Assembly: GCA_900322215.1 (NCBI GenBank)
Contig: ONYW01000005.1
Location: 1-63,222 of the forward strand
Direction of reading: 5' to 3'
Origin: an uncultured Eubacteriales bacterium
GTDB lineage: Bacteria; Bacillota; Clostridia; Christensenellales; CAG-917
Length of the DNA stretch: 63,222 nt
Below are positions 1 to 63,222 of this stretch, one piece after another. The position numbers were made by a program, and so were the translations under genes. Under the pieces are notes generated by a model. That model was given only the letters and a program-made list of their open reading frames with translations, had not been told where the DNA came from and did no database searches. How positions within the stretch are numbered: the stretch's first letter is position 1; each line of letters opens with the position of its first letter.

Positions 1-1224
1 GCGGACTTTGCGCTCGTCGCCTCTTTGGACGACGTGGCGTGGCTCTTTAATCTTCGCGGTGACGACATAAGATACAACCCCGTCAACTATGCGTACGCGC
101 TCGTGGGCGACGGACACGCAATTCTCTATATCGATTCCGCAAAACTCTCGCTTGAAATCTACAAAGCACTCGAAGCGTGCGGTGTGACGATTCGCCCGTA
201 CGACGCGGTGTACGACGACGTAAAAGCGATTCGCGGGACTATACTCGTGGACGAGGGCAAGACGAACTATGCTTTGAGCCTCTGCCTCAAAGACAAAAAG
301 GACGCGAGCGTCTTCCCGACGACCTTGAGAAAAGCGATAAAAAACAGCGTGGAAATCGAGAACAGCAAGCAGGCTCAACTTGAAGACTCCGTCGCAATGG
401 TAAAGTTTATGCGCTGGCTCAAAACGAACGTCGGCAAAATCGAAATGGACGAGATAAGCGTTTCCGACAAGTTGGAAGCCTTCCGCAAAGAGAGCCCGAA
501 GTTTGTCGAACTCTCCTTTGATACGATTTGCGGCTATATGGCAAACGGAGCGGTCATTCACTACTCCGCAACGCCCGAAACAAGCAAGAAGGTCGAGGCA
601 CGCGGGTTGCTCCTCGTGGACAGCGGTGCGCAATACCTCTACGGCACGACGGACATCACGAGAACGTTTGCGCTCGGAAAGTTGTCGGACGATATGCGCC
701 ACGACTTTACGCTCGTGCTCAAATCTCATATCGCGCTCGCCCGAGCCGTCTTCCCTACAAACACCTACGGCGTGGCTCTCGACCTCGTCGCGCGCGAACC
801 TATGATAAGAGAAGGCAAAAACTTCCGTCACGGCACGGGACACGGCGTCGGCTACCTCTTGAACGTCCACGAAGGACCGCACAACATCAGTCCGAGAGTC
901 AGTTGGGCATACCACACCTCTCCGATAAAGCCCGGAATGTTCGTCACGGACGAGCCTGGCATTTATATCGAAAACGAATACGGCATCAGACACGAGAACA
1001 TCTTGCTTTGCGTCAAAAACGGCGAGAACGAATACGGCGAGACTTTCCGTTTCGAGCCTATCACCCTCGTGCCGTTCGACCTTGACGCAATAAACGCGGA
1101 CGAACTCTCGGCAGAAGAAAGGGCGTGGCTCAACGACTACCACAAGACCGTCTTTGAAAAGGTCTCCCCGCTTCTTGACGACGAACACAAAGAGTACCTA
1201 AGACACGTCACCCGCGCTATATAA
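1..1224 (+). CDS. Xaa-Pro aminopeptidase (aminopeptidase P, M24B family), 5'-truncated by the window edge
   Basis: M24 metal-binding motifs LVDSGAQY..GTTDITRT, HGTGHGVG..LNVHEGP, TDEPGIY and GIRHEN; the frame is open from base 1. Confidence 0.93.
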   Translation, partial: ADFALVASLDDVAWLFNLRGDDIRYNPVNYAYALVGDGHAILYIDSAKLSLEIYKALEACGVTIRPYDAVYDDVKAIRGTILVDEGKTNYALSLCLKDKKDASVFPTTLRKAIKNSVEIENSKQAQLEDSVAMVKFMRWLKTNVGKIEMDEISVSDKLEAFRKESPKFVELSFDTICGYMANGAVIHYSATPETSKKVEARGLLLVDSGAQYLYGTTDITRTFALGKLSDDMRHDFTLVLKSHIALARAVFPTNTYGVALDLVAREPMIREGKNFRHGTGHGVGYLLNVHEGPHNISPRVSWAYHTSPIKPGMFVTDEPGIYIENEYGIRHENILLCVKNGENEYGETFRFEPITLVPFDLDAINADELSAEERAWLNDYHKTVFEKVSPLLDDEHKEYLRHVTRAI

Positions 1225-1249
1225 GTTGCCATTTGCTGTGAGCAAATGG

Positions 1250-1345
1250 AATGATGTAGATTGCGGAGCAATCAATGATGTAGTGAACGTTGTTCACAAT
1301 GATGTAGCGGACTTCGTCCACAATGATGTTGCAAACTGCGTTTGC
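1250..1345. repeat. Four-unit 24-bp-period array: constant AATGATGT(A/T) linker plus variable hairpin
   Basis: Linkers at 1250, 1274, 1298 and 1322, followed by gattgc-gga-gcaatc, gtgaac-gtt-gttcac, gcggac-ttc-gtccac and gcaaac-tgc-gtttgc. Confidence 0.9.
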
Positions 1346-1481
1346 AGTTGAGGAGTAATTTATACTTTACGCTTTTGCGAAGTAAAAACATTCAATATTT
1401 TGCAAAAACACGGTGTTTATATATGCAAAAACGAGCGATAAACGCTCGTTTTTGTTTTGTTTTGCTATAATGTTTCTCGTC

Positions 1482-1721
1482 TCAGGCAAGTTGATTTATG
1501 CGCTTCTTCGTGACGAAATATCTGACTTCGCCGATCAAGAAGATCAAACTTGCAACTACGAACATTGTGATGCCGATGCCTACGCCGACGCTACCCGGAA
1601 CAAGGAAATAAAACGCAAGTCCGATAGAGAAAGCAAGGAATGCAACAAGCAAAAAGATGATCATAACGTTCGTATTTGAAAGTTCCGCCATCTTCTTTCC
1701 AAGAGTTTCGTTGTTGTACAT
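1482..1721 (-). CDS. Small two-TM membrane protein, hypothetical
   Basis: AAAGGAGG RBS upstream of the ATG; two hydrophobic segments. Confidence 0.75.
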   Translation of the reverse strand: MYNNETLGKKMAELSNTNVMIIFLLVAFLAFSIGLAFYFLVPGSVGVGIGITMFVVASLIFLIGEVRYFVTKKRINQLA

Positions 1722-1897
1722 ATTCTCTGCACCTCCTTTTCGATAGTTTGCGCAAAGAAAACAAATATATGCTCTTTTCTCGTTTTTTGAATATTGAAAA
1801 CAATTTGCAAAAAGTCCGTGTTGCTTATGCTTGCACGTCCGCGCAAGACAAATTCAAATACGGAAAATAATGCCCGCGCTCGGGCAGGAGAAGCAGT

Positions 1898-3022
1898 TCA
1901 AAACCTTGAAAGAAAGTCGAAAATCCCCGCCATCGCGATCTTCGTGATACGGAGCGCCTGAACGACAGCGAACGCATGGACGGCGTATCTTCCCTCCGCG
2001 TGATAGTGTTCGAGGCTTACGCCGCAGTCGTAAAGTTTTTTTACGAAGTCGAAGGTGAGAACGGCGAGTTTGTCGTTTTCACCTGATATGGCAAACGTCG
2101 GCGGAAAGTCCTTTGTCACCCAGTATATCGGCGAAATTTGCTTTTTCATATCGTCGTCAAGGTCTTTCACCTCAACCCCTCCGCAGTAGGACTGAGTGTA
2201 GATGCCGATGTTCTTAAAGCCAGTCGTGGTCGCCTTTTCCATGTCGTACACGCCGCAGTTGAGCACAAGTCCCTTTATCTTTTGATGACGGGAACGCTCG
2301 TCGAGGTCAAAGAGGGCGTTGTACTCGGGATTTGTGGAGATCGCGCCCGCCATAGCCGAGAGGTGCGCGCCCGCGGATTCTCCGCCGACGTAGATTTCGT
2401 CCATGTCGATGTTGTACTCCTCAGCGTGGTCTTTCAGCCAGGCGAACGCCTTGTAGACGTTTTCTATCATCTTCGGGTGCGAATACATAGGCGCTTCGCC
2501 GTAATAGATACTCGCTACAAAAAATCCCTTCTCCGCAACGCGAGTGGTAAATCCCTCGCGGGTGCCCGGGTAGCCGCCTATCCAGCCGCCTCCGTGAATG
2601 TAGACGAAGACTTTTGCCTTTTTGCTCTTGTCTCTGTCCTTGCGCTCGTAGATGTTGAGATACATGCGCTTGTCGTTTTCGTCATAATGCACAAAGCGCG
2701 TAGTGCGCACCTTGCGCGACTTGTTTGCGTTAAATATCGTAAGCAGTCCGACGAGTTCGTTCTTCACGTGACCGCCGAAGACGTAGGCGTATTTGACGTC
2801 ATATGCCGCCCGTTTTGCCGCACGCTTTGCGCGCTTCACCATCTTGCGGGTGTTTGATTGAAGTTTTGCCTCGAACTCTTCCCTTGCGATTTTGTTTTCA
2901 AGCTCCTTGCGCCTGAGTTCGAGTTGGACGTGCTTAAAGTCGAAGAGCCTGCGCTTTTCGCTCTCCGTCATGTTCTTATTCGTGAGGAACTTCTTGCCCG
3001 TGTAATCAATTTTTCGCTTCAT
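1898..3022 (-). CDS. Alpha/beta hydrolase (HSL-family esterase) with basic N-terminal extension
   Basis: HGGGW oxyanion motif, GESAG nucleophile elbow, ENDKL Asp and VHAF His. Confidence 0.9.
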   Translation of the reverse strand: MKRKIDYTGKKFLTNKNMTESEKRRLFDFKHVQLELRRKELENKIAREEFEAKLQSNTRKMVKRAKRAAKRAAYDVKYAYVFGGHVKNELVGLLTIFNANKSRKVRTTRFVHYDENDKRMYLNIYERKDRDKSKKAKVFVYIHGGGWIGGYPGTREGFTTRVAEKGFFVASIYYGEAPMYSHPKMIENVYKAFAWLKDHAEEYNIDMDEIYVGGESAGAHLSAMAGAISTNPEYNALFDLDERSRHQKIKGLVLNCGVYDMEKATTTGFKNIGIYTQSYCGGVEVKDLDDDMKKQISPIYWVTKDFPPTFAISGENDKLAVLTFDFVKKLYDCGVSLEHYHAEGRYAVHAFAVVQALRITKIAMAGIFDFLSRF

Positions 3023-3065
3023 AACTTGAAAAAACCTCGCCTTGTTTTTGCGCGAGGTTTTGATT

Positions 3066-4475
3066 TTATGCCTTTTCTATCGTGTAGCCGTCTTTGCTAT
3101 CCTTAATTGTGTATCCCTTCTCGGATATAAGCAGTCGAAGACTGTCCGCCGTGCCCCAGTCTTTGGCTTTCTTTGCAGCGAAACGCTTTTCTGCAAGGTC
3201 CTTGACTTCCTGCGGAATATCGTCTTCTTCCCCGTTTTTCTCGTTTGTCTTTGCCTCGTAGTAGGCGATAAACTCGGCGGGAGCGTGACGGAAGAGCCCG
3301 AGGAGTCCGTAGGTCTCCCTTATTTGCCTTGCATCGCTGACGCAGGACGCATCCGCCGCTTTAAGTTTTTGTTTTATACGCTTAAAGTGCCCGAACAGGT
3401 CGGCAAGAGCCTTTGCGGTGTTGAAGTCGTCGTCCATAGCGCGGTTGAATTCCGCGTCGATTTCGGGGTTTCCGCCCTCCGCGACAAGCCCGGATTTGTC
3501 CACCTCGTCAAGCACCTTATAGAAGTCGTACATGTGCTTATCCGCGTCCGGGAAGAGGTTGTCTGTTATGTTGATGTCTCCGCGGTAGTTGGTCTGCAAA
3601 AGCGCGTATTTGACAGTCTCGGGCGAATACTTGTCCAAGAGGTCGGCAAGGAGAATGCTGTTGCCGAGCGACTTGCTCATCTTTTGTCCGTTGACTTTGA
3701 TGAGTCCGTTGTGAATCCAATATTTGGCAAACGGCTTGCCCGTGAGCGCCTCCGTCTGCGCAATTTCGTTCTCGTGGTGCGGGAAGATAAGGTCTCTACC
3801 GCCGCCGTGAATGTCTATTTGCTCGCCAAAAGCCGCCCTGTTCATAGCCGAACACTCTATGTGCCAACCCGGTCTGCCCTTGCCCCAAGGAGATTCCCAG
3901 TACACTTCGCCCGGCTTCGCGGACTTCCACAGCGCAAAATCAAGAGGGGTTTTCTTGTTCTCTTCGTTCTCGATACGCACGCTTTCATAGGCGTCCTCTA
4001 AGCGTCTTCCGCTGAGTTTGCCGTAGCCTTTGAAACTCTCGACCGAGAAGTATACGTCGCCCCTCTCCGTCGCATAAGCGTTGCCGTGCTCGATGAGTTT
4101 TGACACAAAGTCGATTATGTTCTCTATATTGCAGGTGGCTTTGAGCCAAATCGTAGGATCGTCCACCTCGAACTTGCGCATAAGACGGTCTATACGCTCT
4201 ATCATCATCTCCGCATATTCGAGCGCGGGAATGCCCGTCTCGTTGGACTTGGCGATGATCTTGTCGTCTACGTCCGTATAGTTGCGGGCATAGTTGACTT
4301 TGAAACCTTGCTTTTCAAGGTATTTGCGAATGATATCGTAGATGAGCGCTTGATAGGCGTGCCCTATGTGCGCGTCACCCGACACCGTGATACCGCAGGC
4401 GTACATGTTGACGACGCCCGGATTAATCGGAACAAAGTCCTCTTTTCTTCTTGTTAACGTATTATAAATCTTCAT
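3066..4475 (-). CDS. cysS: Cysteine--tRNA ligase
   Basis: [39 protein letters not shown] and KMSKS motifs. Confidence 0.98.
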
Positions 4476-4587
4476 GGGGGTGTTCCACCCTTTGTTATAT
4501 TATTCTTTATTTGTGTCTACAACTCTGTGCGCAAGTTTTTGTTAGGAGTTGCGGAAAAATGAATCCTCAAATTGCAAACCGAACAGT

Positions 4588-4713
4588 TAAGACCGTGATA
4601 TTTGGATGAGTTGCTAGGAAGGGCGCCTTTGGAGGGAGGGCGCGTACATAGACGTACGTAACCGACTGCCAAAGACGCGCTGACAACGCAAATCGCCAAA
4701 TAGCGCGGTCTTA
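4588..4713. repeat. ERIC-like ~125-bp palindromic element, copy 1
   Basis: Terminal inverted repeats taagaccgtgatatttgg / ccaaatagcgcggtctta; core gcgtac...gtacgtaacc; right end overlaps the cysE TAA stop. Confidence 0.75.
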
Positions 4714-5388
4714 CTCTAAAGCGTTGTCTTTGTCAATACTAAGCGAATACTGACAGCAATTTATTCCCTCTTTATCCTCTAACGCTGAAAGCCGCTTGTT
4801 TATTCTTGCAAGTTCTTCAAGGATCGGATCGGGGAGCGCCTGAGACATCTCGTCTTCGACCTTTTTGCCGTTTTGACGCACGACTCTGCCCGGCACGCCG
4901 ACTACCGTCGAGTGAGGCGGAATGTCTTTAAGAACGACACTGCCCGCGCCTATCTTTGAATGCTCGCCTATCGTGACGGGGCCCAAAATGCTTGCGCCTG
5001 CCGAGACCATAACGCCTTTTTCAAGCGTCGGGTGGCGTTTGCCGCTGTCCTTGCCCGTGCCGCCGAGAGTTACGCCTTGATATAGCACGCAGTCGTCGCC
5101 GACGACGGCTGTCTCGCCGATGACAAGCCCTACGCCGTGGTCGATGAATATGCGGTTGCCGATTTCCGCCGCCGGGTGGATGTCTATGCCGGTGCGCATC
5201 TTCACCCTATAAGAAACGTAAAACGCTAAGCGCTTGAACCCCTTTTGCCAGAGTTTGTGCGCATAGCGGTAGTGTACGAGCGCCTTGTAGCCCGTATATG
5301 TACGCTTGACGAGCCTGCGACTCGTCGCCGCAGGGTCACTTTGCATAATCTTGTCTAAATCAAGTTTTAGCGCTTCGCGTATTGTCAT
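4711..5388 (-). CDS. cysE: Serine O-acetyltransferase
   Basis: [39 protein letters not shown] hexapeptide-repeat motifs. Confidence 0.96.
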
Positions 5389-5391
5389 AGT

Positions 5392-7407
5392 TTAGTCTTG
5401 TTTTTGCTCGTCGGAAGATGTTGAATCTTGTTTTTGCTCCGCCGCGCCCTGTTCTTCTGCTTTTGGCGCGCCTTGGTTTTCTTCAACCTTTTCTTCTACT
5501 TTTTCTTCCGCCTTATCTTCAGGTCTATTGAGTTTTGAAGAGAAGAGAGTCGCGTCGTCGGACGTTTCCTCGCCGAAGAGTTTGTTGATCTCGTCCTCGT
5601 AGATCGTCTCCTTGTCAAAGAGGAGTTTGACCATAGCGTCCATGATAGGACGATTCTCTTTCAATATATCGAGCGCGACCTTGTATTGTGCGTCCAAAAT
5701 CTTCTTGACTTCCTCGTCTATCTTTGCGGCGACGGCGTCACTGTAGTTGAGTTGCGTCTGATAGTCGCGGCCGAGGAAAACTTCTTCGCTTGCGCCGAGG
5801 TACATATTGCCGATTTCATCGCTCATACCCCACTCGGTGACCATCTTGCGAGCGAGTTGCGACGCGCGCTGAATATCGTTGGACGCGCCCGTGGAGATAT
5901 CCTCGATGACGAGTTCCTCCGCAGCACGGCCCGCGAGGAGCATTGCGATGTTGTCAAGGAGTTTGCCCCTTGTCATGTGGTTGTCGTCGTTGTCAGGAAG
6001 CGTAATCGTATAGCCTGCCGCCTGTCCGCGCGGAATGATGCTGACTTCGTGCACGCTGTCGCAATGCTTCATAAGTTTTGCGACGATCGCGTGACCGCTT
6101 TCATGATATGCGGTGATGCGCTTGTCGGACTCCGTGACGACGCGGCTCTTCTTTGCGGGGCCTGCCATAACCTTGTTTATCGCCTCGCTGATGTCCTTCA
6201 TGGTGATGAGTTTTCTATCCTCGCGAGCGGCGAGAATCGCTGCTTCGTTCAAGAGGTTTTCAATATCCGCGCCGGTAAATCCTGACGTGAGACGAGCAAG
6301 GCTCTTGAAGTTGACTTCGTCTGCGAGAGGTTTGTTCCTTGAATGGACTTTGAAGATCTCCTCTCTGCCCTTGACGTCCGGGACGTTAACATAGATTTGA
6401 CGGTCGAATCTGCCCGGTCTCATAAGAGCGGGGTCGAGGATATCGACGCGGTTTGTCGCCGCCATGACGATGATAGAACTCTCCGCCTCAAAGCCGTCCA
6501 TTTGAACGAGCAATTGGTTGAGGGTTTGCTCTCTTTCGTCGTTGCCGCCGCCGAGGCCCGCGCCTCTTTGTCTGCCCACTGCGTCGATTTCGTCTATAAA
6601 GATGATGCACGGCATATTCTTCTTGGCTTGATCGAAGAGGTCTCTCACGCGTGACGCGCCGACGCCGACGAACATCTCTACAAAGTCGGAACCGCTTATC
6701 GAGAAGAACGGAACGTTCGCCTCGCCTGCGACAGCCTTTGCAAACAAGGTTTTACCCGTGCCCGGAGGGCCGACGAGCAATACGCCGCGCGGAATGCGCG
6801 CGCCGATATCGGTGTATTTCTTCGGGTGTTTCAAGAAATCGACGATTTCTTGGAGTTCCTGCTTTTCTTCCTCCGCACCCGCTACGTCGGAAAAACGCAC
6901 CTTGATGTCTCGCACTTGGTTTGCGGAAGTCTTGCCAAAGTTGAGCGCTTGGTTGTTCGTGCCGTTTGCGCGACGGATGATGAGGACGATGATGACAAAG
7001 AACACCGCATACAAGAGGATCGGCAGAAGCGTCGTGAGCCACGCTCCGCGGGACGGATCGTTGTATTGGACTTTGAGCCCTGCTATCTTGTCCGCTATAT
7101 CCGCTTTGCCCGCCTCTTTTGCGTCGTTCGCCCACTTTGCGAGGTCGTCGCCGATTAGCGCGCGGGACGGAATGTATGCAACGTATTTGAAAGTCTTGTC
7201 GCCCGTCTTCTTGATGGATACGGAATAGGAGCCGTTGATGTAGAGGGTCTCTACCTCGCCGTTTTTGAGCATGGCTTCCAAACTACCCTCTGAACCGGCA
7301 TAATAAACCTCTTTCGGTCTCGTGAGTTCGTATGCAAGCACAAACGCCACGACAAGAACGATGATTATGCCGATGATAATGAAAATTCTTCTTGTGGATG
7401 GTTTCAT
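5392..7407 (-). CDS. ftsH: ATP-dependent zinc metalloprotease FtsH
   Basis: Two TMs, Walker A GPPGTGKT, Walker [27 protein letters not shown] zinc motif; GGAGGA RBS before ATG at 7407. Confidence 0.98.
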
Positions 7408-7616
7408 GAATCCTCCTGACAGGATTAGTCTATGCGTACCCGAGAGTTTTAACCCTTGATTCGTCATATATAATCACATTTACAATAGTTTATTATAGAA
7501 ATTAAACGAAAAAAAGTCAACGCAATTCGTATCTGCGCCGATTATTTTCAAGTATAGAGTAGAAGAAAAATATTAAATTATTATTAAAAATTGAAAATCT
7601 TGACAATATTAACGCA

Positions 7617-7900
7617 AAAGCGAGTTTTGATTGCATGCAATCCAAGCGAGTTGCACGCTGTGCGTGCGCTAATTTTCGGGGATAAATCCCCCTCACCTAA
7701 TTGACTTGAACAAGAATATACAAAGACACGAAATATACAAAGACACGAAGTGTCCGTCGCAAGTCGTTATGGAAGAATTGTATTTTTCCGCAACTGAACG
7801 AGCAAAGCGAGAGAAAACTCGCTGAGGTTGTTTACAACTGAAAACTCGCTGAGTGTGCTTGCGCACGAAAATTAGCTGAGATTGCCTGCAGCAGGCAATC
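7617..7900. repeat. Composite repeat: two inverted arrays of AAAACTCGCT/GAAAATTAGC linkers with variable hairpins around a GACACGAAGTGTC palindrome
   Basis: Right arm: aaaactcgctgag twice and gaaaattagctgag, each followed by a hairpin; left arm carries the reverse complements (agcgagtttt, agcgagtt, gctaattttc) with different hairpins. Confidence 0.75.
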
Positions 7901-8459
7901 AGCTTGCCGCAAAAGTTGTTGCCGCCGCAACAACTTTTGCGGCATCTAACGCCATATTTTGCACGAAATCAAAGTTTACGCCCATGAGACCCAGCATAGA
8001 ATCGTCGTCGTTTTTTGCAACGACTCCAAGGAGTCCGACGTCTCCGACGCGCCTCTTTCTGCCCTTTATTGCGGCGGGACAAACTCCGTCTTTTCGCACG
8101 ACGAAACTTCCTATTTTGTCTCCGAGGCTTGCGTCTACCGCAAGAATAAGACTCCCCTTGTGCACGGTGTTTATAAAGTTCAGCCACTCGTCCATGTTTT
8201 TGCCGTTCACGGGCGTTTCAGTCGTGCCGTACACAAAGCAAGGAAGGTCAAATCTTTCCCTTAAAGCGTCGGCGACAAGCGGTGCGAATGCGTCGCCCGC
8301 GATAAGAGGCGTGCCGAAACATACGACAACCAAATCTTTTGAAAGCGACTTAGCGGCGTTTTCGTCCTGTCCGAAGGACTTGCGGGCGGTTGAAATGTGA
8401 AATTTTAGGGCTTCTAACGCGGTTTTTTGGCAAGAATTTTGTTTGAACGTGTTTTCCAT
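7899..8459 (-). CDS. YyaC/DUF1256-family (Gpr-like) spore protease homologue
   Basis: VVVCFGT...GD..AP, VYGT..PV.., ILAVDASLG and VGDVGL.GVV motifs resemble YyaC. Confidence 0.8.
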   Translation of the reverse strand: MENTFKQNSCQKTALEALKFHISTARKSFGQDENAAKSLSKDLVVVCFGTPLIAGDAFAPLVADALRERFDLPCFVYGTTETPVNGKNMDEWLNFINTVHKGSLILAVDASLGDKIGSFVVRKDGVCPAAIKGRKRRVGDVGLLGVVAKNDDDSMLGLMGVNFDFVQNMALDAAKVVAAATTFAAS

Positions 8460-8596
8460 ATATCTATTGTTGCCCAAAAATCGTGCGCTCATACACAAAA
8501 ATGATGTTGCATATTTATCTTTATTAAGTTATAATAAATTGAATAACTATAACGAAACACGCGCGCAGTAAGGCTGTGCACACACAAATTAGGCTT

Positions 8597-9349
8597 ATGA
8601 CAACACATATTCTTTCAGCAACTTTTTCTTATGCGGATATCGCGTTCCTCGCAATTCTTGTGCTCGGACTCGTCATCGGACTTATCCGCGGATTTTCAAA
8701 GTCCTTCAAGGGCTTCTTCCTTGCGGTCGCAATCATACTCGGCGCGCTTTTGCTCGTCGGGGCGCTCTTCCCGAAGGTGAGAACGATAGGCGTTTTTGAC
8801 CAACTCGACGCAAAGATAGTGGAAAGCTCTAACGGCTGGGGCGAAGCGTTCAACAGCCCGCTCTACAAAAACGAGGACGGCAGCTTCTACGTCGAAGTCC
8901 AAAGAGACGGCGAAATGCAAAAAGTCCCGCTCTCAAGCGTCGACGGCTTTAAGGGGTGGATCGCAAACTTCCTTGCTTCCAAATTCGTGACGGAAGAGGG
9001 CGTATCCCTCGGCAAGGTAGCGGCGGACTATATCACAAACCTTGTGGTCGCCGTGAGCACGTTTATACTGATATGCGTGGCGCTCGGGCTGATATGCTGG
9101 ATAATACGCAAGATATTCGCGGGCATGCACACGTCCGAGAGCGTAGCTCTCAAATCTATCGACAGGGTTCTCGGCGCGCTTATCGCCGCCGCCCTCACGC
9201 TCGTGTTCCTGCTCGTCGTGCTTGCTATCCTGCACATCTTCGACAGCAAGATAACCGTCGTCACGGACTATCTCAAAAATTCGTCCGTCACGGGCTATCT
9301 GTACGAACATAATCCGATTTCTACGGTTTTCTCAAAAATTTTCGGCTAA
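8597..9349 (+). CDS. CvpA-like membrane protein
   Basis: D.....ILVLGL..G..RGF N-terminal and IDRVLGAL C-terminal CvpA-type motifs; four TMs. Confidence 0.75.
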   Translation: MTTHILSATFSYADIAFLAILVLGLVIGLIRGFSKSFKGFFLAVAIILGALLLVGALFPKVRTIGVFDQLDAKIVESSNGWGEAFNSPLYKNEDGSFYVEVQRDGEMQKVPLSSVDGFKGWIANFLASKFVTEEGVSLGKVAADYITNLVVAVSTFILICVALGLICWIIRKIFAGMHTSESVALKSIDRVLGALIAAALTLVFLLVVLAILHIFDSKITVVTDYLKNSSVTGYLYEHNPISTVFSKIFG

Positions 9350-9363
9350 TAGTGAGGTGAGAT

Positions 9364-12300
9364 ATGAAAGTTTTAAGAGGCACTTTAACTTTTGTTCTCG
9401 GTATGATAATCGGTATCATACTCTTCGTTCTTGCCATAGGCGGTACGGTTGTTGCGCTCGGTATGGCGGTTAAAGTCGGCGATTTGCAGTCAAAAGTCAC
9501 GGATCAGGAGATCATCTCTTCCGAGAGCAACCTCTACGGCGAGACTATACTTGACGCGGTCAAATCCGTCATCGACGACGTGAAAGGCTTTGATACGCTC
9601 ACACTCTCCACCCTCTACAACCACTACGGCATCTCCGTGCTTAACGGCGTCGGCGGAATAGACTTTACGAACAAAGATTTTTACTCCACTCCGCTCAAAA
9701 CGATAATGAACGACTTTTCCGTCGTCGTCAACAGCTTTACGCTTCGCGACGTCAGTTCCCTCACGGGCAACGACTTTGAAGAATATAATCTCCCTATTCT
9801 CACGGACAACCTCGACAACAACGTGCGTACGGCACTCGACAACATTTTGGGCTCTATCAAAGGCGACCTCACCGTCCGCACGATAAAGACAAAACTCATC
9901 CCGGATTTCAACGTTGAAAACGACCTTATCGGCGCACTCCAAGACATTCCTTTCTCGCGTTTCGGCAGCGCAATAAACGCTTTCAAACTTTGCACATTCC
10001 TCACCGTCAACACGGACACGTTCGTGCCTTACGGCGAAGTGCGAGTGTTTGTTAAAGCGGACAGATACGAACAAGTCTCGAAGGAAGACCTCAAAAACGC
10101 GTCGTACGTCGTACCCCACGGAGTCGAGACGTTCAACGCGGACGCCGTCGCCTCTACCGAGGGCGGCAAAGAGGACACCTTGATTCAAAAGGAACTCCGC
10201 TTTGTAAAGAAAGAAAAGGACGGCGCGACGTCCTACGTCGTGGACAACTCCTGCTACGGGGAAGACTTTGACGCGGACAAGACCGAACTCACGTTCTTCC
10301 GCCACGTCGAATACGAGCCGTATAAGGCGGGAGAGACGTATCCTGCGGATACGGAGTTCTTTGTAAAATCCTACGCAAACCGCGTGACGAAGTTTGACAA
10401 CACTCTCCCCGGCACGTACGAACTCTATTTCAAGGGCTTCCTCTCTCTCAAAGACCTGTATGTGAACGACGGCGGCACTATGGTGGAACTGAATTCTAAG
10501 GTCTTAGCCCCAACAATCAACGCATACGCCTGCGCCTACAAGGACGCGGACGGGAACTTCGTTCCTGCGACATCTTATTCCGTCACGGACGAAACGATAA
10601 AGAAGGAGAGCAAACTCAAGCGCACGGACGCGCCGACGCGCGAAGTGTACTTCAAGGTGCATGACGGCACTTTCAAGCCTCTTCTTCAGTCCTTTGCGTA
10701 TCTCTCCATTGCGGAATTGCAAGATATGGACGACTTTGTCGACGGTATCACAATAGGCGACGTCGTCGAAGTCAGCGAATCTTCTCCGAAGATTTTGCAG
10801 GCGCTCAAAGACACGTCTCTTAACAAGATGTCGGACAGAGTCGACGAGCTGCGCCTTGACGAAGTCATCGAAATCAACGACGAATCTTCTCTCATTCTCA
10901 AATCCTTCAAGAAGAAGGGCACGCGTATAAACGGACTCGGCGACGCCGTGAAAGAACTTAAAATCGACGAAGTCGTGGAAATCGACGACGACTCCCCTCG
11001 CCTCATGCAGTCTCTCAAAAAGCGCGAATGCAAGATAGACGAACTCGGCGACGTTATAGATACGCTCACGATGGCGGAGATCATCGACATATATGAGTAT
11101 CACCAAGTGGAAACCTCCGATTCTTTGTCAGACAATAAATTCCTTGTCTGGCAACATGGCGCCGACACACAAGTCGGGTATGTAAAATATGACGAGACAA
11201 GGCACGCAGACGAACCCGTCAGATACAACTATGACGGCACCGAATACGTCGAAGTCTTAGACGGAAAATATGTCTACACAGACACTCCGACGACGTTTGT
11301 GAAAGATTCAAGCGGTAAGTATATCAAGAGCCCTATCGCATTTGAGCCTGTAAACAGAAGCCTTGCAACAATAGAAGCGGCATATAAATACACCTGGGTA
11401 AAAGGCAATCTTGATCCGTCGACTCCGGCTGACGTGGACACCTTCACAGCTCTCGCTGAAAGCGGCAACATATACTACTTTGACGACTCGGACTATCTAA
11501 ACAACGTCACACTCTGCACGTACTTGTTCTCACAAGGCGCAACCGACAGTTCAAAACTCGACAATCTCTATTATAGAGAAAACAGCGCGCTTGGCACGGG
11601 CAACTCATACTATCAATTCAGCGAACCGAATCTCTTTGTGAATGTGCTTGGTGTGTTTATCCCGTATGAAGCGACAAACCCGGCGCATTATGATATGACG
11701 GTTTATGCCCTGCAAACGTCTCCGTACGTTGCCGGCGACGAAAGCGACTATAAGTACTACGTGCGCTATGACGAATACAAGGACGTGGCTGTGAGCAACG
11801 ACGGCACAAACTACACCTACGACCTTGGTGGAACGAAACTCGGCGCGGCAAACAAATATTCAAGACAATACTGCGAAAGCGTATATCTTAAATGCGACGA
11901 TTTGACGCTTTACCCTATCGACCAATACTTTGTGTTCATCGACGGCAAATACGTCAAGTATGACGCGGAAAAACACGAAGGACTGGATACGTTCGTTATC
12001 GTTCAAGCGTTCCTTGCAGACGAATCGCAGGTTGAAACTCTTGACGCAAGCGATTATACAAGAGTACACGTCATTCACGAAAAGAGCGCGCCTGTGCTCA
12101 GAATGATGCGCGAACACAACATCAACGATATGAGCTCCGTTGTCGGAGACGCGGTAATCGACGATCTCATGGACATCTCCCCTGACAATCTGTTCGGCAC
12201 GGACAAGATCAAAAACTCAAAGATCAGCGATCTCGGCAGCGCAATGAGCGGTTTGATGAACGAAATGACAATCAACAAGCTTCTCGATTGGGCAAACGTC

Positions 12301-12426
12301 ACGACCATTGATCCAAAAGTCAAGTCCGCTATCGGAGACGCAACGCTTACGTCCTTCTTCAACAGTTTGACATATCAAAACGGCTCGATCACCGTCAATA
12401 TGCTCGAACTCTATGGACTTGAATAA
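9364..12426 (+). CDS. Large N-terminally membrane-anchored protein with ~35-aa helical repeats, function unknown
   Basis: GAGGTGA RBS; hydrophobic N-terminus; tandem repeats of the form L.IDEV.EI.D.S..(I/L)L.SLK....I..L.D.V. Confidence 0.85.
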   Translation: MKVLRGTLTFVLGMIIGIILFVLAIGGTVVALGMAVKVGDLQSKVTDQEIISSESNLYGETILDAVKSVIDDVKGFDTLTLSTLYNHYGISVLNGVGGIDFTNKDFYSTPLKTIMNDFSVVVNSFTLRDVSSLTGNDFEEYNLPILTDNLDNNVRTALDNILGSIKGDLTVRTIKTKLIPDFNVENDLIGALQDIPFSRFGSAINAFKLCTFLTVNTDTFVPYGEVRVFVKADRYEQVSKEDLKNASYVVPHGVETFNADAVASTEGGKEDTLIQKELRFVKKEKDGATSYVVDNSCYGEDFDADKTELTFFRHVEYEPYKAGETYPADTEFFVKSYANRVTKFDNTLPGTYELYFKGFLSLKDLYVNDGGTMVELNSKVLAPTINAYACAYKDADGNFVPATSYSVTDETIKKESKLKRTDAPTREVYFKVHDGTFKPLLQSFAYLSIAELQDMDDFVDGITIGDVVEVSESSPKILQALKDTSLNKMSDRVDELRLDEVIEINDESSLILKSFKKKGTRINGLGDAVKELKIDEVVEIDDDSPRLMQSLKKRECKIDELGDVIDTLTMAEIIDIYEYHQVETSDSLSDNKFLVWQHGADTQVGYVKYDETRHADEPVRYNYDGTEYVEVLDGKYVYTDTPTTFVKDSSGKYIKSPIAFEPVNRSLATIEAAYKYTWVKGNLDPSTPADVDTFTALAESGNIYYFDDSDYLNNVTLCTYLFSQGATDSSKLDNLYYRENSALGTGNSYYQFSEPNLFVNVLGVFIPYEATNPAHYDMTVYALQTSPYVAGDESDYKYYVRYDEYKDVAVSNDGTNYTYDLGGTKLGAANKYSRQYCESVYLKCDDLTLYPIDQYFVFIDGKYVKYDAEKHEGLDTFVIVQAFLADESQVETLDASDYTRVHVIHEKSAPVLRMMREHNINDMSSVVGDAVIDDLMDISPDNLFGTDKIKNSKISDLGSAMSGLMNEMTINKLLDWANVTTIDPKVKSAIGDATLTSFFNSLTYQNGSITVNMLELYGLE

Positions 12427-12524
12427 CACACACTTCGTGTGGTTAATAAACGAGCATTGAACGAACAAATAAACGTGGTTCCGCATCTCTTCTTTATGTA
12501 CGGCGACAAAACCGCACGGTTTTT

Positions 12525-13076
12525 ATGATTAGACAATATTCGCAAGAAGATAACAAGGCAGTCAGATACACCTGTCACGCCTCATCCAAGAACCCTGCAC
12601 ACAAGGCATCTTTGCGCCTTGTGTGTATGCTATACTGCGACTACTACCTTGCGACGGACAAGAGCCATGCGTTCGTGGCTACGGATGAATTTGACAAACC
12701 GGTCGGCTACGTGCTGTGCGATACGGATTTCAAAAAATATTCGCAAATTTATCCGACCTACATTGCGGACGCAAAAAAGGAGAGCAGGAAAGACTTTGCA
12801 AACAGCAAACTCATTTTGAAAAGTTGCGAAGAGATAGCCTCGGACTACCCCGCGCATCTGCAAATCAACGTCTTGCCCGCCTTTCAAGGACGCGGAATAG
12901 GCAGAGCGCTCGTGGAGACCGAACTCGCCCGCCTTAGAGGCGAGGGAGTGCGCGGAGTACACGTCGTCATAAAGCAGACCAACAAGGACGCAATAGCCTT
13001 TTTTGAGCGGTTGGGATTTGCCAAAATCCTGCGGATAAAGAGAATGTTCTTCGTGCTTGGCATCACCCTGCTTTAA
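12525..13076 (+). CDS. GNAT-family acetyltransferase
   Basis: YPAHLQINVLPAFQGRGIGRAL and N..AIAFFERLGF motifs. Confidence 0.9.
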   Translation: MIRQYSQEDNKAVRYTCHASSKNPAHKASLRLVCMLYCDYYLATDKSHAFVATDEFDKPVGYVLCDTDFKKYSQIYPTYIADAKKESRKDFANSKLILKSCEEIASDYPAHLQINVLPAFQGRGIGRALVETELARLRGEGVRGVHVVIKQTNKDAIAFFERLGFAKILRIKRMFFVLGITLL

Positions 13077-13091
13077 TGCTTGCTACAAATG

Positions 13092-13119
13092 AAAAAGCCA
13101 TCTTGATAGATGGCTTTTT
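13092..13119. terminator. Bidirectional intrinsic terminator
   Basis: aaaaagccatc-ttgata-gatggcttttt between convergent genes. Confidence 0.8.
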
Positions 13120-13152
13120 GTTTTTCTTTTTTGCTCTGTTGTATTGACAAAC

Positions 13153-13992
13153 TTAGTTCTTGTTTGCCTCTGCGCCGAGTGCGTCGAGGATCTCGAAGAC
13201 AATATTGCAGGAGTTCTCTGCCGCGATATCGCCGAAGTTCGCATAACTCTCGTGCGCCTTGCCGTCCGCCTTGTCCGAAAGCGCGCGAATGACGACAAAA
13301 GGAACGCCGTATCTTATGCAAATCTTTGCGACGGACGCACCCTCCATTTCGCAGGCTACGGCGTTGTATTTTGTTTGAAGCATAGCGACGTAATCTTCCG
13401 ATGCGATAAACTGATCTCCCGTGGCGATAGTGCCCTTGTGCACGAACTCCGCGCCGAGCACTTTCACCGCCGCGTTGTAGGCGATGTCGACGAGCGCCTT
13501 GTCGCACTCATAATACTCGCCCGGCTTGTTGCCGAACCCGGGATCGCCGGATCTCCACTCGAAGCCATCGTTGGTGATGATGCCGTAGTCGTGCTCTACA
13601 AGGCTTGTTGCGACGATCTCGTCAAGGACGTCCGTTCCGTCCGCGACTCCGCCCGCAATACCCGTAAAAATCAATTTTTCGATGTTGTAGTTGTCAAGCA
13701 AAATCGTTGCACCCGAGGAGGCGAACACCTTGCCTATTCCCGACTTTGTGATGACGACGTTTTGTCCGTGCAGGGTGCCGATATAGTATTTCTCTCCGCC
13801 AATCGTCTCCTCGCGCTCGATACTTGCGTCTCTAACAAGCGCGGCAATTTCGTTGTCCATAGCCGAGATTATGCCGATATACTGCTTGTCGGACGCAGGA
13901 TTTTTCTCCGCCTTTTTGTCGCAAGCGACAAAACTTACGGCTGAGACAAGCAGCACGATTGTCAAAATCAAAACTACTGAAATCTTTTTCAT
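13153..13992 (-). CDS. mtnN: 5'-methylthioadenosine/S-adenosylhomocysteine nucleosidase with lipoprotein signal peptide
   Basis: IGIISAMDNE, SGIGKV, FTGIAGG, ATGDQFI, CEMEGA and IRALSDKAD motifs; N-terminus MKKISVVLILTIVLLVSAVSFVA-C lipobox. Confidence 0.92.
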   Translation of the reverse strand: MKKISVVLILTIVLLVSAVSFVACDKKAEKNPASDKQYIGIISAMDNEIAALVRDASIEREETIGGEKYYIGTLHGQNVVITKSGIGKVFASSGATILLDNYNIEKLIFTGIAGGVADGTDVLDEIVATSLVEHDYGIITNDGFEWRSGDPGFGNKPGEYYECDKALVDIAYNAAVKVLGAEFVHKGTIATGDQFIASEDYVAMLQTKYNAVACEMEGASVAKICIRYGVPFVVIRALSDKADGKAHESYANFGDIAAENSCNIVFEILDALGAEANKN

Positions 13993-14112
13993 TTGCAAAC
14001 TCCAAACGAACACGCGTGGCGCCGATATTTTGCAAAATCGCTACTTTATGACGTCGTTTTATGTGCATAACCTATATTTTTGGCAATTTTTTGTTTTCTT
14101 TGTCCTTTGCCG

Positions 14113-14637
14113 TCAGGAATCGAAGAAATTGTTTCCGTCGTCCGTCACAAGGCGCTCGGTGTGCGGGTACTCGAATATCGCGGGGTTTGCCTCGTTGGCT
14201 TCGAGGTAGGAGACGAACTCGTTTGCATACCACTTTGCCATCTCGAGGTTGTGCATGCGGAAGTAGCCGCAGTTGACTGCCGTTGCGCCCGGGACTTCGG
14301 TCGCGTCGTCCACCGCCTTGAATGCGGCGAGCAAGAGCGGATAGAGGTCTTGCGGTGCGCGGTCGCCTTTCAAGATGAGGTAGAAGCCGGTGAGACAGCC
14401 CATAGGCCCCCAATAGACGACCTCGTCCTTCCAGTCCTTGTCGTTGCGCAAATACGTCGCGATGATATGCTCGAGCGAGTGCATAGCCGCCACGTCGATG
14501 ACGGGCTCTCTGTTCGGGCGTTTGAGCCTTATATCGTAAGTCGTGACCGAATATTCGCCAAGTCGGTCCACCCTGCTCGTGAATATGCCGGGGACGATGC
14601 GCGTATGGTCAACCGAAAAACTTTGAATGAGTTCCAT
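14113..14637 (-). CDS. luxS: S-ribosylhomocysteine lyase (AI-2 synthase)
   Basis: SFSVDHT, MHSLEH, GPMGCLTGFY and PGAT..NCG motifs. Confidence 0.96.
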   Translation of the reverse strand: MELIQSFSVDHTRIVPGIFTSRVDRLGEYSVTTYDIRLKRPNREPVIDVAAMHSLEHIIATYLRNDKDWKDEVVYWGPMGCLTGFYLILKGDRAPQDLYPLLLAAFKAVDDATEVPGATAVNCGYFRMHNLEMAKWYANEFVSYLEANEANPAIFEYPHTERLVTDDGNNFFDS

Positions 14638-14739
14638 AACTTTCTCCTTTGCTCGTTTCTTTCCTTATTATACAAAAACAAGAGAAAAAAGTCGACAAAA
14701 TCGCCGACTTTTCTTGAATGTGAGTATTTGAAGCGATGA

Positions 14740-17700
14740 TTAGACCTTCAACTGGTCTTTGTCGAGCTTCTTTTCGTTGCCGCCGAAGTTCAAGATGTCG
14801 TTGTTCAACTCTTCCGCTTCGTCGTCGAGATCGAGATCGAAGCGTTCGCCGCCTTTATCTGCGGCTTTTTCTTCCACTTCCACCTCGCCTTTGTTTTCGA
14901 CCTTTTGTTCCGCTTTGTTTTGGATTTGCGGTTCGTCTTCGAGATCGATGTCGATGTTTTCAACCTGTGGCTCGTCTTGTTTGACCTGTGGCTCGTCGAC
15001 TTTTTTGTTTGCTGCGGTGTTACCTTTGATCGGTGCCTCACCAAGTCTTGTGAGTCTTGCGTCTTCCGCCGCTATACGCTCCGCCATAGTCTGTTGCGGG
15101 ATATCGCTGGTCAGATCCTCGCTTTGCATATACTTGTTGGCAATAAATTGCTCTTTGGAGCGCTTTGCGTTTTCGACGTAGCGATCATACAGCTCGTTCT
15201 TCTCTTCCTTGCTCAGTTCGTTAAGGTCAAAGTCTGCGCCCGGATTCTTTTCGTTGAATTTCTTCGCGTAGTCTCTGAGGTAGTCGTTTTTGGACATGAG
15301 TTGATCCGCTTCGAACATCTTTGGCGGATTGTCGCCAAACTTTCTGCCGTCCAACTGCTCGTTGCGTCTGTTGAGGTAGTCCTCGGTGATTTTTCCGTGA
15401 CGGAACGCTTGAAGGAGTTCATCCTTGCGTTCTTTGACAGCATCGTCCAGTTCCTTCTTAGCGTCGTCAAGCTGTTGTTGCGCTCCTGCAGCGCCTTTGC
15501 GGACGGCCTTTTGCGCTCTCTCGATATTGGCTTGAAGAGTTTTGAGATCTTTGTTGAGGTCTTTGTCATCTTCGCGAACGCTGTCGCCAAAGTACTTCAC
15601 CGCGTCCGACTTCTTGTAATCTGCGAAGCTCTGTTGCACGTGGTATTTTTCCATCTCGTCAAGCTCAAGCTCGTCGACGTTAAGGCTGATCTGTCCCTTG
15701 CTCACCTGTTCGGTCAGCATATTTTTGACGAAACTCGGGGCGTCCGAGGCAAGACTATTGAGAGTCCTGTACACTTCACTCGATTTGTCGAGGTCAGGAC
15801 GTGCCGTAAGGAACTTGATCGCCGCTCTCTGCATTGCTCTCACGCAGCGAATAGGCTGCAATTCGCTGACAGACAAACGCTCTTTTTCTGGTTTTGGCAG
15901 ATCCTTGGCGATCATCTCCATAAATTTGCCGCCTTCTCTCATGACGCGATCCGCAAACTCTTTCGGGTCCTCGGGGTTGTTCATGAGGTACTCCATTTCG
16001 TCGAAGTACTTTGGCGGAATGATCGTCCTCGTATTAAAGTCCATCGTATGTGCGCCCAAGAGAGAAGCGTCCTGTTGCGGGTCTTTGACAAACAAAAACC
16101 GCTCGATGTGCTTTGTCGCAGTCCGCCATAACTCATTGCGAACTTCGGATAATTCGCTGACAACCTTTTGACCGGACAAAATATGCGAATATTCAGCCGC
16201 GAGATTCTTCTCCCTAAGCGCAGGATCTTTTTCCACTTCGCTGAGGTTCTCCGCCAATCTGCTTGTCTCATAGAGGTCTAAGTTGCCGTTCTGTACGGGA
16301 ACGAAAGCCTCGTACATCGCCTCGGCGCCCGACTTACCTTTTATTGTAAGGTTGATGTCGTCTTTTTTGACGTGTTTTTCGACTTGATAATTCAAAAACG
16401 CTCGAGGATCTTCAAGGAATTTGTCATAGTCGTAGTTTTGCTCTTTAAGTTCGCGATATACCAAATAGATACCGCTGAGCGCGGACGTGCCTTTCGTGTC
16501 GGCGCGGAACTCGGGCGGTAAAGCTCCCGTACGCTCCAAATCCATGTTGCCCGGGAAGAATCCGCCATCCTCTACGCCGTACAGTTTGCTCGCCATGCCA
16601 ATAAGTTCTTTGGCACGGTCGTATTCTTGGATCATCTTGTCGGCGAGTCCAACCGCTTGCAACTTGTCCACAGGATCGTCGCTGTGGATCTTCGCCCAAA
16701 ATTCGTCATGCGCTTTGCCATACTTGTGCAATGCGTAGACCTTGTTTTCGCCTTCTTCCACACTGAATGGCGCATCGTCCAAGCCGTATTCGTCAAATTT
16801 GGCAAAGATATCTTTGATCGCCTTCTTCGTCTCGGGATGATACTCGAATTTTTGCTCTTTGAATCTCTGATACTCTTCTTGCGCTTCAGGTTTGACGATT
16901 TCCCATCGTTCTTTCCCGCTTTCCGTCTTAAATTCTTCTTTTATTTCACCCGCCCAGGTCATTTCCATGTTGCCGCGAGGGGCGACGTCGAATCCTTGCG
17001 CCTTTAGCCCCTGTAAACCATAGGCCCGACGCGTGTTATTAATGCCGTACTTTTCTTGTTCTCTATCTAAGCGGAGAGATCCGACTTCTTTGATATATTC
17101 CTTATCTATGTCGGACATCATATCCTGAACGCGGTCGAGTTTTGCCATGACCTCCGCTTTGCGCTCGTTGGTCAACGGTTTTCCGTCCAAGAACGACATT
17201 TGACCGAACATGGTCTTGACGGAGTCAAACTCTTTTTCGTAGCGAGTAACCTTGGCTTCGTCGAGCGTCATTCTTTCCAACGCGGTCTGTTTTGCGTCCG
17301 CTTTGAGAGCGACGGATCTCACTTGGTCCTCAGGGATGGCTTTGATGAGCGGCTCCCATATCGCAGGGTTTCTTTCGATTTGAAGTCGACTGAGGCTCTT
17401 GGATTTCATCGCGGATTCTTTTGAGTCTGCGTCCATAACGTCGTATACTTTCTGCTTGTCGTTGTCCGAGAGCGTCTTCCACGCTTCGTCAACTAAAACG
17501 AACATACGCTCTTCGTCACGTTCTCTTTGTTCGAATTCTTCGCGATTTTTCAGCCAGTTGTCGCCTACGATAGGTGTGGTCAAAGCCGTTCTCAGTTCGT
17601 TTACTTTTGCAAGAAGAACGTCATTGGTGACTTGTTGACCGGGCTTAAACCACTTGCCGCTGAAATCGACAGGCTCCGGCTCTTTTTCCTCTTGTTTTTC

Positions 17701-20523
17701 GGCTTCGACCGCCTTTTCTTCCGCTTTGACTTCGGGCACCGTCGTCACAAAGCCGAGTACTTCGGCGTTTTGTTTGAGCACATACTGTGCCATATCCCTT
17801 TGACGCTCGGCTTTTTGTTCTTCCGTCATGTCGTCGGACTGCGGGAATAAATCGGGGAGTTCGTCATATTCATATTTAGGATCGTTAAGCTGTTTCTCGC
17901 GCGCTCTCTTGTAGCCCTCGGAAATACGCCCTGATTTCACGTCTTCGCCGAGTTGCTTGATGTAGGCTTGTTTGGCTTCGTCGAGTTTTTGATTTCTCGT
18001 TATATTGAGGACTTGTATTATTTCATCGGTGGCGACGTTTTGAATGCCGATCTCATCAACTCGAGCGGCAATACGCGAGTTTATCTCCGCAAGTTCTCCG
18101 TCTTTCAACTTCAACATCGACTTGTTGAACTCTTCGTCAGGCTCGAGGTCTCCTACTACCTGATACGTTGGGTGGAACCCGGCGACCTTCTGTTCAAACG
18201 TCTCAAACTTCTTCGCATACTTATCCGTCGTTTCGGTGACTATATCATCGTGTTCGTCGACGTATTTTTGCAAGCGGGCGATCTCCGCCGTGTTGCCGTC
18301 TTTTTGGGCTTGTGCAAGTTGCTTTTGAGCATCTACGAGTTTCTGCCTTTCCTCTTCCGGCATTACAAGGTCTAAGAGATAATCTTTTCCGTTGGTCAAA
18401 AGTCCTTTGAGCGCTTGGTAAGACGGATCGTCTTTTTCGGCGTGCTTTGCCATCAAAACCTTGCTCGCGGCTTCTTGAGCGAGCTCCAAGAGTCTGTTGC
18501 CGGCAAACGCCGGTTGCTCATATAGCCGCCCGTTAGAGCCGAGGACCTTTTGTGTTTTTGAGAGATGATAGAATTCTTTGATGCTGTTGTCCAAGAATTC
18601 TTTCATCTCGCCGACAGACTTGCCGTTCGTTTGCAAATATTCCAACTCGTTAAACGCTTCGGGTTCTTTGTAACTAAACGTCTTTGGGTCATAAACCTTT
18701 ACACCGAGCAAAGATGCGTCTTCACGCGGCTCGGTCACAAAAAGCAAGCGGTCAAGATGCCCCTTGGTGTAGGCGACAACACGGCGTCTACAGTCGCTCA
18801 GTTCTGCGTTTTGAATGACGTTTTCATACAAAAACTTGTTCAAGCCTGCGTTGTGAGCGCGAATCTCAGGGTCGGAGTCGTAGAACAAAAGCCCCTCGAA
18901 GGCGCGCGCCGCACCGTACGAATTGGCGGTCACCAAAACTCTTTCATCCCGTCTGCTTGCCTCAAACAGCGCCGCACCGCCCGCTTTTCCTTTCATTCCT
19001 TTGTCGATTCCCAAAGCGTTTTCCCCATAGTAGGAATCGCGCAATGCCTGTGACGGATGATCCAAAAACTCCTCCATGGTCATTCCGTTCGCTTGGGCGT
19101 AGTTCATTGCAATAAATACCGAGTTGAACACCGTGACGGCTTCGTCATAGCGATATTCAGGAGGAAAAGTGCCGTTTCTTACGACGTCAATGTTGCCCGG
19201 TTTTGCAAAATTGTCGGAGGTGCGATCAACAGGGAAATTTTCTCGGACGAAATCGAGCATCTCATTGACGTGTTCCTTTTCTTGGAGCATAGCCTTGGAC
19301 GCTTCGGCGATTTTGGTCGCGTCGCCCGATTCGACTGCTTTTTTATAATCCTTAATGGTTTTTGCAAGCATGGAAAGTCCATATTCTTTTTCGCCCTGTT
19401 CTTTGATGACGCCTTTGCCACCGTAACCGAACTCTTGCATCTTGGAGACCAACGTCAGAATGGACTCTTTGGTCTTTGGCGAAATCTTGTATTCTTGCTC
19501 GTTCCACTTGTCGAATTCTTCTCTCTTATCCTCGTTCAGAATAGGATCGACCGACATTGTGGCCATGTTGAATTCTTGGTTCATTACGTTATAATCGAAC
19601 CCTTGTTCTTTCATCATGGCTTCGCCGGCTTTTTCACCGTCTGTCAGCGCGGCGTGTTCGTATGCCGTGGACAGCGCGAAATACGTGCTCTGAGGATCTT
19701 CTCCTGCAAGAGGCCGACGCAAAAAGTCGTTGGCGGCGTCAATGTCCGCCTTCATCTCATCTTTCTGCTCTTGTGAGAGATCTTTCCTTGCGTCTATATC
19801 CGCTTTTGCCTTGTCGCTCTCGGCGGTATATGCCTTTTCACCCATCTCTTCCGGCGTTCTTTCCCACGGCACGATATAATTGTCTGCCGTGGCTTTAAGC
19901 TCGTTCATCTGCTCGGGCGTGAGCATCTCCGCCAGTTTGCCTTGTACGTACTCGCGGTTGTCAGTGATGAACTTGGGCGTTATGTTGTTGGCAGGGTCCG
20001 CAACCTCGGCAATCTGTTCAGGCGTGAGCAAATCCTTGACCGCCTCTTTCGCCTCCTCGATGCTGATGTGCTCATTCAAAATGTTACCGGCAACGTCGAG
20101 CGCCTTCACTTCGGCTATATATTTCGCTTGATCCGGACCCTCGACTTTTGACAAATCTACTTTCTTTTGATAGTCCGAATCCGGGCCTTTTAATATTCTT
20201 GTGAACTTTCCTCTGACGCTACGAGGTATGTATTCTTTGTCGGGAGCGTCTTGATAGATTTGCATCTTTTGCTCGTGCGTCAACATCCCGACAATCTTGT
20301 TTATGACGGCATCGGCGCACAATCTGGCTGCCGTTCTCGTCTCGGTTACACGTTGCGTATAATGCAGTTCTGTCTCGTCTTTTTCTCGCGGAGCGCCTTT
20401 TGCGTACGATGCATTACAAAAATTCAAAAAAGCCGTGCCGAAAGTCTCTTTGTTCAGCGTCTCGTTTTCTTTTCCGAACGGAATGCGCCACTCATATTTT
20501 GACGGTTGTCTGTCTTTAGGCAT
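14740..20523 (-). CDS. Giant (1927 aa) charged, probably helical protein of unknown function; internal tandem duplication
   Basis: Long ORF with AGGAG RBS; clear paralogue of 21018..27059. Confidence 0.9.
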   Translation of the reverse strand: MPKDRQPSKYEWRIPFGKENETLNKETFGTAFLNFCNASYAKGAPREKDETELHYTQRVTETRTAARLCADAVINKIVGMLTHEQKMQIYQDAPDKEYIPRSVRGKFTRILKGPDSDYQKKVDLSKVEGPDQAKYIAEVKALDVAGNILNEHISIEEAKEAVKDLLTPEQIAEVADPANNITPKFITDNREYVQGKLAEMLTPEQMNELKATADNYIVPWERTPEEMGEKAYTAESDKAKADIDARKDLSQEQKDEMKADIDAANDFLRRPLAGEDPQSTYFALSTAYEHAALTDGEKAGEAMMKEQGFDYNVMNQEFNMATMSVDPILNEDKREEFDKWNEQEYKISPKTKESILTLVSKMQEFGYGGKGVIKEQGEKEYGLSMLAKTIKDYKKAVESGDATKIAEASKAMLQEKEHVNEMLDFVRENFPVDRTSDNFAKPGNIDVVRNGTFPPEYRYDEAVTVFNSVFIAMNYAQANGMTMEEFLDHPSQALRDSYYGENALGIDKGMKGKAGGAALFEASRRDERVLVTANSYGAARAFEGLLFYDSDPEIRAHNAGLNKFLYENVIQNAELSDCRRRVVAYTKGHLDRLLFVTEPREDASLLGVKVYDPKTFSYKEPEAFNELEYLQTNGKSVGEMKEFLDNSIKEFYHLSKTQKVLGSNGRLYEQPAFAGNRLLELAQEAASKVLMAKHAEKDDPSYQALKGLLTNGKDYLLDLVMPEEERQKLVDAQKQLAQAQKDGNTAEIARLQKYVDEHDDIVTETTDKYAKKFETFEQKVAGFHPTYQVVGDLEPDEEFNKSMLKLKDGELAEINSRIAARVDEIGIQNVATDEIIQVLNITRNQKLDEAKQAYIKQLGEDVKSGRISEGYKRAREKQLNDPKYEYDELPDLFPQSDDMTEEQKAERQRDMAQYVLKQNAEVLGFVTTVPEVKAEEKAVEAEKQEEKEPEPVDFSGKWFKPGQQVTNDVLLAKVNELRTALTTPIVGDNWLKNREEFEQRERDEERMFVLVDEAWKTLSDNDKQKVYDVMDADSKESAMKSKSLSRLQIERNPAIWEPLIKAIPEDQVRSVALKADAKQTALERMTLDEAKVTRYEKEFDSVKTMFGQMSFLDGKPLTNERKAEVMAKLDRVQDMMSDIDKEYIKEVGSLRLDREQEKYGINNTRRAYGLQGLKAQGFDVAPRGNMEMTWAGEIKEEFKTESGKERWEIVKPEAQEEYQRFKEQKFEYHPETKKAIKDIFAKFDEYGLDDAPFSVEEGENKVYALHKYGKAHDEFWAKIHSDDPVDKLQAVGLADKMIQEYDRAKELIGMASKLYGVEDGGFFPGNMDLERTGALPPEFRADTKGTSALSGIYLVYRELKEQNYDYDKFLEDPRAFLNYQVEKHVKKDDINLTIKGKSGAEAMYEAFVPVQNGNLDLYETSRLAENLSEVEKDPALREKNLAAEYSHILSGQKVVSELSEVRNELWRTATKHIERFLFVKDPQQDASLLGAHTMDFNTRTIIPPKYFDEMEYLMNNPEDPKEFADRVMREGGKFMEMIAKDLPKPEKERLSVSELQPIRCVRAMQRAAIKFLTARPDLDKSSEVYRTLNSLASDAPSFVKNMLTEQVSKGQISLNVDELELDEMEKYHVQQSFADYKKSDAVKYFGDSVREDDKDLNKDLKTLQANIERAQKAVRKGAAGAQQQLDDAKKELDDAVKERKDELLQAFRHGKITEDYLNRRNEQLDGRKFGDNPPKMFEADQLMSKNDYLRDYAKKFNEKNPGADFDLNELSKEEKNELYDRYVENAKRSKEQFIANKYMQSEDLTSDIPQQTMAERIAAEDARLTRLGEAPIKGNTAANKKVDEPQVKQDEPQVENIDIDLEDEPQIQNKAEQKVENKGEVEVEEKAADKGGERFDLDLDDEAEELNNDILNFGGNEKKLDKDQLKV

Positions 20524-20915
20524 AAATATATACTCCTAGTATTGTTTTCTTTTTTCAAGTTCATTATAAACTATGAAACATGACGAATCTATTACAAATC
20601 GCACCTTTTCGGCAAATTTTTTGTAATCTTTTATTCGATAATAACAATTATATGTATTATATAGAGAAAAGTCAATTTGATATCTTTTAAGGATAGAAGA
20701 AAAAGCTTTTTGAAAATCCCCGTCAAAGTTAAAAACCCGCGTCACCCGACATCGCACCTGCCTGTGCTACATTTTTTTGGCAACTTTTTGGCGCGAAAAA
20801 CTGCCGCTTGTTTGGACAAAAAAACAATTACTTCGCTTTTTGCAATCGTGGCAATCCCCTTGCTCAAAAAAATTGCAAAATCCGCTATAACCCTGCATCT
20901 AACCGCTCCAAAATG

Positions 20916-20956
20916 AAAGAGCGGCATAGCGGTTGTGCCGTGCCACTCTCCCTTTT
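20916..20956 (-). terminator. Hairpin between the two giant-protein genes (possible terminator)
   Basis: gagcggca...tgccactc imperfect stem flanked by A and T runs. Confidence 0.45.
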
Positions 20957-21017
20957 AGAGGTAAGAACCTATGATGACACCGTGTGCGGTGTGTTTCGTT
21001 TTTTGTATCAATAGAGC

Positions 21018-24000
21018 CTATTTCTTGAGGGGATCGAGTTCCACCTTCTTTTGGTTGCCGATGGCGAGGATGTCATAGTTTCGCTCTTCGGCGTCGTCGT
21101 CGAGGTTGAGATCGATGCGTTCTCCGCCGTTGTCTACAACTTTTTCTTCCCCTTTCACTTCGACTTTTTCTTCTTTTTCTGCAACGTCTTGCTGTTGCTG
21201 AGGCTCGTCGTCGAGATCGATATGGATGTTTTGAACGTTCGGCTGTTCTTGTTGCACGCCTTCCTGCTTTGCTTGCGGTTCGGCTTTTTGCGCCTCTTGC
21301 GCCTTCTCTTGCATAGCGAGTTGCGCGTTCTTCTCCTCGATGCGCTCCGCCATAGTCTTTTGCTCGAACTTTTGTCTGAGTCCTAAGAATTCAAGATATT
21401 TCTTGGCGACAAATTGGTCTTTTGCAAGCTTTGCGTTGTCGACGTAGTGCTTGTATATCTCGTCTTTTTCGGTCTTGCTGAACGACGCAAAGTCACCTGG
21501 ATATTTTTTGCGCAAGTAGTCGTTTTTGGACATCAATTCATCCGCCTCGAACATCTTTGGCAGGTTGTCGCGGAACTTTCCGCCGTCCAGTTGCTCGTTG
21601 CGCTTGTTCAGATACTGCTCGGTGATACGGCCGTCGCGGAAGTCCTTCATCAACTGCTCTTTGCGGTCTGCGATCGCCTGTTCCAATTTCTCTTCAAGTT
21701 CGAGTTTCTTTTGCGACGCCTTATCGATCGCAAAGGCGCTTGTGGCGCGTTCGAGTTCGTGGTTGGCGCGTTCGAGTTCCGCTTGCAGGTTGCTAAACTC
21801 ACGATTTGCGTTTTTGTCCGCCGTGCGAACGTCCTCGCCGAAGTTTCTCATCTCTCTCGATTTTGCATATTGAGAGAGCGTCATACTCGGGTAGACAGAA
21901 TCCATCGATTCAAAATCCAACCTATCCAAATCGAGACCTTCGAGTTCGTCCGCAAACTCGCCATCCTTCATTGCTTGGAGACGTTCTCCTATCACCGAAG
22001 GACCTTTTTCGATGAAGTCATTCATCGTTTTGTAAGCGTCGCTTCTCTTGTCGAGTTCGGGGTGCGCCACGAGATATTTGAGAGACGCCTTTTGGATCAT
22101 TTGAACGACCGTGTCGTTGGTGATACCCAAAGCCGGTTGGTTCTTTTGCATCCACGCCAGCGTTTTCCCGCCTTCCTTCAAAATACGGTTGAGGTATTCG
22201 TCAGGCGTTTCTTGCAAATTCCAAAGGTAGTCTATTTCGTCGAAATCCACTCTCGGGCGGGCTTTCATCGTATCGAAATCGTAGGTTGGGAAACCGAGGA
22301 GCGAAGCGTCTTGTTGCGGTTCTTTGACGATCAAATAATTGTCCAAGAAACCATTGCCCAAGCGCGGGAGTTCATCTCTGTACCCGATCACTTGCAATTG
22401 GAATTGTCCGCTGACCGAATAGGCATATTCGGAAGCCATATTGTTGCGCGCCATCTCGGGGTCGGTTTCGAGCTTCGACATCGTCTCCACCGCTCTGCCT
22501 ATACGATAAAACTCTTTTGTTCCACGGTTTTGATACGGAGTGATAATATCCGTGATGGCGGCGGCACCGGTTTTTCCTTTTATGGTGTTGTTGACGTCCG
22601 TCTCATCGACGACCTTTCGAGTCTCCTTGTTCATATACGCTCTCGGATCGTCAAGGAACTCGTCCAAATTAACATTTTGTTGTTTGAGCGTGCGGTACAT
22701 AACGTACAAGCCGTTGAGCATGGATACGCCGGATATGTCCTTGCGCCATTCAGGCGGGAACGCGCCGTTTCTTTCAACGTCCATATTGCCCGAATAGAAT
22801 CCGCCCTTGTCCAAATTGAATGCGTCTTTTGCGATGCCGATGATCTCTTGCACGTGGTTATACTCGGTGATCATCTTCTCCGCCGCCTCGACCGATTTGA
22901 TTTTTTCCACAGGATCGTTGCTGAAACACGTCGCTTCAAACTCGCCTCTTGCTGTGGCGTAGCGGTGCAATCCGTATATCTTGCCGTCTTCTTCAGGGTT
23001 GAACTCGCCTTGATCGAAGCCGTATTCGTCGAATTTGGCGAAAATGTTCTTGACGGCGTCCTTAGTCTCTTGGCGCATTTGGATCTTGCGGTTTTGCAGT
23101 TTTTGATACTGCTCCTCATATCCTTCCTGCACCTGGTCCATCTCGACGTCGCCTTCTGAACTCATATAACCGGTCTTTTGACCTTTGACGCCGTCAAAGA
23201 CGACCGTGGTCTCGTTGTTGCCCTCGATGTGGACTTCGATACCTTCCGATTTGAGTATCTCCTCGGCTGTGTGCGAACGTACGTCGTTCATGCCGTGTTT
23301 GTACTCTTCACGGCTCATACGCATGTTCCCGAGCGCGCTGTCATAATCTTTGTCAAGTGCCGACATCAAGTCTTGCGCTTTGTCAAGTTTGCCTTCGATC
23401 TCGGCTCTCTTGGCTTCGGTCAACTCTTCGCCCTTGTAATACTTCATTCCTTGCAGAATGCCTTTGACTTCCCCAAACTCTTTGCCGTATAGAGGCACTT
23501 TTACTTCATCGATCGAGCGTTCGATTTGCGCTTTGTGCGCTTCGGTTCTATACGCCAAATCTTTGAAGTCCTCTTCGGGAAGGTTGTCGACAATTGCTTT
23601 CCAAACTTTGGGATTGCCGAGAGCAGACGTATTGTAATTCTCGATATTGTTGTGCGGGGTAAGCTGCGGATCTTTTTTCTCTTCCGCAGAGAGGAAGGGC
23701 TCCGACGCTTTTTTCACGTCGGCCAAAGACATATTCTTGAACGTTTTTGACAGTTCTTTCGCTTGGGCGGACTTGTTGCTTATAAGTTCGGCATAGCGAT
23801 TTTTCGCTTCTCTTTCCGCCATTTCACGAATTCCGTTCTCCAGAGTTTCGAATACGGCTTGCTTGCCTTCGGGAGATAATTTCTGCATGGATTCTTCATA
23901 GAAGAATCTGAGCCGATCCACCTCGCTGGTCGCCGCTTCGATGGACTGTCTCATTTCAAGCCAGTTGTTGCCTTTAACTTCCGGCTCCTTGCGCTGTTTT

Positions 24001-27000
24001 TCAATGAGTTCCAACTTTGCGACGAACGCTTCCTTGGAAGGTTGTGTGCCCGGCTCGAACCATCTTCCCGTAAAGTCTGTGACTTTTTCCTCCTCGACAA
24101 CAGGCTTCTCCTCTTTGACTTCGGGGGCTTGTTTTATCTCCTCTTCTTGTGCGACGCCGGTGTTGCTGAATCCGAACGCTTCGGCTTCGTTTTTGGCGAC
24201 GTACTCTGCAACGTCCCTTTCTCTCAACGCGTTCTGAGCCTGTACGTATACGTCGTACAACGCGTCGCGGTCCGCTTGATCGTAACCGTCGAGTTTTTCT
24301 CCCGCCGCTATGAGGCTATTGATATATTCCTCTTTGGACATAGTTTGCGGCACTTGGAAGAAAGGCGGCAAAGTGTCGAACTTATAGTCGGGATCGTTGA
24401 TTTGTTTGAGGCGCGCGTCTTTGAAAGATTCGACTATGCGCCCCTCCTTTACGTCTTTGTCAAGTTGCGCGGTATAGGCTTCTTTGAGCTTATGAATTTC
24501 GTCGCGTTTTTGGTTTATCAAACCGGAGAGTATTTGCGCTTCGTCGTCTTGATCGACTTTTAGCTGCCCGACTTCCTCTCTTCTTGCGTTGAGCCTTTGG
24601 TAGAGTTTTGCCTGTTCGTCCAAAAGTTGCTTCATTGACTTGTTGTAGTCTTCGTCAGGCTTCAAATTGCCGCCTTTGGCGAGCGTTTGCGGGTCGATTT
24701 GGGCGATCTTATTCTCAAACGCTTCGAGGTTTTGCGCATATTGGGTTTGCGGTTGCGTGACCTTGACCGTGATGTCCTTGAACGCTTTGTTGGCGTCGAT
24801 ATATGCCTTTAGACGCTCGATTTCTTTTTGATTTCCGTCTTTTTCGGCCTGCTCCAGCGCGGTTTCCGCTTGGATGACCTTGTTCTTTTCCTCTTGCAAG
24901 AGGGCGTTAACATAGCCTTCTCCGTCCGTCAAAACGCTCTTGAGCGCGTCGTACGAACCGTTGCCCTTCTCGTTGTATTTTGCAATAAGAATCTTGCTTG
25001 CGGCTTGTTGAACGAGTGCCACAAACGAGTTGTCCTTGTATGCCGACTGCTCGCACACTTGCCCTTTCAAGTCCAAAAACGTTTGCGTTTTCTTGAGCAA
25101 CAAATATTTTTTGATGCTTTCGTCAAGAAATTCTTTCATCTCGGCGACAGATTTGCCGTTGTTGTGCAAATAGGCCGCCTCATTGAAAACTTCCGGTTGG
25201 TCGTAAGACAAGGTTTTGGAATTGTAGAGCGGCAAGCCTAAAATGGTAGCGGGGGCCATCTCCTCGTGTACGAAGAGATAGCGGTCCATGTGTCCTTGTC
25301 GGTACGCAATGCTACGCCTGTTGATATCCATCGACGCATTCTCGAAAACGTATTTTTCGAGCTGGTTGCCAAACCCGTGATTGTGTGCGCGTATCGCGGG
25401 ATCCATATCCAAAAAGTACATCGCCTCATACGCACGCCCCGCTCCCGATGACGAAAGCACTCGAACGGCGGTGTCGGTTCTGCTCGCTTCAAAGAACGCA
25501 TCTCCGCCCGTCTTGCCGACAAGGTTAGGTTGCAATCCAGTGCGACCCTTGCCTTCATAGACATATTTGCGTATGCCCTCGGAGGGGTGTTCCAAAAACT
25601 CCTCGGGAGACATACCGTTTGCCTCGGCAAAGTTCATCATAATGAAAATTGAGTTGAATGCCGAAACGGCGTCGTTGTAGCGATAGTCCGGCGGGAACGT
25701 TGCGTTGCGCACAACGTCGATGTTGCCCGCTTTTGCAAAGTTGTCGCTATGGCGATCGATAGGGAAATTTTGCTTGACGTAATCGAGCATTTCGTCGAGG
25801 TGCTCTTTTTCCGTCACCATCGCCTTGGACGCTTTTGCGATCTCGACGGGATCGCCCGCCGCGATGGCTTTTTTGTAGGCGCGTATGGCGCCGGCAAGCG
25901 GGGACAGACCGTACTGTTTCGTACCCTCTTCTCCGATGACGCCTTTTCCGCCGTATCCGTACTTTTGCATCATGCCGAACACGTGCTTAATGGATTCTTT
26001 GGTCTTGGGCGAAAACTTGAATTCCTGCTTTTCCCACTCTTGGAACTCTTTTTCCTTGCCCTCTTTTAACGTTATATCTGAGGTAACGGTCTTCTCATTG
26101 ACGACAGTATCGAATATATCGGGGTCCAGTCCCTCTTTTTCGATTTGTTTTTGTGCGGCAGCGTTGCCGTCGCGCAATGCGGCTTTTTCGTAGTCCGTTG
26201 ACAATTGCATATAGGCGGACTCGGGATCTTCTCCTATTGGCTGACGCAAAAAGTCGTTGGCGGCGTCTATATCCTCCTTCATCTCGGCCTTTTGTTCGGG
26301 AGAAAGATTTTCCATCGCGTCGATTGCCGCCTTTGCGGTTTCGCTCTCGGCGGTATAGACCTTTTCGCCCAACTCTTCGTGGGTTCTATCCCATGGGAGT
26401 TTGTAGTTTTCCACCGATTTTTGCAATTCTTGCATCTGTTCGGGCTCCAACATTTCGGCAACGTTTTCCGCAACGTACCCCACCAAATCACGTATAAACA
26501 CTCCGTTTACATACGTTTCGGGTTTGAAGACGGGACCGTTCATCTGCTCTTCCGTAAAGAAGGGCTTGACGATCTGTTTCATCTGTTCTATGGTACATTT
26601 TTTGTCGCTTACTTGATTGATGACATTCTCAACTTTTTGGATCTCCGCTTCCAACCGCGCTTTTTCGGGACCGCCCTCGAGGTTTTGAGCCCTGCGATAA
26701 TTCTCCTTGTACTTTTCGTCTCTAAGCATCGACGCCAAGGTGTGGGCGGTCAAATTCCTGACGAAATCCTGTCCTTTTTGTGGAGCATTTTGCACCAATT
26801 TACGCCTTTGTGCGGGCGTCAATAATTTGCATAATTTATCAAGGCAGGCGTCGGCGCACAAAGCGTTGCTCTTGTTCACTTCATCCACGTTTTGTGCGTA
26901 GTGAAGATACGTTTCGTCAGGCTCCTTTTCCCTTGCCGGAGCGTATGATTGCTCAACAAAACGAATAAAAATCGCCGCAAAAGTCTCTTTGCCCAGCGTC

Positions 27001-27059
27001 TCTCCTTCGCGGACGAACGGGACACGTCCCTCTTTCAAGTTCACTTGATCATTAGGCAT
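21018..27059 (-). CDS. Giant (2013 aa) charged, probably helical protein of unknown function; internal tandem duplication
   Basis: Long ORF; RBS context AGGAGTATATATTTATGCCTA is identical to that of the paralogue. Confidence 0.9.
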   Translation of the reverse strand: MPNDQVNLKEGRVPFVREGETLGKETFAAIFIRFVEQSYAPAREKEPDETYLHYAQNVDEVNKSNALCADACLDKLCKLLTPAQRRKLVQNAPQKGQDFVRNLTAHTLASMLRDEKYKENYRRAQNLEGGPEKARLEAEIQKVENVINQVSDKKCTIEQMKQIVKPFFTEEQMNGPVFKPETYVNGVFIRDLVGYVAENVAEMLEPEQMQELQKSVENYKLPWDRTHEELGEKVYTAESETAKAAIDAMENLSPEQKAEMKEDIDAANDFLRQPIGEDPESAYMQLSTDYEKAALRDGNAAAQKQIEKEGLDPDIFDTVVNEKTVTSDITLKEGKEKEFQEWEKQEFKFSPKTKESIKHVFGMMQKYGYGGKGVIGEEGTKQYGLSPLAGAIRAYKKAIAAGDPVEIAKASKAMVTEKEHLDEMLDYVKQNFPIDRHSDNFAKAGNIDVVRNATFPPDYRYNDAVSAFNSIFIMMNFAEANGMSPEEFLEHPSEGIRKYVYEGKGRTGLQPNLVGKTGGDAFFEASRTDTAVRVLSSSGAGRAYEAMYFLDMDPAIRAHNHGFGNQLEKYVFENASMDINRRSIAYRQGHMDRYLFVHEEMAPATILGLPLYNSKTLSYDQPEVFNEAAYLHNNGKSVAEMKEFLDESIKKYLLLKKTQTFLDLKGQVCEQSAYKDNSFVALVQQAASKILIAKYNEKGNGSYDALKSVLTDGEGYVNALLQEEKNKVIQAETALEQAEKDGNQKEIERLKAYIDANKAFKDITVKVTQPQTQYAQNLEAFENKIAQIDPQTLAKGGNLKPDEDYNKSMKQLLDEQAKLYQRLNARREEVGQLKVDQDDEAQILSGLINQKRDEIHKLKEAYTAQLDKDVKEGRIVESFKDARLKQINDPDYKFDTLPPFFQVPQTMSKEEYINSLIAAGEKLDGYDQADRDALYDVYVQAQNALRERDVAEYVAKNEAEAFGFSNTGVAQEEEIKQAPEVKEEKPVVEEEKVTDFTGRWFEPGTQPSKEAFVAKLELIEKQRKEPEVKGNNWLEMRQSIEAATSEVDRLRFFYEESMQKLSPEGKQAVFETLENGIREMAEREAKNRYAELISNKSAQAKELSKTFKNMSLADVKKASEPFLSAEEKKDPQLTPHNNIENYNTSALGNPKVWKAIVDNLPEEDFKDLAYRTEAHKAQIERSIDEVKVPLYGKEFGEVKGILQGMKYYKGEELTEAKRAEIEGKLDKAQDLMSALDKDYDSALGNMRMSREEYKHGMNDVRSHTAEEILKSEGIEVHIEGNNETTVVFDGVKGQKTGYMSSEGDVEMDQVQEGYEEQYQKLQNRKIQMRQETKDAVKNIFAKFDEYGFDQGEFNPEEDGKIYGLHRYATARGEFEATCFSNDPVEKIKSVEAAEKMITEYNHVQEIIGIAKDAFNLDKGGFYSGNMDVERNGAFPPEWRKDISGVSMLNGLYVMYRTLKQQNVNLDEFLDDPRAYMNKETRKVVDETDVNNTIKGKTGAAAITDIITPYQNRGTKEFYRIGRAVETMSKLETDPEMARNNMASEYAYSVSGQFQLQVIGYRDELPRLGNGFLDNYLIVKEPQQDASLLGFPTYDFDTMKARPRVDFDEIDYLWNLQETPDEYLNRILKEGGKTLAWMQKNQPALGITNDTVVQMIQKASLKYLVAHPELDKRSDAYKTMNDFIEKGPSVIGERLQAMKDGEFADELEGLDLDRLDFESMDSVYPSMTLSQYAKSREMRNFGEDVRTADKNANREFSNLQAELERANHELERATSAFAIDKASQKKLELEEKLEQAIADRKEQLMKDFRDGRITEQYLNKRNEQLDGGKFRDNLPKMFEADELMSKNDYLRKKYPGDFASFSKTEKDEIYKHYVDNAKLAKDQFVAKKYLEFLGLRQKFEQKTMAERIEEKNAQLAMQEKAQEAQKAEPQAKQEGVQQEQPNVQNIHIDLDDEPQQQQDVAEKEEKVEVKGEEKVVDNGGERIDLNLDDDAEERNYDILAIGNQKKVELDPLKK

Positions 27060-27174
27060 AAATATATACTCCTAAATTTATTTTCTACAACCATAATAGC
27101 AAATGAAATATAACTAATTTATGACAAATTGCTGTATTTTACACACTTTTATTCTATGACAAAACCATTCTAAA

Positions 27175-27660
27175 GGGGCAAAGCCCCTCACCAAGCACAA
27201 GAATGTTGCGGACACTTCGTGTCTTTAATTATTGAGAATTACTCAAATAAGTTTTTCATCAATAAACATCTATCAAACGGGACGAAGTCCCCACCAAGCA
27301 CAAGATTGTTGCAGACACTTCGTGCCTGTATTGGGAAATATTAAATCGCTACTACATTATCAAAAGGGACGAAGTCCCCACCAAGCGCATTTCATGTGTT
27401 TGTTCTTGCAAAACCTCGTTTGAATTATTATTATTTTCGGACCCCCGTGTAGTAGCGAAGAGATGTGTGCTTGCACACAAATAATCTCGAAGCGTCCACT
27501 TCGGACACTCCGTGTCTTTAATTATTGAGAATTATTCAAATATGTTTTTCATCAATAAACATCTATCAAACGGGACGAAGTCCCCACCAAGCACAAGATT
27601 GTTGCAAAATACCGGCATGACAACAAATCTCTCTTGCGGTTTAGCAAACAATCTTGCGCG
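27175..27660. repeat. Cluster of REP-like palindromic repeats with a ~105-bp near-exact duplication
   Basis: gggacgaagtccccaccaagc at 27279, 27366 and 27572 (variant at 27175); 27209-27313 is nearly identical to 27502-27606. Confidence 0.85.
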
Positions 27661-27703
27661 CGGTAGCACGAAAAAAGCGCACCAAATTGGTACGCTTTCC
27701 CTG

Positions 27704-27905
27704 TGGCGCCTGTTGAGGGCGCGACGCGTTAAGCGGACAGTCCTGTGAACTGTCCGTAGCTAAAGCGAACGAGGTGGATGCCTTTGGCAACATCGAAGTC
27801 GGACTCGGACCCCCGTGTAGTAGCGTCAGCGTCCACTTCGGAAGAAGTGTCGCACACATAGTGTGGCGGCGTTTTACACCGCAGGGGTGAGTTCCTCAAC
27901 AGGCA
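27704..27905 (-). pseudogene. Interrupted 3' fragment of tRNA-Asn (old attachment-site scar or tRNA-derived element)
   Basis: tggcgcctgttgaggg (27704-27719) and ggactcggacccccg (27801-27815) match tRNA 44009-44037 but are split by ~80 bp; cctcaacaggc near 27894-27904 is an inverted copy. Confidence 0.75.
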
Positions 27906-28028
27906 ATGTTTTTTATCAAAAACATAATAAAAAACGAAAACCTTAATCTTGCGACTAAGGTTTTCTGTGGCTAACCCTTCCATTTTAGCTAACACTTTGC
28001 CCGTAATTATTTTCCCAAAATCAATATT

Positions 28029-28310
28029 TCACCTCTTTATGCTTTGTAAAAATTCGGCTATATCTGCATCTATACAAATAGATCTCTCTTGAATTTGGTC
28101 GGGGCAAATAGCCTCGCCGTAGTTGATGCAAATATAGGTTGCATTCTCATTGGCATAGGTCATGCGCCAAAACGGGTACTTGATAATAGCCGGAGTGTTT
28201 CCACCTACGCCAAGTTCGAGAAGGACAATCTTTTTATCGGCGTATTTATTCACAAAACCATAGTATCGTTCGCTTGCCTTGTGCCAACCTTCATCTTCGA
28301 CAAAGGTATG
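28029..28310 (-). pseudogene. C-terminal fragment of a Sir2-family (SirTM-like) NAD-dependent protein
   Basis: FVEDEGWHKASERY and VLLELGVGGNTP.IIKYPFWRMT..N..ATYICIN motifs; no N-terminal half upstream. Confidence 0.75.
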
Positions 28311-28426
28311 AGCAAATGTCAATAATTTTAAATAAAAGCAACAAAATGAAAGATAATGCTTATCTGGGATAATGAAATACAACCACATCATGTTCGCACT
28401 TCCCGACTTTTTGATTTGCCGCTATT

Positions 28427-28942
28427 TTATTCCTTTGTTTCCTCGTCTTTCGTCTTTTTCTCCGTCAACAGTTTCTCGATTTGTGACTGCTTGGCAAGGA
28501 TTGAGTTCACCTTATCGTAAAGATCCTCAATCATGATCTCGGTTTTCAGGTTGACCTTATAATCGTTTTCCGCACGACGACGATCTTTTTCCTCCTGACG
28601 GTTCTGACTCATCATAATCAGCGGAGCCTGAATGGCTGCAACACAGGACAAGACAAGATTCAGAAGAATAAATGGATAGGGGTCAAATGCTTTTGTCGCA
28701 AGAATTGCGTTGATGACCATCCACAGAACCAGCACACCTGCAAACGAAAATATAAACGCCCAGCTGCCCGCAAATTTCGCAATGGTGTCAGCTGCCCGTT
28801 GCCCGAGTGTGTATTTTTCCTTTTCCTTTTCGGGACTGACGGAAATTTTACTGTCCGACAAAAGATTCAGAACCTCCTCATCTGTCATATCTTGTCGGAT
28901 CTCATTCAGTACTTCCTGTAATAACTTTCTGTTTTCCTTCAT
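28427..28942 (-). CDS. DUF1003-family membrane protein
   Basis: GQRAAD.IA.FAGSW.FI and FDPYPFILLNLVLS.VAAIQAPLIMMSQNRQ...DR motifs. Confidence 0.9.
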   Translation of the reverse strand: MKENRKLLQEVLNEIRQDMTDEEVLNLLSDSKISVSPEKEKEKYTLGQRAADTIAKFAGSWAFIFSFAGVLVLWMVINAILATKAFDPYPFILLNLVLSCVAAIQAPLIMMSQNRQEEKDRRRAENDYKVNLKTEIMIEDLYDKVNSILAKQSQIEKLLTEKKTKDEETKE

Positions 28943-29412
28943 AATTTCTTCCCCTTATTTAATAAATTATTGCTGTTTTCCGCCATGGTTGCTCCTCCTT
29001 CTGTCGGGCATAAAAATACGTATACATTATAACATATTTTAGCGTGAAAATCAAGTATTGAACGTGACAAAATTGTCCGTTTCATACACCTTTTCACGTG
29101 TTTCGGGGTTCAAATCCTTCCAACCCGTACTTTTTTGGTGTTCTTTGCAGAGCAAAGAAACGCAAAAAGTATACCAGCATTTTCGACCGTTTTCGCGTTC
29201 TGATAACAAAAAATCGGGCTCCGCTGCAGCCGGTTGACCGCATTGGAGCCCGAAAATGCCTGTTTTTGCCCGTTTTTTGCCTGAAATGCTAAAAGAAACG
29301 CCCTTTGTCTTGGTAGACAAAAGACGTTTCTTTTATGTCTTTCTTTCACAAAATAGCTGTCATCGTTTTGGGCTTATTCGGCATTCTATTTTCCCAAAAT
29401 AATGATGAATGC

Positions 29413-29805
29413 TCACGCATTGCTTCTATCGCACCAACTCGGCGTTGTTTTGCCAAACGCTCTTCTCAAATATCTAAACAGAGAAAGCACGAATGGTTTT
29501 ATCTTTTCGGGTAAATCATTTATGTTCAATAGATATACTTCATTGTTATTTTCCCAATGATTTACATCTATCTCGTTCGTGTCATACCTATATCTAATCC
29601 TATATCCTTTATCCTCAACTAATACGCCACATTCAAGACTACAAGGCAAATTGTTTTGAGATATTATTTTGAATGTAAACCAATCTTTATAGTTTTTGGA
29701 AAAATTTTGGGAAAAACAGAAAAAAGTTACAAGAAAAGACGATAAGTCGTCAGTTCGAGTCTTGCGAGTTCGGTGAAAAGTCAAAATGACAGCTATAAAA
29801 TGCAA
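29413..29805 (-). CDS. Hypothetical protein or gene fragment (start uncertain)
   Basis: AT-rich ORF, protein-like only in its C-terminal part. Confidence 0.3.
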   Translation of the reverse strand: MHFIAVILTFHRTRKTRTDDLSSFLVTFFCFSQNFSKNYKDWFTFKIISQNNLPCSLECGVLVEDKGYRIRYRYDTNEIDVNHWENNNEVYLLNINDLPEKIKPFVLSLFRYLRRAFGKTTPSWCDRSNA

Positions 29806-29936
29806 TCATTTTGTCCAAGTGTAAAAACGAATAAATATTGAAAACATATATTAGATTATACGAAAAAATTGCAATAAAAAAGGCGGATTTGCATAAAATC
29901 CGTCTTTTTTATTCGTGACAGCTATTTCGTCACTAA

Positions 29937-31463
29937 TCATGGCGCCCCATTGGTGAAATTAGACAACTCATTTATAATAAATGAAAAAGCAGAGTCAGAC
30001 TGGCTCTGCCTTTCAATAGATTTTGTTGTCTTTACATCAAACGATACTGGCTCGCTATGATCAGAGAAATTGTATGTAATAATGAGTTTATCTTCAAAGA
30101 AGATAATTTCTCGAATAAATGTATTCACAATCATCTTTCTGAACTCAAACGAATTTGATTGATTTTGTATCTTTGATTTGATGTATTCTTTGACTTGCTC
30201 TTTTGTCAAATACATTTGGTTACGTGCTTTTTCTTTTGCAATTTCATACTCCAGTTGATTCAATTCTTTTTCAAGCTCTTGCAATCTGATTTTTGTTTGC
30301 TCCGTGATGATGCCTTGTTCAAGTGCTGAAATGAGGTTGTTCGCGGCATTTTGGGCTTTGGTTTTTCTACTCTCCAGTGCTTTGAGTTGAGAGTTGTCTT
30401 TTGCTGTTTTCTCCAATGTGCTGTAAACGGAGTTTGCGATTTTATCAATAACAGAGTCGTTCGTTAAGAACCCTAACGTCGTATTGATAACAAGATTTTC
30501 AAGATAATCTTTTTGGACTGATGTTGTCGTGCAATTGCCGCCGTGCTTATGAGATGTGCAAACATAATAATAGTGAACGCGTTTTGCCCTACAAGAACCG
30601 CTTGCGCCACTCATTTTCTTGTGGCATACACCACAAACCAATTTGCCTGTGAGAATATACTCATAAACAGCTTTTCTGCTACTTGGGTTGATTTTATTAT
30701 CTTCGTGAATCATTTTTATCTTTTGCCATAGTTCGTCCGAGATAATCTGCGGATATACTTTGTCATAAGCAATGCCGTTGTGAATAACTTTGCCCGTATA
30801 TTTCAATTTATGCAACAATTTAAATACCGTTTTGTGATCCATAAACTTGTCATTGTTATATCTGAGTCCGCGTTCTTTCAAAGACTCTGCAATTTCAATT
30901 GCCGTGAATCCTTGGGAGTATTTTGTAAATATCTCTTGAATTATGGTTGCCTCCCTTTCGTTTATTACATATTTTTTATTGATAATGTCGTATCCAAATA
31001 CTTTTGGACCGCCTGTTGCGTTGCCTTTGAGCCAACTCTCATTGAGACCACGGCGGACTTTTTGTGTGAGTTCTTCAGAAAAATATTGGTTCATTCCTTC
31101 AAGGAAGCACTCCATCATTCTGCCCTCGGGGGAATCCGTGATGTTTTCCATTGCGGAGACAAGTTTGACTCCATTGTCTTGCAAACGCTTTTTGTTGATG
31201 ACGGATTCGTATTTGTTTCGTGCGAATCTGTCTAACTTATAAACAATGACATACGTCCATTTTTGTTTTTCACTGTCATGAATCATTTTTTGAAATGCCG
31301 GACGATTGTCATTGGTGCCGGACATGGCTCGGTCTATGTATGCGTCAACTACCAAAATGTCGTTTTGTTTTGCATAGTCTTGGCACACTCTAAGCTGCCC
31401 TTCAATAGATTGCTCTGTTTGGCTGTCGCTGGAATATCTTGCGTAGATAACTGCTGTTTTCAT
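29937..31463 (-). CDS. Large serine recombinase (integrase)
   Basis: AVIYARYSS catalytic Ser, DR..SGT..NRPAFQKM, VYKLDRFARN, recombinase domain, zinc ribbon LTGKLVCGVC..YYVC, coiled coil; AAGGAGG RBS. Confidence 0.96.
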   Translation of the reverse strand: MKTAVIYARYSSDSQTEQSIEGQLRVCQDYAKQNDILVVDAYIDRAMSGTNDNRPAFQKMIHDSEKQKWTYVIVYKLDRFARNKYESVINKKRLQDNGVKLVSAMENITDSPEGRMMECFLEGMNQYFSEELTQKVRRGLNESWLKGNATGGPKVFGYDIINKKYVINEREATIIQEIFTKYSQGFTAIEIAESLKERGLRYNNDKFMDHKTVFKLLHKLKYTGKVIHNGIAYDKVYPQIISDELWQKIKMIHEDNKINPSSRKAVYEYILTGKLVCGVCHKKMSGASGSCRAKRVHYYYVCTSHKHGGNCTTTSVQKDYLENLVINTTLGFLTNDSVIDKIANSVYSTLEKTAKDNSQLKALESRKTKAQNAANNLISALEQGIITEQTKIRLQELEKELNQLEYEIAKEKARNQMYLTKEQVKEYIKSKIQNQSNSFEFRKMIVNTFIREIIFFEDKLIITYNFSDHSEPVSFDVKTTKSIERQSQSDSAFSFIINELSNFTNGAP

Positions 31464-31806
31464 TTGGGTTTACCTCCTTTGATTTGTCTTTCGACGGGAA
31501 CCAGAGGTATCGGGAAAACCGCAGTCGGTCAAGGAACCCCAGAAAAAGAATGATTATGGTCAATTCTCAATCAGTCCAGCACATTGTTTTTCTCCTTTAC
31601 CGCAAGGTTTTCTCGATAAACTTTCCCCAAAGAAAGATAAATCGTATTTTGTTTTATTTATGAAAACAAGGTTATCAACAATTTTTGCTTTTGAAAAGGT
31701 ACTCAAAGTGTAATAAAAGTATACCAATGTTTTTTCTAACGTATACACGCTTGGGACGATAATGGGACATGGCGTATACCGTAGGTATAAACATTCAAAA
31801 ATACTA

Positions 31807-31835
31807 TTGACAAATGCTTATGCACAGCATATAAT
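31807..31835 (+). promoter_or_regulatory. Consensus sigmaA promoter
   Basis: TTGACA-17 bp-TATAAT exact match. Confidence 0.85.
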
Positions 31836-32081
31836 TGCAGCACAATTGATCACGGTGAGACCAGATCTGATAGTGGAAATAGATACATCCCGAGAAGTGT
31901 TGAATTGTGCATGGTATTAAGAGTGAGATGCGCCGGTTTACGGGCCCGCCGCCATGAAAGAAAGGGAGTTGACCGTGGCTATCAGGATAATTTTCGAGAG
32001 AATCGAAATTTTTCCTGCTAGCCGCGGTTTTTATATTCTCGATCCTCTCGAATCGAAATAAACGACAAAGGAGGTGAGAAT

Positions 32082-32375
32082 ATGACGATTCAAGCAGTGC
32101 GAGAGGATTTGAGAGAAATCCGCTATTATTTCATGTGCAAAAGACGTTTGGAAGATCATGCAGAACTTGCCGGAAGCACTTATGTTGTTGAGCTTGTTGA
32201 AAGATACAACTCGGCAATGCAAAAAGCTCCTATAAGGCTCTATGACCTCTATGCGTCTTTGTATCTTGAAAACAACACGCAAGAAGGTTTGGCGGAAAAG
32301 TGGTGCTACTCAAACGAGTATATCAAAGTGTTGTGCAAAAAATTGCATCGGTATTTGGCGTCTGCCATAGTGTAG
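32082..32375 (+). CDS. Small putative transcriptional regulator (sigma-region-4-like C-terminus)
   Basis: AAGGAGGTG RBS; LY..LYLENNTQEGLAEKW.YS..YI resembles an HTH. Confidence 0.65.
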   Translation: MTIQAVREDLREIRYYFMCKRRLEDHAELAGSTYVVELVERYNSAMQKAPIRLYDLYASLYLENNTQEGLAEKWCYSNEYIKVLCKKLHRYLASAIV

Positions 32376-32397
32376 GGTTTGCATTGTCTCGAAGGAG

Positions 32398-32601
32398 GTG
32401 ATGTATATGGAGAACTGCAAAACTACCAAGAGCAGAACACGCCGAGAGTTAGCCGTTGTAGTTGTTAGCCCTCCGAACATCAAGAATATGTCCAAGAAGG
32501 ACTATGACATCTTCATTTCAACTTTGGCGCAGATGATAAGTGATGACCAGACGAAACAGCCATCCCCCTTTTTAGCAGAGGAGGACGACAGCCATGATTG
32601 A
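32398..32601 (+). CDS. Small hypothetical protein (start uncertain)
   Basis: AAGGAGGTG near the start; its end overlaps the start of rep. Confidence 0.55.
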   Translation: MMYMENCKTTKSRTRRELAVVVVSPPNIKNMSKKDYDIFISTLAQMISDDQTKQPSPFLAEEDDSHD

Positions 32602-33358
32602 GAAAGCAAAAATATATAATGACGGAAATCATTTCATAGCAATACCAAAAACAGCTGCACCAAATAGACGACGTAAACACGGTGACAAAAAAGAACACAC
32701 AGAGGAAGAACAAAGAGAACTAGACAGGCGAAGTCTCCTTGTGAGGAAGATTCGGTTTATACGAAAGGCGTATCTCAATAGGTTTAACTATTTTGCGACT
32801 TTCACTTATGATGACAAACTTCATATGGAGGCATCGTTCAAGAAAAAGTTATTGTCTGCACTTTCAAAGCTACACACCAGAAGGGGTTGGAAATATATGG
32901 GTGTATGGGAGCGTGGTTCAAAAGGAAGGTTGCACTTCCACTCGCTGATTTATGTGCCAAACGGCGCAATGATAGGCGAACTATTTGAGAAGAGGGATTA
33001 TGATACAAAAAACCATAAAATGCGTTTAACCATACAAAACACATACTTTAACTCCCGTTTTGGGAGAAGCGACTTTGTGAGCATAGACCGTGAGATACCG
33101 ATACTTTACAACGGAGTTCTGCGATATTTGTTGAAGTATATAACAAAGACAGACGAGAGGATAACCTATTCTCGAGGACTGCCGACATATCTTGTTGCGG
33201 ATATTGCAGAACGCGATGTAATTGCTGAAATGGGGATATGGGCGCAAAAGCTACTTCTCTTTGATGACGCAGTTTTGTATGATGAAGGAGAGATGCTTGG
33301 GCAACTTGATGATGAAGAACTACTGGCAACTTTAACGCAAAGCAAACGGCAACCATAA
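32594..33358 (+). CDS. Rolling-circle replication initiator (HUH endonuclease)
   Basis: Motif I FATFTY, motif II WERG..GRLHFHSL (HUH), motif III YLLKYITK. Confidence 0.85.
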   Translation: MIEKAKIYNDGNHFIAIPKTAAPNRRRKHGDKKEHTEEEQRELDRRSLLVRKIRFIRKAYLNRFNYFATFTYDDKLHMEASFKKKLLSALSKLHTRRGWKYMGVWERGSKGRLHFHSLIYVPNGAMIGELFEKRDYDTKNHKMRLTIQNTYFNSRFGRSDFVSIDREIPILYNGVLRYLLKYITKTDERITYSRGLPTYLVADIAERDVIAEMGIWAQKLLLFDDAVLYDEGEMLGQLDDEELLATLTQSKRQP

Positions 33359-33385
33359 AGGCGAAGGCATCCGAGAGCAAAAACA

Positions 33386-33520
33386 AAAAGAATGGGGCCT
33401 GCTCCGCAAGCGGTTTAGCGCGGACAGCCCCATTTTGTTTTTCTCGGATTTCGCCGTGTGGATGCCGCTTTGCGTGTCCTTGTCTCGGCGCGACGCAGTC
33501 GCGACGACTTGTTCAAGACA
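33386..33520. other. Candidate double-strand origin (GC-rich hairpins downstream of rep)
   Basis: aatgggg..ccgc...gcgg..ccccatt stem and cgcgac-gca-gtcgcg hairpin. Confidence 0.4.
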
Positions 33521-33540
33521 AGGACACATCTTATGGACAA

Positions 33541-34206
33541 TTACATCAATTCTTTAAGATATTCTTGATAGTATTCAAAGAACTCAACTACATTTGTGGC
33601 GGGCTTACATTGTGACGGTGTTTTGCCTGTATGTATATCCAGTAATTTATTTGCATTTTTGATTGCACTACCTATTGTGCCGTTGCCAACAACTAGTTTT
33701 ACGGCAATATTCTTATCGTTTTTTTCGTAAGATTCCCCAAGATATTTGCCGAGTTTATCAAAGTATTGCTCTCGAGATATGTCTGTATTCATATACTCAA
33801 AATGTAGTAAAAACCATAGTTCAATACATTCATTAGACCACAACGCATGATATCTTGCCTCGCCTTTCTTTTTATTAAAAGCGCGAACCTTTTGAACCGC
33901 ATTGTCAAAATTATCTTTTTCAAAATCGTCTTTATCAAAGACAATCCATATGTGTTGATAACTCTCCAAATCCGACCTGTCTTCCAAATGTTTTATCATT
34001 TTTTGTGGATCAACCGGATCTGACTCGACGTCAAAATTGACACCTGTTTGTTTTGGATAATTGTCTTTAATAATCTTCGCGATACTATCAAAATAATTCT
34101 TCTCTGTTCGCACTCCGCAACAAATTATTAAATTGTTCAAACCAATAGGAATTGAACCGCCACGCCGTGCTTTTATGTTCCAATCATGTGAATTAGGGCG
34201 CGTCAT
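33541..34206 (-). CDS. RloB-family protein (TOPRIM-like)
   Basis: LIICCG.RTEKNYF, IWIVFDKDDF, WSNECIELWFLLHF and P.TNV motifs. Confidence 0.88.
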   Translation of the reverse strand: MTRPNSHDWNIKARRGGSIPIGLNNLIICCGVRTEKNYFDSIAKIIKDNYPKQTGVNFDVESDPVDPQKMIKHLEDRSDLESYQHIWIVFDKDDFEKDNFDNAVQKVRAFNKKKGEARYHALWSNECIELWFLLHFEYMNTDISREQYFDKLGKYLGESYEKNDKNIAVKLVVGNGTIGSAIKNANKLLDIHTGKTPSQCKPATNVVEFFEYYQEYLKELM

Positions 34207-34208
34207 AA

Positions 34209-35435
34209 TTATGCCTCCCACTTTTGTATTTTTTCAAAATATGGGTCCGCACCATATCGCCCTGCCAAGTATTGTTTACTATAAGACGCATCAGTGCGCA
34301 CAAGCTCGCCGCTTTCATCTCGTATATCGGACAAAGAATACAACATTGTGTTTTCGCTTTGATCTTTTGCTGCAAACCATATTTCGTCTCTTCTAAACAC
34401 CTTATTGTTCATTGTTGATAAGTCGTGTGAAGTAAACAATAATTGAGCGCCGTTTTTATTGTGCTTTTTATCCGTATAAAGAGAAATAACACGCTCTAAC
34501 ATTTTTGGATGTAATTTGGCGTCTAATTCGTCTATCATAAGAACTCCGCCCCTGCTTAAGCTGTCTATAATATATGGCAACAAATTGAATAGTTTTTGTG
34601 TACCCATAGACTCTTGCTGTAAGAACAAATTATATCGCTTATTGTTTACATTATGATATGTGACAATTTGGAGTTGTTGATTTGCATTGTTGTTAATAAC
34701 ATTCATATCAAAATCATCTATATCCAAATTAAGATATTTCAACATGTTTTTCATGGTTGCCTTTAATTGCGGATTTTGAGCATGCAATAATAGTGTTGCT
34801 TTAAGCATTTCTTCCATAGCAGGCGTTCCATAGTCAATAGTCGGTGACGCTATCATCCAATCGGTTATTTCTTTTATTGGCGAAATACCATATAGTTGTC
34901 TCAAAAAAGACAATGCGGGCATATCGGCGGCAATAACTGCTGTTTTAGGGACAGAAACTTTTAGCTTTTCCCCAACTGTAAGTGTTGTATTATTGCGTTC
35001 ATAAAGTGTAATAATCCTACCTGCTGCCTTTTTTTCTTGAAGGCACTCATAGATGATTAAAGCTCCTTGACATTCCATATAAAGTTTATAGTCAGATTCT
35101 CCAAGGTGAACTACCAATTCAAAAACGGTTGGCTTATTTCTTGAATCGTCATCCAACAAAAATGGAATCGGCACGGGCTTTTGGATTATGCCGACAAATG
35201 GCAAATTTAATGTGCCCATTTGAAATAATGGAGCAGTTATCATTGCGCAAAACATATTAAGCGCTTGCAAAACAGTGGATTTGCCTCCACCATTTGGACC
35301 ATATATAACCGAGACTGGTAAATATTCGTTTTGAATTAGTGAATCTTTGTGCTCGTTTATATTGACACGTCTCATGTCAAGACAAACTTTTTCTCTAATA
35401 CTCTGAAAATTTTCTACGCTAAATTGAACTAACAT
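34209..35435 (-). CDS. AAA_21-type ABC-like ATPase (RloA/AbiL-type partner of RloB)
   Basis: F.VENFQSI, IYGPNGGGKS, ESMGT.KL, MIDELDAKLHP, QLLFTSHD, RRDEIWF and YL.GRYGADP motifs. Confidence 0.92.
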   Translation of the reverse strand: MLVQFSVENFQSIREKVCLDMRRVNINEHKDSLIQNEYLPVSVIYGPNGGGKSTVLQALNMFCAMITAPLFQMGTLNLPFVGIIQKPVPIPFLLDDDSRNKPTVFELVVHLGESDYKLYMECQGALIIYECLQEKKAAGRIITLYERNNTTLTVGEKLKVSVPKTAVIAADMPALSFLRQLYGISPIKEITDWMIASPTIDYGTPAMEEMLKATLLLHAQNPQLKATMKNMLKYLNLDIDDFDMNVINNNANQQLQIVTYHNVNNKRYNLFLQQESMGTQKLFNLLPYIIDSLSRGGVLMIDELDAKLHPKMLERVISLYTDKKHNKNGAQLLFTSHDLSTMNNKVFRRDEIWFAAKDQSENTMLYSLSDIRDESGELVRTDASYSKQYLAGRYGADPYFEKIQKWEA

Positions 35436-35672
35436 TTTGCACCTCTTTTCTAATATTATATGCAAAATCGCGAATTTCTACGCATTTTGCGAGATTTTTT
35501 CTCGTAGAATTAGTATAAATCATAAAATTGGGGATGTCAATATAATTTTAGTATTTTCATATTATTTGTTTGTTGATTGCTTGTAAAACGAGATAATCCC
35601 ATAATAAGCGAACATTGACACATGTATGGTGTTATGTTATAATTTTTTTAATCAAATATATAAGGATAAAAT

Positions 35673-37169
35673 ATGTATTTTTCTGAATACTTTAAGGTTA
35701 ATAAACAAAAGGTTCGCGAATACGGTGCGATTGATATTAATTTGGTGTGCGATTTACCATTGTTTATTGATCCAATGTTAATTTTTAACAGCGAAAAACC
35801 GGAATATAAAGAGCTCCACGAACAAATAATTAAATATTTTCATTTTTTAGCACAAAAATCAGTATCTGGTTTTACAGATGGGGAGCTTCGCACATATTTT
35901 AATTTTAGCGAAATCAAAAATAATTGGCTTGGATATTCTAAAACAGGTAATGCGGGAAACGGGAACGGGAAAGCATTTTCAGTGTTTTTTGCACAAAATA
36001 TACGGTTTGCACTACAAACTCACAATATAAGCGCAGGCATACACTTTGAAAAAGCATTATTATTGTTTGATGGTAATGGGCGCGACAAAATCAGTGATTT
36101 AACCACACATTTAATTTTGGATTATTTGGCCCAATATACACAAGCATTTGCTATTAAAAATATTGATGATAAATATCTTGGGAAGTTCTTTTTGGAATCC
36201 AATTTCAACTATCAAACCGAAAGTTTTGTAAGCACAGAATACATCTTACCATATATAATCAATGACAAAGGGAACCCTGAATTTATTCTTTTAACCCCTA
36301 AAGATATATTGCGCAAAGAAGAGCCTACAATCAATAAGAAAGATTTTGAAAGGCGCTATGATGATATTCGAAATATCATAGACAATTCTGCCATTCGAAG
36401 TCAATTGAACAATTATATTGCAAAAGCCGTTTCAGAATATGAAAAAGCTTGTCAAGCCGAACAGAAAAAGCCAAAAGCTTCTGAAATAACAAAAATCGAA
36501 AAGCGCTCATTTATGGAGGCTTTAAGCTTTATTCCTGAATTATATGATTATTATGTAAAATTAAAAGAAGCGGAGAAGACTTTTGTAATAGATGAGGCAT
36601 TTAACGAGACCATTGAACAACTAGACAAATTTTATACTGCGTCACAGTCTTTAATTCACTTGTTTCACTCACATATTCATGAGAGAGCGACAGGATTATC
36701 AGCTCGAGAAGAGTCAAAACAAAGAATAAAATGGTATAAGCATATTATTGAAGATTGTGATGGCTATAAAAATCTATATTATAATAACCTACCGATAGCA
36801 ACAGAAGATGATTTGCAAAGGTTGTTCCGATTTGTTTGGTATGGTACGGACTTTGATGTAAATTACGAAACAAATAATGGACGAGGCGAATCAGATATAA
36901 AAGTATCGTTTGGGGCAAAAGACAAAAATATCATAGAATTTAAATTAGCCAGCAATCCGAGACTATCTCATATCTTTGATCAAGTAAAAGTATATGAAAA
37001 TGCCAACCAATGTAGCGATAGTCTTTATGTGATATTCTATTTTTCACAAGAAGAATATTTTAAGGTAAAAAAAATGATTGCCGACACGCACATGGGCTCT
37101 AAAATAGATGATAGCATTTTTCTTGTTGATTGCAGAGAAGACAACAAAACATCGGCGTCTCGCATATAG
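35673..37169 (+). CDS. Hypothetical protein with C-terminal PD-(D/E)xK nuclease-like motif, candidate defence gene
   Basis: E.DLQ.LF...ETNNGRGESDIKVS.....IIEFKLA...QVKVY; TTGACA..TATAAT promoter upstream. Confidence 0.7.
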   Translation: MYFSEYFKVNKQKVREYGAIDINLVCDLPLFIDPMLIFNSEKPEYKELHEQIIKYFHFLAQKSVSGFTDGELRTYFNFSEIKNNWLGYSKTGNAGNGNGKAFSVFFAQNIRFALQTHNISAGIHFEKALLLFDGNGRDKISDLTTHLILDYLAQYTQAFAIKNIDDKYLGKFFLESNFNYQTESFVSTEYILPYIINDKGNPEFILLTPKDILRKEEPTINKKDFERRYDDIRNIIDNSAIRSQLNNYIAKAVSEYEKACQAEQKKPKASEITKIEKRSFMEALSFIPELYDYYVKLKEAEKTFVIDEAFNETIEQLDKFYTASQSLIHLFHSHIHERATGLSAREESKQRIKWYKHIIEDCDGYKNLYYNNLPIATEDDLQRLFRFVWYGTDFDVNYETNNGRGESDIKVSFGAKDKNIIEFKLASNPRLSHIFDQVKVYENANQCSDSLYVIFYFSQEEYFKVKKMIADTHMGSKIDDSIFLVDCREDNKTSASRI

Positions 37170-37205
37170 CAACATTATATGTGAAATTTTTTGTGTTGTA
37201 TAATA

Positions 37206-37496
37206 TTATAAACTGTTCAAGAAGTCGTTGAGGAGAGAAAGTTGAGTGGGAGAAAGGTCTTCCACTCTATTTTTTTGTTGGGGTGGAAGGTCTTGGGGAC
37301 CGAAGAATTGCTCGAGAGTGATGCCGAGGGCGTCGCAGATGTAGGCAAGATATTCGACCGTCGGAGACTTCTCCCCGCGTTCAAGTTGATAGATATACGT
37401 CGGAGACACGCCGGCAAGATTGGCAAGCGCATTTTGAGACCAGCCCTTTCTTTCGCGTAGCATTTTTATACGCAATCCAAGTTCTCTTTTTTCCAT
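37206..37496 (-). CDS. XRE-family HTH regulator (possible controller of the RM genes)
   Basis: IKMLRERKGWSQNALANLAGVSPTYIYQLERGEKSPT; GGAGG RBS; repeated AACTAT/ATAGTT boxes in the divergent intergenic region. Confidence 0.92.
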   Translation of the reverse strand: MEKRELGLRIKMLRERKGWSQNALANLAGVSPTYIYQLERGEKSPTVEYLAYICDALGITLEQFFGPQDLPPQQKNRVEDLSPTQLSLLNDFLNSL

Positions 37497-37632
37497 AAAA
37501 CCACGACCTCCGAGATAGAACTATAGTTATAGTTTATGCTCAAAAGTGCGATGATATTAAAACTATGGTGTTGTATTATTCAAACTATTGTGTTATAATT
37601 TGAAAACAATAGTTTAATTTCGGACAATTTTT

Positions 37633-38286
37633 ATGAACGATAGTAAAAACTCACAAATCAAGTCAAAAGAGCGCGTAGCGGAGCGCGGCGAAGTGTTTAC
37701 AAACGAGCGCGAAGTTAAGGCTATGTGCGACCTAGTCAAAGACGAGACGGAGCGCATAGACAGCAGATTTTTGGAGCCTGCGTGCGGAAACGGCAACTTT
37801 CTTGCGGAGATACTCACGAGAAAACTCGCGGTTGTGGAAAAGTCGTACGGCAAGAACCTCGCGGACTATGAAAAATACAGCCTTGTCGCCGTGTCCAGCA
37901 TATACGGCGTGGACATAATGGCGGACAACGCCGAAGAGTGCCGCGAAAGGATGCTGTCTATTTGGGAGACCGCATACAAAAAAATGTTTAAGTCTTCCCC
38001 GACCTTTGACGAGTGCAAAAAAGCCGCCACTTTCATACTCTCTCGCAACATACTGTGCGGAGACGCTTTGACGCTCCTTGACGACAAGGGCGAGCCGATA
38101 GTCTTTTCGGAGTGGTCGCTTGTGGGCAACAACGTAAAGCGCAGAGATTTCACTCTTGCAAACCTCTTGCAAACGCAATCGTATTATGAACTCCCGCTCT
38201 TTGAAGACGTAGAGGACGTCGCAATCCCGCGTCCTGTAAAAGAGTTTGCCCCAATACATTTCAGGAAGGTATATCAAGATGAGTGA
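37633..38286 (+). CDS. Short N6-adenine methyltransferase-like subunit (SAM-binding half)
   Basis: GEVFT and FLEPACGNGNFL (motif I), IYGVDI, NILCGDAL; no NPPY motif. Confidence 0.85.
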   Translation: MNDSKNSQIKSKERVAERGEVFTNEREVKAMCDLVKDETERIDSRFLEPACGNGNFLAEILTRKLAVVEKSYGKNLADYEKYSLVAVSSIYGVDIMADNAEECRERMLSIWETAYKKMFKSSPTFDECKKAATFILSRNILCGDALTLLDDKGEPIVFSEWSLVGNNVKRRDFTLANLLQTQSYYELPLFEDVEDVAIPRPVKEFAPIHFRKVYQDE

Positions 38287-39781
38287 CGTTTTCAACAACT
38301 TATACAAACCGGACGTCCTAAGTTGCCTTGCGGACCTTTCAAACGACGAGGTCTTCACTCCTCCGAGCATAGCAAACGATATGCTCGATCTCCTACCGCA
38401 AGAGCTCTTTGAAGATCCAAACACAACCTTCCTCGACCCTTTCACAAAGTCGGGCGTGTTTCTCCGTGAAATCGCAAAGCGACTAATAATAGGCTTGGAA
38501 AGCAAAATCCCAAACCTCGAAGAGCGTATAGACCATATCTTCAAAAAGCAACTATACGGCATTGCAATCACCGAACTCACAAGCCTGCTCTCCCGCAGAA
38601 GCGTGTATTGTTCTAAATATCCAAACAGCAAATTCTCCGTTGCGCAATTTGAAAACGTACAAGGCAATATAAGATACAAAAACACACAGCACGAATGGGT
38701 GAAAGGCAAATGTTGTTTTTGCGGAGCAACCGAGAGCGAATACGGCGGCAAAAAGCGCGAAGGGCTTGAAACTCACGCTTATGAGTTCATCCACACCACA
38801 AAACCACAGGAGATTTTCAATATGAAATTTGACGTAATCATAGGCAACCCACCTTATCAAATGAGTGACGGGGCCGGCGGCAACGGAACAAGTGCCGTTC
38901 CTATTTATGATATGTTCGTCCAACAAGCAAAAAAACTCAAACCTAAATATCTTACGATGATAATTCCCGCTCGTTGGTTCTCTGGTGGACGAAATCTCGA
39001 TGAATTTAGAGAAGAAATGCTACAAGATAGTCACGTACGAGTTATTTGCGACTTTTTTAAGTCGGAAGATTGCTTCCCTGGCGTTGACCTATCGGGCGGC
39101 GTTTGTTATTTTTTATGGGATAGAGATAATGCAGGAGATTGTACAATTAAAAATATTAGTGGCAATGTTTCCAATGAAATGATTCGCCCGTTGTTGGAAC
39201 CTAATTCATCAACATTTATTAGATTTAACAAAGGCGTTAAAATATTGCGCAAAATTAGGGACAATCAGTTTAAAAGCTTTTCAGACATAGTTCAAACATA
39301 TATGCCTTTTGGAATACGTGCAAATATTAAGCCAGAACAGACAGGTGAATATGTGTTATATGCTTATCCAAATAAAGGATATTGCAATAAAAATTGGTCG
39401 CTATCGCATCGCGAGTGGATTGATAAATGGAAAATATTTATATCAAAAGCATATGGTGAGCGCGGTGAGTTTCCTTATTTAGTCATTGGTAAACCATTCA
39501 TTGGCGTCCCACAATCATTGTGTACAGAAACATATTTATTAATTGGACCTTTTGAAAACGAAACAATTACAAAAAATGTTGTTTCATACATGAAAACCAA
39601 GTTTTTCAGGTTCCTTGTGCTACTAAAGAAAAACACTCAAAATGCAGTAAGAGGTGTCTATGAATTTGTCCCTACGCAAGATTTTTCAAAACCGTGGACA
39701 GATGAAGAATTGTATGAAAAATACCATCTCACTCAAGAAGAAATCAACTTTATCGAGTCGATGATTCGTCCAATGGAGTGA
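38279..39781 (+). CDS. Eco57I-like N6-adenine DNA methyltransferase
   Basis: DEVFTP, FLDPFTKSGVFL, FDVIIGNPPY (motif IV), IIPARW; C-terminal TRD; overlaps the upstream ORF. Confidence 0.93.
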   Translation: MSDVFNNLYKPDVLSCLADLSNDEVFTPPSIANDMLDLLPQELFEDPNTTFLDPFTKSGVFLREIAKRLIIGLESKIPNLEERIDHIFKKQLYGIAITELTSLLSRRSVYCSKYPNSKFSVAQFENVQGNIRYKNTQHEWVKGKCCFCGATESEYGGKKREGLETHAYEFIHTTKPQEIFNMKFDVIIGNPPYQMSDGAGGNGTSAVPIYDMFVQQAKKLKPKYLTMIIPARWFSGGRNLDEFREEMLQDSHVRVICDFFKSEDCFPGVDLSGGVCYFLWDRDNAGDCTIKNISGNVSNEMIRPLLEPNSSTFIRFNKGVKILRKIRDNQFKSFSDIVQTYMPFGIRANIKPEQTGEYVLYAYPNKGYCNKNWSLSHREWIDKWKIFISKAYGERGEFPYLVIGKPFIGVPQSLCTETYLLIGPFENETITKNVVSYMKTKFFRFLVLLKKNTQNAVRGVYEFVPTQDFSKPWTDEELYEKYHLTQEEINFIESMIRPME

Positions 39782-39925
39782 TTTTAAATAGCAAAACTGA
39801 AAATGCTCACAAAATGCTACCCCAAAAGTTAAATTGCCCACATTTTGTCACCTTGTTTTCTAAAAATTATATGTTAAAATAGCATTATCCTGATAGGAAA
39901 TACAAATGACAAAGGAGAAAACTAT

Positions 39926-40165
39926 ATGACACATGAAGAAAAGAAAAAACAAGCAAAGGAAGCGCTGTCTTATTTTGCAGATATAGTTGGAGAGTTCACC
40001 CCCGAAGAGCGTGGCGAGTTTTTGCGTGAATGCGCCTATGATTTAGTTCAAAAGATTTTTTTGAAAAACTACATGGGGGACAAAGCAGTGCTTGCAAAAG
40101 AGATCTGCGACAATATGGCAGATTTTATAAGACATAGTATATATGGATGTCCAAAGGAGCAATAA
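39926..40165 (+). CDS. Small hypothetical protein
   Basis: AAAGGAG RBS; helical-looking sequence. Confidence 0.6.
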   Translation: MTHEEKKKQAKEALSYFADIVGEFTPEERGEFLRECAYDLVQKIFLKNYMGDKAVLAKEICDNMADFIRHSIYGCPKEQ

Positions 40166-40167
40166 AG

Positions 40168-40998
40168 ATGATTCCAAATATTATAATGCCGTTGGGCGAC
40201 CCTGATAAAATCACTGAAACCAATCCTTATCTTTATCATTATACAACAATTCCAGCATTGCATAATATGTTTCAAACCAATCAAATTTGGTTTGGCAATA
40301 CAAAAAATATGAATGATAAAGCGGAGGTTATAGGCTTTTTTAGAACTCTTTCAAAACTAATAAATGATTCATTCCCTGATGATACTCCACAAAAACAAAG
40401 AGTATTAGATTTAATAAACCATAAAAAAGAACTAGCGCATTCCTTTGTTATGTGTTTTTCCATATTAGAAGATGATGCCGCGCAATGGGAAAGGTATAGC
40501 GATAATGCATATGGCGTGTGTCTAAAATTTAACACAAAAACGCTTGTAAAAATATGTGATTCAAATAAATATTGGATGAAAAAAGTCGTATATTCACTTA
40601 AAGAAAAGAATAATCATAATTATAATAGATTATCTTGCTATATCAATACTGGACTGTTGTTAGACTCATCATCAATAAAAGAATTGATTATGGAATTAAG
40701 TTTAATAAGTTTATATCACAAACACCCCTCTTTTCAATCAGAACAAGAAGTTAGAATTATACAATTAGCTGAAGCAGAAAGGGACTCTTATCAATACAAA
40801 GAAATAAACAACACAATAAAAAGGATGTTCGTTTTTGATTTAAAACAACATGGTGTCACTTTTGAGGACTTGATTGACGGAATAATTATTGCTCCGCGTT
40901 CTCAACAATCTGTTGAAGAACTCAAAACGTATATTGATTCTTTGGGATTTCATAAATTAAGCAAAAAAATAAGAAAATCCGATTGCCCACTAAGGTAA
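40168..40998 (+). CDS. DUF2971-like protein
   Basis: LYHYTT, MND..E, CFS...DD..QWERYS...GVCL.F and KHPSFQSEQEVR motifs. Confidence 0.8.
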   Translation: MIPNIIMPLGDPDKITETNPYLYHYTTIPALHNMFQTNQIWFGNTKNMNDKAEVIGFFRTLSKLINDSFPDDTPQKQRVLDLINHKKELAHSFVMCFSILEDDAAQWERYSDNAYGVCLKFNTKTLVKICDSNKYWMKKVVYSLKEKNNHNYNRLSCYINTGLLLDSSSIKELIMELSLISLYHKHPSFQSEQEVRIIQLAEAERDSYQYKEINNTIKRMFVFDLKQHGVTFEDLIDGIIIAPRSQQSVEELKTYIDSLGFHKLSKKIRKSDCPLR

Positions 40999-41002
40999 AG
41001 TT

Positions 41003-43897
41003 ATGAACTTCTTCCCTAAAAGACCAAACTCCAATCCAACGATATATGCGTATCAAGACACCAATCCGCAATATGACGGACTGCTTAAAGTCGGGTACAC
41101 GGAGAAAGACGCGGCAAAGCGCGTGGCTCAACAATACCCTACAAAACGCCCGGACGGAAGTGTGCCATACCGCATAGTGTTCACCGAATCCGCTATGTTT
41201 GAAGACGGTACGTCTTTCACAGACCACGAAGTGCATCGTGTACTCAAAAAGAAAGGATTTGAAGCCGTTGGCGGAGAGTGGTTCAAATGCACAGTAGACG
41301 ACGTGAGAGCGGCGGTGCTTGCAATCAAGACGCACACGAGCAACGTGGAAAACCGCACGCGCAGTTTTGGTATGCGCCCGGAACAGATTGAAGCGGTTGA
41401 AAAGACTATGGCGTATTTCAAGTCTTTGAAGACAGGCGAGTTTCCGCGCTTCCTTTGGAATGCAAAAATGCGCTTTGGCAAGACATTTGCCACATACGAG
41501 CTTGCAAAGAAGATGGGGTTCAAGCGTATTCTCATTCTCACCTTCAAACCTGCTGTGCAAAGTGCCTGGCAAGAAGACCTGCTCACACACATTGATTTTG
41601 AGGGGTGGCAATTCGTTTGTCGTCCGAAGACTTCAAGCGAGCCGAACATTGCAGAGCAATATGAGGCGGCGGACAAGACAAAGCCTATCGTGTGCTTTGG
41701 CTCCTTCCAAGATTTTCTCGGCGTAGACAAATCTACGGGGACAATAAAAGAACAGCACAAGTGGGTGCGAGAGCTCAACTGGGACTTGGTCGTCTTTGAC
41801 GAATATCACTTTGGCGCATGGCGCGACAATGCCAAAAAGTTGTTCGACACAAAAGATGACGACGACTCCTACGACACATTTGACGCGGAAGAATATGCAA
41901 AGAGCGAGATGAACAACGCTCTTGATGAGACGTGGCTCCCTATCACGGCAAGATATTATCTCTACCTTTCCGGCACACCGTTTAGGGCTCTCAACAACGG
42001 CGAGTTTGTCGAAGACCAAATCTACAGTTGGACGTATAGCGACGAACAGCGCGCAAAAGAAGCATGGGACGGCGACGACAATCCCTACTCCGCTCTTCCG
42101 CGCATGGTTATGATGACGTACAAAATCCCGGACAGCATAACCGAGATTGCAAAACAGGGAGAATTTGACGAGTTTGACCTAAACGTCTTCTTCTCCGCAG
42201 AAGGTAGTGGCAAGAACGCACAATTCAAATATAAGGACTACGTACAAAAGTGGCTTGACCTCATCCGCGGTTCATATCTTGGCACGACGACGGACGAACT
42301 TAAACTCGGCGCAAAGAAACCCGATATGCCTTATGGCAATACGGTGTTGCTCTCCATTCTCACGCACACGCTTTGGCTGTTGCCAAACGTCGCGAGTTGC
42401 TATGCCATGTCAAACTTGCTATCCGAAAAACAAAACGCATTTTATCATGACTACAACATAGTCGTTTGCGCAGGCGCACAGGCAGGTATCGGCGTTGAAG
42501 CATTGCCGCCCGTCTACAAAGCAATGGGCGATCCTTTGAAAACAAAGACTATAACTCTCTCTTGCGGCAAACTCACGACAGGCGTCACGATACGCCCTTG
42601 GACGGGCATCTTTATGCTCCGCAATCTCAAGAGCCCGGAGACATATTTTCAAGCGGCATTCCGCGTCCAATCTCCTTGGGAAGTTGACGCCGACGGTGGC
42701 AAAAAAGAGATACTCAAACAGGAATGCTACATATTCGACTTTGCGCTGAATCGGGCTTTAATGCAGATAAAAGAGTATGCTAAAGGTCTGAATGTGAACG
42801 GAGAGAGTCTTGAAACAAACGTCGCAGAGTTCACAAGTTTCTTGCCCGTTCTCGCCTATGACGGCAGCGCAATGAAACAAATAAGCGCCGCAGAAATCCT
42901 TGATATCACAATGTCCGGCACTTCCGCAACCCTGCTTGCTCGTAGGTGGCAAAGCGCTCTCCTTGTCAACGTCACAAACGACGTTCTCAACAAACTCTTG
43001 AACAACAAAGAGGCATTAGACGCCTTGATGAAAATTGAAGGTTTTAGAAATCTCAACAAAGATATCGAGACAATAATTATCAAGTCCGAACACGTCAAGG
43101 ACGCAAAGAAAGATCCGTCTCCAAAATCCGAGCACGAGAAAAAGGCTATTTCAGAAGAAGAAAAGGAATACAAATCAAAACGCAAAGAGATTCAAGAAAA
43201 ACTCATCAAGTTTGCAACTCGTGTGCCTATATTTATGTATCTTACGGACTACCGCGAGCAATGTCTCAAAGACGTCATCACTCAACTCGAACCGAGTCTT
43301 TTCAAAAAAGTCACAGGCCTTGAAGTCAAGGATTTCAATTTGCTCGTTTCGCTTGGTGTATTCAATGGGGCGGTTATGAACGACGCTGTTTGGAATTTCC
43401 GCCGCTATGAAGATTCAAGTTTGACCTATACGGGTATTGACCGTCATCAAAGCGAGAACATCGGTTTGTGGGACACATCTCTCAGTTATTATGAAGCAAT
43501 GGCAAAACTCCTTGGAGAGTCCGAAATCGCGCCAAAACGCTCAAAAACCGACCGTCCGACAATTCTCTACAAAGAATATGCAAAAGAAGATGACGCCGAA
43601 CCTGTGCTTATTGTAAAGCGTGAAGCCGAGGAAGAACACAAAGTCCCGACAGCCAAAACAACAACCGTGGCTCCAATCAAACCCGTTCCCAAGCCGATTC
43701 CTTCCCCACAAGAAAAGCCGAAGACCAAAGTCCTCGACTTGTCAGGGGTTAAAGTGGGCGCGATTGTCACACACAAAGCATTTGGCAAAGGCACAATCAT
43801 CTCACTTTCCGGCGAATATGTGACAGTTGATTTTGAAAACGTTCAAAAATCGTTCCAGTTTCCGAACGCATTTATTCAAGGATTCCTGTCAATCTAA
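41003..43897 (+). CDS. Restriction endonuclease: T5orf172/GIY-YIG-like nuclease fused to SF2 (ResIII-like) helicase
   Basis: IYAY...LLKVGYT...RV.QQ and GEWF; NAKMRFGKT (Walker A), VVFDEYH (Walker B), LSGTP, YFQAAFRVQ. Confidence 0.9.
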   Translation: MNFFPKRPNSNPTIYAYQDTNPQYDGLLKVGYTEKDAAKRVAQQYPTKRPDGSVPYRIVFTESAMFEDGTSFTDHEVHRVLKKKGFEAVGGEWFKCTVDDVRAAVLAIKTHTSNVENRTRSFGMRPEQIEAVEKTMAYFKSLKTGEFPRFLWNAKMRFGKTFATYELAKKMGFKRILILTFKPAVQSAWQEDLLTHIDFEGWQFVCRPKTSSEPNIAEQYEAADKTKPIVCFGSFQDFLGVDKSTGTIKEQHKWVRELNWDLVVFDEYHFGAWRDNAKKLFDTKDDDDSYDTFDAEEYAKSEMNNALDETWLPITARYYLYLSGTPFRALNNGEFVEDQIYSWTYSDEQRAKEAWDGDDNPYSALPRMVMMTYKIPDSITEIAKQGEFDEFDLNVFFSAEGSGKNAQFKYKDYVQKWLDLIRGSYLGTTTDELKLGAKKPDMPYGNTVLLSILTHTLWLLPNVASCYAMSNLLSEKQNAFYHDYNIVVCAGAQAGIGVEALPPVYKAMGDPLKTKTITLSCGKLTTGVTIRPWTGIFMLRNLKSPETYFQAAFRVQSPWEVDADGGKKEILKQECYIFDFALNRALMQIKEYAKGLNVNGESLETNVAEFTSFLPVLAYDGSAMKQISAAEILDITMSGTSATLLARRWQSALLVNVTNDVLNKLLNNKEALDALMKIEGFRNLNKDIETIIIKSEHVKDAKKDPSPKSEHEKKAISEEEKEYKSKRKEIQEKLIKFATRVPIFMYLTDYREQCLKDVITQLEPSLFKKVTGLEVKDFNLLVSLGVFNGAVMNDAVWNFRRYEDSSLTYTGIDRHQSENIGLWDTSLSYYEAMAKLLGESEIAPKRSKTDRPTILYKEYAKEDDAEPVLIVKREAEEEHKVPTAKTTTVAPIKPVPKPIPSPQEKPKTKVLDLSGVKVGAIVTHKAFGKGTIISLSGEYVTVDFENVQKSFQFPNAFIQGFLSI

Positions 43898-44008
43898 AAT
43901 ATGATAGAATGGCGGGGTGTGCCCAAACGCAATCCCAAAATAGTTTCGAGTAAAGAAAAAACGAACACCGTTTGCATAATTGCATAAAGTGTTCGTTTTA
44001 TTCTCTAA

Positions 44009-44084
44009 TGGCGCCTGTTGAGGGACTCGGACCCCCGACACTTCGGTTAACAGCCGAATGCTCTACCGACTGAGCTAAACAGGC
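44009..44084 (-). tRNA. tRNA-Asn (GTT)
   Basis: Cloverleaf GCCTGTT/AACAGGC acceptor, D-arm GCTC/GAGC, anticodon arm TTCGG-CTGTTAA-CCGAA, T-loop TCCGAGT, encoded CCA. Confidence 0.95.
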
Positions 44085-44159
44085 AGGTCATTGCGCCAGC
44101 AATGTCTGAGTGGATTACAGGCAGGTCATTGCGCCAGCAATGTCTGAATGATTCAGGCA
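44079..44159. repeat. 38-bp tandem duplication in the tRNA leader
   Basis: acaggcaggtcattgcgccagcaatgtctga at 44079 and 44117. Confidence 0.9.
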
Positions 44160-44436
44160 TATTGGAATATTGTTGCGTCGCGACGTATAAAATTGCTGTT
44201 CCGTGCAAACTTTGTCGCTGAATGCTTGTTTATAATAATATTATTGACGGCGTTTGTCAACTCTATTTGAAAAAATTTCTTCTTATTTGTTTTCTTTTCG
44301 CTTTTTGGTATAGTTTGACGGCGGCGTTTGAACGGTATTTGGCAAAAAATTGAGAAAAACACATAGTGTTTATTTGACAATTCGGGGTTTTGGGGTTAAT
44401 CTATTATCATTAAACACTTTAATGGAGTAAAGAGAC

Positions 44437-46977
44437 ATGAAAACAAAAAAATTTATAGTTGTAATGATGGCGATTTTGTTGATCGTTACCGTTGCTCTAA
44501 CGTCTGTGGCTTGCAATAAAAAAGATAGCCCGTCGTCGGAGCCTTCGGCGGACACGGCGACAAAATACACCGTCACATTCGATCCGAGAAACGGTTCTAC
44601 CCCGACGACCGTATCGGTCAACGAAGGCGGAACGGTTGCGCTTCCTGAGTCTCCGACTCTAAACGGCGCGGACTTTTTGGGCTGGTACACGGCAAAGACT
44701 GTCAAGGGCACAAAGTGGACGCCTGAAACCGCTGTCACTGAGAACACATATCTTTATGGCGTATGGAAAGCAAAAGACGGAACGGAGACGATAGATCTTG
44801 AGTTGTCTTATATTGCGGGCGCTTCAAACGACAAGTTGTTCTCATATTCATTGGCGGTTGTTCCAGGAACGATGGCAGCGTTTCCGACGATTGAAAGAAA
44901 GTGCTTTGATTTTGCAGGCTGGTATAAAGACGCAGACGGACAAAATCAGTTTGACGAATCCACTATCATTTCGGAACCTCTCTCTTTGTACGGATTGTGG
45001 TCTCTTAAATCCGGACACGAACTCACGCAATCGTCGGTACTGAACGCAACTTGCACGGAATACGGTTATACCAATTATACGTGTTCATGCGGTGCAAAGC
45101 ACAAAGACAACTTTACTCTTCCGCTCGGTCATGAATTTGATTTTTCAAATGCGACGTACAACGGCGAAGACGACTATTTTGTGATGGTCGGCTGTATCCA
45201 TGACGGCTGCGACGTCGGTTTGAGAAGAGAAAGCGAAAGAGAATTTGACGAAGCTTTCAAATATACGTATTCCGAAGAGATTAAGGCTTCTATCGAACAA
45301 CATATAGCGGATCTTTCAGAACAAATCGACGCGGCTCCGAGATATGACGAGACAAATCCGGAGCATAAAAACACGGATACGTACGATGAAGCAACTCAAA
45401 CTTGGACGCATAATAATCTTGCTCTTTACAATGCAAACAAGCAATTTGAAGAGACATATTATGACAAGTTTATCGAAGATTTAAACTATGTTGTCGAACA
45501 ATATCAAATCGGCTACGTTTATTATTGCGTTTACGATCCGGACGCAGAGTGGGAAGCAAAGTATAACAACGTTCAAAAAGCATACAACGATATGATTTCT
45601 ACGTATTATTCTTTGTTCGGCGAAGTTTACGACACATATTACCGCGAATATTTCTTCTCGGAAGAAGACGGCTGGACAGAGGAAGAAATCGAGAAGGTAT
45701 TGATTCTTTCAGCGGCGTATGGCGGAGAAGAATATAAATCAATAAACGACAGTATTGACGAAATAGAAGTTAATTTCCGTTCTCTTTCGGATCAAATCGT
45801 TTCCGATTCATCGGGTACAAACGGTAGTATTGTTCCTAATATGTATGGCGAATACGTAAATTATAAAAATCAACTCGCTCAACTTTCGGGCTATGAAAAC
45901 TACGTCGAGTATGCCTACGTAAACGAATACGACAGAGACTACTCCCCTGCGGACGTCGCTCAGCTTCGCGCGTACGCAAAAGAATATATAGTTCCTATAT
46001 TCCACAAAATAAACAATTCTTATCAACAGTCGTCTGCATACAAGTTCAACGAAAAACAAAAAAAATATGTTGACGCACTTTTGAACGATTCTATCTTTAA
46101 ATCAAAGCTTACGTCCGATCTCGTCGGCTCATACCTTAAAGAGATGAAAATCGAAGATTGCGATCGTCCGATGGACTATTATAGCAATTTGAATGAATTG
46201 TTCACCGTAAGAAATTATTTTACAGGAAATTATAGCGGCGCATTCAATTATTGGATAGAAGCACAACAAAAATCCGCACTCTATTTCGGACCGGGCTCAT
46301 ACAGCGGCGCATTCACATTTATTCACGAATTCGGCCACTACAACAACTCATATTACAACCACGGTACAAGCATGTCGTACGACCTCGACGAAACACACTC
46401 TCAAGGCAACGAAATGATGTTCCTCGCATATCTCAAAAACGTTATACCTGAAGACTGCAATAAGGTTTATACAACTGTAAAAGACGATCAATTGTACAAT
46501 ATGCTTGCAATCTCTTTGCTTGCTATGTGCGTTGATGAGTTTGAACAAGCGGTATATACAAACACTTATACGGGAGCCTTGTATGAAGACGGTATTTCAC
46601 CATCCGAATATGACAGTTTATTTGCTACTATTATGAATGAATACGGACTCACCGGTTCTCTCAATCCTGCTTATTGGAGATACGTAGTTATCGAGTCGGC
46701 GTGCTATTATATCTCATACTCCACGTCGGCAATGGCAAGTATTCAACTTTATGCAATGGCGATGCAAGATCTCGAAGAAAACGGAAATCTTGACGCTACG
46801 AGAGAAAAGTATTACAAACTCATCACTTTCACGGATGATGAAAACAATGCTCATACGGATTTCGTCGGAGACAGAGTCGTTGATATCGGCTTTGCGGACA
46901 CTCTGAAATTCGCAGGACTTTACAGCCCGTTTGAAGAGAACTTCTACGAATATCTGTACAATTATTTTATGAATTAA
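44437..46977 (+). CDS. Lipoprotein with InlB B-type (Listeria-Bacteroides) repeats and an M3-like zinc peptidase domain
   Basis: SVA-C lipobox; YTVTFD..NG...P.P...G..F.GWY repeats; HEFGH and downstream ETHSQGNE. Confidence 0.8.
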   Translation: MKTKKFIVVMMAILLIVTVALTSVACNKKDSPSSEPSADTATKYTVTFDPRNGSTPTTVSVNEGGTVALPESPTLNGADFLGWYTAKTVKGTKWTPETAVTENTYLYGVWKAKDGTETIDLELSYIAGASNDKLFSYSLAVVPGTMAAFPTIERKCFDFAGWYKDADGQNQFDESTIISEPLSLYGLWSLKSGHELTQSSVLNATCTEYGYTNYTCSCGAKHKDNFTLPLGHEFDFSNATYNGEDDYFVMVGCIHDGCDVGLRRESEREFDEAFKYTYSEEIKASIEQHIADLSEQIDAAPRYDETNPEHKNTDTYDEATQTWTHNNLALYNANKQFEETYYDKFIEDLNYVVEQYQIGYVYYCVYDPDAEWEAKYNNVQKAYNDMISTYYSLFGEVYDTYYREYFFSEEDGWTEEEIEKVLILSAAYGGEEYKSINDSIDEIEVNFRSLSDQIVSDSSGTNGSIVPNMYGEYVNYKNQLAQLSGYENYVEYAYVNEYDRDYSPADVAQLRAYAKEYIVPIFHKINNSYQQSSAYKFNEKQKKYVDALLNDSIFKSKLTSDLVGSYLKEMKIEDCDRPMDYYSNLNELFTVRNYFTGNYSGAFNYWIEAQQKSALYFGPGSYSGAFTFIHEFGHYNNSYYNHGTSMSYDLDETHSQGNEMMFLAYLKNVIPEDCNKVYTTVKDDQLYNMLAISLLAMCVDEFEQAVYTNTYTGALYEDGISPSEYDSLFATIMNEYGLTGSLNPAYWRYVVIESACYYISYSTSAMASIQLYAMAMQDLEENGNLDATREKYYKLITFTDDENNAHTDFVGDRVVDIGFADTLKFAGLYSPFEENFYEYLYNYFMN

Positions 46978-46985
46978 TTAAAGTC

Positions 46986-47019
46986 AAAAACACCCTGCTT
47001 CGTGCAGGGTGTTTTTTTT
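46986..47019. terminator. Intrinsic terminator
   Basis: aaaaacaccctgc-ttcgt-gcagggtgttttttt. Confidence 0.9.
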
Positions 47020-47053
47020 GTGCTAAATTTTAATTTTTAACACAAAACACACT

Positions 47054-47317
47054 TTATTTTTTCGTTTTGAACGCAAAAACTATCGTTTCTTTCGCTTTGT
47101 GTGATAGTTTTTTCAGTTCATACTCTCTTTTGAGAGCCTCGCTTTTTGATGAAAATTCTTCAAAATAGACGACCTTTACAGGCAGGCGGGAGCGGGTATA
47201 CTTTGCGCCTTTTCCTGAATTGTGAGTCTTCTCTCTTCTCATTAAATCCGTCGTGTAGCCCGAATAATATGTGCCGTCAGCGCAGGACAATATGTAGGCA
47301 TAATATTTCTTTTCCAT
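47054..47317 (-). CDS. GIY-YIG nuclease family protein (YhbQ/YazA-like)
   Basis: [39 protein letters not shown]...ALKRE..LKKL. Confidence 0.93.
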
Positions 47318-47485
47318 ACATCTATTATACAATAAATATCAATTTTAATATAGAAATATTGAAAATTTTTCTTGCCAAACAAAAAAAGTATGTTAATATG
47401 TTTATACTTATCTAAGTATTTTTGAGTTTGATAAAAATCGCTTATTCAAAAATATTTTATTAGAAAAAAACAAAAAGGACGCGAA

Positions 47486-48607
47486 GTGTCTATGTGGGAA
47501 GCAATTCTTGACGCGCTGATTGACAGTTTGAAGATTTTGGGAGTTCTCGTCGTCTTCAACATAATCATCGCGCTCATAGAACCGAAAGTTTCAAAGAGCG
47601 TAAAAATGAGAGGAGCACTTGCCCCTCTTATCGGCGTTAGTTTGTCTCTTATCCCTCAATGCGGACTCTCCGTCGTTGCGACGGACCTCTATAAAAAACG
47701 TCATATAACTGTTGGCACACTCATAGGCGTATACCTTGCATGCAGCGACGAGGCACTTCCAATCTTTCTCGGATATCCGGATAGAGCGCTTGACGTACTC
47801 CCTCTCATCGCCCTTAAATTCGCGCTTGGTTTGATCTTCGGATACTCGATAGATCTTATTTACACAAAGAGCAAAAAGACAGTCTCACACCACTTATCTC
47901 ACTGTGACGACAGGTATCAAATTCTTCTCACTCACTGCGAAGGAGCCGAACTCGTAAAAAACGAGCAAACGGTTGAACAAGTCGAAGACGTAAAAATCAT
48001 TACGGAAACTCCAGTCATTCACGAGCATGAACACTTCGATCCCGCTCACCCTTATTGCATACACGAATCTCACGAAGTATGTCACTGTGAAGAATGCGAA
48101 AATAGTTCTTGCCCGCACGTTCACAAAGACGAACAGTACTCTATAAAGGCGGAAGAAAAGCAAGCCCCTACCACCCTTCAAAAGTGGCAAAAATACTGCT
48201 TTAAGCCAGTGCTTCATTCGCTTGAAATCTTTGCTTACGTGCTTGTAGTAAACATTATTTTCGGAATTATAGTATACTATGTCGGCGAAGACAAATTTGT
48301 AGATTTCCTTTTGACGAACAAATATATTGCTCCTCTCTTTTCCGTACTTGTAGGAGCGATTCCAAACTGCGTCTCCTCAGTCGTTATAAGTGAACTATAC
48401 ATTATGGGCGGTCTCGGATTCGGTGCAACTCTCGGCGGACTTTGCATGAACGCAGGACTCGGATTTCTCTTTCTTTTCAAAGACAGGGATAAAAAGCATA
48501 TAAAGGGCAATTTGCTTATTCTTCTCACGATGTTTTTAATAAGCGTCGCGGTATCTTATATCTTCTCCCTTGCTTTCAATTGGGGAACTTTAAACTTAGT
48601 AAAATAA
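47486..48607 (+). CDS. Putative metal (manganese) transporter with His/Cys-rich loop
   Basis: Two IPQCG / IPNC TM repeats, GTLIGVYLACSDEALP; central HEHEH..CHCEEC loop. Confidence 0.75.
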   Translation: MSMWEAILDALIDSLKILGVLVVFNIIIALIEPKVSKSVKMRGALAPLIGVSLSLIPQCGLSVVATDLYKKRHITVGTLIGVYLACSDEALPIFLGYPDRALDVLPLIALKFALGLIFGYSIDLIYTKSKKTVSHHLSHCDDRYQILLTHCEGAELVKNEQTVEQVEDVKIITETPVIHEHEHFDPAHPYCIHESHEVCHCEECENSSCPHVHKDEQYSIKAEEKQAPTTLQKWQKYCFKPVLHSLEIFAYVLVVNIIFGIIVYYVGEDKFVDFLLTNKYIAPLFSVLVGAIPNCVSSVVISELYIMGGLGFGATLGGLCMNAGLGFLFLFKDRDKKHIKGNLLILLTMFLISVAVSYIFSLAFNWGTLNLVK

Positions 48608-48609
48608 AA

Positions 48610-48898
48610 ACACTAATTAAAATCTTTATTTTTTTTTTATTATATAAAAAATAAAACTCTCAAAACAAAGATTGTTGACAACTTTTGCTTTTATAAACAC
48701 AAAAAAGCCTGCGTATAAACAAAAATAACACAGTTTGTTCACACAAAACCATACACAAATTTGCAATATTTAGTAACTTTGAAGGGACGAATTCCCCAAG
48801 GTATTGTGGAGTTTGTGTGTTTTTCCACTTGTCAACACTCTTTATTTGTGTTATCATTATTAAAGATATAAAAGAAATAATAAATAGAAGGGTTATAT
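48610..48898. promoter_or_regulatory. Probable oriC / DNA unwinding region upstream of dnaN
   Basis: Very AT-rich; degenerate DnaA boxes (tgttgacaa 48673, ttgttcaca 48735, overlapping ttttccact/ttgtcaaca 48821-48837) followed by tat-cat-tat-taa trio-like repeats. Confidence 0.6.
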
Positions 48899-49999
48899 AT
48901 GAAATTAATTTGCCAAGGATCAGAACTCAGTGACGCATTATCAAAAGTTGTGAAAGCGCTTCCCGTCAAGCGTACGAATCCTATTCTTGATGGTATTCGC
49001 CTTACGGCGAGCGGTGATACGCTCACCCTTTTTGCAACGGATCTTGAACTTGCGATAGAAAAGAAAATCAACGCTCAAGTTTTGCTTGAAGGAGAGATAG
49101 TCGTTCCGGGCAAACTTTTTGCTGACTATGCAAAGAAGATAGAAGAAGAGGAGATAGAACTTGACGGTACGGACGAGACAAAACTCACTATCCGCTACCT
49201 CGATAGCGCGGTGAACATTCGTTGTCTCAACAAGGATGAATATCCTCTCTTCAAAGAAGTCTCAACCGAGCATTCGTTTGTAATCCTCAAAAAGGATTTC
49301 AAGGAAGTTATTTCAAAGGTTATATTCAACGTGGCGGCGGATGACGCAAGACCTTCCCTTCGCGGTGTATGCCTCAACATACGCCCTGACGAACTCGAAG
49401 CAGTCGCGTCGGACGGCTATCGCTTGGCACTTGCAAAAGCCACGATTCAAAACAACGGCATTGTAGAAAAAATAGTTGTTCCCGCAAAGTCTATGAACGA
49501 ACTCAACCGCCTCGTGGACGACGGAGAGGAGACTGTTGCAGTCTATATTGAAAAGAACTATATCATGGTGGATCTCTTCCACACAAAGATAGTTACCCGC
49601 CTTATCAGCGAGGATTATATCAACTACGAAAAGATCATTCCAGGCGTCTTCACAACCGAAGTTACGGTTGACAAAAACATCTTTGAAAAATCTATCGACC
49701 GCGTCGCGCTTATGAACAGACTTGAAAAGAAGTCATACGTCAAGATGGAAATCAAAGAGGACAGCATGACTCTCGGAGCGCACTCCGAAGAAGGCGACGT
49801 CAACGAGAAAGTGACTATCGGTCTCAAAGGAAAAGACCTCACTATCGGTTTCAACTCAAAATATATCATCGACGCAATGCACGCAATAGACGAACCGTTT
49901 GTGACTCTCAACTTCACAACCTCCACTGCCCCTGGAATTATTAAGGGGTCAACGGAGAATTGGTTGTATTTGATTTTGCCGCTTAGAGTTATAGGATAA
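48899..49999 (+). CDS. dnaN: DNA polymerase III beta sliding clamp
   Basis: NPILDGI, ATDLEL, VASDGYRLA, TRLI..DYINYEKIIP, IGFNSKYI and YLILPLR motifs. Confidence 0.97.
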   Translation: MKLICQGSELSDALSKVVKALPVKRTNPILDGIRLTASGDTLTLFATDLELAIEKKINAQVLLEGEIVVPGKLFADYAKKIEEEEIELDGTDETKLTIRYLDSAVNIRCLNKDEYPLFKEVSTEHSFVILKKDFKEVISKVIFNVAADDARPSLRGVCLNIRPDELEAVASDGYRLALAKATIQNNGIVEKIVVPAKSMNELNRLVDDGEETVAVYIEKNYIMVDLFHTKIVTRLISEDYINYEKIIPGVFTTEVTVDKNIFEKSIDRVALMNRLEKKSYVKMEIKEDSMTLGAHSEEGDVNEKVTIGLKGKDLTIGFNSKYIIDAMHAIDEPFVTLNFTTSTAPGIIKGSTENWLYLILPLRVIG

Positions 50000-50042
50000 A
50001 ACAGTGCTATTTGGCGATTGACTGTGTCAGACTTATAAAAAT

Positions 50043-50070
50043 AAAAACACCGCATAAGCGGTGTTTTTTT
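50043..50070 (+). terminator. Intrinsic terminator after dnaN
   Basis: aaaaacaccgc-ataa-gcggtgttttttt. Confidence 0.85.
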
Positions 50071-50079
50071 ATAATATTT

Positions 50080-50250
50080 GTTATATCACTATGTGGTTAT
50101 ATTCGCTACGCGAGTTATATGCAACTTTGTTGCGTTATATTCTTTGCCCTGCAAAGAGTTGTGGAAGAATATAATTGTTTTCCTCAACTCACGGTATAGC
50201 CGTGGACTTCACTCGCACTTGCGAACTTCACTCCCAAAGGGAACTTCACT
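50080..50250. repeat. Two linker-plus-variable-hairpin arrays (GTTATAT x4; ACTTCACT x3)
   Basis: gttatat at 50080, 50096, 50114 and 50134, each followed by a different palindrome; acttcact at 50206, 50225 and 50243 separated by tcgc-actt-gcga and tccc-aaa-ggga. Confidence 0.85.
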
Positions 50251-50395
50251 CATATTGATGTATACGGCAATCCGTGATATAGAAAAAAGTTAGTATAATT
50301 TATACGATTAAATAAAAAAACACCTCGTTGAGGTACTTTTTCAATGATGTGTGCCTACGACACGTTATGGCTGTATTAAAACGCATCGAAGATGC

Positions 50396-50599
50396 TTAGT
50401 AGTGTATGCGCCCTATAAGTGCATCAACCGAGACGTCGAAGATGTCTGCGAGTTTGCATAGTGTCGCTATGTTTGGCTCGCCTGTGCCTTTTTCGTAGCG
50501 ACTGTAGGATTGCTGCTTTATGTCTAGCATCTGGGCAAGTTGCGCTTGTGTATAACCGAACTGTATTCTTAAATTTTTTAGATTAGTCGAAAAGTCCAT
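50396..50599 (-). CDS. XRE-family HTH protein
   Basis: LKNLR...GYTQAQLAQML.I.QQSYSRYEKG..EP....L.KLADIFDVSVDALIGR. Confidence 0.9.
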   Translation of the reverse strand: MDFSTNLKNLRIQFGYTQAQLAQMLDIKQQSYSRYEKGTGEPNIATLCKLADIFDVSVDALIGRIHY

Positions 50600-50783
50600 A
50601 TTCCAAATGATACAACTCTCTCAAAATCTATGTCATTATACAACAAATTATTGTTTTTTTTTACTTATTTTTTATAAAAAAAATAAAACACCGCAAAACG
50701 GTGTTTCGTTCTCTCTTGAAAAACTGTGATATTTGGATGAAGAGCCAGGTCAAACAAACAAAATATAACAAAATATAATAAAT

Positions 50784-50908
50784 TAAAAATGCGTGAGCAA
50801 GATGAGATGCGAGGAAGGGCGGTTTTTTTTGGAGCGCGCGTACTGATGGTACGTAACCGACAAAAAAAGTGACCTGACAAAGCAGGTCGCTTGCTCACGC
50901 ATTTTTTA
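50784..50908. repeat. ERIC-like palindromic element, copy 2
   Basis: TIR aaaaatgcgtgagcaag / cttgctcacgcattttt; core gcgtac...gtacgtaacc; overlaps the dnaA TAA stop. Confidence 0.75.
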
Positions 50909-52273
50909 ACGTTGGAGGAGCATATTGCGTAGGTCATACACAATAATTTTTATTCTCGGATTGTTTTTGATGTCCTCGCTTATCTTGTCTCTTGCGTGAA
51001 TGATCGTCGTATGGTCGCGCCCGCCGAACATCTCGCCTATTTGCACGAGCGGGATAGAAAGCAGTTCCGTGATGAGGTAGATAGCGATCATTCTCGGTTC
51101 TACGACGTTTTTCGTCTTCTTCTTTGAGAAGATATCCGCCGTTGAAATTTTGAAATATTTGCAAACGGTGTCAATTATATCGCTTGCGTCTATCGTGTCC
51201 TTTCTGTCGTCGATGAAGTCCGCGAGCGCGTCGTGCGCAAGTTCGCGGGTGTTGATGACGGTGTTTGAAAGAGAACTGAAAAAGATAATTTTGTTGAGAA
51301 GCCCTTCCATTTCCCTTATGTTTGAAGTGGAATTCTCCGCGATAAACTCCGCGACGTCGTCGGACAAATCGAATTTTGACTGTGCCGCCTTGTTTTTGAG
51401 AATGGCGACGCGAGTCTCCATATCCGGCGTTTGAATGTCGACGGTGAGTCCCCAACTGAAACGCGTAGAGAGCCTGTCGGCGAGTTTTTCCATCTCCTTT
51501 GGCGCGCGGTCGGAAGTGAGAATGATTTGCTTTCCCGACTGGTACAAGTCATTGAAGATGTTGAAGAAGGCGTTTTGAGTGGCGTCTTTGCCGTTTATCG
51601 CCTGAATATCGTCTATCATGAGTACGTCGCAGGAGCGATACTTTTCTCTGAACTTATTGTTTTCCTCGTTTGAACCGCTGCGTATGACTTGAATGATCTC
51701 CGTGACAAGGTCGTCCGCCGTGACGTAAAGCACGTTCGCGTTCTTGTTCTTTTTGAAGATATGATTTCCTATCGCGTGGAGCAAGTGCGTTTTGCCAAGT
51801 CCGACGCCCGAATAGATAAAGAGAGGATTGAATTTTGTGCCGGGTTCTTCCGCAACCGTCTTGCTTGCGGCAAGCGCGTATGCGTTGGATTTGCCCTCCA
51901 CAAAGGTGTCAAAAGTGTATTTTGGAAGAAACGGATTCTTCTTCTTGCTTTGTACGACGGGTGTTGAGACGACAAAGCCCGCATTTTCGACAAAATCCGA
52001 CTGATTTTTGAGATAATCGTCTTTTTTGTCCGCCGTCGTGATGACAACGTCTTTGACGGAGGAGTTTATGGCGGAAGCGACTTCCTTTATCGTATCGAGA
52101 TACTTTGAGTCGATGGTCTTTTTTGCGGTTGCCGAAATCGTCGACAGCACGAGCGCGCCCCCGACAAAGCAAACGGGTTCGAGTTTTTCGATCCACACTT
52201 CATAGCTTATCGCCTGAATGGAGATGGACAACTCTTCCTTGCAATTTTCCCAAAATTCCTCGATATTTATCAT
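50906..52273 (-). CDS. dnaA: Chromosomal replication initiator DnaA
   Basis: YTFDTFVEG.SN, NPLFIYSGVGLGKTHL, LMIDDIQ, SDRAP, RLSTRF.WGL, NIREMEG and FGGRDHTT motifs. Confidence 0.98.
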   Translation of the reverse strand: MINIEEFWENCKEELSISIQAISYEVWIEKLEPVCFVGGALVLSTISATAKKTIDSKYLDTIKEVASAINSSVKDVVITTADKKDDYLKNQSDFVENAGFVVSTPVVQSKKKNPFLPKYTFDTFVEGKSNAYALAASKTVAEEPGTKFNPLFIYSGVGLGKTHLLHAIGNHIFKKNKNANVLYVTADDLVTEIIQVIRSGSNEENNKFREKYRSCDVLMIDDIQAINGKDATQNAFFNIFNDLYQSGKQIILTSDRAPKEMEKLADRLSTRFSWGLTVDIQTPDMETRVAILKNKAAQSKFDLSDDVAEFIAENSTSNIREMEGLLNKIIFFSSLSNTVINTRELAHDALADFIDDRKDTIDASDIIDTVCKYFKISTADIFSKKKTKNVVEPRMIAIYLITELLSIPLVQIGEMFGGRDHTTIIHARDKISEDIKNNPRIKIIVYDLRNMLLQR

Positions 52274-52378
52274 ACCGACAATTATAGCAAACCGAAAAAA
52301 TTTTTCAAGCAAAAAATAAAAAAATAAAACTAAATACAAGATGTTGAAAAAAATTCGCTCATAAGTTATACTTCTAGT
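52274..52378. promoter_or_regulatory. Divergent sigmaA promoters for dnaA and recF, both apparently leaderless
   Basis: Minus strand: TTGAAA-16-TATAAT-7 nt-ATG; plus strand: TTGAAA-17-TATACT-6 nt-ATG; no SD sequence. Confidence 0.65.
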
Positions 52379-53503
52379 ATGAAAATCTTGTCGCTTACCC
52401 TTTCAAACTTCCGCAATTACGCCCACGCGTCTGTGAATTTCACAGACGGTCTCAACGTACTCTACGGCGAAAACGCGAGCGGCAAGACGAATATGCTCGA
52501 GAGCGTATACTTCGCGTCCGTCTTCTCTTCCCCCCGCACGACGAAGGACAAAGAGATGGTTATGCTCGGAGCGGAGTTCGCGACTTTGAAGCTCGTCATA
52601 GAGAAGAAATACCGAAAGCATACGATAAACATATTGATAGATTCCGCAGGCAAAAAAAAGGTCGCCGTGGACGGCGTGCCCGTAAATCGCGCGGCGGAAC
52701 TGCTTGGTATACTCGGCGTCGTCTTCTTCTCCCCCGATGAGATGAAACTCGTCAAGGAATCCCCCGCCGAGAGAAGACGCTTTTTAGACATCGGGCTCAG
52801 CCAACAACAAAAGGCGTATTTTACGGATCTTAGTCGCTACAACCACACGTTAAAGCAAAAGAACAACCTGCTCAAAGAGTATAAGCACTCGACGAATGTT
52901 GACGATATGCTCGACGTATGGGACGCAGGACTTGCAAAAGAGGGCGCGACGATCATCGCCCGCCGTATGGAATATATCGACACGCTCAACGACGCCGCAA
53001 GGAAGTTTCACTTCATCTTATCAGGCGAGAAAGAGACGCTGACTTTGTCGTACGAGAGCGGAGCAAAGACGGACTGCCCGCAGGAGGAACTTGAACAAAA
53101 CCTCCTCACCGCCCTCCGCGCCGCGCGTGAAAAGGACAAGGAACTCGGCTTTTCCACGGTCGGTCCGCACCGCGACGATATAAAGATAGAAATCAACGGC
53201 AAGGATTCTCGCCGTTTTGCTTCGCAAGGTCAACAGCGCACGATTGCGCTTGCCATGAAAATAGGACAGGTCGTCATCTACCGCGACGAGATAGGCGAAT
53301 CCCCCGTGCTTCTCCTCGACGACGTTCTCTCCGAACTCGATGAGAACCGTCAGCACGTCCTGCTCGATCTTGTCAACGGCTTTCAAACTCTCCTCACCTG
53401 CACGGAGTATAAACTTGACAATCCCGCAACTTTGTTTTGCGTTTCAAACGGAAACATAAACAAAAATAAACAGCTCTCAAAGGGTGCCGTTGTGCAACCC
53501 TAA
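52379..53503 (+). CDS. recF: DNA replication/repair protein RecF
   Basis: NFRNY, GENASGKTN, PAERRRFLD, VGPHRDD, ASQGQQRT and LLLDDVLSELD motifs. Confidence 0.97.
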   Translation: MKILSLTLSNFRNYAHASVNFTDGLNVLYGENASGKTNMLESVYFASVFSSPRTTKDKEMVMLGAEFATLKLVIEKKYRKHTINILIDSAGKKKVAVDGVPVNRAAELLGILGVVFFSPDEMKLVKESPAERRRFLDIGLSQQQKAYFTDLSRYNHTLKQKNNLLKEYKHSTNVDDMLDVWDAGLAKEGATIIARRMEYIDTLNDAARKFHFILSGEKETLTLSYESGAKTDCPQEELEQNLLTALRAAREKDKELGFSTVGPHRDDIKIEINGKDSRRFASQGQQRTIALAMKIGQVVIYRDEIGESPVLLLDDVLSELDENRQHVLLDLVNGFQTLLTCTEYKLDNPATLFCVSNGNINKNKQLSKGAVVQP

Positions 53504-53960
53504 ATAAAGTTTTCCCATCTCCTTCGTATGGTTCTTCCCACCGCGCCTAAACCGAACACAAGTCAAAATGCTTAGTTTATGGAAAACGATATGGTCGCAT
53601 TTTGACCTTGCTATTCTCTACAAGGCTTTATACCCGCTCCGGGAAGCACCGTCGGTGCCCTCGCTCAAAAGCTGTGTCAATTTATATTGCCTTTGCAAGC
53701 AAACGCAATAATGATAGTCACACCTTTTTCGCCACTTCGCACACAATGTTGTTTGCTAAACGGAACAAGAGATTGCTTGCTCAATCCAGTATTTCGCAAC
53801 AACCTTGTGTTTGATAATAACCACACGAAGTGTGTGCCACGCCTCTTTGGGCGAAATAGAACGGAGCCTCGCCGTCGAGGCGTACAAAGTATCAGTCGGG
53901 ACACACTCACGCGGTCGTCGCCACTGCGACTCCAATTCCGTCTTCGAACAGCTGGCGCAA
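53499..53960 (-). ncRNA. Candidate large structured non-coding RNA/element, copy A (unidentified family)
   Basis: Collinear conserved blocks shared with 62903-63222; compensatory changes in stems. Confidence 0.6.
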
Positions 53961-54065
53961 GAGAATCATTTCACAAATCCACACTTAAACAATCAAAAAC
54001 AGCACGATAAAGTGCCGTTTTTGCAAATAATTATAAAAACCGTTAACATCAAAAAACAAACATAA

Positions 54066-54187
54066 TAAACCGCTCGGTTCGGATGAAGAGCGCGAAAAAG
54101 CCCGCTTGCGAGAGATGAGCGTACCGACGTACGTGACCCTCGAACAAACGGGCTTTGACAATGCTATTCGCCAAACTGTGCGGTTTA
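54066..54187. repeat. ERIC-like palindromic element, copy 3
   Basis: TIR taaaccgc.cggtt.gg / ccaaactgtgcggttta; core gagcgtac..gtacgtgacc; overlaps the parB TAA stop. Confidence 0.75.
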
Positions 54188-55084
54188 TAATTTATCGTTG
54201 TATTTCAGGATTTGAATCAGCGCATGAATACGCTCAAGATCGTCCGCATTGAAATAGTCTATAGTGATTCTTCCCTTTTGGTCGTTGCCGACGAGTTTGA
54301 CCTTTGTTGCAAAGATACGCTTCATATCGCCGACAAACTCTTTGAGTTCAAGCGACATAACTTTGTTCTCTCTCGGACCTGTCGGAATAGTCTTTCTCGT
54401 GAAGTAGAGGCGAACTCTGTTTTCGAGATCTCTGACGGAGAGTTTGTTGTCGCAGGCTTGCTTTGCAAGGGCGATGAGGTATTCTTTGTCGTCGATGGAG
54501 ATGAGCGTTCTTGCGTGGCCCGGGGCGAGTTTGCCTTCTCTCACGAGTTCGGTCACTTCGTCGGGGAGTTGCAAAAGTCTAAGAGTGTTTGTGACGTACG
54601 GGCGGGATTTGCCGATTCTTATCGCCACTTCCTCTTGAGTGAGACCGTGGTTTTCCATAAGTTCGCGCATACCTTCCGCCGCCTCGACAGCGTTCAAGTC
54701 TTCGCGGTGCAAGTTCTCTATAAGCGAGATTTCTTGGATTTGTTGCGGAGAGAATTCTCTTACGATCGCGGGGACTTTTTTGAGTCCCGCCATGTGGCAT
54801 GCGCGGAAACGGCGTTCGCCTGCGATGATGAGATATCTTCCGCCCTCGCTACGCACAAGAATGAGAGGTTGAAGGACGCCGTACGTCGTGATAGACGCCG
54901 CCATTTCTCTCAAACTGTCCTCGTTGAACGTCTTTCTCGGTTGGTTCGGGTTCCTGTCAATGAGAGTGATGTCGATTTCCTGCGTTTGGATGTCGTCGGA
55001 AAGATCCACTTTGACGTTTTCAGGATTATCGTTGAAGAGTGCGTTCAAGCCTTTCATGCCAAGGCCGCCTTTTGCGTTTGCCAT
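54185..55084 (-). CDS. parB: Chromosome partitioning protein ParB/Spo0J
   Basis: GGLG.KGLNALF, NPNQPRKTF, GVLQP, IIAGERRFRA, IENL.REDLN.VE.A and HTH GKSRPYVTNTLRLL. Confidence 0.96.
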   Translation of the reverse strand: MANAKGGLGMKGLNALFNDNPENVKVDLSDDIQTQEIDITLIDRNPNQPRKTFNEDSLREMAASITTYGVLQPLILVRSEGGRYLIIAGERRFRACHMAGLKKVPAIVREFSPQQIQEISLIENLHREDLNAVEAAEGMRELMENHGLTQEEVAIRIGKSRPYVTNTLRLLQLPDEVTELVREGKLAPGHARTLISIDDKEYLIALAKQACDNKLSVRDLENRVRLYFTRKTIPTGPRENKVMSLELKEFVGDMKRIFATKVKLVGNDQKGRITIDYFNADDLERIHALIQILKYNDKL

Positions 55085-55095
55085 AACAAAACTCC

Positions 55096-55860
55096 TTAGA
55101 TTTTTTGTATAAATTCTTTTGCGAGCGCCTCGTATGCGAGTGCTCCCGCGCATTTTTTGTCGTATAGTACCACCGGCTTGCCAAAACTCGGCGACTCCGC
55201 CAGGCGTACGTTCTTCGGGATCGTGGTCTCAAACACCTTGTCGCCAAAGAGTTTTTCGATCTCCGCCCTCACTTCCCTCGTGAGTTTGCTCCTGCCGTCG
55301 TACATGGTGAGCGCAACGCCCGCGATATTGACGGACGGATTCAAAAACTTCCGTACGAGTTTCACGGTGTTCATCATCTGCGCCAGTCCTTCGAGCGCGA
55401 AGTATTCACACACGATAGGCACGACGATGCCGTTTGACGCGGTGAGTGCGTTGACGGTGAGCAGCCCGAGCGACGGACCGCAGTCTATAAAGATATAGTC
55501 AAAATTGTCCTTTACCGCCTCGAGTTTCTCTTCGAGCACGCGCTCGCGCCCGATGACGATTTGCCCGAGTTCGAGTTCCGCCCCCGCAAGGTCGTTGGAC
55601 GCGGGTAGGATTTTCAATCCCTTTATCTCGGTATCCACGATGCAAGACTTTATGTCAGCGCCGCCGCAAATAACGTCGTATATAGAGTTTTTGGTGCGTT
55701 TGTCAAATATGCCGAGCGATGAAGAGGCGTTTCCCTGCGCGTCGAAGTCCACAACAAGGACTCTTTTGCCCGCTTCCGCTATATATGCCGCAAGATTGAC
55801 GCAGGTCGTCGTCTTGCCAACCCCGCCTTTCTGATTTGAAAATGCAATAATTTTTGCCAT
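55096..55860 (-). CDS. parA: ParA/Soj ATPase
   Basis: NQKGGVGKTTT deviant Walker A, IDCGPSLGLLT, CEYFALEGL and IPKNVRLAESPSFGKP motifs. Confidence 0.96.
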   Translation of the reverse strand: MAKIIAFSNQKGGVGKTTTCVNLAAYIAEAGKRVLVVDFDAQGNASSSLGIFDKRTKNSIYDVICGGADIKSCIVDTEIKGLKILPASNDLAGAELELGQIVIGRERVLEEKLEAVKDNFDYIFIDCGPSLGLLTVNALTASNGIVVPIVCEYFALEGLAQMMNTVKLVRKFLNPSVNIAGVALTMYDGRSKLTREVRAEIEKLFGDKVFETTIPKNVRLAESPSFGKPVVLYDKKCAGALAYEALAKEFIQKI

Positions 55861-56013
55861 ATAATAAAGTCTATCACAGATTAAAAATTTTGGCAACAGG
55901 GTTTTGGCATGGATTTGAGCATATTTTTCTCAATTTGATTTTATAAAAATCAACAAACGGCAAAAATTTCAATAAGACTATGCAAAATCACGAAACGGTG
56001 GTATAATGCAAAT

Positions 56014-56706
56014 ATGCAAAATACAAACAAGCTAAAATCCGTTTTGAACGGCATAGACGTGTTTCCGACAAGCGAGCAGCTTTCAAAGTTGTCCGCCTAT
56101 TTCGATATGGTTGTCGAAAAGAACAAGCAGTTCAATTTGACCGCTATCCTTTCCGAGGACGACTTCGTCTCCAAGCACTACGAAGACAGCCTGTTTGGCG
56201 CAAGCGAGTTCCCTGTCAGCGCGCGTGTGCTGGACATAGGTTGCGGAGGAGGCTTCCCGTCCGTGCCGATAGCAATAATGCGAGAGGATTTGAGCGTCGT
56301 CGGCATAGACTCTACGGCAAAGAAGACTGTGTTTGTTGACGATTCGGCTCGCGAACTCGGGCTTTCAAATCTCACGACAGTCGCGGGCAGAGCGGAAGAC
56401 CAAAAGAACCTCTTCGGCACGTTTGACGCAGTCACGGCAAGGGCGGTGTCGTCACTTCCCATTCTTCTTGAACTGTCCGCTCCGATGCTCAAAGTCGGCG
56501 GGACATTCATCGCCTACAAAACTGACGAATCCGAACTTGAACCAGCAAAAAACGCACTTAAAGTCTTGAATATGCAATTTGACCACTCAAAATGCGGGAT
56601 GCTTTCATGCGGCGAAAAGCGAGCGATCCTCGTCTTTAAGAAGGTCGGCAAGACGCCAAGCAATTATCCCCGTCAATATGGAACAATCAAGAAAAAACCT
56701 CTCTAA
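56014..56706 (+). CDS. rsmG: 16S rRNA m7G527 methyltransferase
   Basis: FNLTAI, KHYEDS, LDIGCGGGFPSVP, GRAED, TARAV and TP..YPR..G..KKKPL motifs. Confidence 0.96.
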   Translation: MQNTNKLKSVLNGIDVFPTSEQLSKLSAYFDMVVEKNKQFNLTAILSEDDFVSKHYEDSLFGASEFPVSARVLDIGCGGGFPSVPIAIMREDLSVVGIDSTAKKTVFVDDSARELGLSNLTTVAGRAEDQKNLFGTFDAVTARAVSSLPILLELSAPMLKVGGTFIAYKTDESELEPAKNALKVLNMQFDHSKCGMLSCGEKRAILVFKKVGKTPSNYPRQYGTIKKKPL

Positions 56707-56830
56707 AACCGTTCGGCTTGGCGAATAGCCGCGTTATCACGTCTTGCTCTTCATTCAACCCGAGCAGTTTTGCAAACCACATAGACTTATTTTTTCAAAA
56801 CAAAATACTATCACAATAAGAAGGCGAAAT

Positions 56831-57556
56831 ATGAGAATAGCAATTATCACCGCTATGGCGGAAGAAACAATGCCGATATTTGAAAGTCTCGGCAGTCACG
56901 TTGTCGACGAGAGTACGATTTCCGGCGTGCAAGTCAGGGAGTTCGAACTCGGGAACGACACCGTCTATCTCGCGACCTCGGGCGTAGGAGAGGTCAAGGC
57001 GGCGCTCGCCGTCCAACTTCTCAAAGACTTGTTCGACGTCGAAGCCGTGCTCAACTTTGGCTTTGTCGGCGCAGTCAGCCCGTCTTTGTCTATTGCCGAA
57101 CTCGTCGTCGCAGACAAGGTGTGTCACTACCAATTCGACATCTCCGCGTTAAACGGTATCGAGTCGGGCAGATATTCCGATCACCCGGACAGGTATTTCT
57201 ATTTTGACAAAAACCTCATCGCCCGCACGCTCGCGAACATAGGAAGACCTATTCGCGTCGTGACGTGCGCGAGCGGAGACAAGTTTGTGTCCTCGTCAGG
57301 CGACAAGAATATGCTCCGCGATGAATTCAGAGCGGACATCTGCGAGATGGAACTTGCAGGCATCGCAATAGCCTGCGAGCGCAACAACTTACCGCTCTTG
57401 TCTCTCAAAGTCGTTTCCGACAAAGCGGATGAGGCGGCAACCGTAGACTTCGGCGAAATCGTCGCAACCGGCATGCACAAGCTTGCAAGCGTCCTCCCCG
57501 CGGTCATCTCCGCCTTAGATGGCACAACGACCACCCTGCCCCCTATCAAAAAATAG
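56831..57556 (+). CDS. mtnN: Cytoplasmic MTA/SAH nucleosidase
   Basis: IAIITAMAEE, SGVG.V.AA, ASGDKFV, CEMELAGIA and KVVSDKAD motifs; no signal peptide. Confidence 0.88.
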   Translation: MRIAIITAMAEETMPIFESLGSHVVDESTISGVQVREFELGNDTVYLATSGVGEVKAALAVQLLKDLFDVEAVLNFGFVGAVSPSLSIAELVVADKVCHYQFDISALNGIESGRYSDHPDRYFYFDKNLIARTLANIGRPIRVVTCASGDKFVSSSGDKNMLRDEFRADICEMELAGIAIACERNNLPLLSLKVVSDKADEAATVDFGEIVATGMHKLASVLPAVISALDGTTTTLPPIKK

Positions 57557-57562
57557 TCCGAG

Positions 57563-58108
57563 ATGCAACAGGTCGTTCTTCGCGATATGATTCAAAGCGA
57601 CATAGAAGACTACGTCAAATGGTTTTCGACTCGCATGGAGTGGCAAAAGTTTGATGCTCCGTGGGAGCCGGTGTCGCTATGCGAGGAAGAAGAACGAAAA
57701 ACTTGGACGGAATATTTCAACCAAACGAAAGACCTTGACAAAGACAGGACAAGATATAAATTTGAAATCGAATGGCAAGGCAAACACGTCGGCTGGGTGT
57801 CCCGCTACAACGAGTTGTCTTATGTTCCGTATGACGACAAGACGTGTGCCGTCGGCATCGATATTGCGGACGACGCGAGCAGAGGCAAAGGCGTGGGGAC
57901 TGCCGCTCTCAAAACGTTTATAGACTATATTCACCGCCAAGGAAGCCACCCTATATATTTAGAAACATGGTCGGGCAATACCGCCATGCTGCGAGTGGCG
58001 GAAAAACTCGGGTTTCAAGAGATACACAGGCAGCGCGGCGCGCGTTTTATTGACGGCAGAGCCTACGACGCTATTACACTGTGTTTGAACCTTTTGAATA
58101 AAAAATAG
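57563..58108 (+). CDS. GNAT acetyltransferase (RimJ/RimL-like)
   Basis: VGIDI....RGKGVGTAAL and TWSGN.AMLRVAEKLGF motifs. Confidence 0.9.
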   Translation: MQQVVLRDMIQSDIEDYVKWFSTRMEWQKFDAPWEPVSLCEEEERKTWTEYFNQTKDLDKDRTRYKFEIEWQGKHVGWVSRYNELSYVPYDDKTCAVGIDIADDASRGKGVGTAALKTFIDYIHRQGSHPIYLETWSGNTAMLRVAEKLGFQEIHRQRGARFIDGRAYDAITLCLNLLNKK

Positions 58109-58185
58109 TAGACAAGTAAACTATCTTGCACAAGTGTTTTTGTGAACGTGCTCGTCAAGTTTGCCTTTGAAATCTCTACAATTTT

Positions 58186-58809
58186 ATGTTTGAAGAACTC
58201 ATTACAAGTAGATGCAAAATTCGCAAATTCAAACCGTCCGACGCGGACGATTTATTTGCGGTTTTGTCAGATGTTCAGGTGATGAAGTTCGTCGAACAGC
58301 CGTTTACGCATGCACAAACCTGCGACTTTGTATTGAAATACGGGCTTTGCGAAAATCCGAAAATTTTTGCTCTTATCATAGATAAGAGCAAATTTACAAA
58401 TATCGCGTCTCATTGCCCGAAAAACAGCGATGCAAGGCAAGAAAACTCACACGCGCCCTGCAGTCCGCATCTCACACAAAGCACGTGCGTTGTCGGAGCG
58501 CCTGCAAACGAGCAACTCATCGGGCATGTGATATTTCATCCGTTCCATGACGAGAACTTGGAGAAGGAATACGGCAAAGACGGCATATACGAACTAGGGT
58601 TTGTGATCGCAAAACCATATTGGAATATGGGAATAGCGACCGAAGTCGCGACAAGCCTTGTCGGATATGCGCGCCAAGCGGGAGTTTCCGCTCTTGTCAT
58701 CGAGTGCGCCACGCAAAACGTTGCCTCGATACACATAGCGAAAAGATTGGGGTTTTGCGAGGTGACGACCACCGCTAGCCTAAAAACATTCGTCCTGTCT
58801 CTTCGCTGA
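58186..58809 (+). CDS. GNAT acetyltransferase (RimJ/RimL-like) with an apparent ~40-aa insertion
   Basis: ELGFVIAKPYWNMGIATE and N.ASIHIAKRLGF motifs. Confidence 0.85.
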   Translation: MFEELITSRCKIRKFKPSDADDLFAVLSDVQVMKFVEQPFTHAQTCDFVLKYGLCENPKIFALIIDKSKFTNIASHCPKNSDARQENSHAPCSPHLTQSTCVVGAPANEQLIGHVIFHPFHDENLEKEYGKDGIYELGFVIAKPYWNMGIATEVATSLVGYARQAGVSALVIECATQNVASIHIAKRLGFCEVTTTASLKTFVLSLR

Positions 58810-59002
58810 CCCGCAACCGACGATCTAAACACACCTCGTTATAACAAAATTTTATTAATATATAGTTGCAGTTCAATTCGTGTTAGACACGCTTATATAA
58901 AGCGACGCCACGAGAAAATCATATTCAAAGCGCAAAATAAGGCTAAATTTATGAAAATCCGTCAAAATTATAGAAAACGGATTTTTCATTTTCTATAATT
59001 TG

Positions 59003-59018
59003 GGTTTCACGTGAAACA
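59003..59018. promoter_or_regulatory. parS site
   Basis: ggtttcacgtgaaaca matches the Firmicutes parS consensus TGTTNCACGTGAAACA. Confidence 0.9.
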
Positions 59019-60575
59019 AATTCAGCATGCCAAGCGAATAACAAAGCCATATTTGTGCGTTATGTGGCATAACAATGTTATAGTATTTCTTGTCTTTTTC
59101 ATTTCAAAACCAATAGATTGCTCGATGCGCGCTATATTGGAGCGCTCTGTTGCCATGCGTAATGCGGCACAAACCGCTCATAGAGCCCATTGAACCTCGC
59201 TTCTCGCGTATTTACCTTAAATGTAAGCAAATTTGAGGCTCAAGCGCACAAAGCGCATCTGATTATGCAACAGCATGCATACTAACCTTTGATCCTAAAC
59301 CGCCGCTTGTAAACGTTCAAAGGCATAATTGGCAAAAATCGCGCCAACATTCATTCAAAAGCGTGAAAAATATAGAAAATGAAAAATTCATTTTCTATAT
59401 TTTTCATTAAATTACTGTAAAACCGCCGAATTTCGAGCGAAACACCCATTTTGCTGCCGTTGCTGCTTTTGCAAAAATCGGACTAGCAACTTATTATTCA
59501 TCGCGCAACTCTGACAAGAGTTCGGGTGTGTTTTTGCAAAAACTGCTATTGTGCCGTGGCGGCGTGCGATGATTCGATTTGGCGCTTTGAGATGTACATA
59601 TGCGGATTTTCTATTGTATCAATGCTTACAATATTCGCGCAATTTCCCGAGCCGTTCCAATAGAAACTCCACTTTTCAATACCATAATTAAAGCGTGGCC
59701 TGAGCGATTTTCAGGTTGTCTTTGCGCCTGTGTGGCGAGTCGTTTCCTGCCCCAATCGACTCTTTGCGCTCCCGTGTTAATCGTGACTTCGTTCCGGCTG
59801 TCGCTCCGACATTCTACCATATTTACACAGCCAAAAGACCGACAAACGAGGCAATGCCATGAGCGACACTTTCCCATCGGCTTGGCTCTGTCGTGCATTT
59901 TGCACGTGTGGTTGAGCTTTTAGGCTCTAATCCGCTGTTGCTCCGTTTTGTATAGTGTGAAGTGACGGTGTGATGCCGCACAAGGAGTATGAAGTGAACA
60001 AAATACGGCTATCGCTTTTGTCATCGCCATATAAACGGTTTCTATCGTCATTTGTTCGTCGAGCCACTTTGTTGCGATAGAAAAAGCCTAATTTGCGCGT
60101 GAAATATACAAAAATGAAGTAAATTGCGTGGTTTTCTATCATCGCATCGCGCATCGTCGCAAAAATTACGATAGAAAATCGCTCCGTATGGTTGTCACAG
60201 CGCGCCAAACCGACGCATACATTACATGTCAACCTCGCATAGTCAGATTTACGTGCAAAGAAGCATCGGATGTTCGGTCAATATTCGGACTGCCGCTCCG
60301 CTACGGCGCATTATGAGCATGGCATTGCTCAATTGTGGCTCACGCTCATAGGCGATGACGGTGATTTTGCATATTGTGATGTTCCATTATGCGATCGGCT
60401 TGTTCAATGCTTCTTTTGGGGCTGTATTTCGCCAAAGGCATGGCAATAGAGAAATTGTAAGTACCATACATACGCCCGATGATCTCAATGAGTTAAGAGA
60501 AGGATTCTCGGGTTATAGGGCTAATTTGTGCCAAAAGCGCATGAAAGCGCAATATTACGCTCATATTGGCACAAG

Positions 60576-60671
60576 TGTTTCACGTTAAACATTAAAGATA
60601 GAAAATTTGAAAAATTAGTCTATGTTTCACGTGGAACAATTTTTCTTTGACGGCGCGTTTCACGTGAAACG
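60576..60671. promoter_or_regulatory. Cluster of three parS sites
   Basis: tgtttcacgttaaaca (60576), tgtttcacgtggaaca (60623), cgtttcacgtgaaacg (60656). Confidence 0.9.
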
Positions 60672-61278
60672 AAAATCCTCTAAAACCTACTGTTTAGTAG
60701 AGTTTTTGCGTATTTTAGGCGGTCAAAAAATAATTTTTGACCTTTCTCCGTGTTTATTTTTATAGAAAAATTTTTTTCTTTCAACCAAATTTTTTTGCCT
60801 GTTTTTGTTTCGCAGTTTTTCTATCAAAATTTTGTGGTTTCACGAATTTTTTATAGTTATAGTGTTATAACTTTGCGTAACATCGTCAAGTGGTGCTGAT
60901 TTTTCTATATTTTTGCTATAGATATAGATTTTATTGCTGCATTTTGCTGCAAATCGGGCAGTTTTCCGCTATCTTTTACAGGGAAATGTCGGGATGCCTG
61001 ATATTTCGGTCGTGTGTTTTTGAGTGTTTTGTTTGATGAAAACAGGCTAATGGCAGGAAAACCGGCGTATTTTGTGCGTTTTTCATTGTGAAAAGACTCA
61101 ATCGAATGGCTGTTTTTCGTGCAAAGTTTGTTAAATTTATGTTTTTGATTGTATTTAGTGCGTGTCGTTCGAATCGGGCGGATCTCGTTGGGGCATTCTC
61201 GTTTTATTTTGCTTTTATTTGCCGATGACTATCATTTTATATCCCTATGGCATGCAGTTATTATGCTCAAAAAATTGT

Positions 61279-61313
61279 CGTTTCACGTAAAACAAATTTT
61301 CCACTTGTCCACA
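61279..61313. promoter_or_regulatory. Degenerate parS next to a DnaA-box-like pair
   Basis: cgtttcacgtaaaaca (61279-61294), then ttttccacttgtccaca (61297-61313). Confidence 0.7.
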
Positions 61314-61692
61314 GCAAAATTGTGTGATTTTTTGATGATTACTTCAAATAATAGAAAAACAGCCTGTAAAATGGTTTATAAGTTAACCAACTGTTTTTAT
61401 TGTATTTTATTTATGACTTTATATCTATGGATTTTTTAAGTAGATTTTTATTTGCGATTTAAGCGATACTGTGTTTATTGTCAAATTGTGTGCCAAAAGG
61501 ACATTCCTTAAAAGCCGGAGAATTGTTGTATGCCATACAGTTGTTGCATTTGGCATTACTTGTACAATCTATATCGTTGTAGATATAGATAATGTTGTAG
61601 ATATAGATAATGTTTTTGTGGGATTGAAATATTTTTTGTTCTCGTTTATAATTGTGACTATAAGACTTATGTGATGCTGTGAGGATATAACG

Positions 61693-62234
61693 GTGTTTGT
61701 CTATAAAAAATATTTCGAGAGATACTGTGAGACTAATAAATTGGAGTTGTCTTTATCTTTTGAGATGCCCTGTGGGTATGAAACCGCTTATGGGACTTTT
61801 GACGTCGGGTCGAAAACGGTGTTCATAAATGCGGAATATCTGAAAGATGCACCGGACTGTGAAAAAGCTTTTATCTTTTTCATGAGTTGAGACACGCCTC
61901 TCAATATCTTTGCCCTGACCTGTTTAGCTGTGAAGTAAATCGTAGCTTGCAATACGTAATAATGTTTGACGGCACTTGTTTTAAAATCATTAACGGCAAA
62001 TACTATGAATGTAAATTGGAAGGCGGCGAAGATTTTTTTTCAAATATCTACCTTGGCCAGCCGTATGAAGTTGACGCCAATAAGTACGCGTATGAGCAGG
62101 CAAAAAGGATGTTCGGGGAGACAAATGATCTTCGTAAATTGTATGAATTTTGGACGCCTTGTCCACCTGTGCCGAATGACGTTTATGAGTCTGTATGTGC
62201 TTTGATTGACGAAAAAATTCAAACGAATGAATAA
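61693..62234 (+). pseudogene. Frameshifted gene for a putative HExxH metallopeptidase-like protein
   Basis: GAGGA RBS plus GTG; the two ORFs join across T-runs at ~61869-61880 to give ..F-H-E-L-R-H-A-S-Q; later QPYEVDA motif. Confidence 0.7.
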
Positions 62235-62334
62235 AGGTGATACCGATTTTAACGCTACTGATTGCCTGTGAATGTTGTTCGCTTTGCTTAAACTTGAGAG
62301 TGTTGTTGTGCTTATGTGTGGTTTTTGAGGCGAC

Positions 62335-62832
62335 TTAGTTGTAGCGCTCGCGCAGTTGTGCGCAGTAAGCCTCGATTTGGGCGAGGTTGTCCTCGGACTG
62401 TTTGGCGTATGGATCGACAAGGGAGAGAGTGGGAAAGAGGGAGTCGCGCTTTAAGAGGGCTTTCAGTTTGTCGAAAGATTTTTCGGCATGTCCTCCGCTC
62501 GAACAGGCAAAGGCGGAAATTTGGAGTTTTTCAAGTCCGCCGACGTTTTGCTCTACGAACGTGCGTATTGGCGGTGCAAACGTGCCTGCCCACACGGGGT
62601 AGCCGATGATGACGAGGTCGTATTTGTTTGCGTCAAACTCGTAGGGAACAAGCGCAGGGGATTCGCCCATAACTGCGCTTTTGCCGCCCCAAAAGAACTT
62701 TTTGAAACCTTTTGACGGGTACGCCTTTTCCGGTTCAAGCCGTATTAGGTCCGCGGACAGCTGTTTTGCAAGTTCCGTTGCGACGTATTCGCAGTTTCCG
62801 GATTGGGAATAGTAAATTATTGCGATTTTCAT
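62335..62832 (-). CDS. Flavodoxin family protein
   Basis: IIYYSQSGN...VA and YDLVIIGYPVWAG..APPIRTF motifs; GAAAGGA RBS. Confidence 0.9.
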   Translation of the reverse strand: MKIAIIYYSQSGNCEYVATELAKQLSADLIRLEPEKAYPSKGFKKFFWGGKSAVMGESPALVPYEFDANKYDLVIIGYPVWAGTFAPPIRTFVEQNVGGLEKLQISAFACSSGGHAEKSFDKLKALLKRDSLFPTLSLVDPYAKQSEDNLAQIEAYCAQLRERYN

Positions 62833-62902
62833 ATTTTTCCTTTCAACCGTGCTATCCCACGAATAGCTGTGGTTTTGAAGTGGGTTTATTTGCGTTGTAT
62901 AT

Positions 62903-63222
62903 CCTAAATAAAGTTTTCCCATCTCTTTCGTATGGGCTGACGTCGTTTAACCCTAAATGCAATACCCCTTCCTGCTCCGCCAGGTTTCCCGCACCGCGGA
63001 ACAAACCGAACACAAGTTGCTCACTTCTAAGGAAATAAACAAAACTATCGTTCGCAACCTTGCTATTCCCTACAAGAGTGTACTACTCGCTCCGGGGACA
63101 CCAAGTCGGCGCTCTAAAATCAAGTTTCCTCTATTCTTTGCCACTTCGCCTTTGGGACGCTTCGCAACAGAATGTCCCAAAGTCTCGTACTGAGTGCAGA
63201 CCGAGGCACTCCGGGGACTCCG
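62903..63222 (-). ncRNA. Candidate large structured non-coding RNA/element, copy B (truncated by the window end)
   Basis: Shares the ordered blocks ctaaataaagttttcccatctc.ttcgtatgg, caccgcg, aaaccgaacacaagt, accttgctattc.ctacaag, cgctccggg, gccacttcgc, cgtac and gactcc with copy A. Confidence 0.6.

Follow-up and report, generated by a model that had tools for sequence, protein, structure and literature searches.

The two related tracts first noticed in this stretch of DNA belong to a previously undescribed element family that is interspersed through the whole genome, and are not a two-copy RNA gene. The stretch analysed here (the window, 63,222 nucleotides) is an entire contig (C34) of a 1.59-Mb genome in 65 contigs, estimated to be 94% complete. 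An earlier note on the window had spoken of two copies. There are dozens in the source genome: copy A, used as a blastn query, gave 91 matches, nhmmer gave 54 hits from a type A seed and 61 from a type B seed, and a profile of the 5' domain that all units share gave 63 hits, 38 of which are near-full. About 17 copies are of type A and are 92-96% identical to one another; the type B copies make up another group, with about 70% identity to type A. Twenty-five of the 63 hits to the 5' domain lie at most 400 nt from a contig end, and copy B itself is cut at position 63222. The repeat therefore breaks the assembly.

In our estimate, there is an even chance that the element belongs with the BOX/ERIC kind of repeat, as a modular, structured unit interspersed through the genomes of one lineage; compared to the pneumococcal BOX and enterobacterial ERIC elements, it is larger and has a more intricate fold. 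We found many dispersed intergenic copies, a narrow lineage and a modular build. A search of the literature found no description of the family. Its significance lies partly in the hosts, which are streamlined rumen and gut Christensenellales with genomes of 1.3-1.9 Mb, in which about 1% of the DNA consists of one elaborately folded repeat and the usual mobilising enzymes are absent. Should the element prove merely parasitic, it would show that complex folds can persist through a means of propagation yet to be discovered; should it prove functional, it would rank among the most highly reiterated structured RNAs of any bacterium. The element also breaks assemblies and alters gene ends, and it would confound searches for noncoding RNAs in these lineages.

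Architecture of the unit and the two copies in the window

The canonical unit is about 270-330 nt long; its 5' domain is conserved, its central domains are interchangeable, and a tail hairpin lies on the 3' side. The 5' domain of about 125 nt occurs in every unit, in the order UUCGAAGACGG, hairpin H1 with tandem G.A, a GAGYGYC block, AGUACG, the long hairpin H3 with its conserved internal loop, and GUGGCAUAAUGAG. One kind of central domain, the CCCGGAGCG / GUAGAGAAUAGCAAGG...ACUUGUGUUCGG type, is that of copies A and B; a second, shorter kind is present in the 'short' copies of the source genome and in most relatives, and at least one further kind occurs in a relative with a closed genome (G051). 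The unit ends with AUUUAGGG, a hairpin and then UUGUAGAG or UUGAGAG, often followed by further partial tail units. In the short leader, before the 5' end, there is a further UUCGRRG-like motif, which by hand count lies 25 nt upstream in two copies. H3 modules have been swapped between types, and a copy on contig C39 has an internal deletion.

Two further modules are associated with the units. An optional module of 81 nt is nested within them: the source genome has 19 copies of it, in different loops of different element copies, and in the closed relative all seven lie inside host elements on the same strand. No Rfam match to this module was obtained when a copy carrying it was searched up to an E-value of 10. 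The second, the downstream GAGAGCAACC module, was seen by eye in about 15 instances, only directly behind element tails, and therefore there are no empty paralogous sites. For this reason, the possibility that it is an independent repeat with empty sites was rejected.

Copy A is a whole element of type A with an insert, at 53474..53948 on the minus strand. Besides its 100% self-match, each of its two halves has an identity of 92-96% to about 17 further copies in the genome. Its 5' domain (53835..53948, minus strand) is composed of UUCGAAGACGG, hairpin H1, a GAGUGUG block, CAGUACG, the long hairpin H3 and GUGGCA; this is the part common to all family members, in which H1 and H3 covary and to which our covariance model R1 corresponds. 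Next to it is a 164-nt insert (53671..53834, minus strand) in place of the canonical 17-nt UAAUGAG..CGAUAC linker. The insert is not present in the other type A copies, and parts of it are found elsewhere, for example at positions 27588-27662 of the window at 78%. This replacement insert accounts for the length of about 450 nt given in the earlier note, which is peculiar to copy A; canonical copies have about 300-330 nt. The central and 3' domain (53498..53670, minus strand) contains the GCACC/GGUGC hairpin, CCCGGAGCG, the long helix of GUAGAGAAUAGCAAGG...ACUUGUGUUCGG, GCGGUGGG, the CCAU/AUGG hairpin and AUUUAGGG. Its upper helix pairs covary, with CG in 31 copies against UA in 8, AU in 27 against GC in 8 and CG in 5, and AU in 28 against CG in 13. 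The tail hairpin (AGGGU..ACCCU) with UUGAGAG (53474..53501, minus strand) overlaps the last ~10 codons of a recF-like ORF on the opposite strand, so that the end of this gene has been remodelled within the tail of copy A. A tail hairpin followed by UUGUAGAG or UUGAGAG is found again in other genomes.

Between copy A and the upstream gene there is a terminator-like hairpin with a T run (53995..54022, minus strand). It is part of the upstream gene and is kept in the orthologous spacer of a relative (G005) that has no element there. A separate hairpin repeat of about 120 nt (54067..54186, minus strand) adjoins the stop of the ORF at 54185-55153 and has 91% matches in G011 and G005. This repeat often stands just before copies of the structured element, yet it is not part of the element.

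Copy B, of type B, occupies 62950..63222 on the minus strand. The type B seed matches model positions 48-367, and the contig end has cut off about the first 38 nt of the copy. Appended to copy B is an extra tail unit of type A (62903..62936, minus strand), 97% identical to the tail of copy A and 70 nt upstream of a flavodoxin-like ATG (62832). The terminal block CCAUACGAARGAGAUGGGAAAACUUUAUUUAGG, which had been described as shared, is indeed present in both copies; in copy B, however, it belongs to this extra unit, which follows B's own tail.

Fold and sequence constraint

Inspection bore out the earlier observation of two minus-strand tracts, which lie where the note had placed them and have ordered common blocks and compensating stems. 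All of the proposed pairings are present: GUCAAAAUGC/GCAUUUUGAC in copy A against GUUGC/GCAAC in copy B, GCACC/GGUGC against GCGCC/GGUGU, and GAGUGU.. against GAGUGC/GCACUC. Further compensated variants of these stems occur in other genomic copies.

For the fold test, 38 diverse 5' domains from 26 genomes and from metagenome contigs were aligned, and pairs were counted in H1 and H3. In these two helices 77.1% of the cells were paired, and both partners had changed in 17 of the 19 pairs (123 cells; 38 sequences). The covariation score was 0.421, compared to 0.131 in shuffles, none of which reached 0.421 in 500 trials, and to no more than 0.111 with slid partners. In the 3' part, RNAalifold on 41 copies gave compensation in 10 of 34 pairs, including a long-range CCC/GGG pair (CG in 25, UA in 13). 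Folding energies relative to shuffles were z = -1.78 for the sense strand and -1.70 for the antisense strand. Since the comparative covariation is strong and the energies are only 1.7-1.8 standard deviations below shuffles on either strand, the evidence for a structure is comparative and not thermodynamic. The sense strand folds better than the antisense strand in 40 of 40 and in 29 of 29 copies, but shuffled controls give the same offset; this advantage is therefore mostly one of base composition, and we did not count it as evidence.

The mismatches are more informative on the folding strand. At helix positions there are 67 opposed purines (AG 34, GA 18, AA 11, GG 4) against 19 opposed pyrimidines (CC 10, UC 8, UU 1). 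At two adjacent positions of H1, a standard pair is lacking in 32 of the 38 sequences; inspected by eye, these positions hold tandem G.A/A.G, and the other six sequences have standard pairs instead. The tandem G.A/A.G in H1 points to the minus strand, the one read in the earlier note, as the probable folding strand. Oppositions of G.U (16) and A.C (15) are even in H1 and H3 and uninformative in this respect.

Two details of the fold were considered separately. A local CUUGUA-GRGAA-UAGCAAG hairpin, as proposed before, competes with a long helix that pairs GAAUAGCAAGG with ACUUGUGUUC, and we prefer neither because these positions hardly vary. A long-range helix between the leader and AGUACG, predicted in one main-type copy, was rejected, as compensation was absent in the other copies inspected by eye.

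The conserved junctions, the covarying stems of variable length and the optional domains uphold the view that the element is more than a simple DNA repeat. When 11 type A copies are compared, 236 of 296 columns are invariant and 21 columns have a pairwise diversity of at least 0.4; the top 10% of the columns carry 69% of the diversity. Judging from these sequences, the clustering of variation far exceeds what would be expected of random decay. Near-invariant positions beside saturated variable columns fit selection on every resident copy, and this argues for a host function rather than for pure parasitism.

Distribution, genomic context and expression

When the type A/B central domain was searched for with a strict pattern, 185,579 species genomes yielded no more than 4 stretches, in 2 other MAGs, and metagenomes yielded 19, from two samples. 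This central domain is a local variant, and the 5' domain was therefore used for the wider searches. The covariance model R1 of the 5' domain has 128 positions and is a starting point for annotating the element. At E<=1e-4, R1 matched 67 of 108 genomes of the source GTDB family. By genus, matches were found in 40 of 51 genomes of g1, 12 of 15 of g29, 12 of 12 of g30, 1 of 2 of g18 and 1 of 1 of g24, and in none of the genomes of 11 other genera. At least 20 genomes had at least 32 scored matches each. In a draw of 151 genomes across the order, matches were confined to the family of the source genome (the source genome itself and 3 of 5 other members), and the 146 genomes of the remaining families had none. 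The carriers include database entries labelled 'Christensenella sp.' and a Clostridia MAG from water-buffalo reticulum.

No relation to known RNA families or to mobile replicons was detected. With Rfam 15 at gathering thresholds, the whole window contained one tRNA only, and searches by E-value gave no match on copies A and B (up to 10) or on eight main-type loci (up to 5), in agreement with the earlier failure to recognise a known family by eye. Phage and plasmid collections gave no blastn match to the element. The 5'-domain pattern had 54 hits on viral contigs, which by rough arithmetic is about the chance number, and the covariance model confirmed none of them at E<=0.01.

In the closed relative (1,647,214 bp), every one of the 52 loci is in a spacer between predicted genes, which are convergent in 20 cases, tandem in 25 (14 co-oriented and 11 anti-oriented) and divergent in 7. 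Compared to the base rates of its spacers (282 convergent, 946 tandem and 282 divergent), the element is enriched between convergent genes (chi-square p=0.0012). The copy stands behind a co-oriented gene at 34 of the 52 loci and does not at the other 18; co-transcription therefore cannot be general. In the source genome, where ORFs were called only crudely, the gene upstream of the copy has the same orientation at 18 loci and the opposite one at 12; at 10 it is lost at a contig end. No specific protein family recurs beside the copies, as the largest cluster held 11 of 340 flanking ORFs.

Comparison of G005 with the source genome gave evidence of turnover. G005 has a type A-like copy, 82-93% identical to copies of the source genome, upstream of a tsaD-like gene (presumably so, from its N-terminal motif), and at this place the source genome has only a spacer of about 100 nt; the flanking genes are 79-84% identical. 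At a second locus, both genomes have a copy at the same place and in the same orientation; the two copies share 74% identity, and a gene next to them shares 76%. Copies have therefore been gained and lost, and some may be old. At the recF spacer and the tsaD-like spacer, neither terminal inverted repeats nor a target-site duplication nor a precise empty site could be defined, the orthologous spacers being too diverged. The conserved ends, UUCGAAGACGG on the 5' side and AUUUAGGG-hairpin-UUGUAGAG on the 3' side, are not inverted copies of each other.

Transcription of the element is suggested by contigs covering it in three bovine gut metatranscriptome runs of one study and in one sheep gut run of another. 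In the two best runs (X1 and X2) the summed word depth was 50-286 on the element and near zero in most unique flanks, and a neighbouring gene had a depth of 25-48 in two metatranscriptome runs. These contigs give neither strand nor ends, and uncovered flanks prove nothing. With 40-60 genomic copies and possible carry-over of DNA, the cover therefore indicates presence in RNA libraries and not a defined transcript.

Possible nature and origin of the element

According to Croucher et al. (2011, PMC3049150), BOX, RUP and SPRITE are structured elements, parasitic for the most part, that transpose slowly and are co-transcribed. Our element resembles pneumococcal BOX in being interspersed, intergenic and present in dozens to more than 100 copies, in its modular build with variable internal and terminal units, and in its extensive fold, its narrow lineage, its remodelling of gene ends and the absence of a known dedicated transposase; BOX is co-transcribed with its neighbours, as our element may be. 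The differences are considerable. The unit is 270-330 nt long, compared to roughly 100-250 for BOX. Where BOX has a single long stem, our element has a 5' domain of several helices whose unpaired junctions are conserved. Its central domain comes in several alternative forms, an optional 81-nt module is nested within it, it shares no sequence similarity with BOX, and it lives in another host clade. Pneumococcal BOX modules are arranged as boxA-boxB(n)-boxC. We know of no repeat of the BOX/ERIC kind that is so elaborate.

Other families of repeats share some of these features. The REP/BIME and REPIN-RAYT systems of proteobacteria, reportedly described by Nunvar in 2010 and by Bertels and Rainey in 2011, are likewise high-copy, intergenic, mostly at gene 3' ends, mosaic with other repeats and persistent within a lineage. 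However, REPs are palindromes of 20-40 nt that depend on a Y1 RAYT, whereas the fold of our element is far more complex and Y1_Tnp was missing in all six genomes searched. ERIC/IRU and MITEs of the Correia/NEMIS type are comparable in length (~100-300 nt), in their intergenic position and in their internal indel variants. They have RNA-level effects when co-transcribed, terminal inverted repeats and, for MITEs, target-site duplications. Unlike those with terminal inverted repeats, our element has ends that do not mirror each other. HEARO/omega RNA, GOLLD, ROOL, OLE and raiA are similar in being several hundred nt long and multi-helix, with conserved junctions and optional domains, but our element has a far higher copy number, no linked nuclease or prophage context and no Rfam match. 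The integron attC site consists of one imperfect hairpin (60-140 nt), and such sites stand in arrays of one orientation beside intI; the size and the multi-helix fold of our element argue against membership in this class.

As a repeat of the BOX/ERIC kind, the element would multiply and homogenise within a genome at the DNA level, perhaps through a trans-acting factor or host recombination, and selection would preserve the fold of one strand. A copy behind a co-oriented gene, as at 34 loci of the closed relative, would be co-transcribed and would place a large structured domain at the 3' end of the transcript. Against this reading are the lack of a mobilising enzyme, the lack of definable termini or an empty site, the near-invariant columns and the weak thermodynamics.

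We give a modest chance to a multigene family of stand-alone structured noncoding RNAs, which would have their own promoters and be kept by selection for a host function. Such RNAs might, for instance, serve as a protein sponge or provide an abundant ribonucleoprotein with its scaffold. The conserved unpaired junction motifs agree with this, as do the 236 invariant columns among paralogues beside saturated variable ones, the persistence of the family over at least three genera, an orientation independent of the neighbouring genes, and the optional domains that sit at loops in one orientation (the 81-nt module in 7 of 7 cases in the closed relative). A simple scan for a hairpin plus a T run also found terminator-like hairpins just upstream of 11 and just downstream of 13 of 41 copies in that genome. 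Promoters fit less well. By eye, no conserved sigma-70-type promoter (-35/-10 pair) was evident in the leader, and a TATAAA-like motif in the leaders of genus g1 has not been preserved in g30 or the source genome. The high contig cover in metatranscriptomes would be in line with such RNAs, but it cannot tell RNA from contaminating DNA of a repeat with 40-60 copies. Moreover, about 50 gene copies in 1.6 Mb, swappable central domains and truncated units would be unusual for a functional RNA.

A bolder proposal, which we make tentatively and regard as unlikely, is that the element represents a new class of large structured RNA with about 50 gene copies per 1.6 Mb, whose exchangeable modules are punctuated by the UUCGAAG/UUGUAGAG motif and whose nested 81-nt module is accepted in the sense orientation only. 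In that case it would either act as scaffold for an abundant ribonucleoprotein restricted to this lineage, or be a mobile RNA or a single-stranded element whose spread involves no transposase or reverse transcriptase known so far.

We consider it quite improbable that the element is non-autonomous and moves as folded single-stranded DNA that is recognised by its structure, like attC, IS200/IS605-type elements or REP/RAYT. The stems conserve structure over sequence, and the covariation would in that case reflect a fold of DNA; the favourable mismatches occur on one strand only, and partial units occur nested or in tandem. In the closed relative, the foldable strand is the leading-strand sequence at 34 of 52 loci (p=0.036), a weak bias that comes mostly from copies co-oriented with genes (14/14), compared to 13 of 20 between convergent genes. 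The leading-strand bias reported for IS200/IS605 is far stronger than this. The Y1 (HUH) transposase or RAYT (Y1_Tnp, PF01797) was found in none of six genomes, the source genome and five others, in a search where control genomes scored as expected. A multi-helix fold of 300 nt with conserved junctions is also well beyond the known single-stranded DNA recombination sites.

The size and structural complexity of the element, its multiple copies and its patchy distribution recall the RNA parts of mobile systems, namely the omega RNA of TnpB/IscB, the bridge RNA of IS110, the noncoding RNA of a retron or defence reverse transcriptase, or an ORF-less group I/II intron. This origin is highly improbable, and the reading as a guide RNA, retroelement or intron is largely refuted. 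RVT_1 was absent from the source genome and exceeded the cut-off in only one of five other element-rich genomes. The TnpB zinc ribbon (PF07282) gave no hit over the cut-off in the same six genomes, one of them a single contig, in which Y1_Tnp was lacking as well, and the IS110 transposase (PF01548) was missing from the five element-rich genomes other than the source genome. No protein family recurs beside the copies, and no Rfam model of introns, HEARO or retrons was matched. All 52 loci of the closed relative lie between predicted genes, and thus there is nothing for an intron to splice out of. In the earlier suggestion of a mobile or multicopy noncoding RNA or ribozyme, the multicopy part holds, but nothing points to a ribozyme or an intron. 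Among 46 full-length copies, none had an ORF in a consistent reading frame, although copies with an ORF in a variable loop had been envisaged.

The chance that the element is a small protein-coding gene on the opposite strand is practically negligible. Frames of 70-120 aa are often open there, and the longest open frame is antisense in 43 of 46 copies (68-123 aa), the other three having only sense frames of 49 aa; yet near-identical copies are open in different frames that encode unrelated peptides, and the length-variable stems shift the frame between types. The openness of the antisense strand arises because the sense strand is G+A-rich.

Shared modules and a second composite

An 81-nt module, which begins CGCGACGCGUUAAGC, ends CGAAGUC and has hairpins of its own, lies at 27720-27800 (+) of the window and recurs 18 times elsewhere in the uncultured Eubacteriales genome (G000), making 19 occurrences; it had no match in Rfam. 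In a closed relative genome (G051), all seven copies of the module were found within host elements in sense orientation, and they occupied three different loop positions of these elements. The module copy in the window is contained in a further composite without ORF, at 27060-28028. A direct repeat, GGACCCCCGUGUAGUAGCG, at 27440 and 27808 delimits this composite, in which the segment 27588-27662 has 78% identity to the insert of copy A. It appears to be a second assembly of structured repeats, put together from shared modules.

Gene ends and contig ends

The recF-like ORF (52379-53503) lies on the strand opposite to copy A and has its 3' end within the tail of that copy (53474-53503), such that element sequence encodes the final ~10 residues (..QLSKGAVVQP). 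The C-terminus of this protein is different from that of its orthologue in the related genome G005.

The element is a major cause of the fragmentation of the G000 assembly: 25 of the 63 matches to its 5' domain in this genome were located no more than 400 nt from a contig end, and window position 63222 is one of these contig ends. The sole Rfam match within the window was a tRNA gene at 44012-44084 (-; 67.8 bits).

Sequences flanking the element

A ~120-nt hairpin repeat, which in the window (54067-54186, -) abuts the stop of the ORF 54185-55153, was also found at locus L002:1150-1290 and at many other loci, often immediately 5' of element copies. In G005, a copy of this repeat is located at the recF stop instead. 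Short tandem units, AGGAAU/GAGGAAU, adjoin several element copies, at L002:1280-1310 as well as 5' of a number of copies in G000, and on contig C22 the unit is present downstream as an inverted copy. Other genomes have different hairpin repeats at this position, such as GGGUGGGACACCCACACCC in G051.

Behind the tail of G000 copies, GAGAGCAACCAC is followed after 60-100 nt by ..CCACAC-loop-GUGUGGUUGCUC, as on contigs C28 (4650-4960, -) and C44 (38290-38440, +). The final ten bases of this arrangement are able to pair with its first block, and the pairing may represent a helix that closes the region or, as an alternative fold, a structure resembling a terminator.
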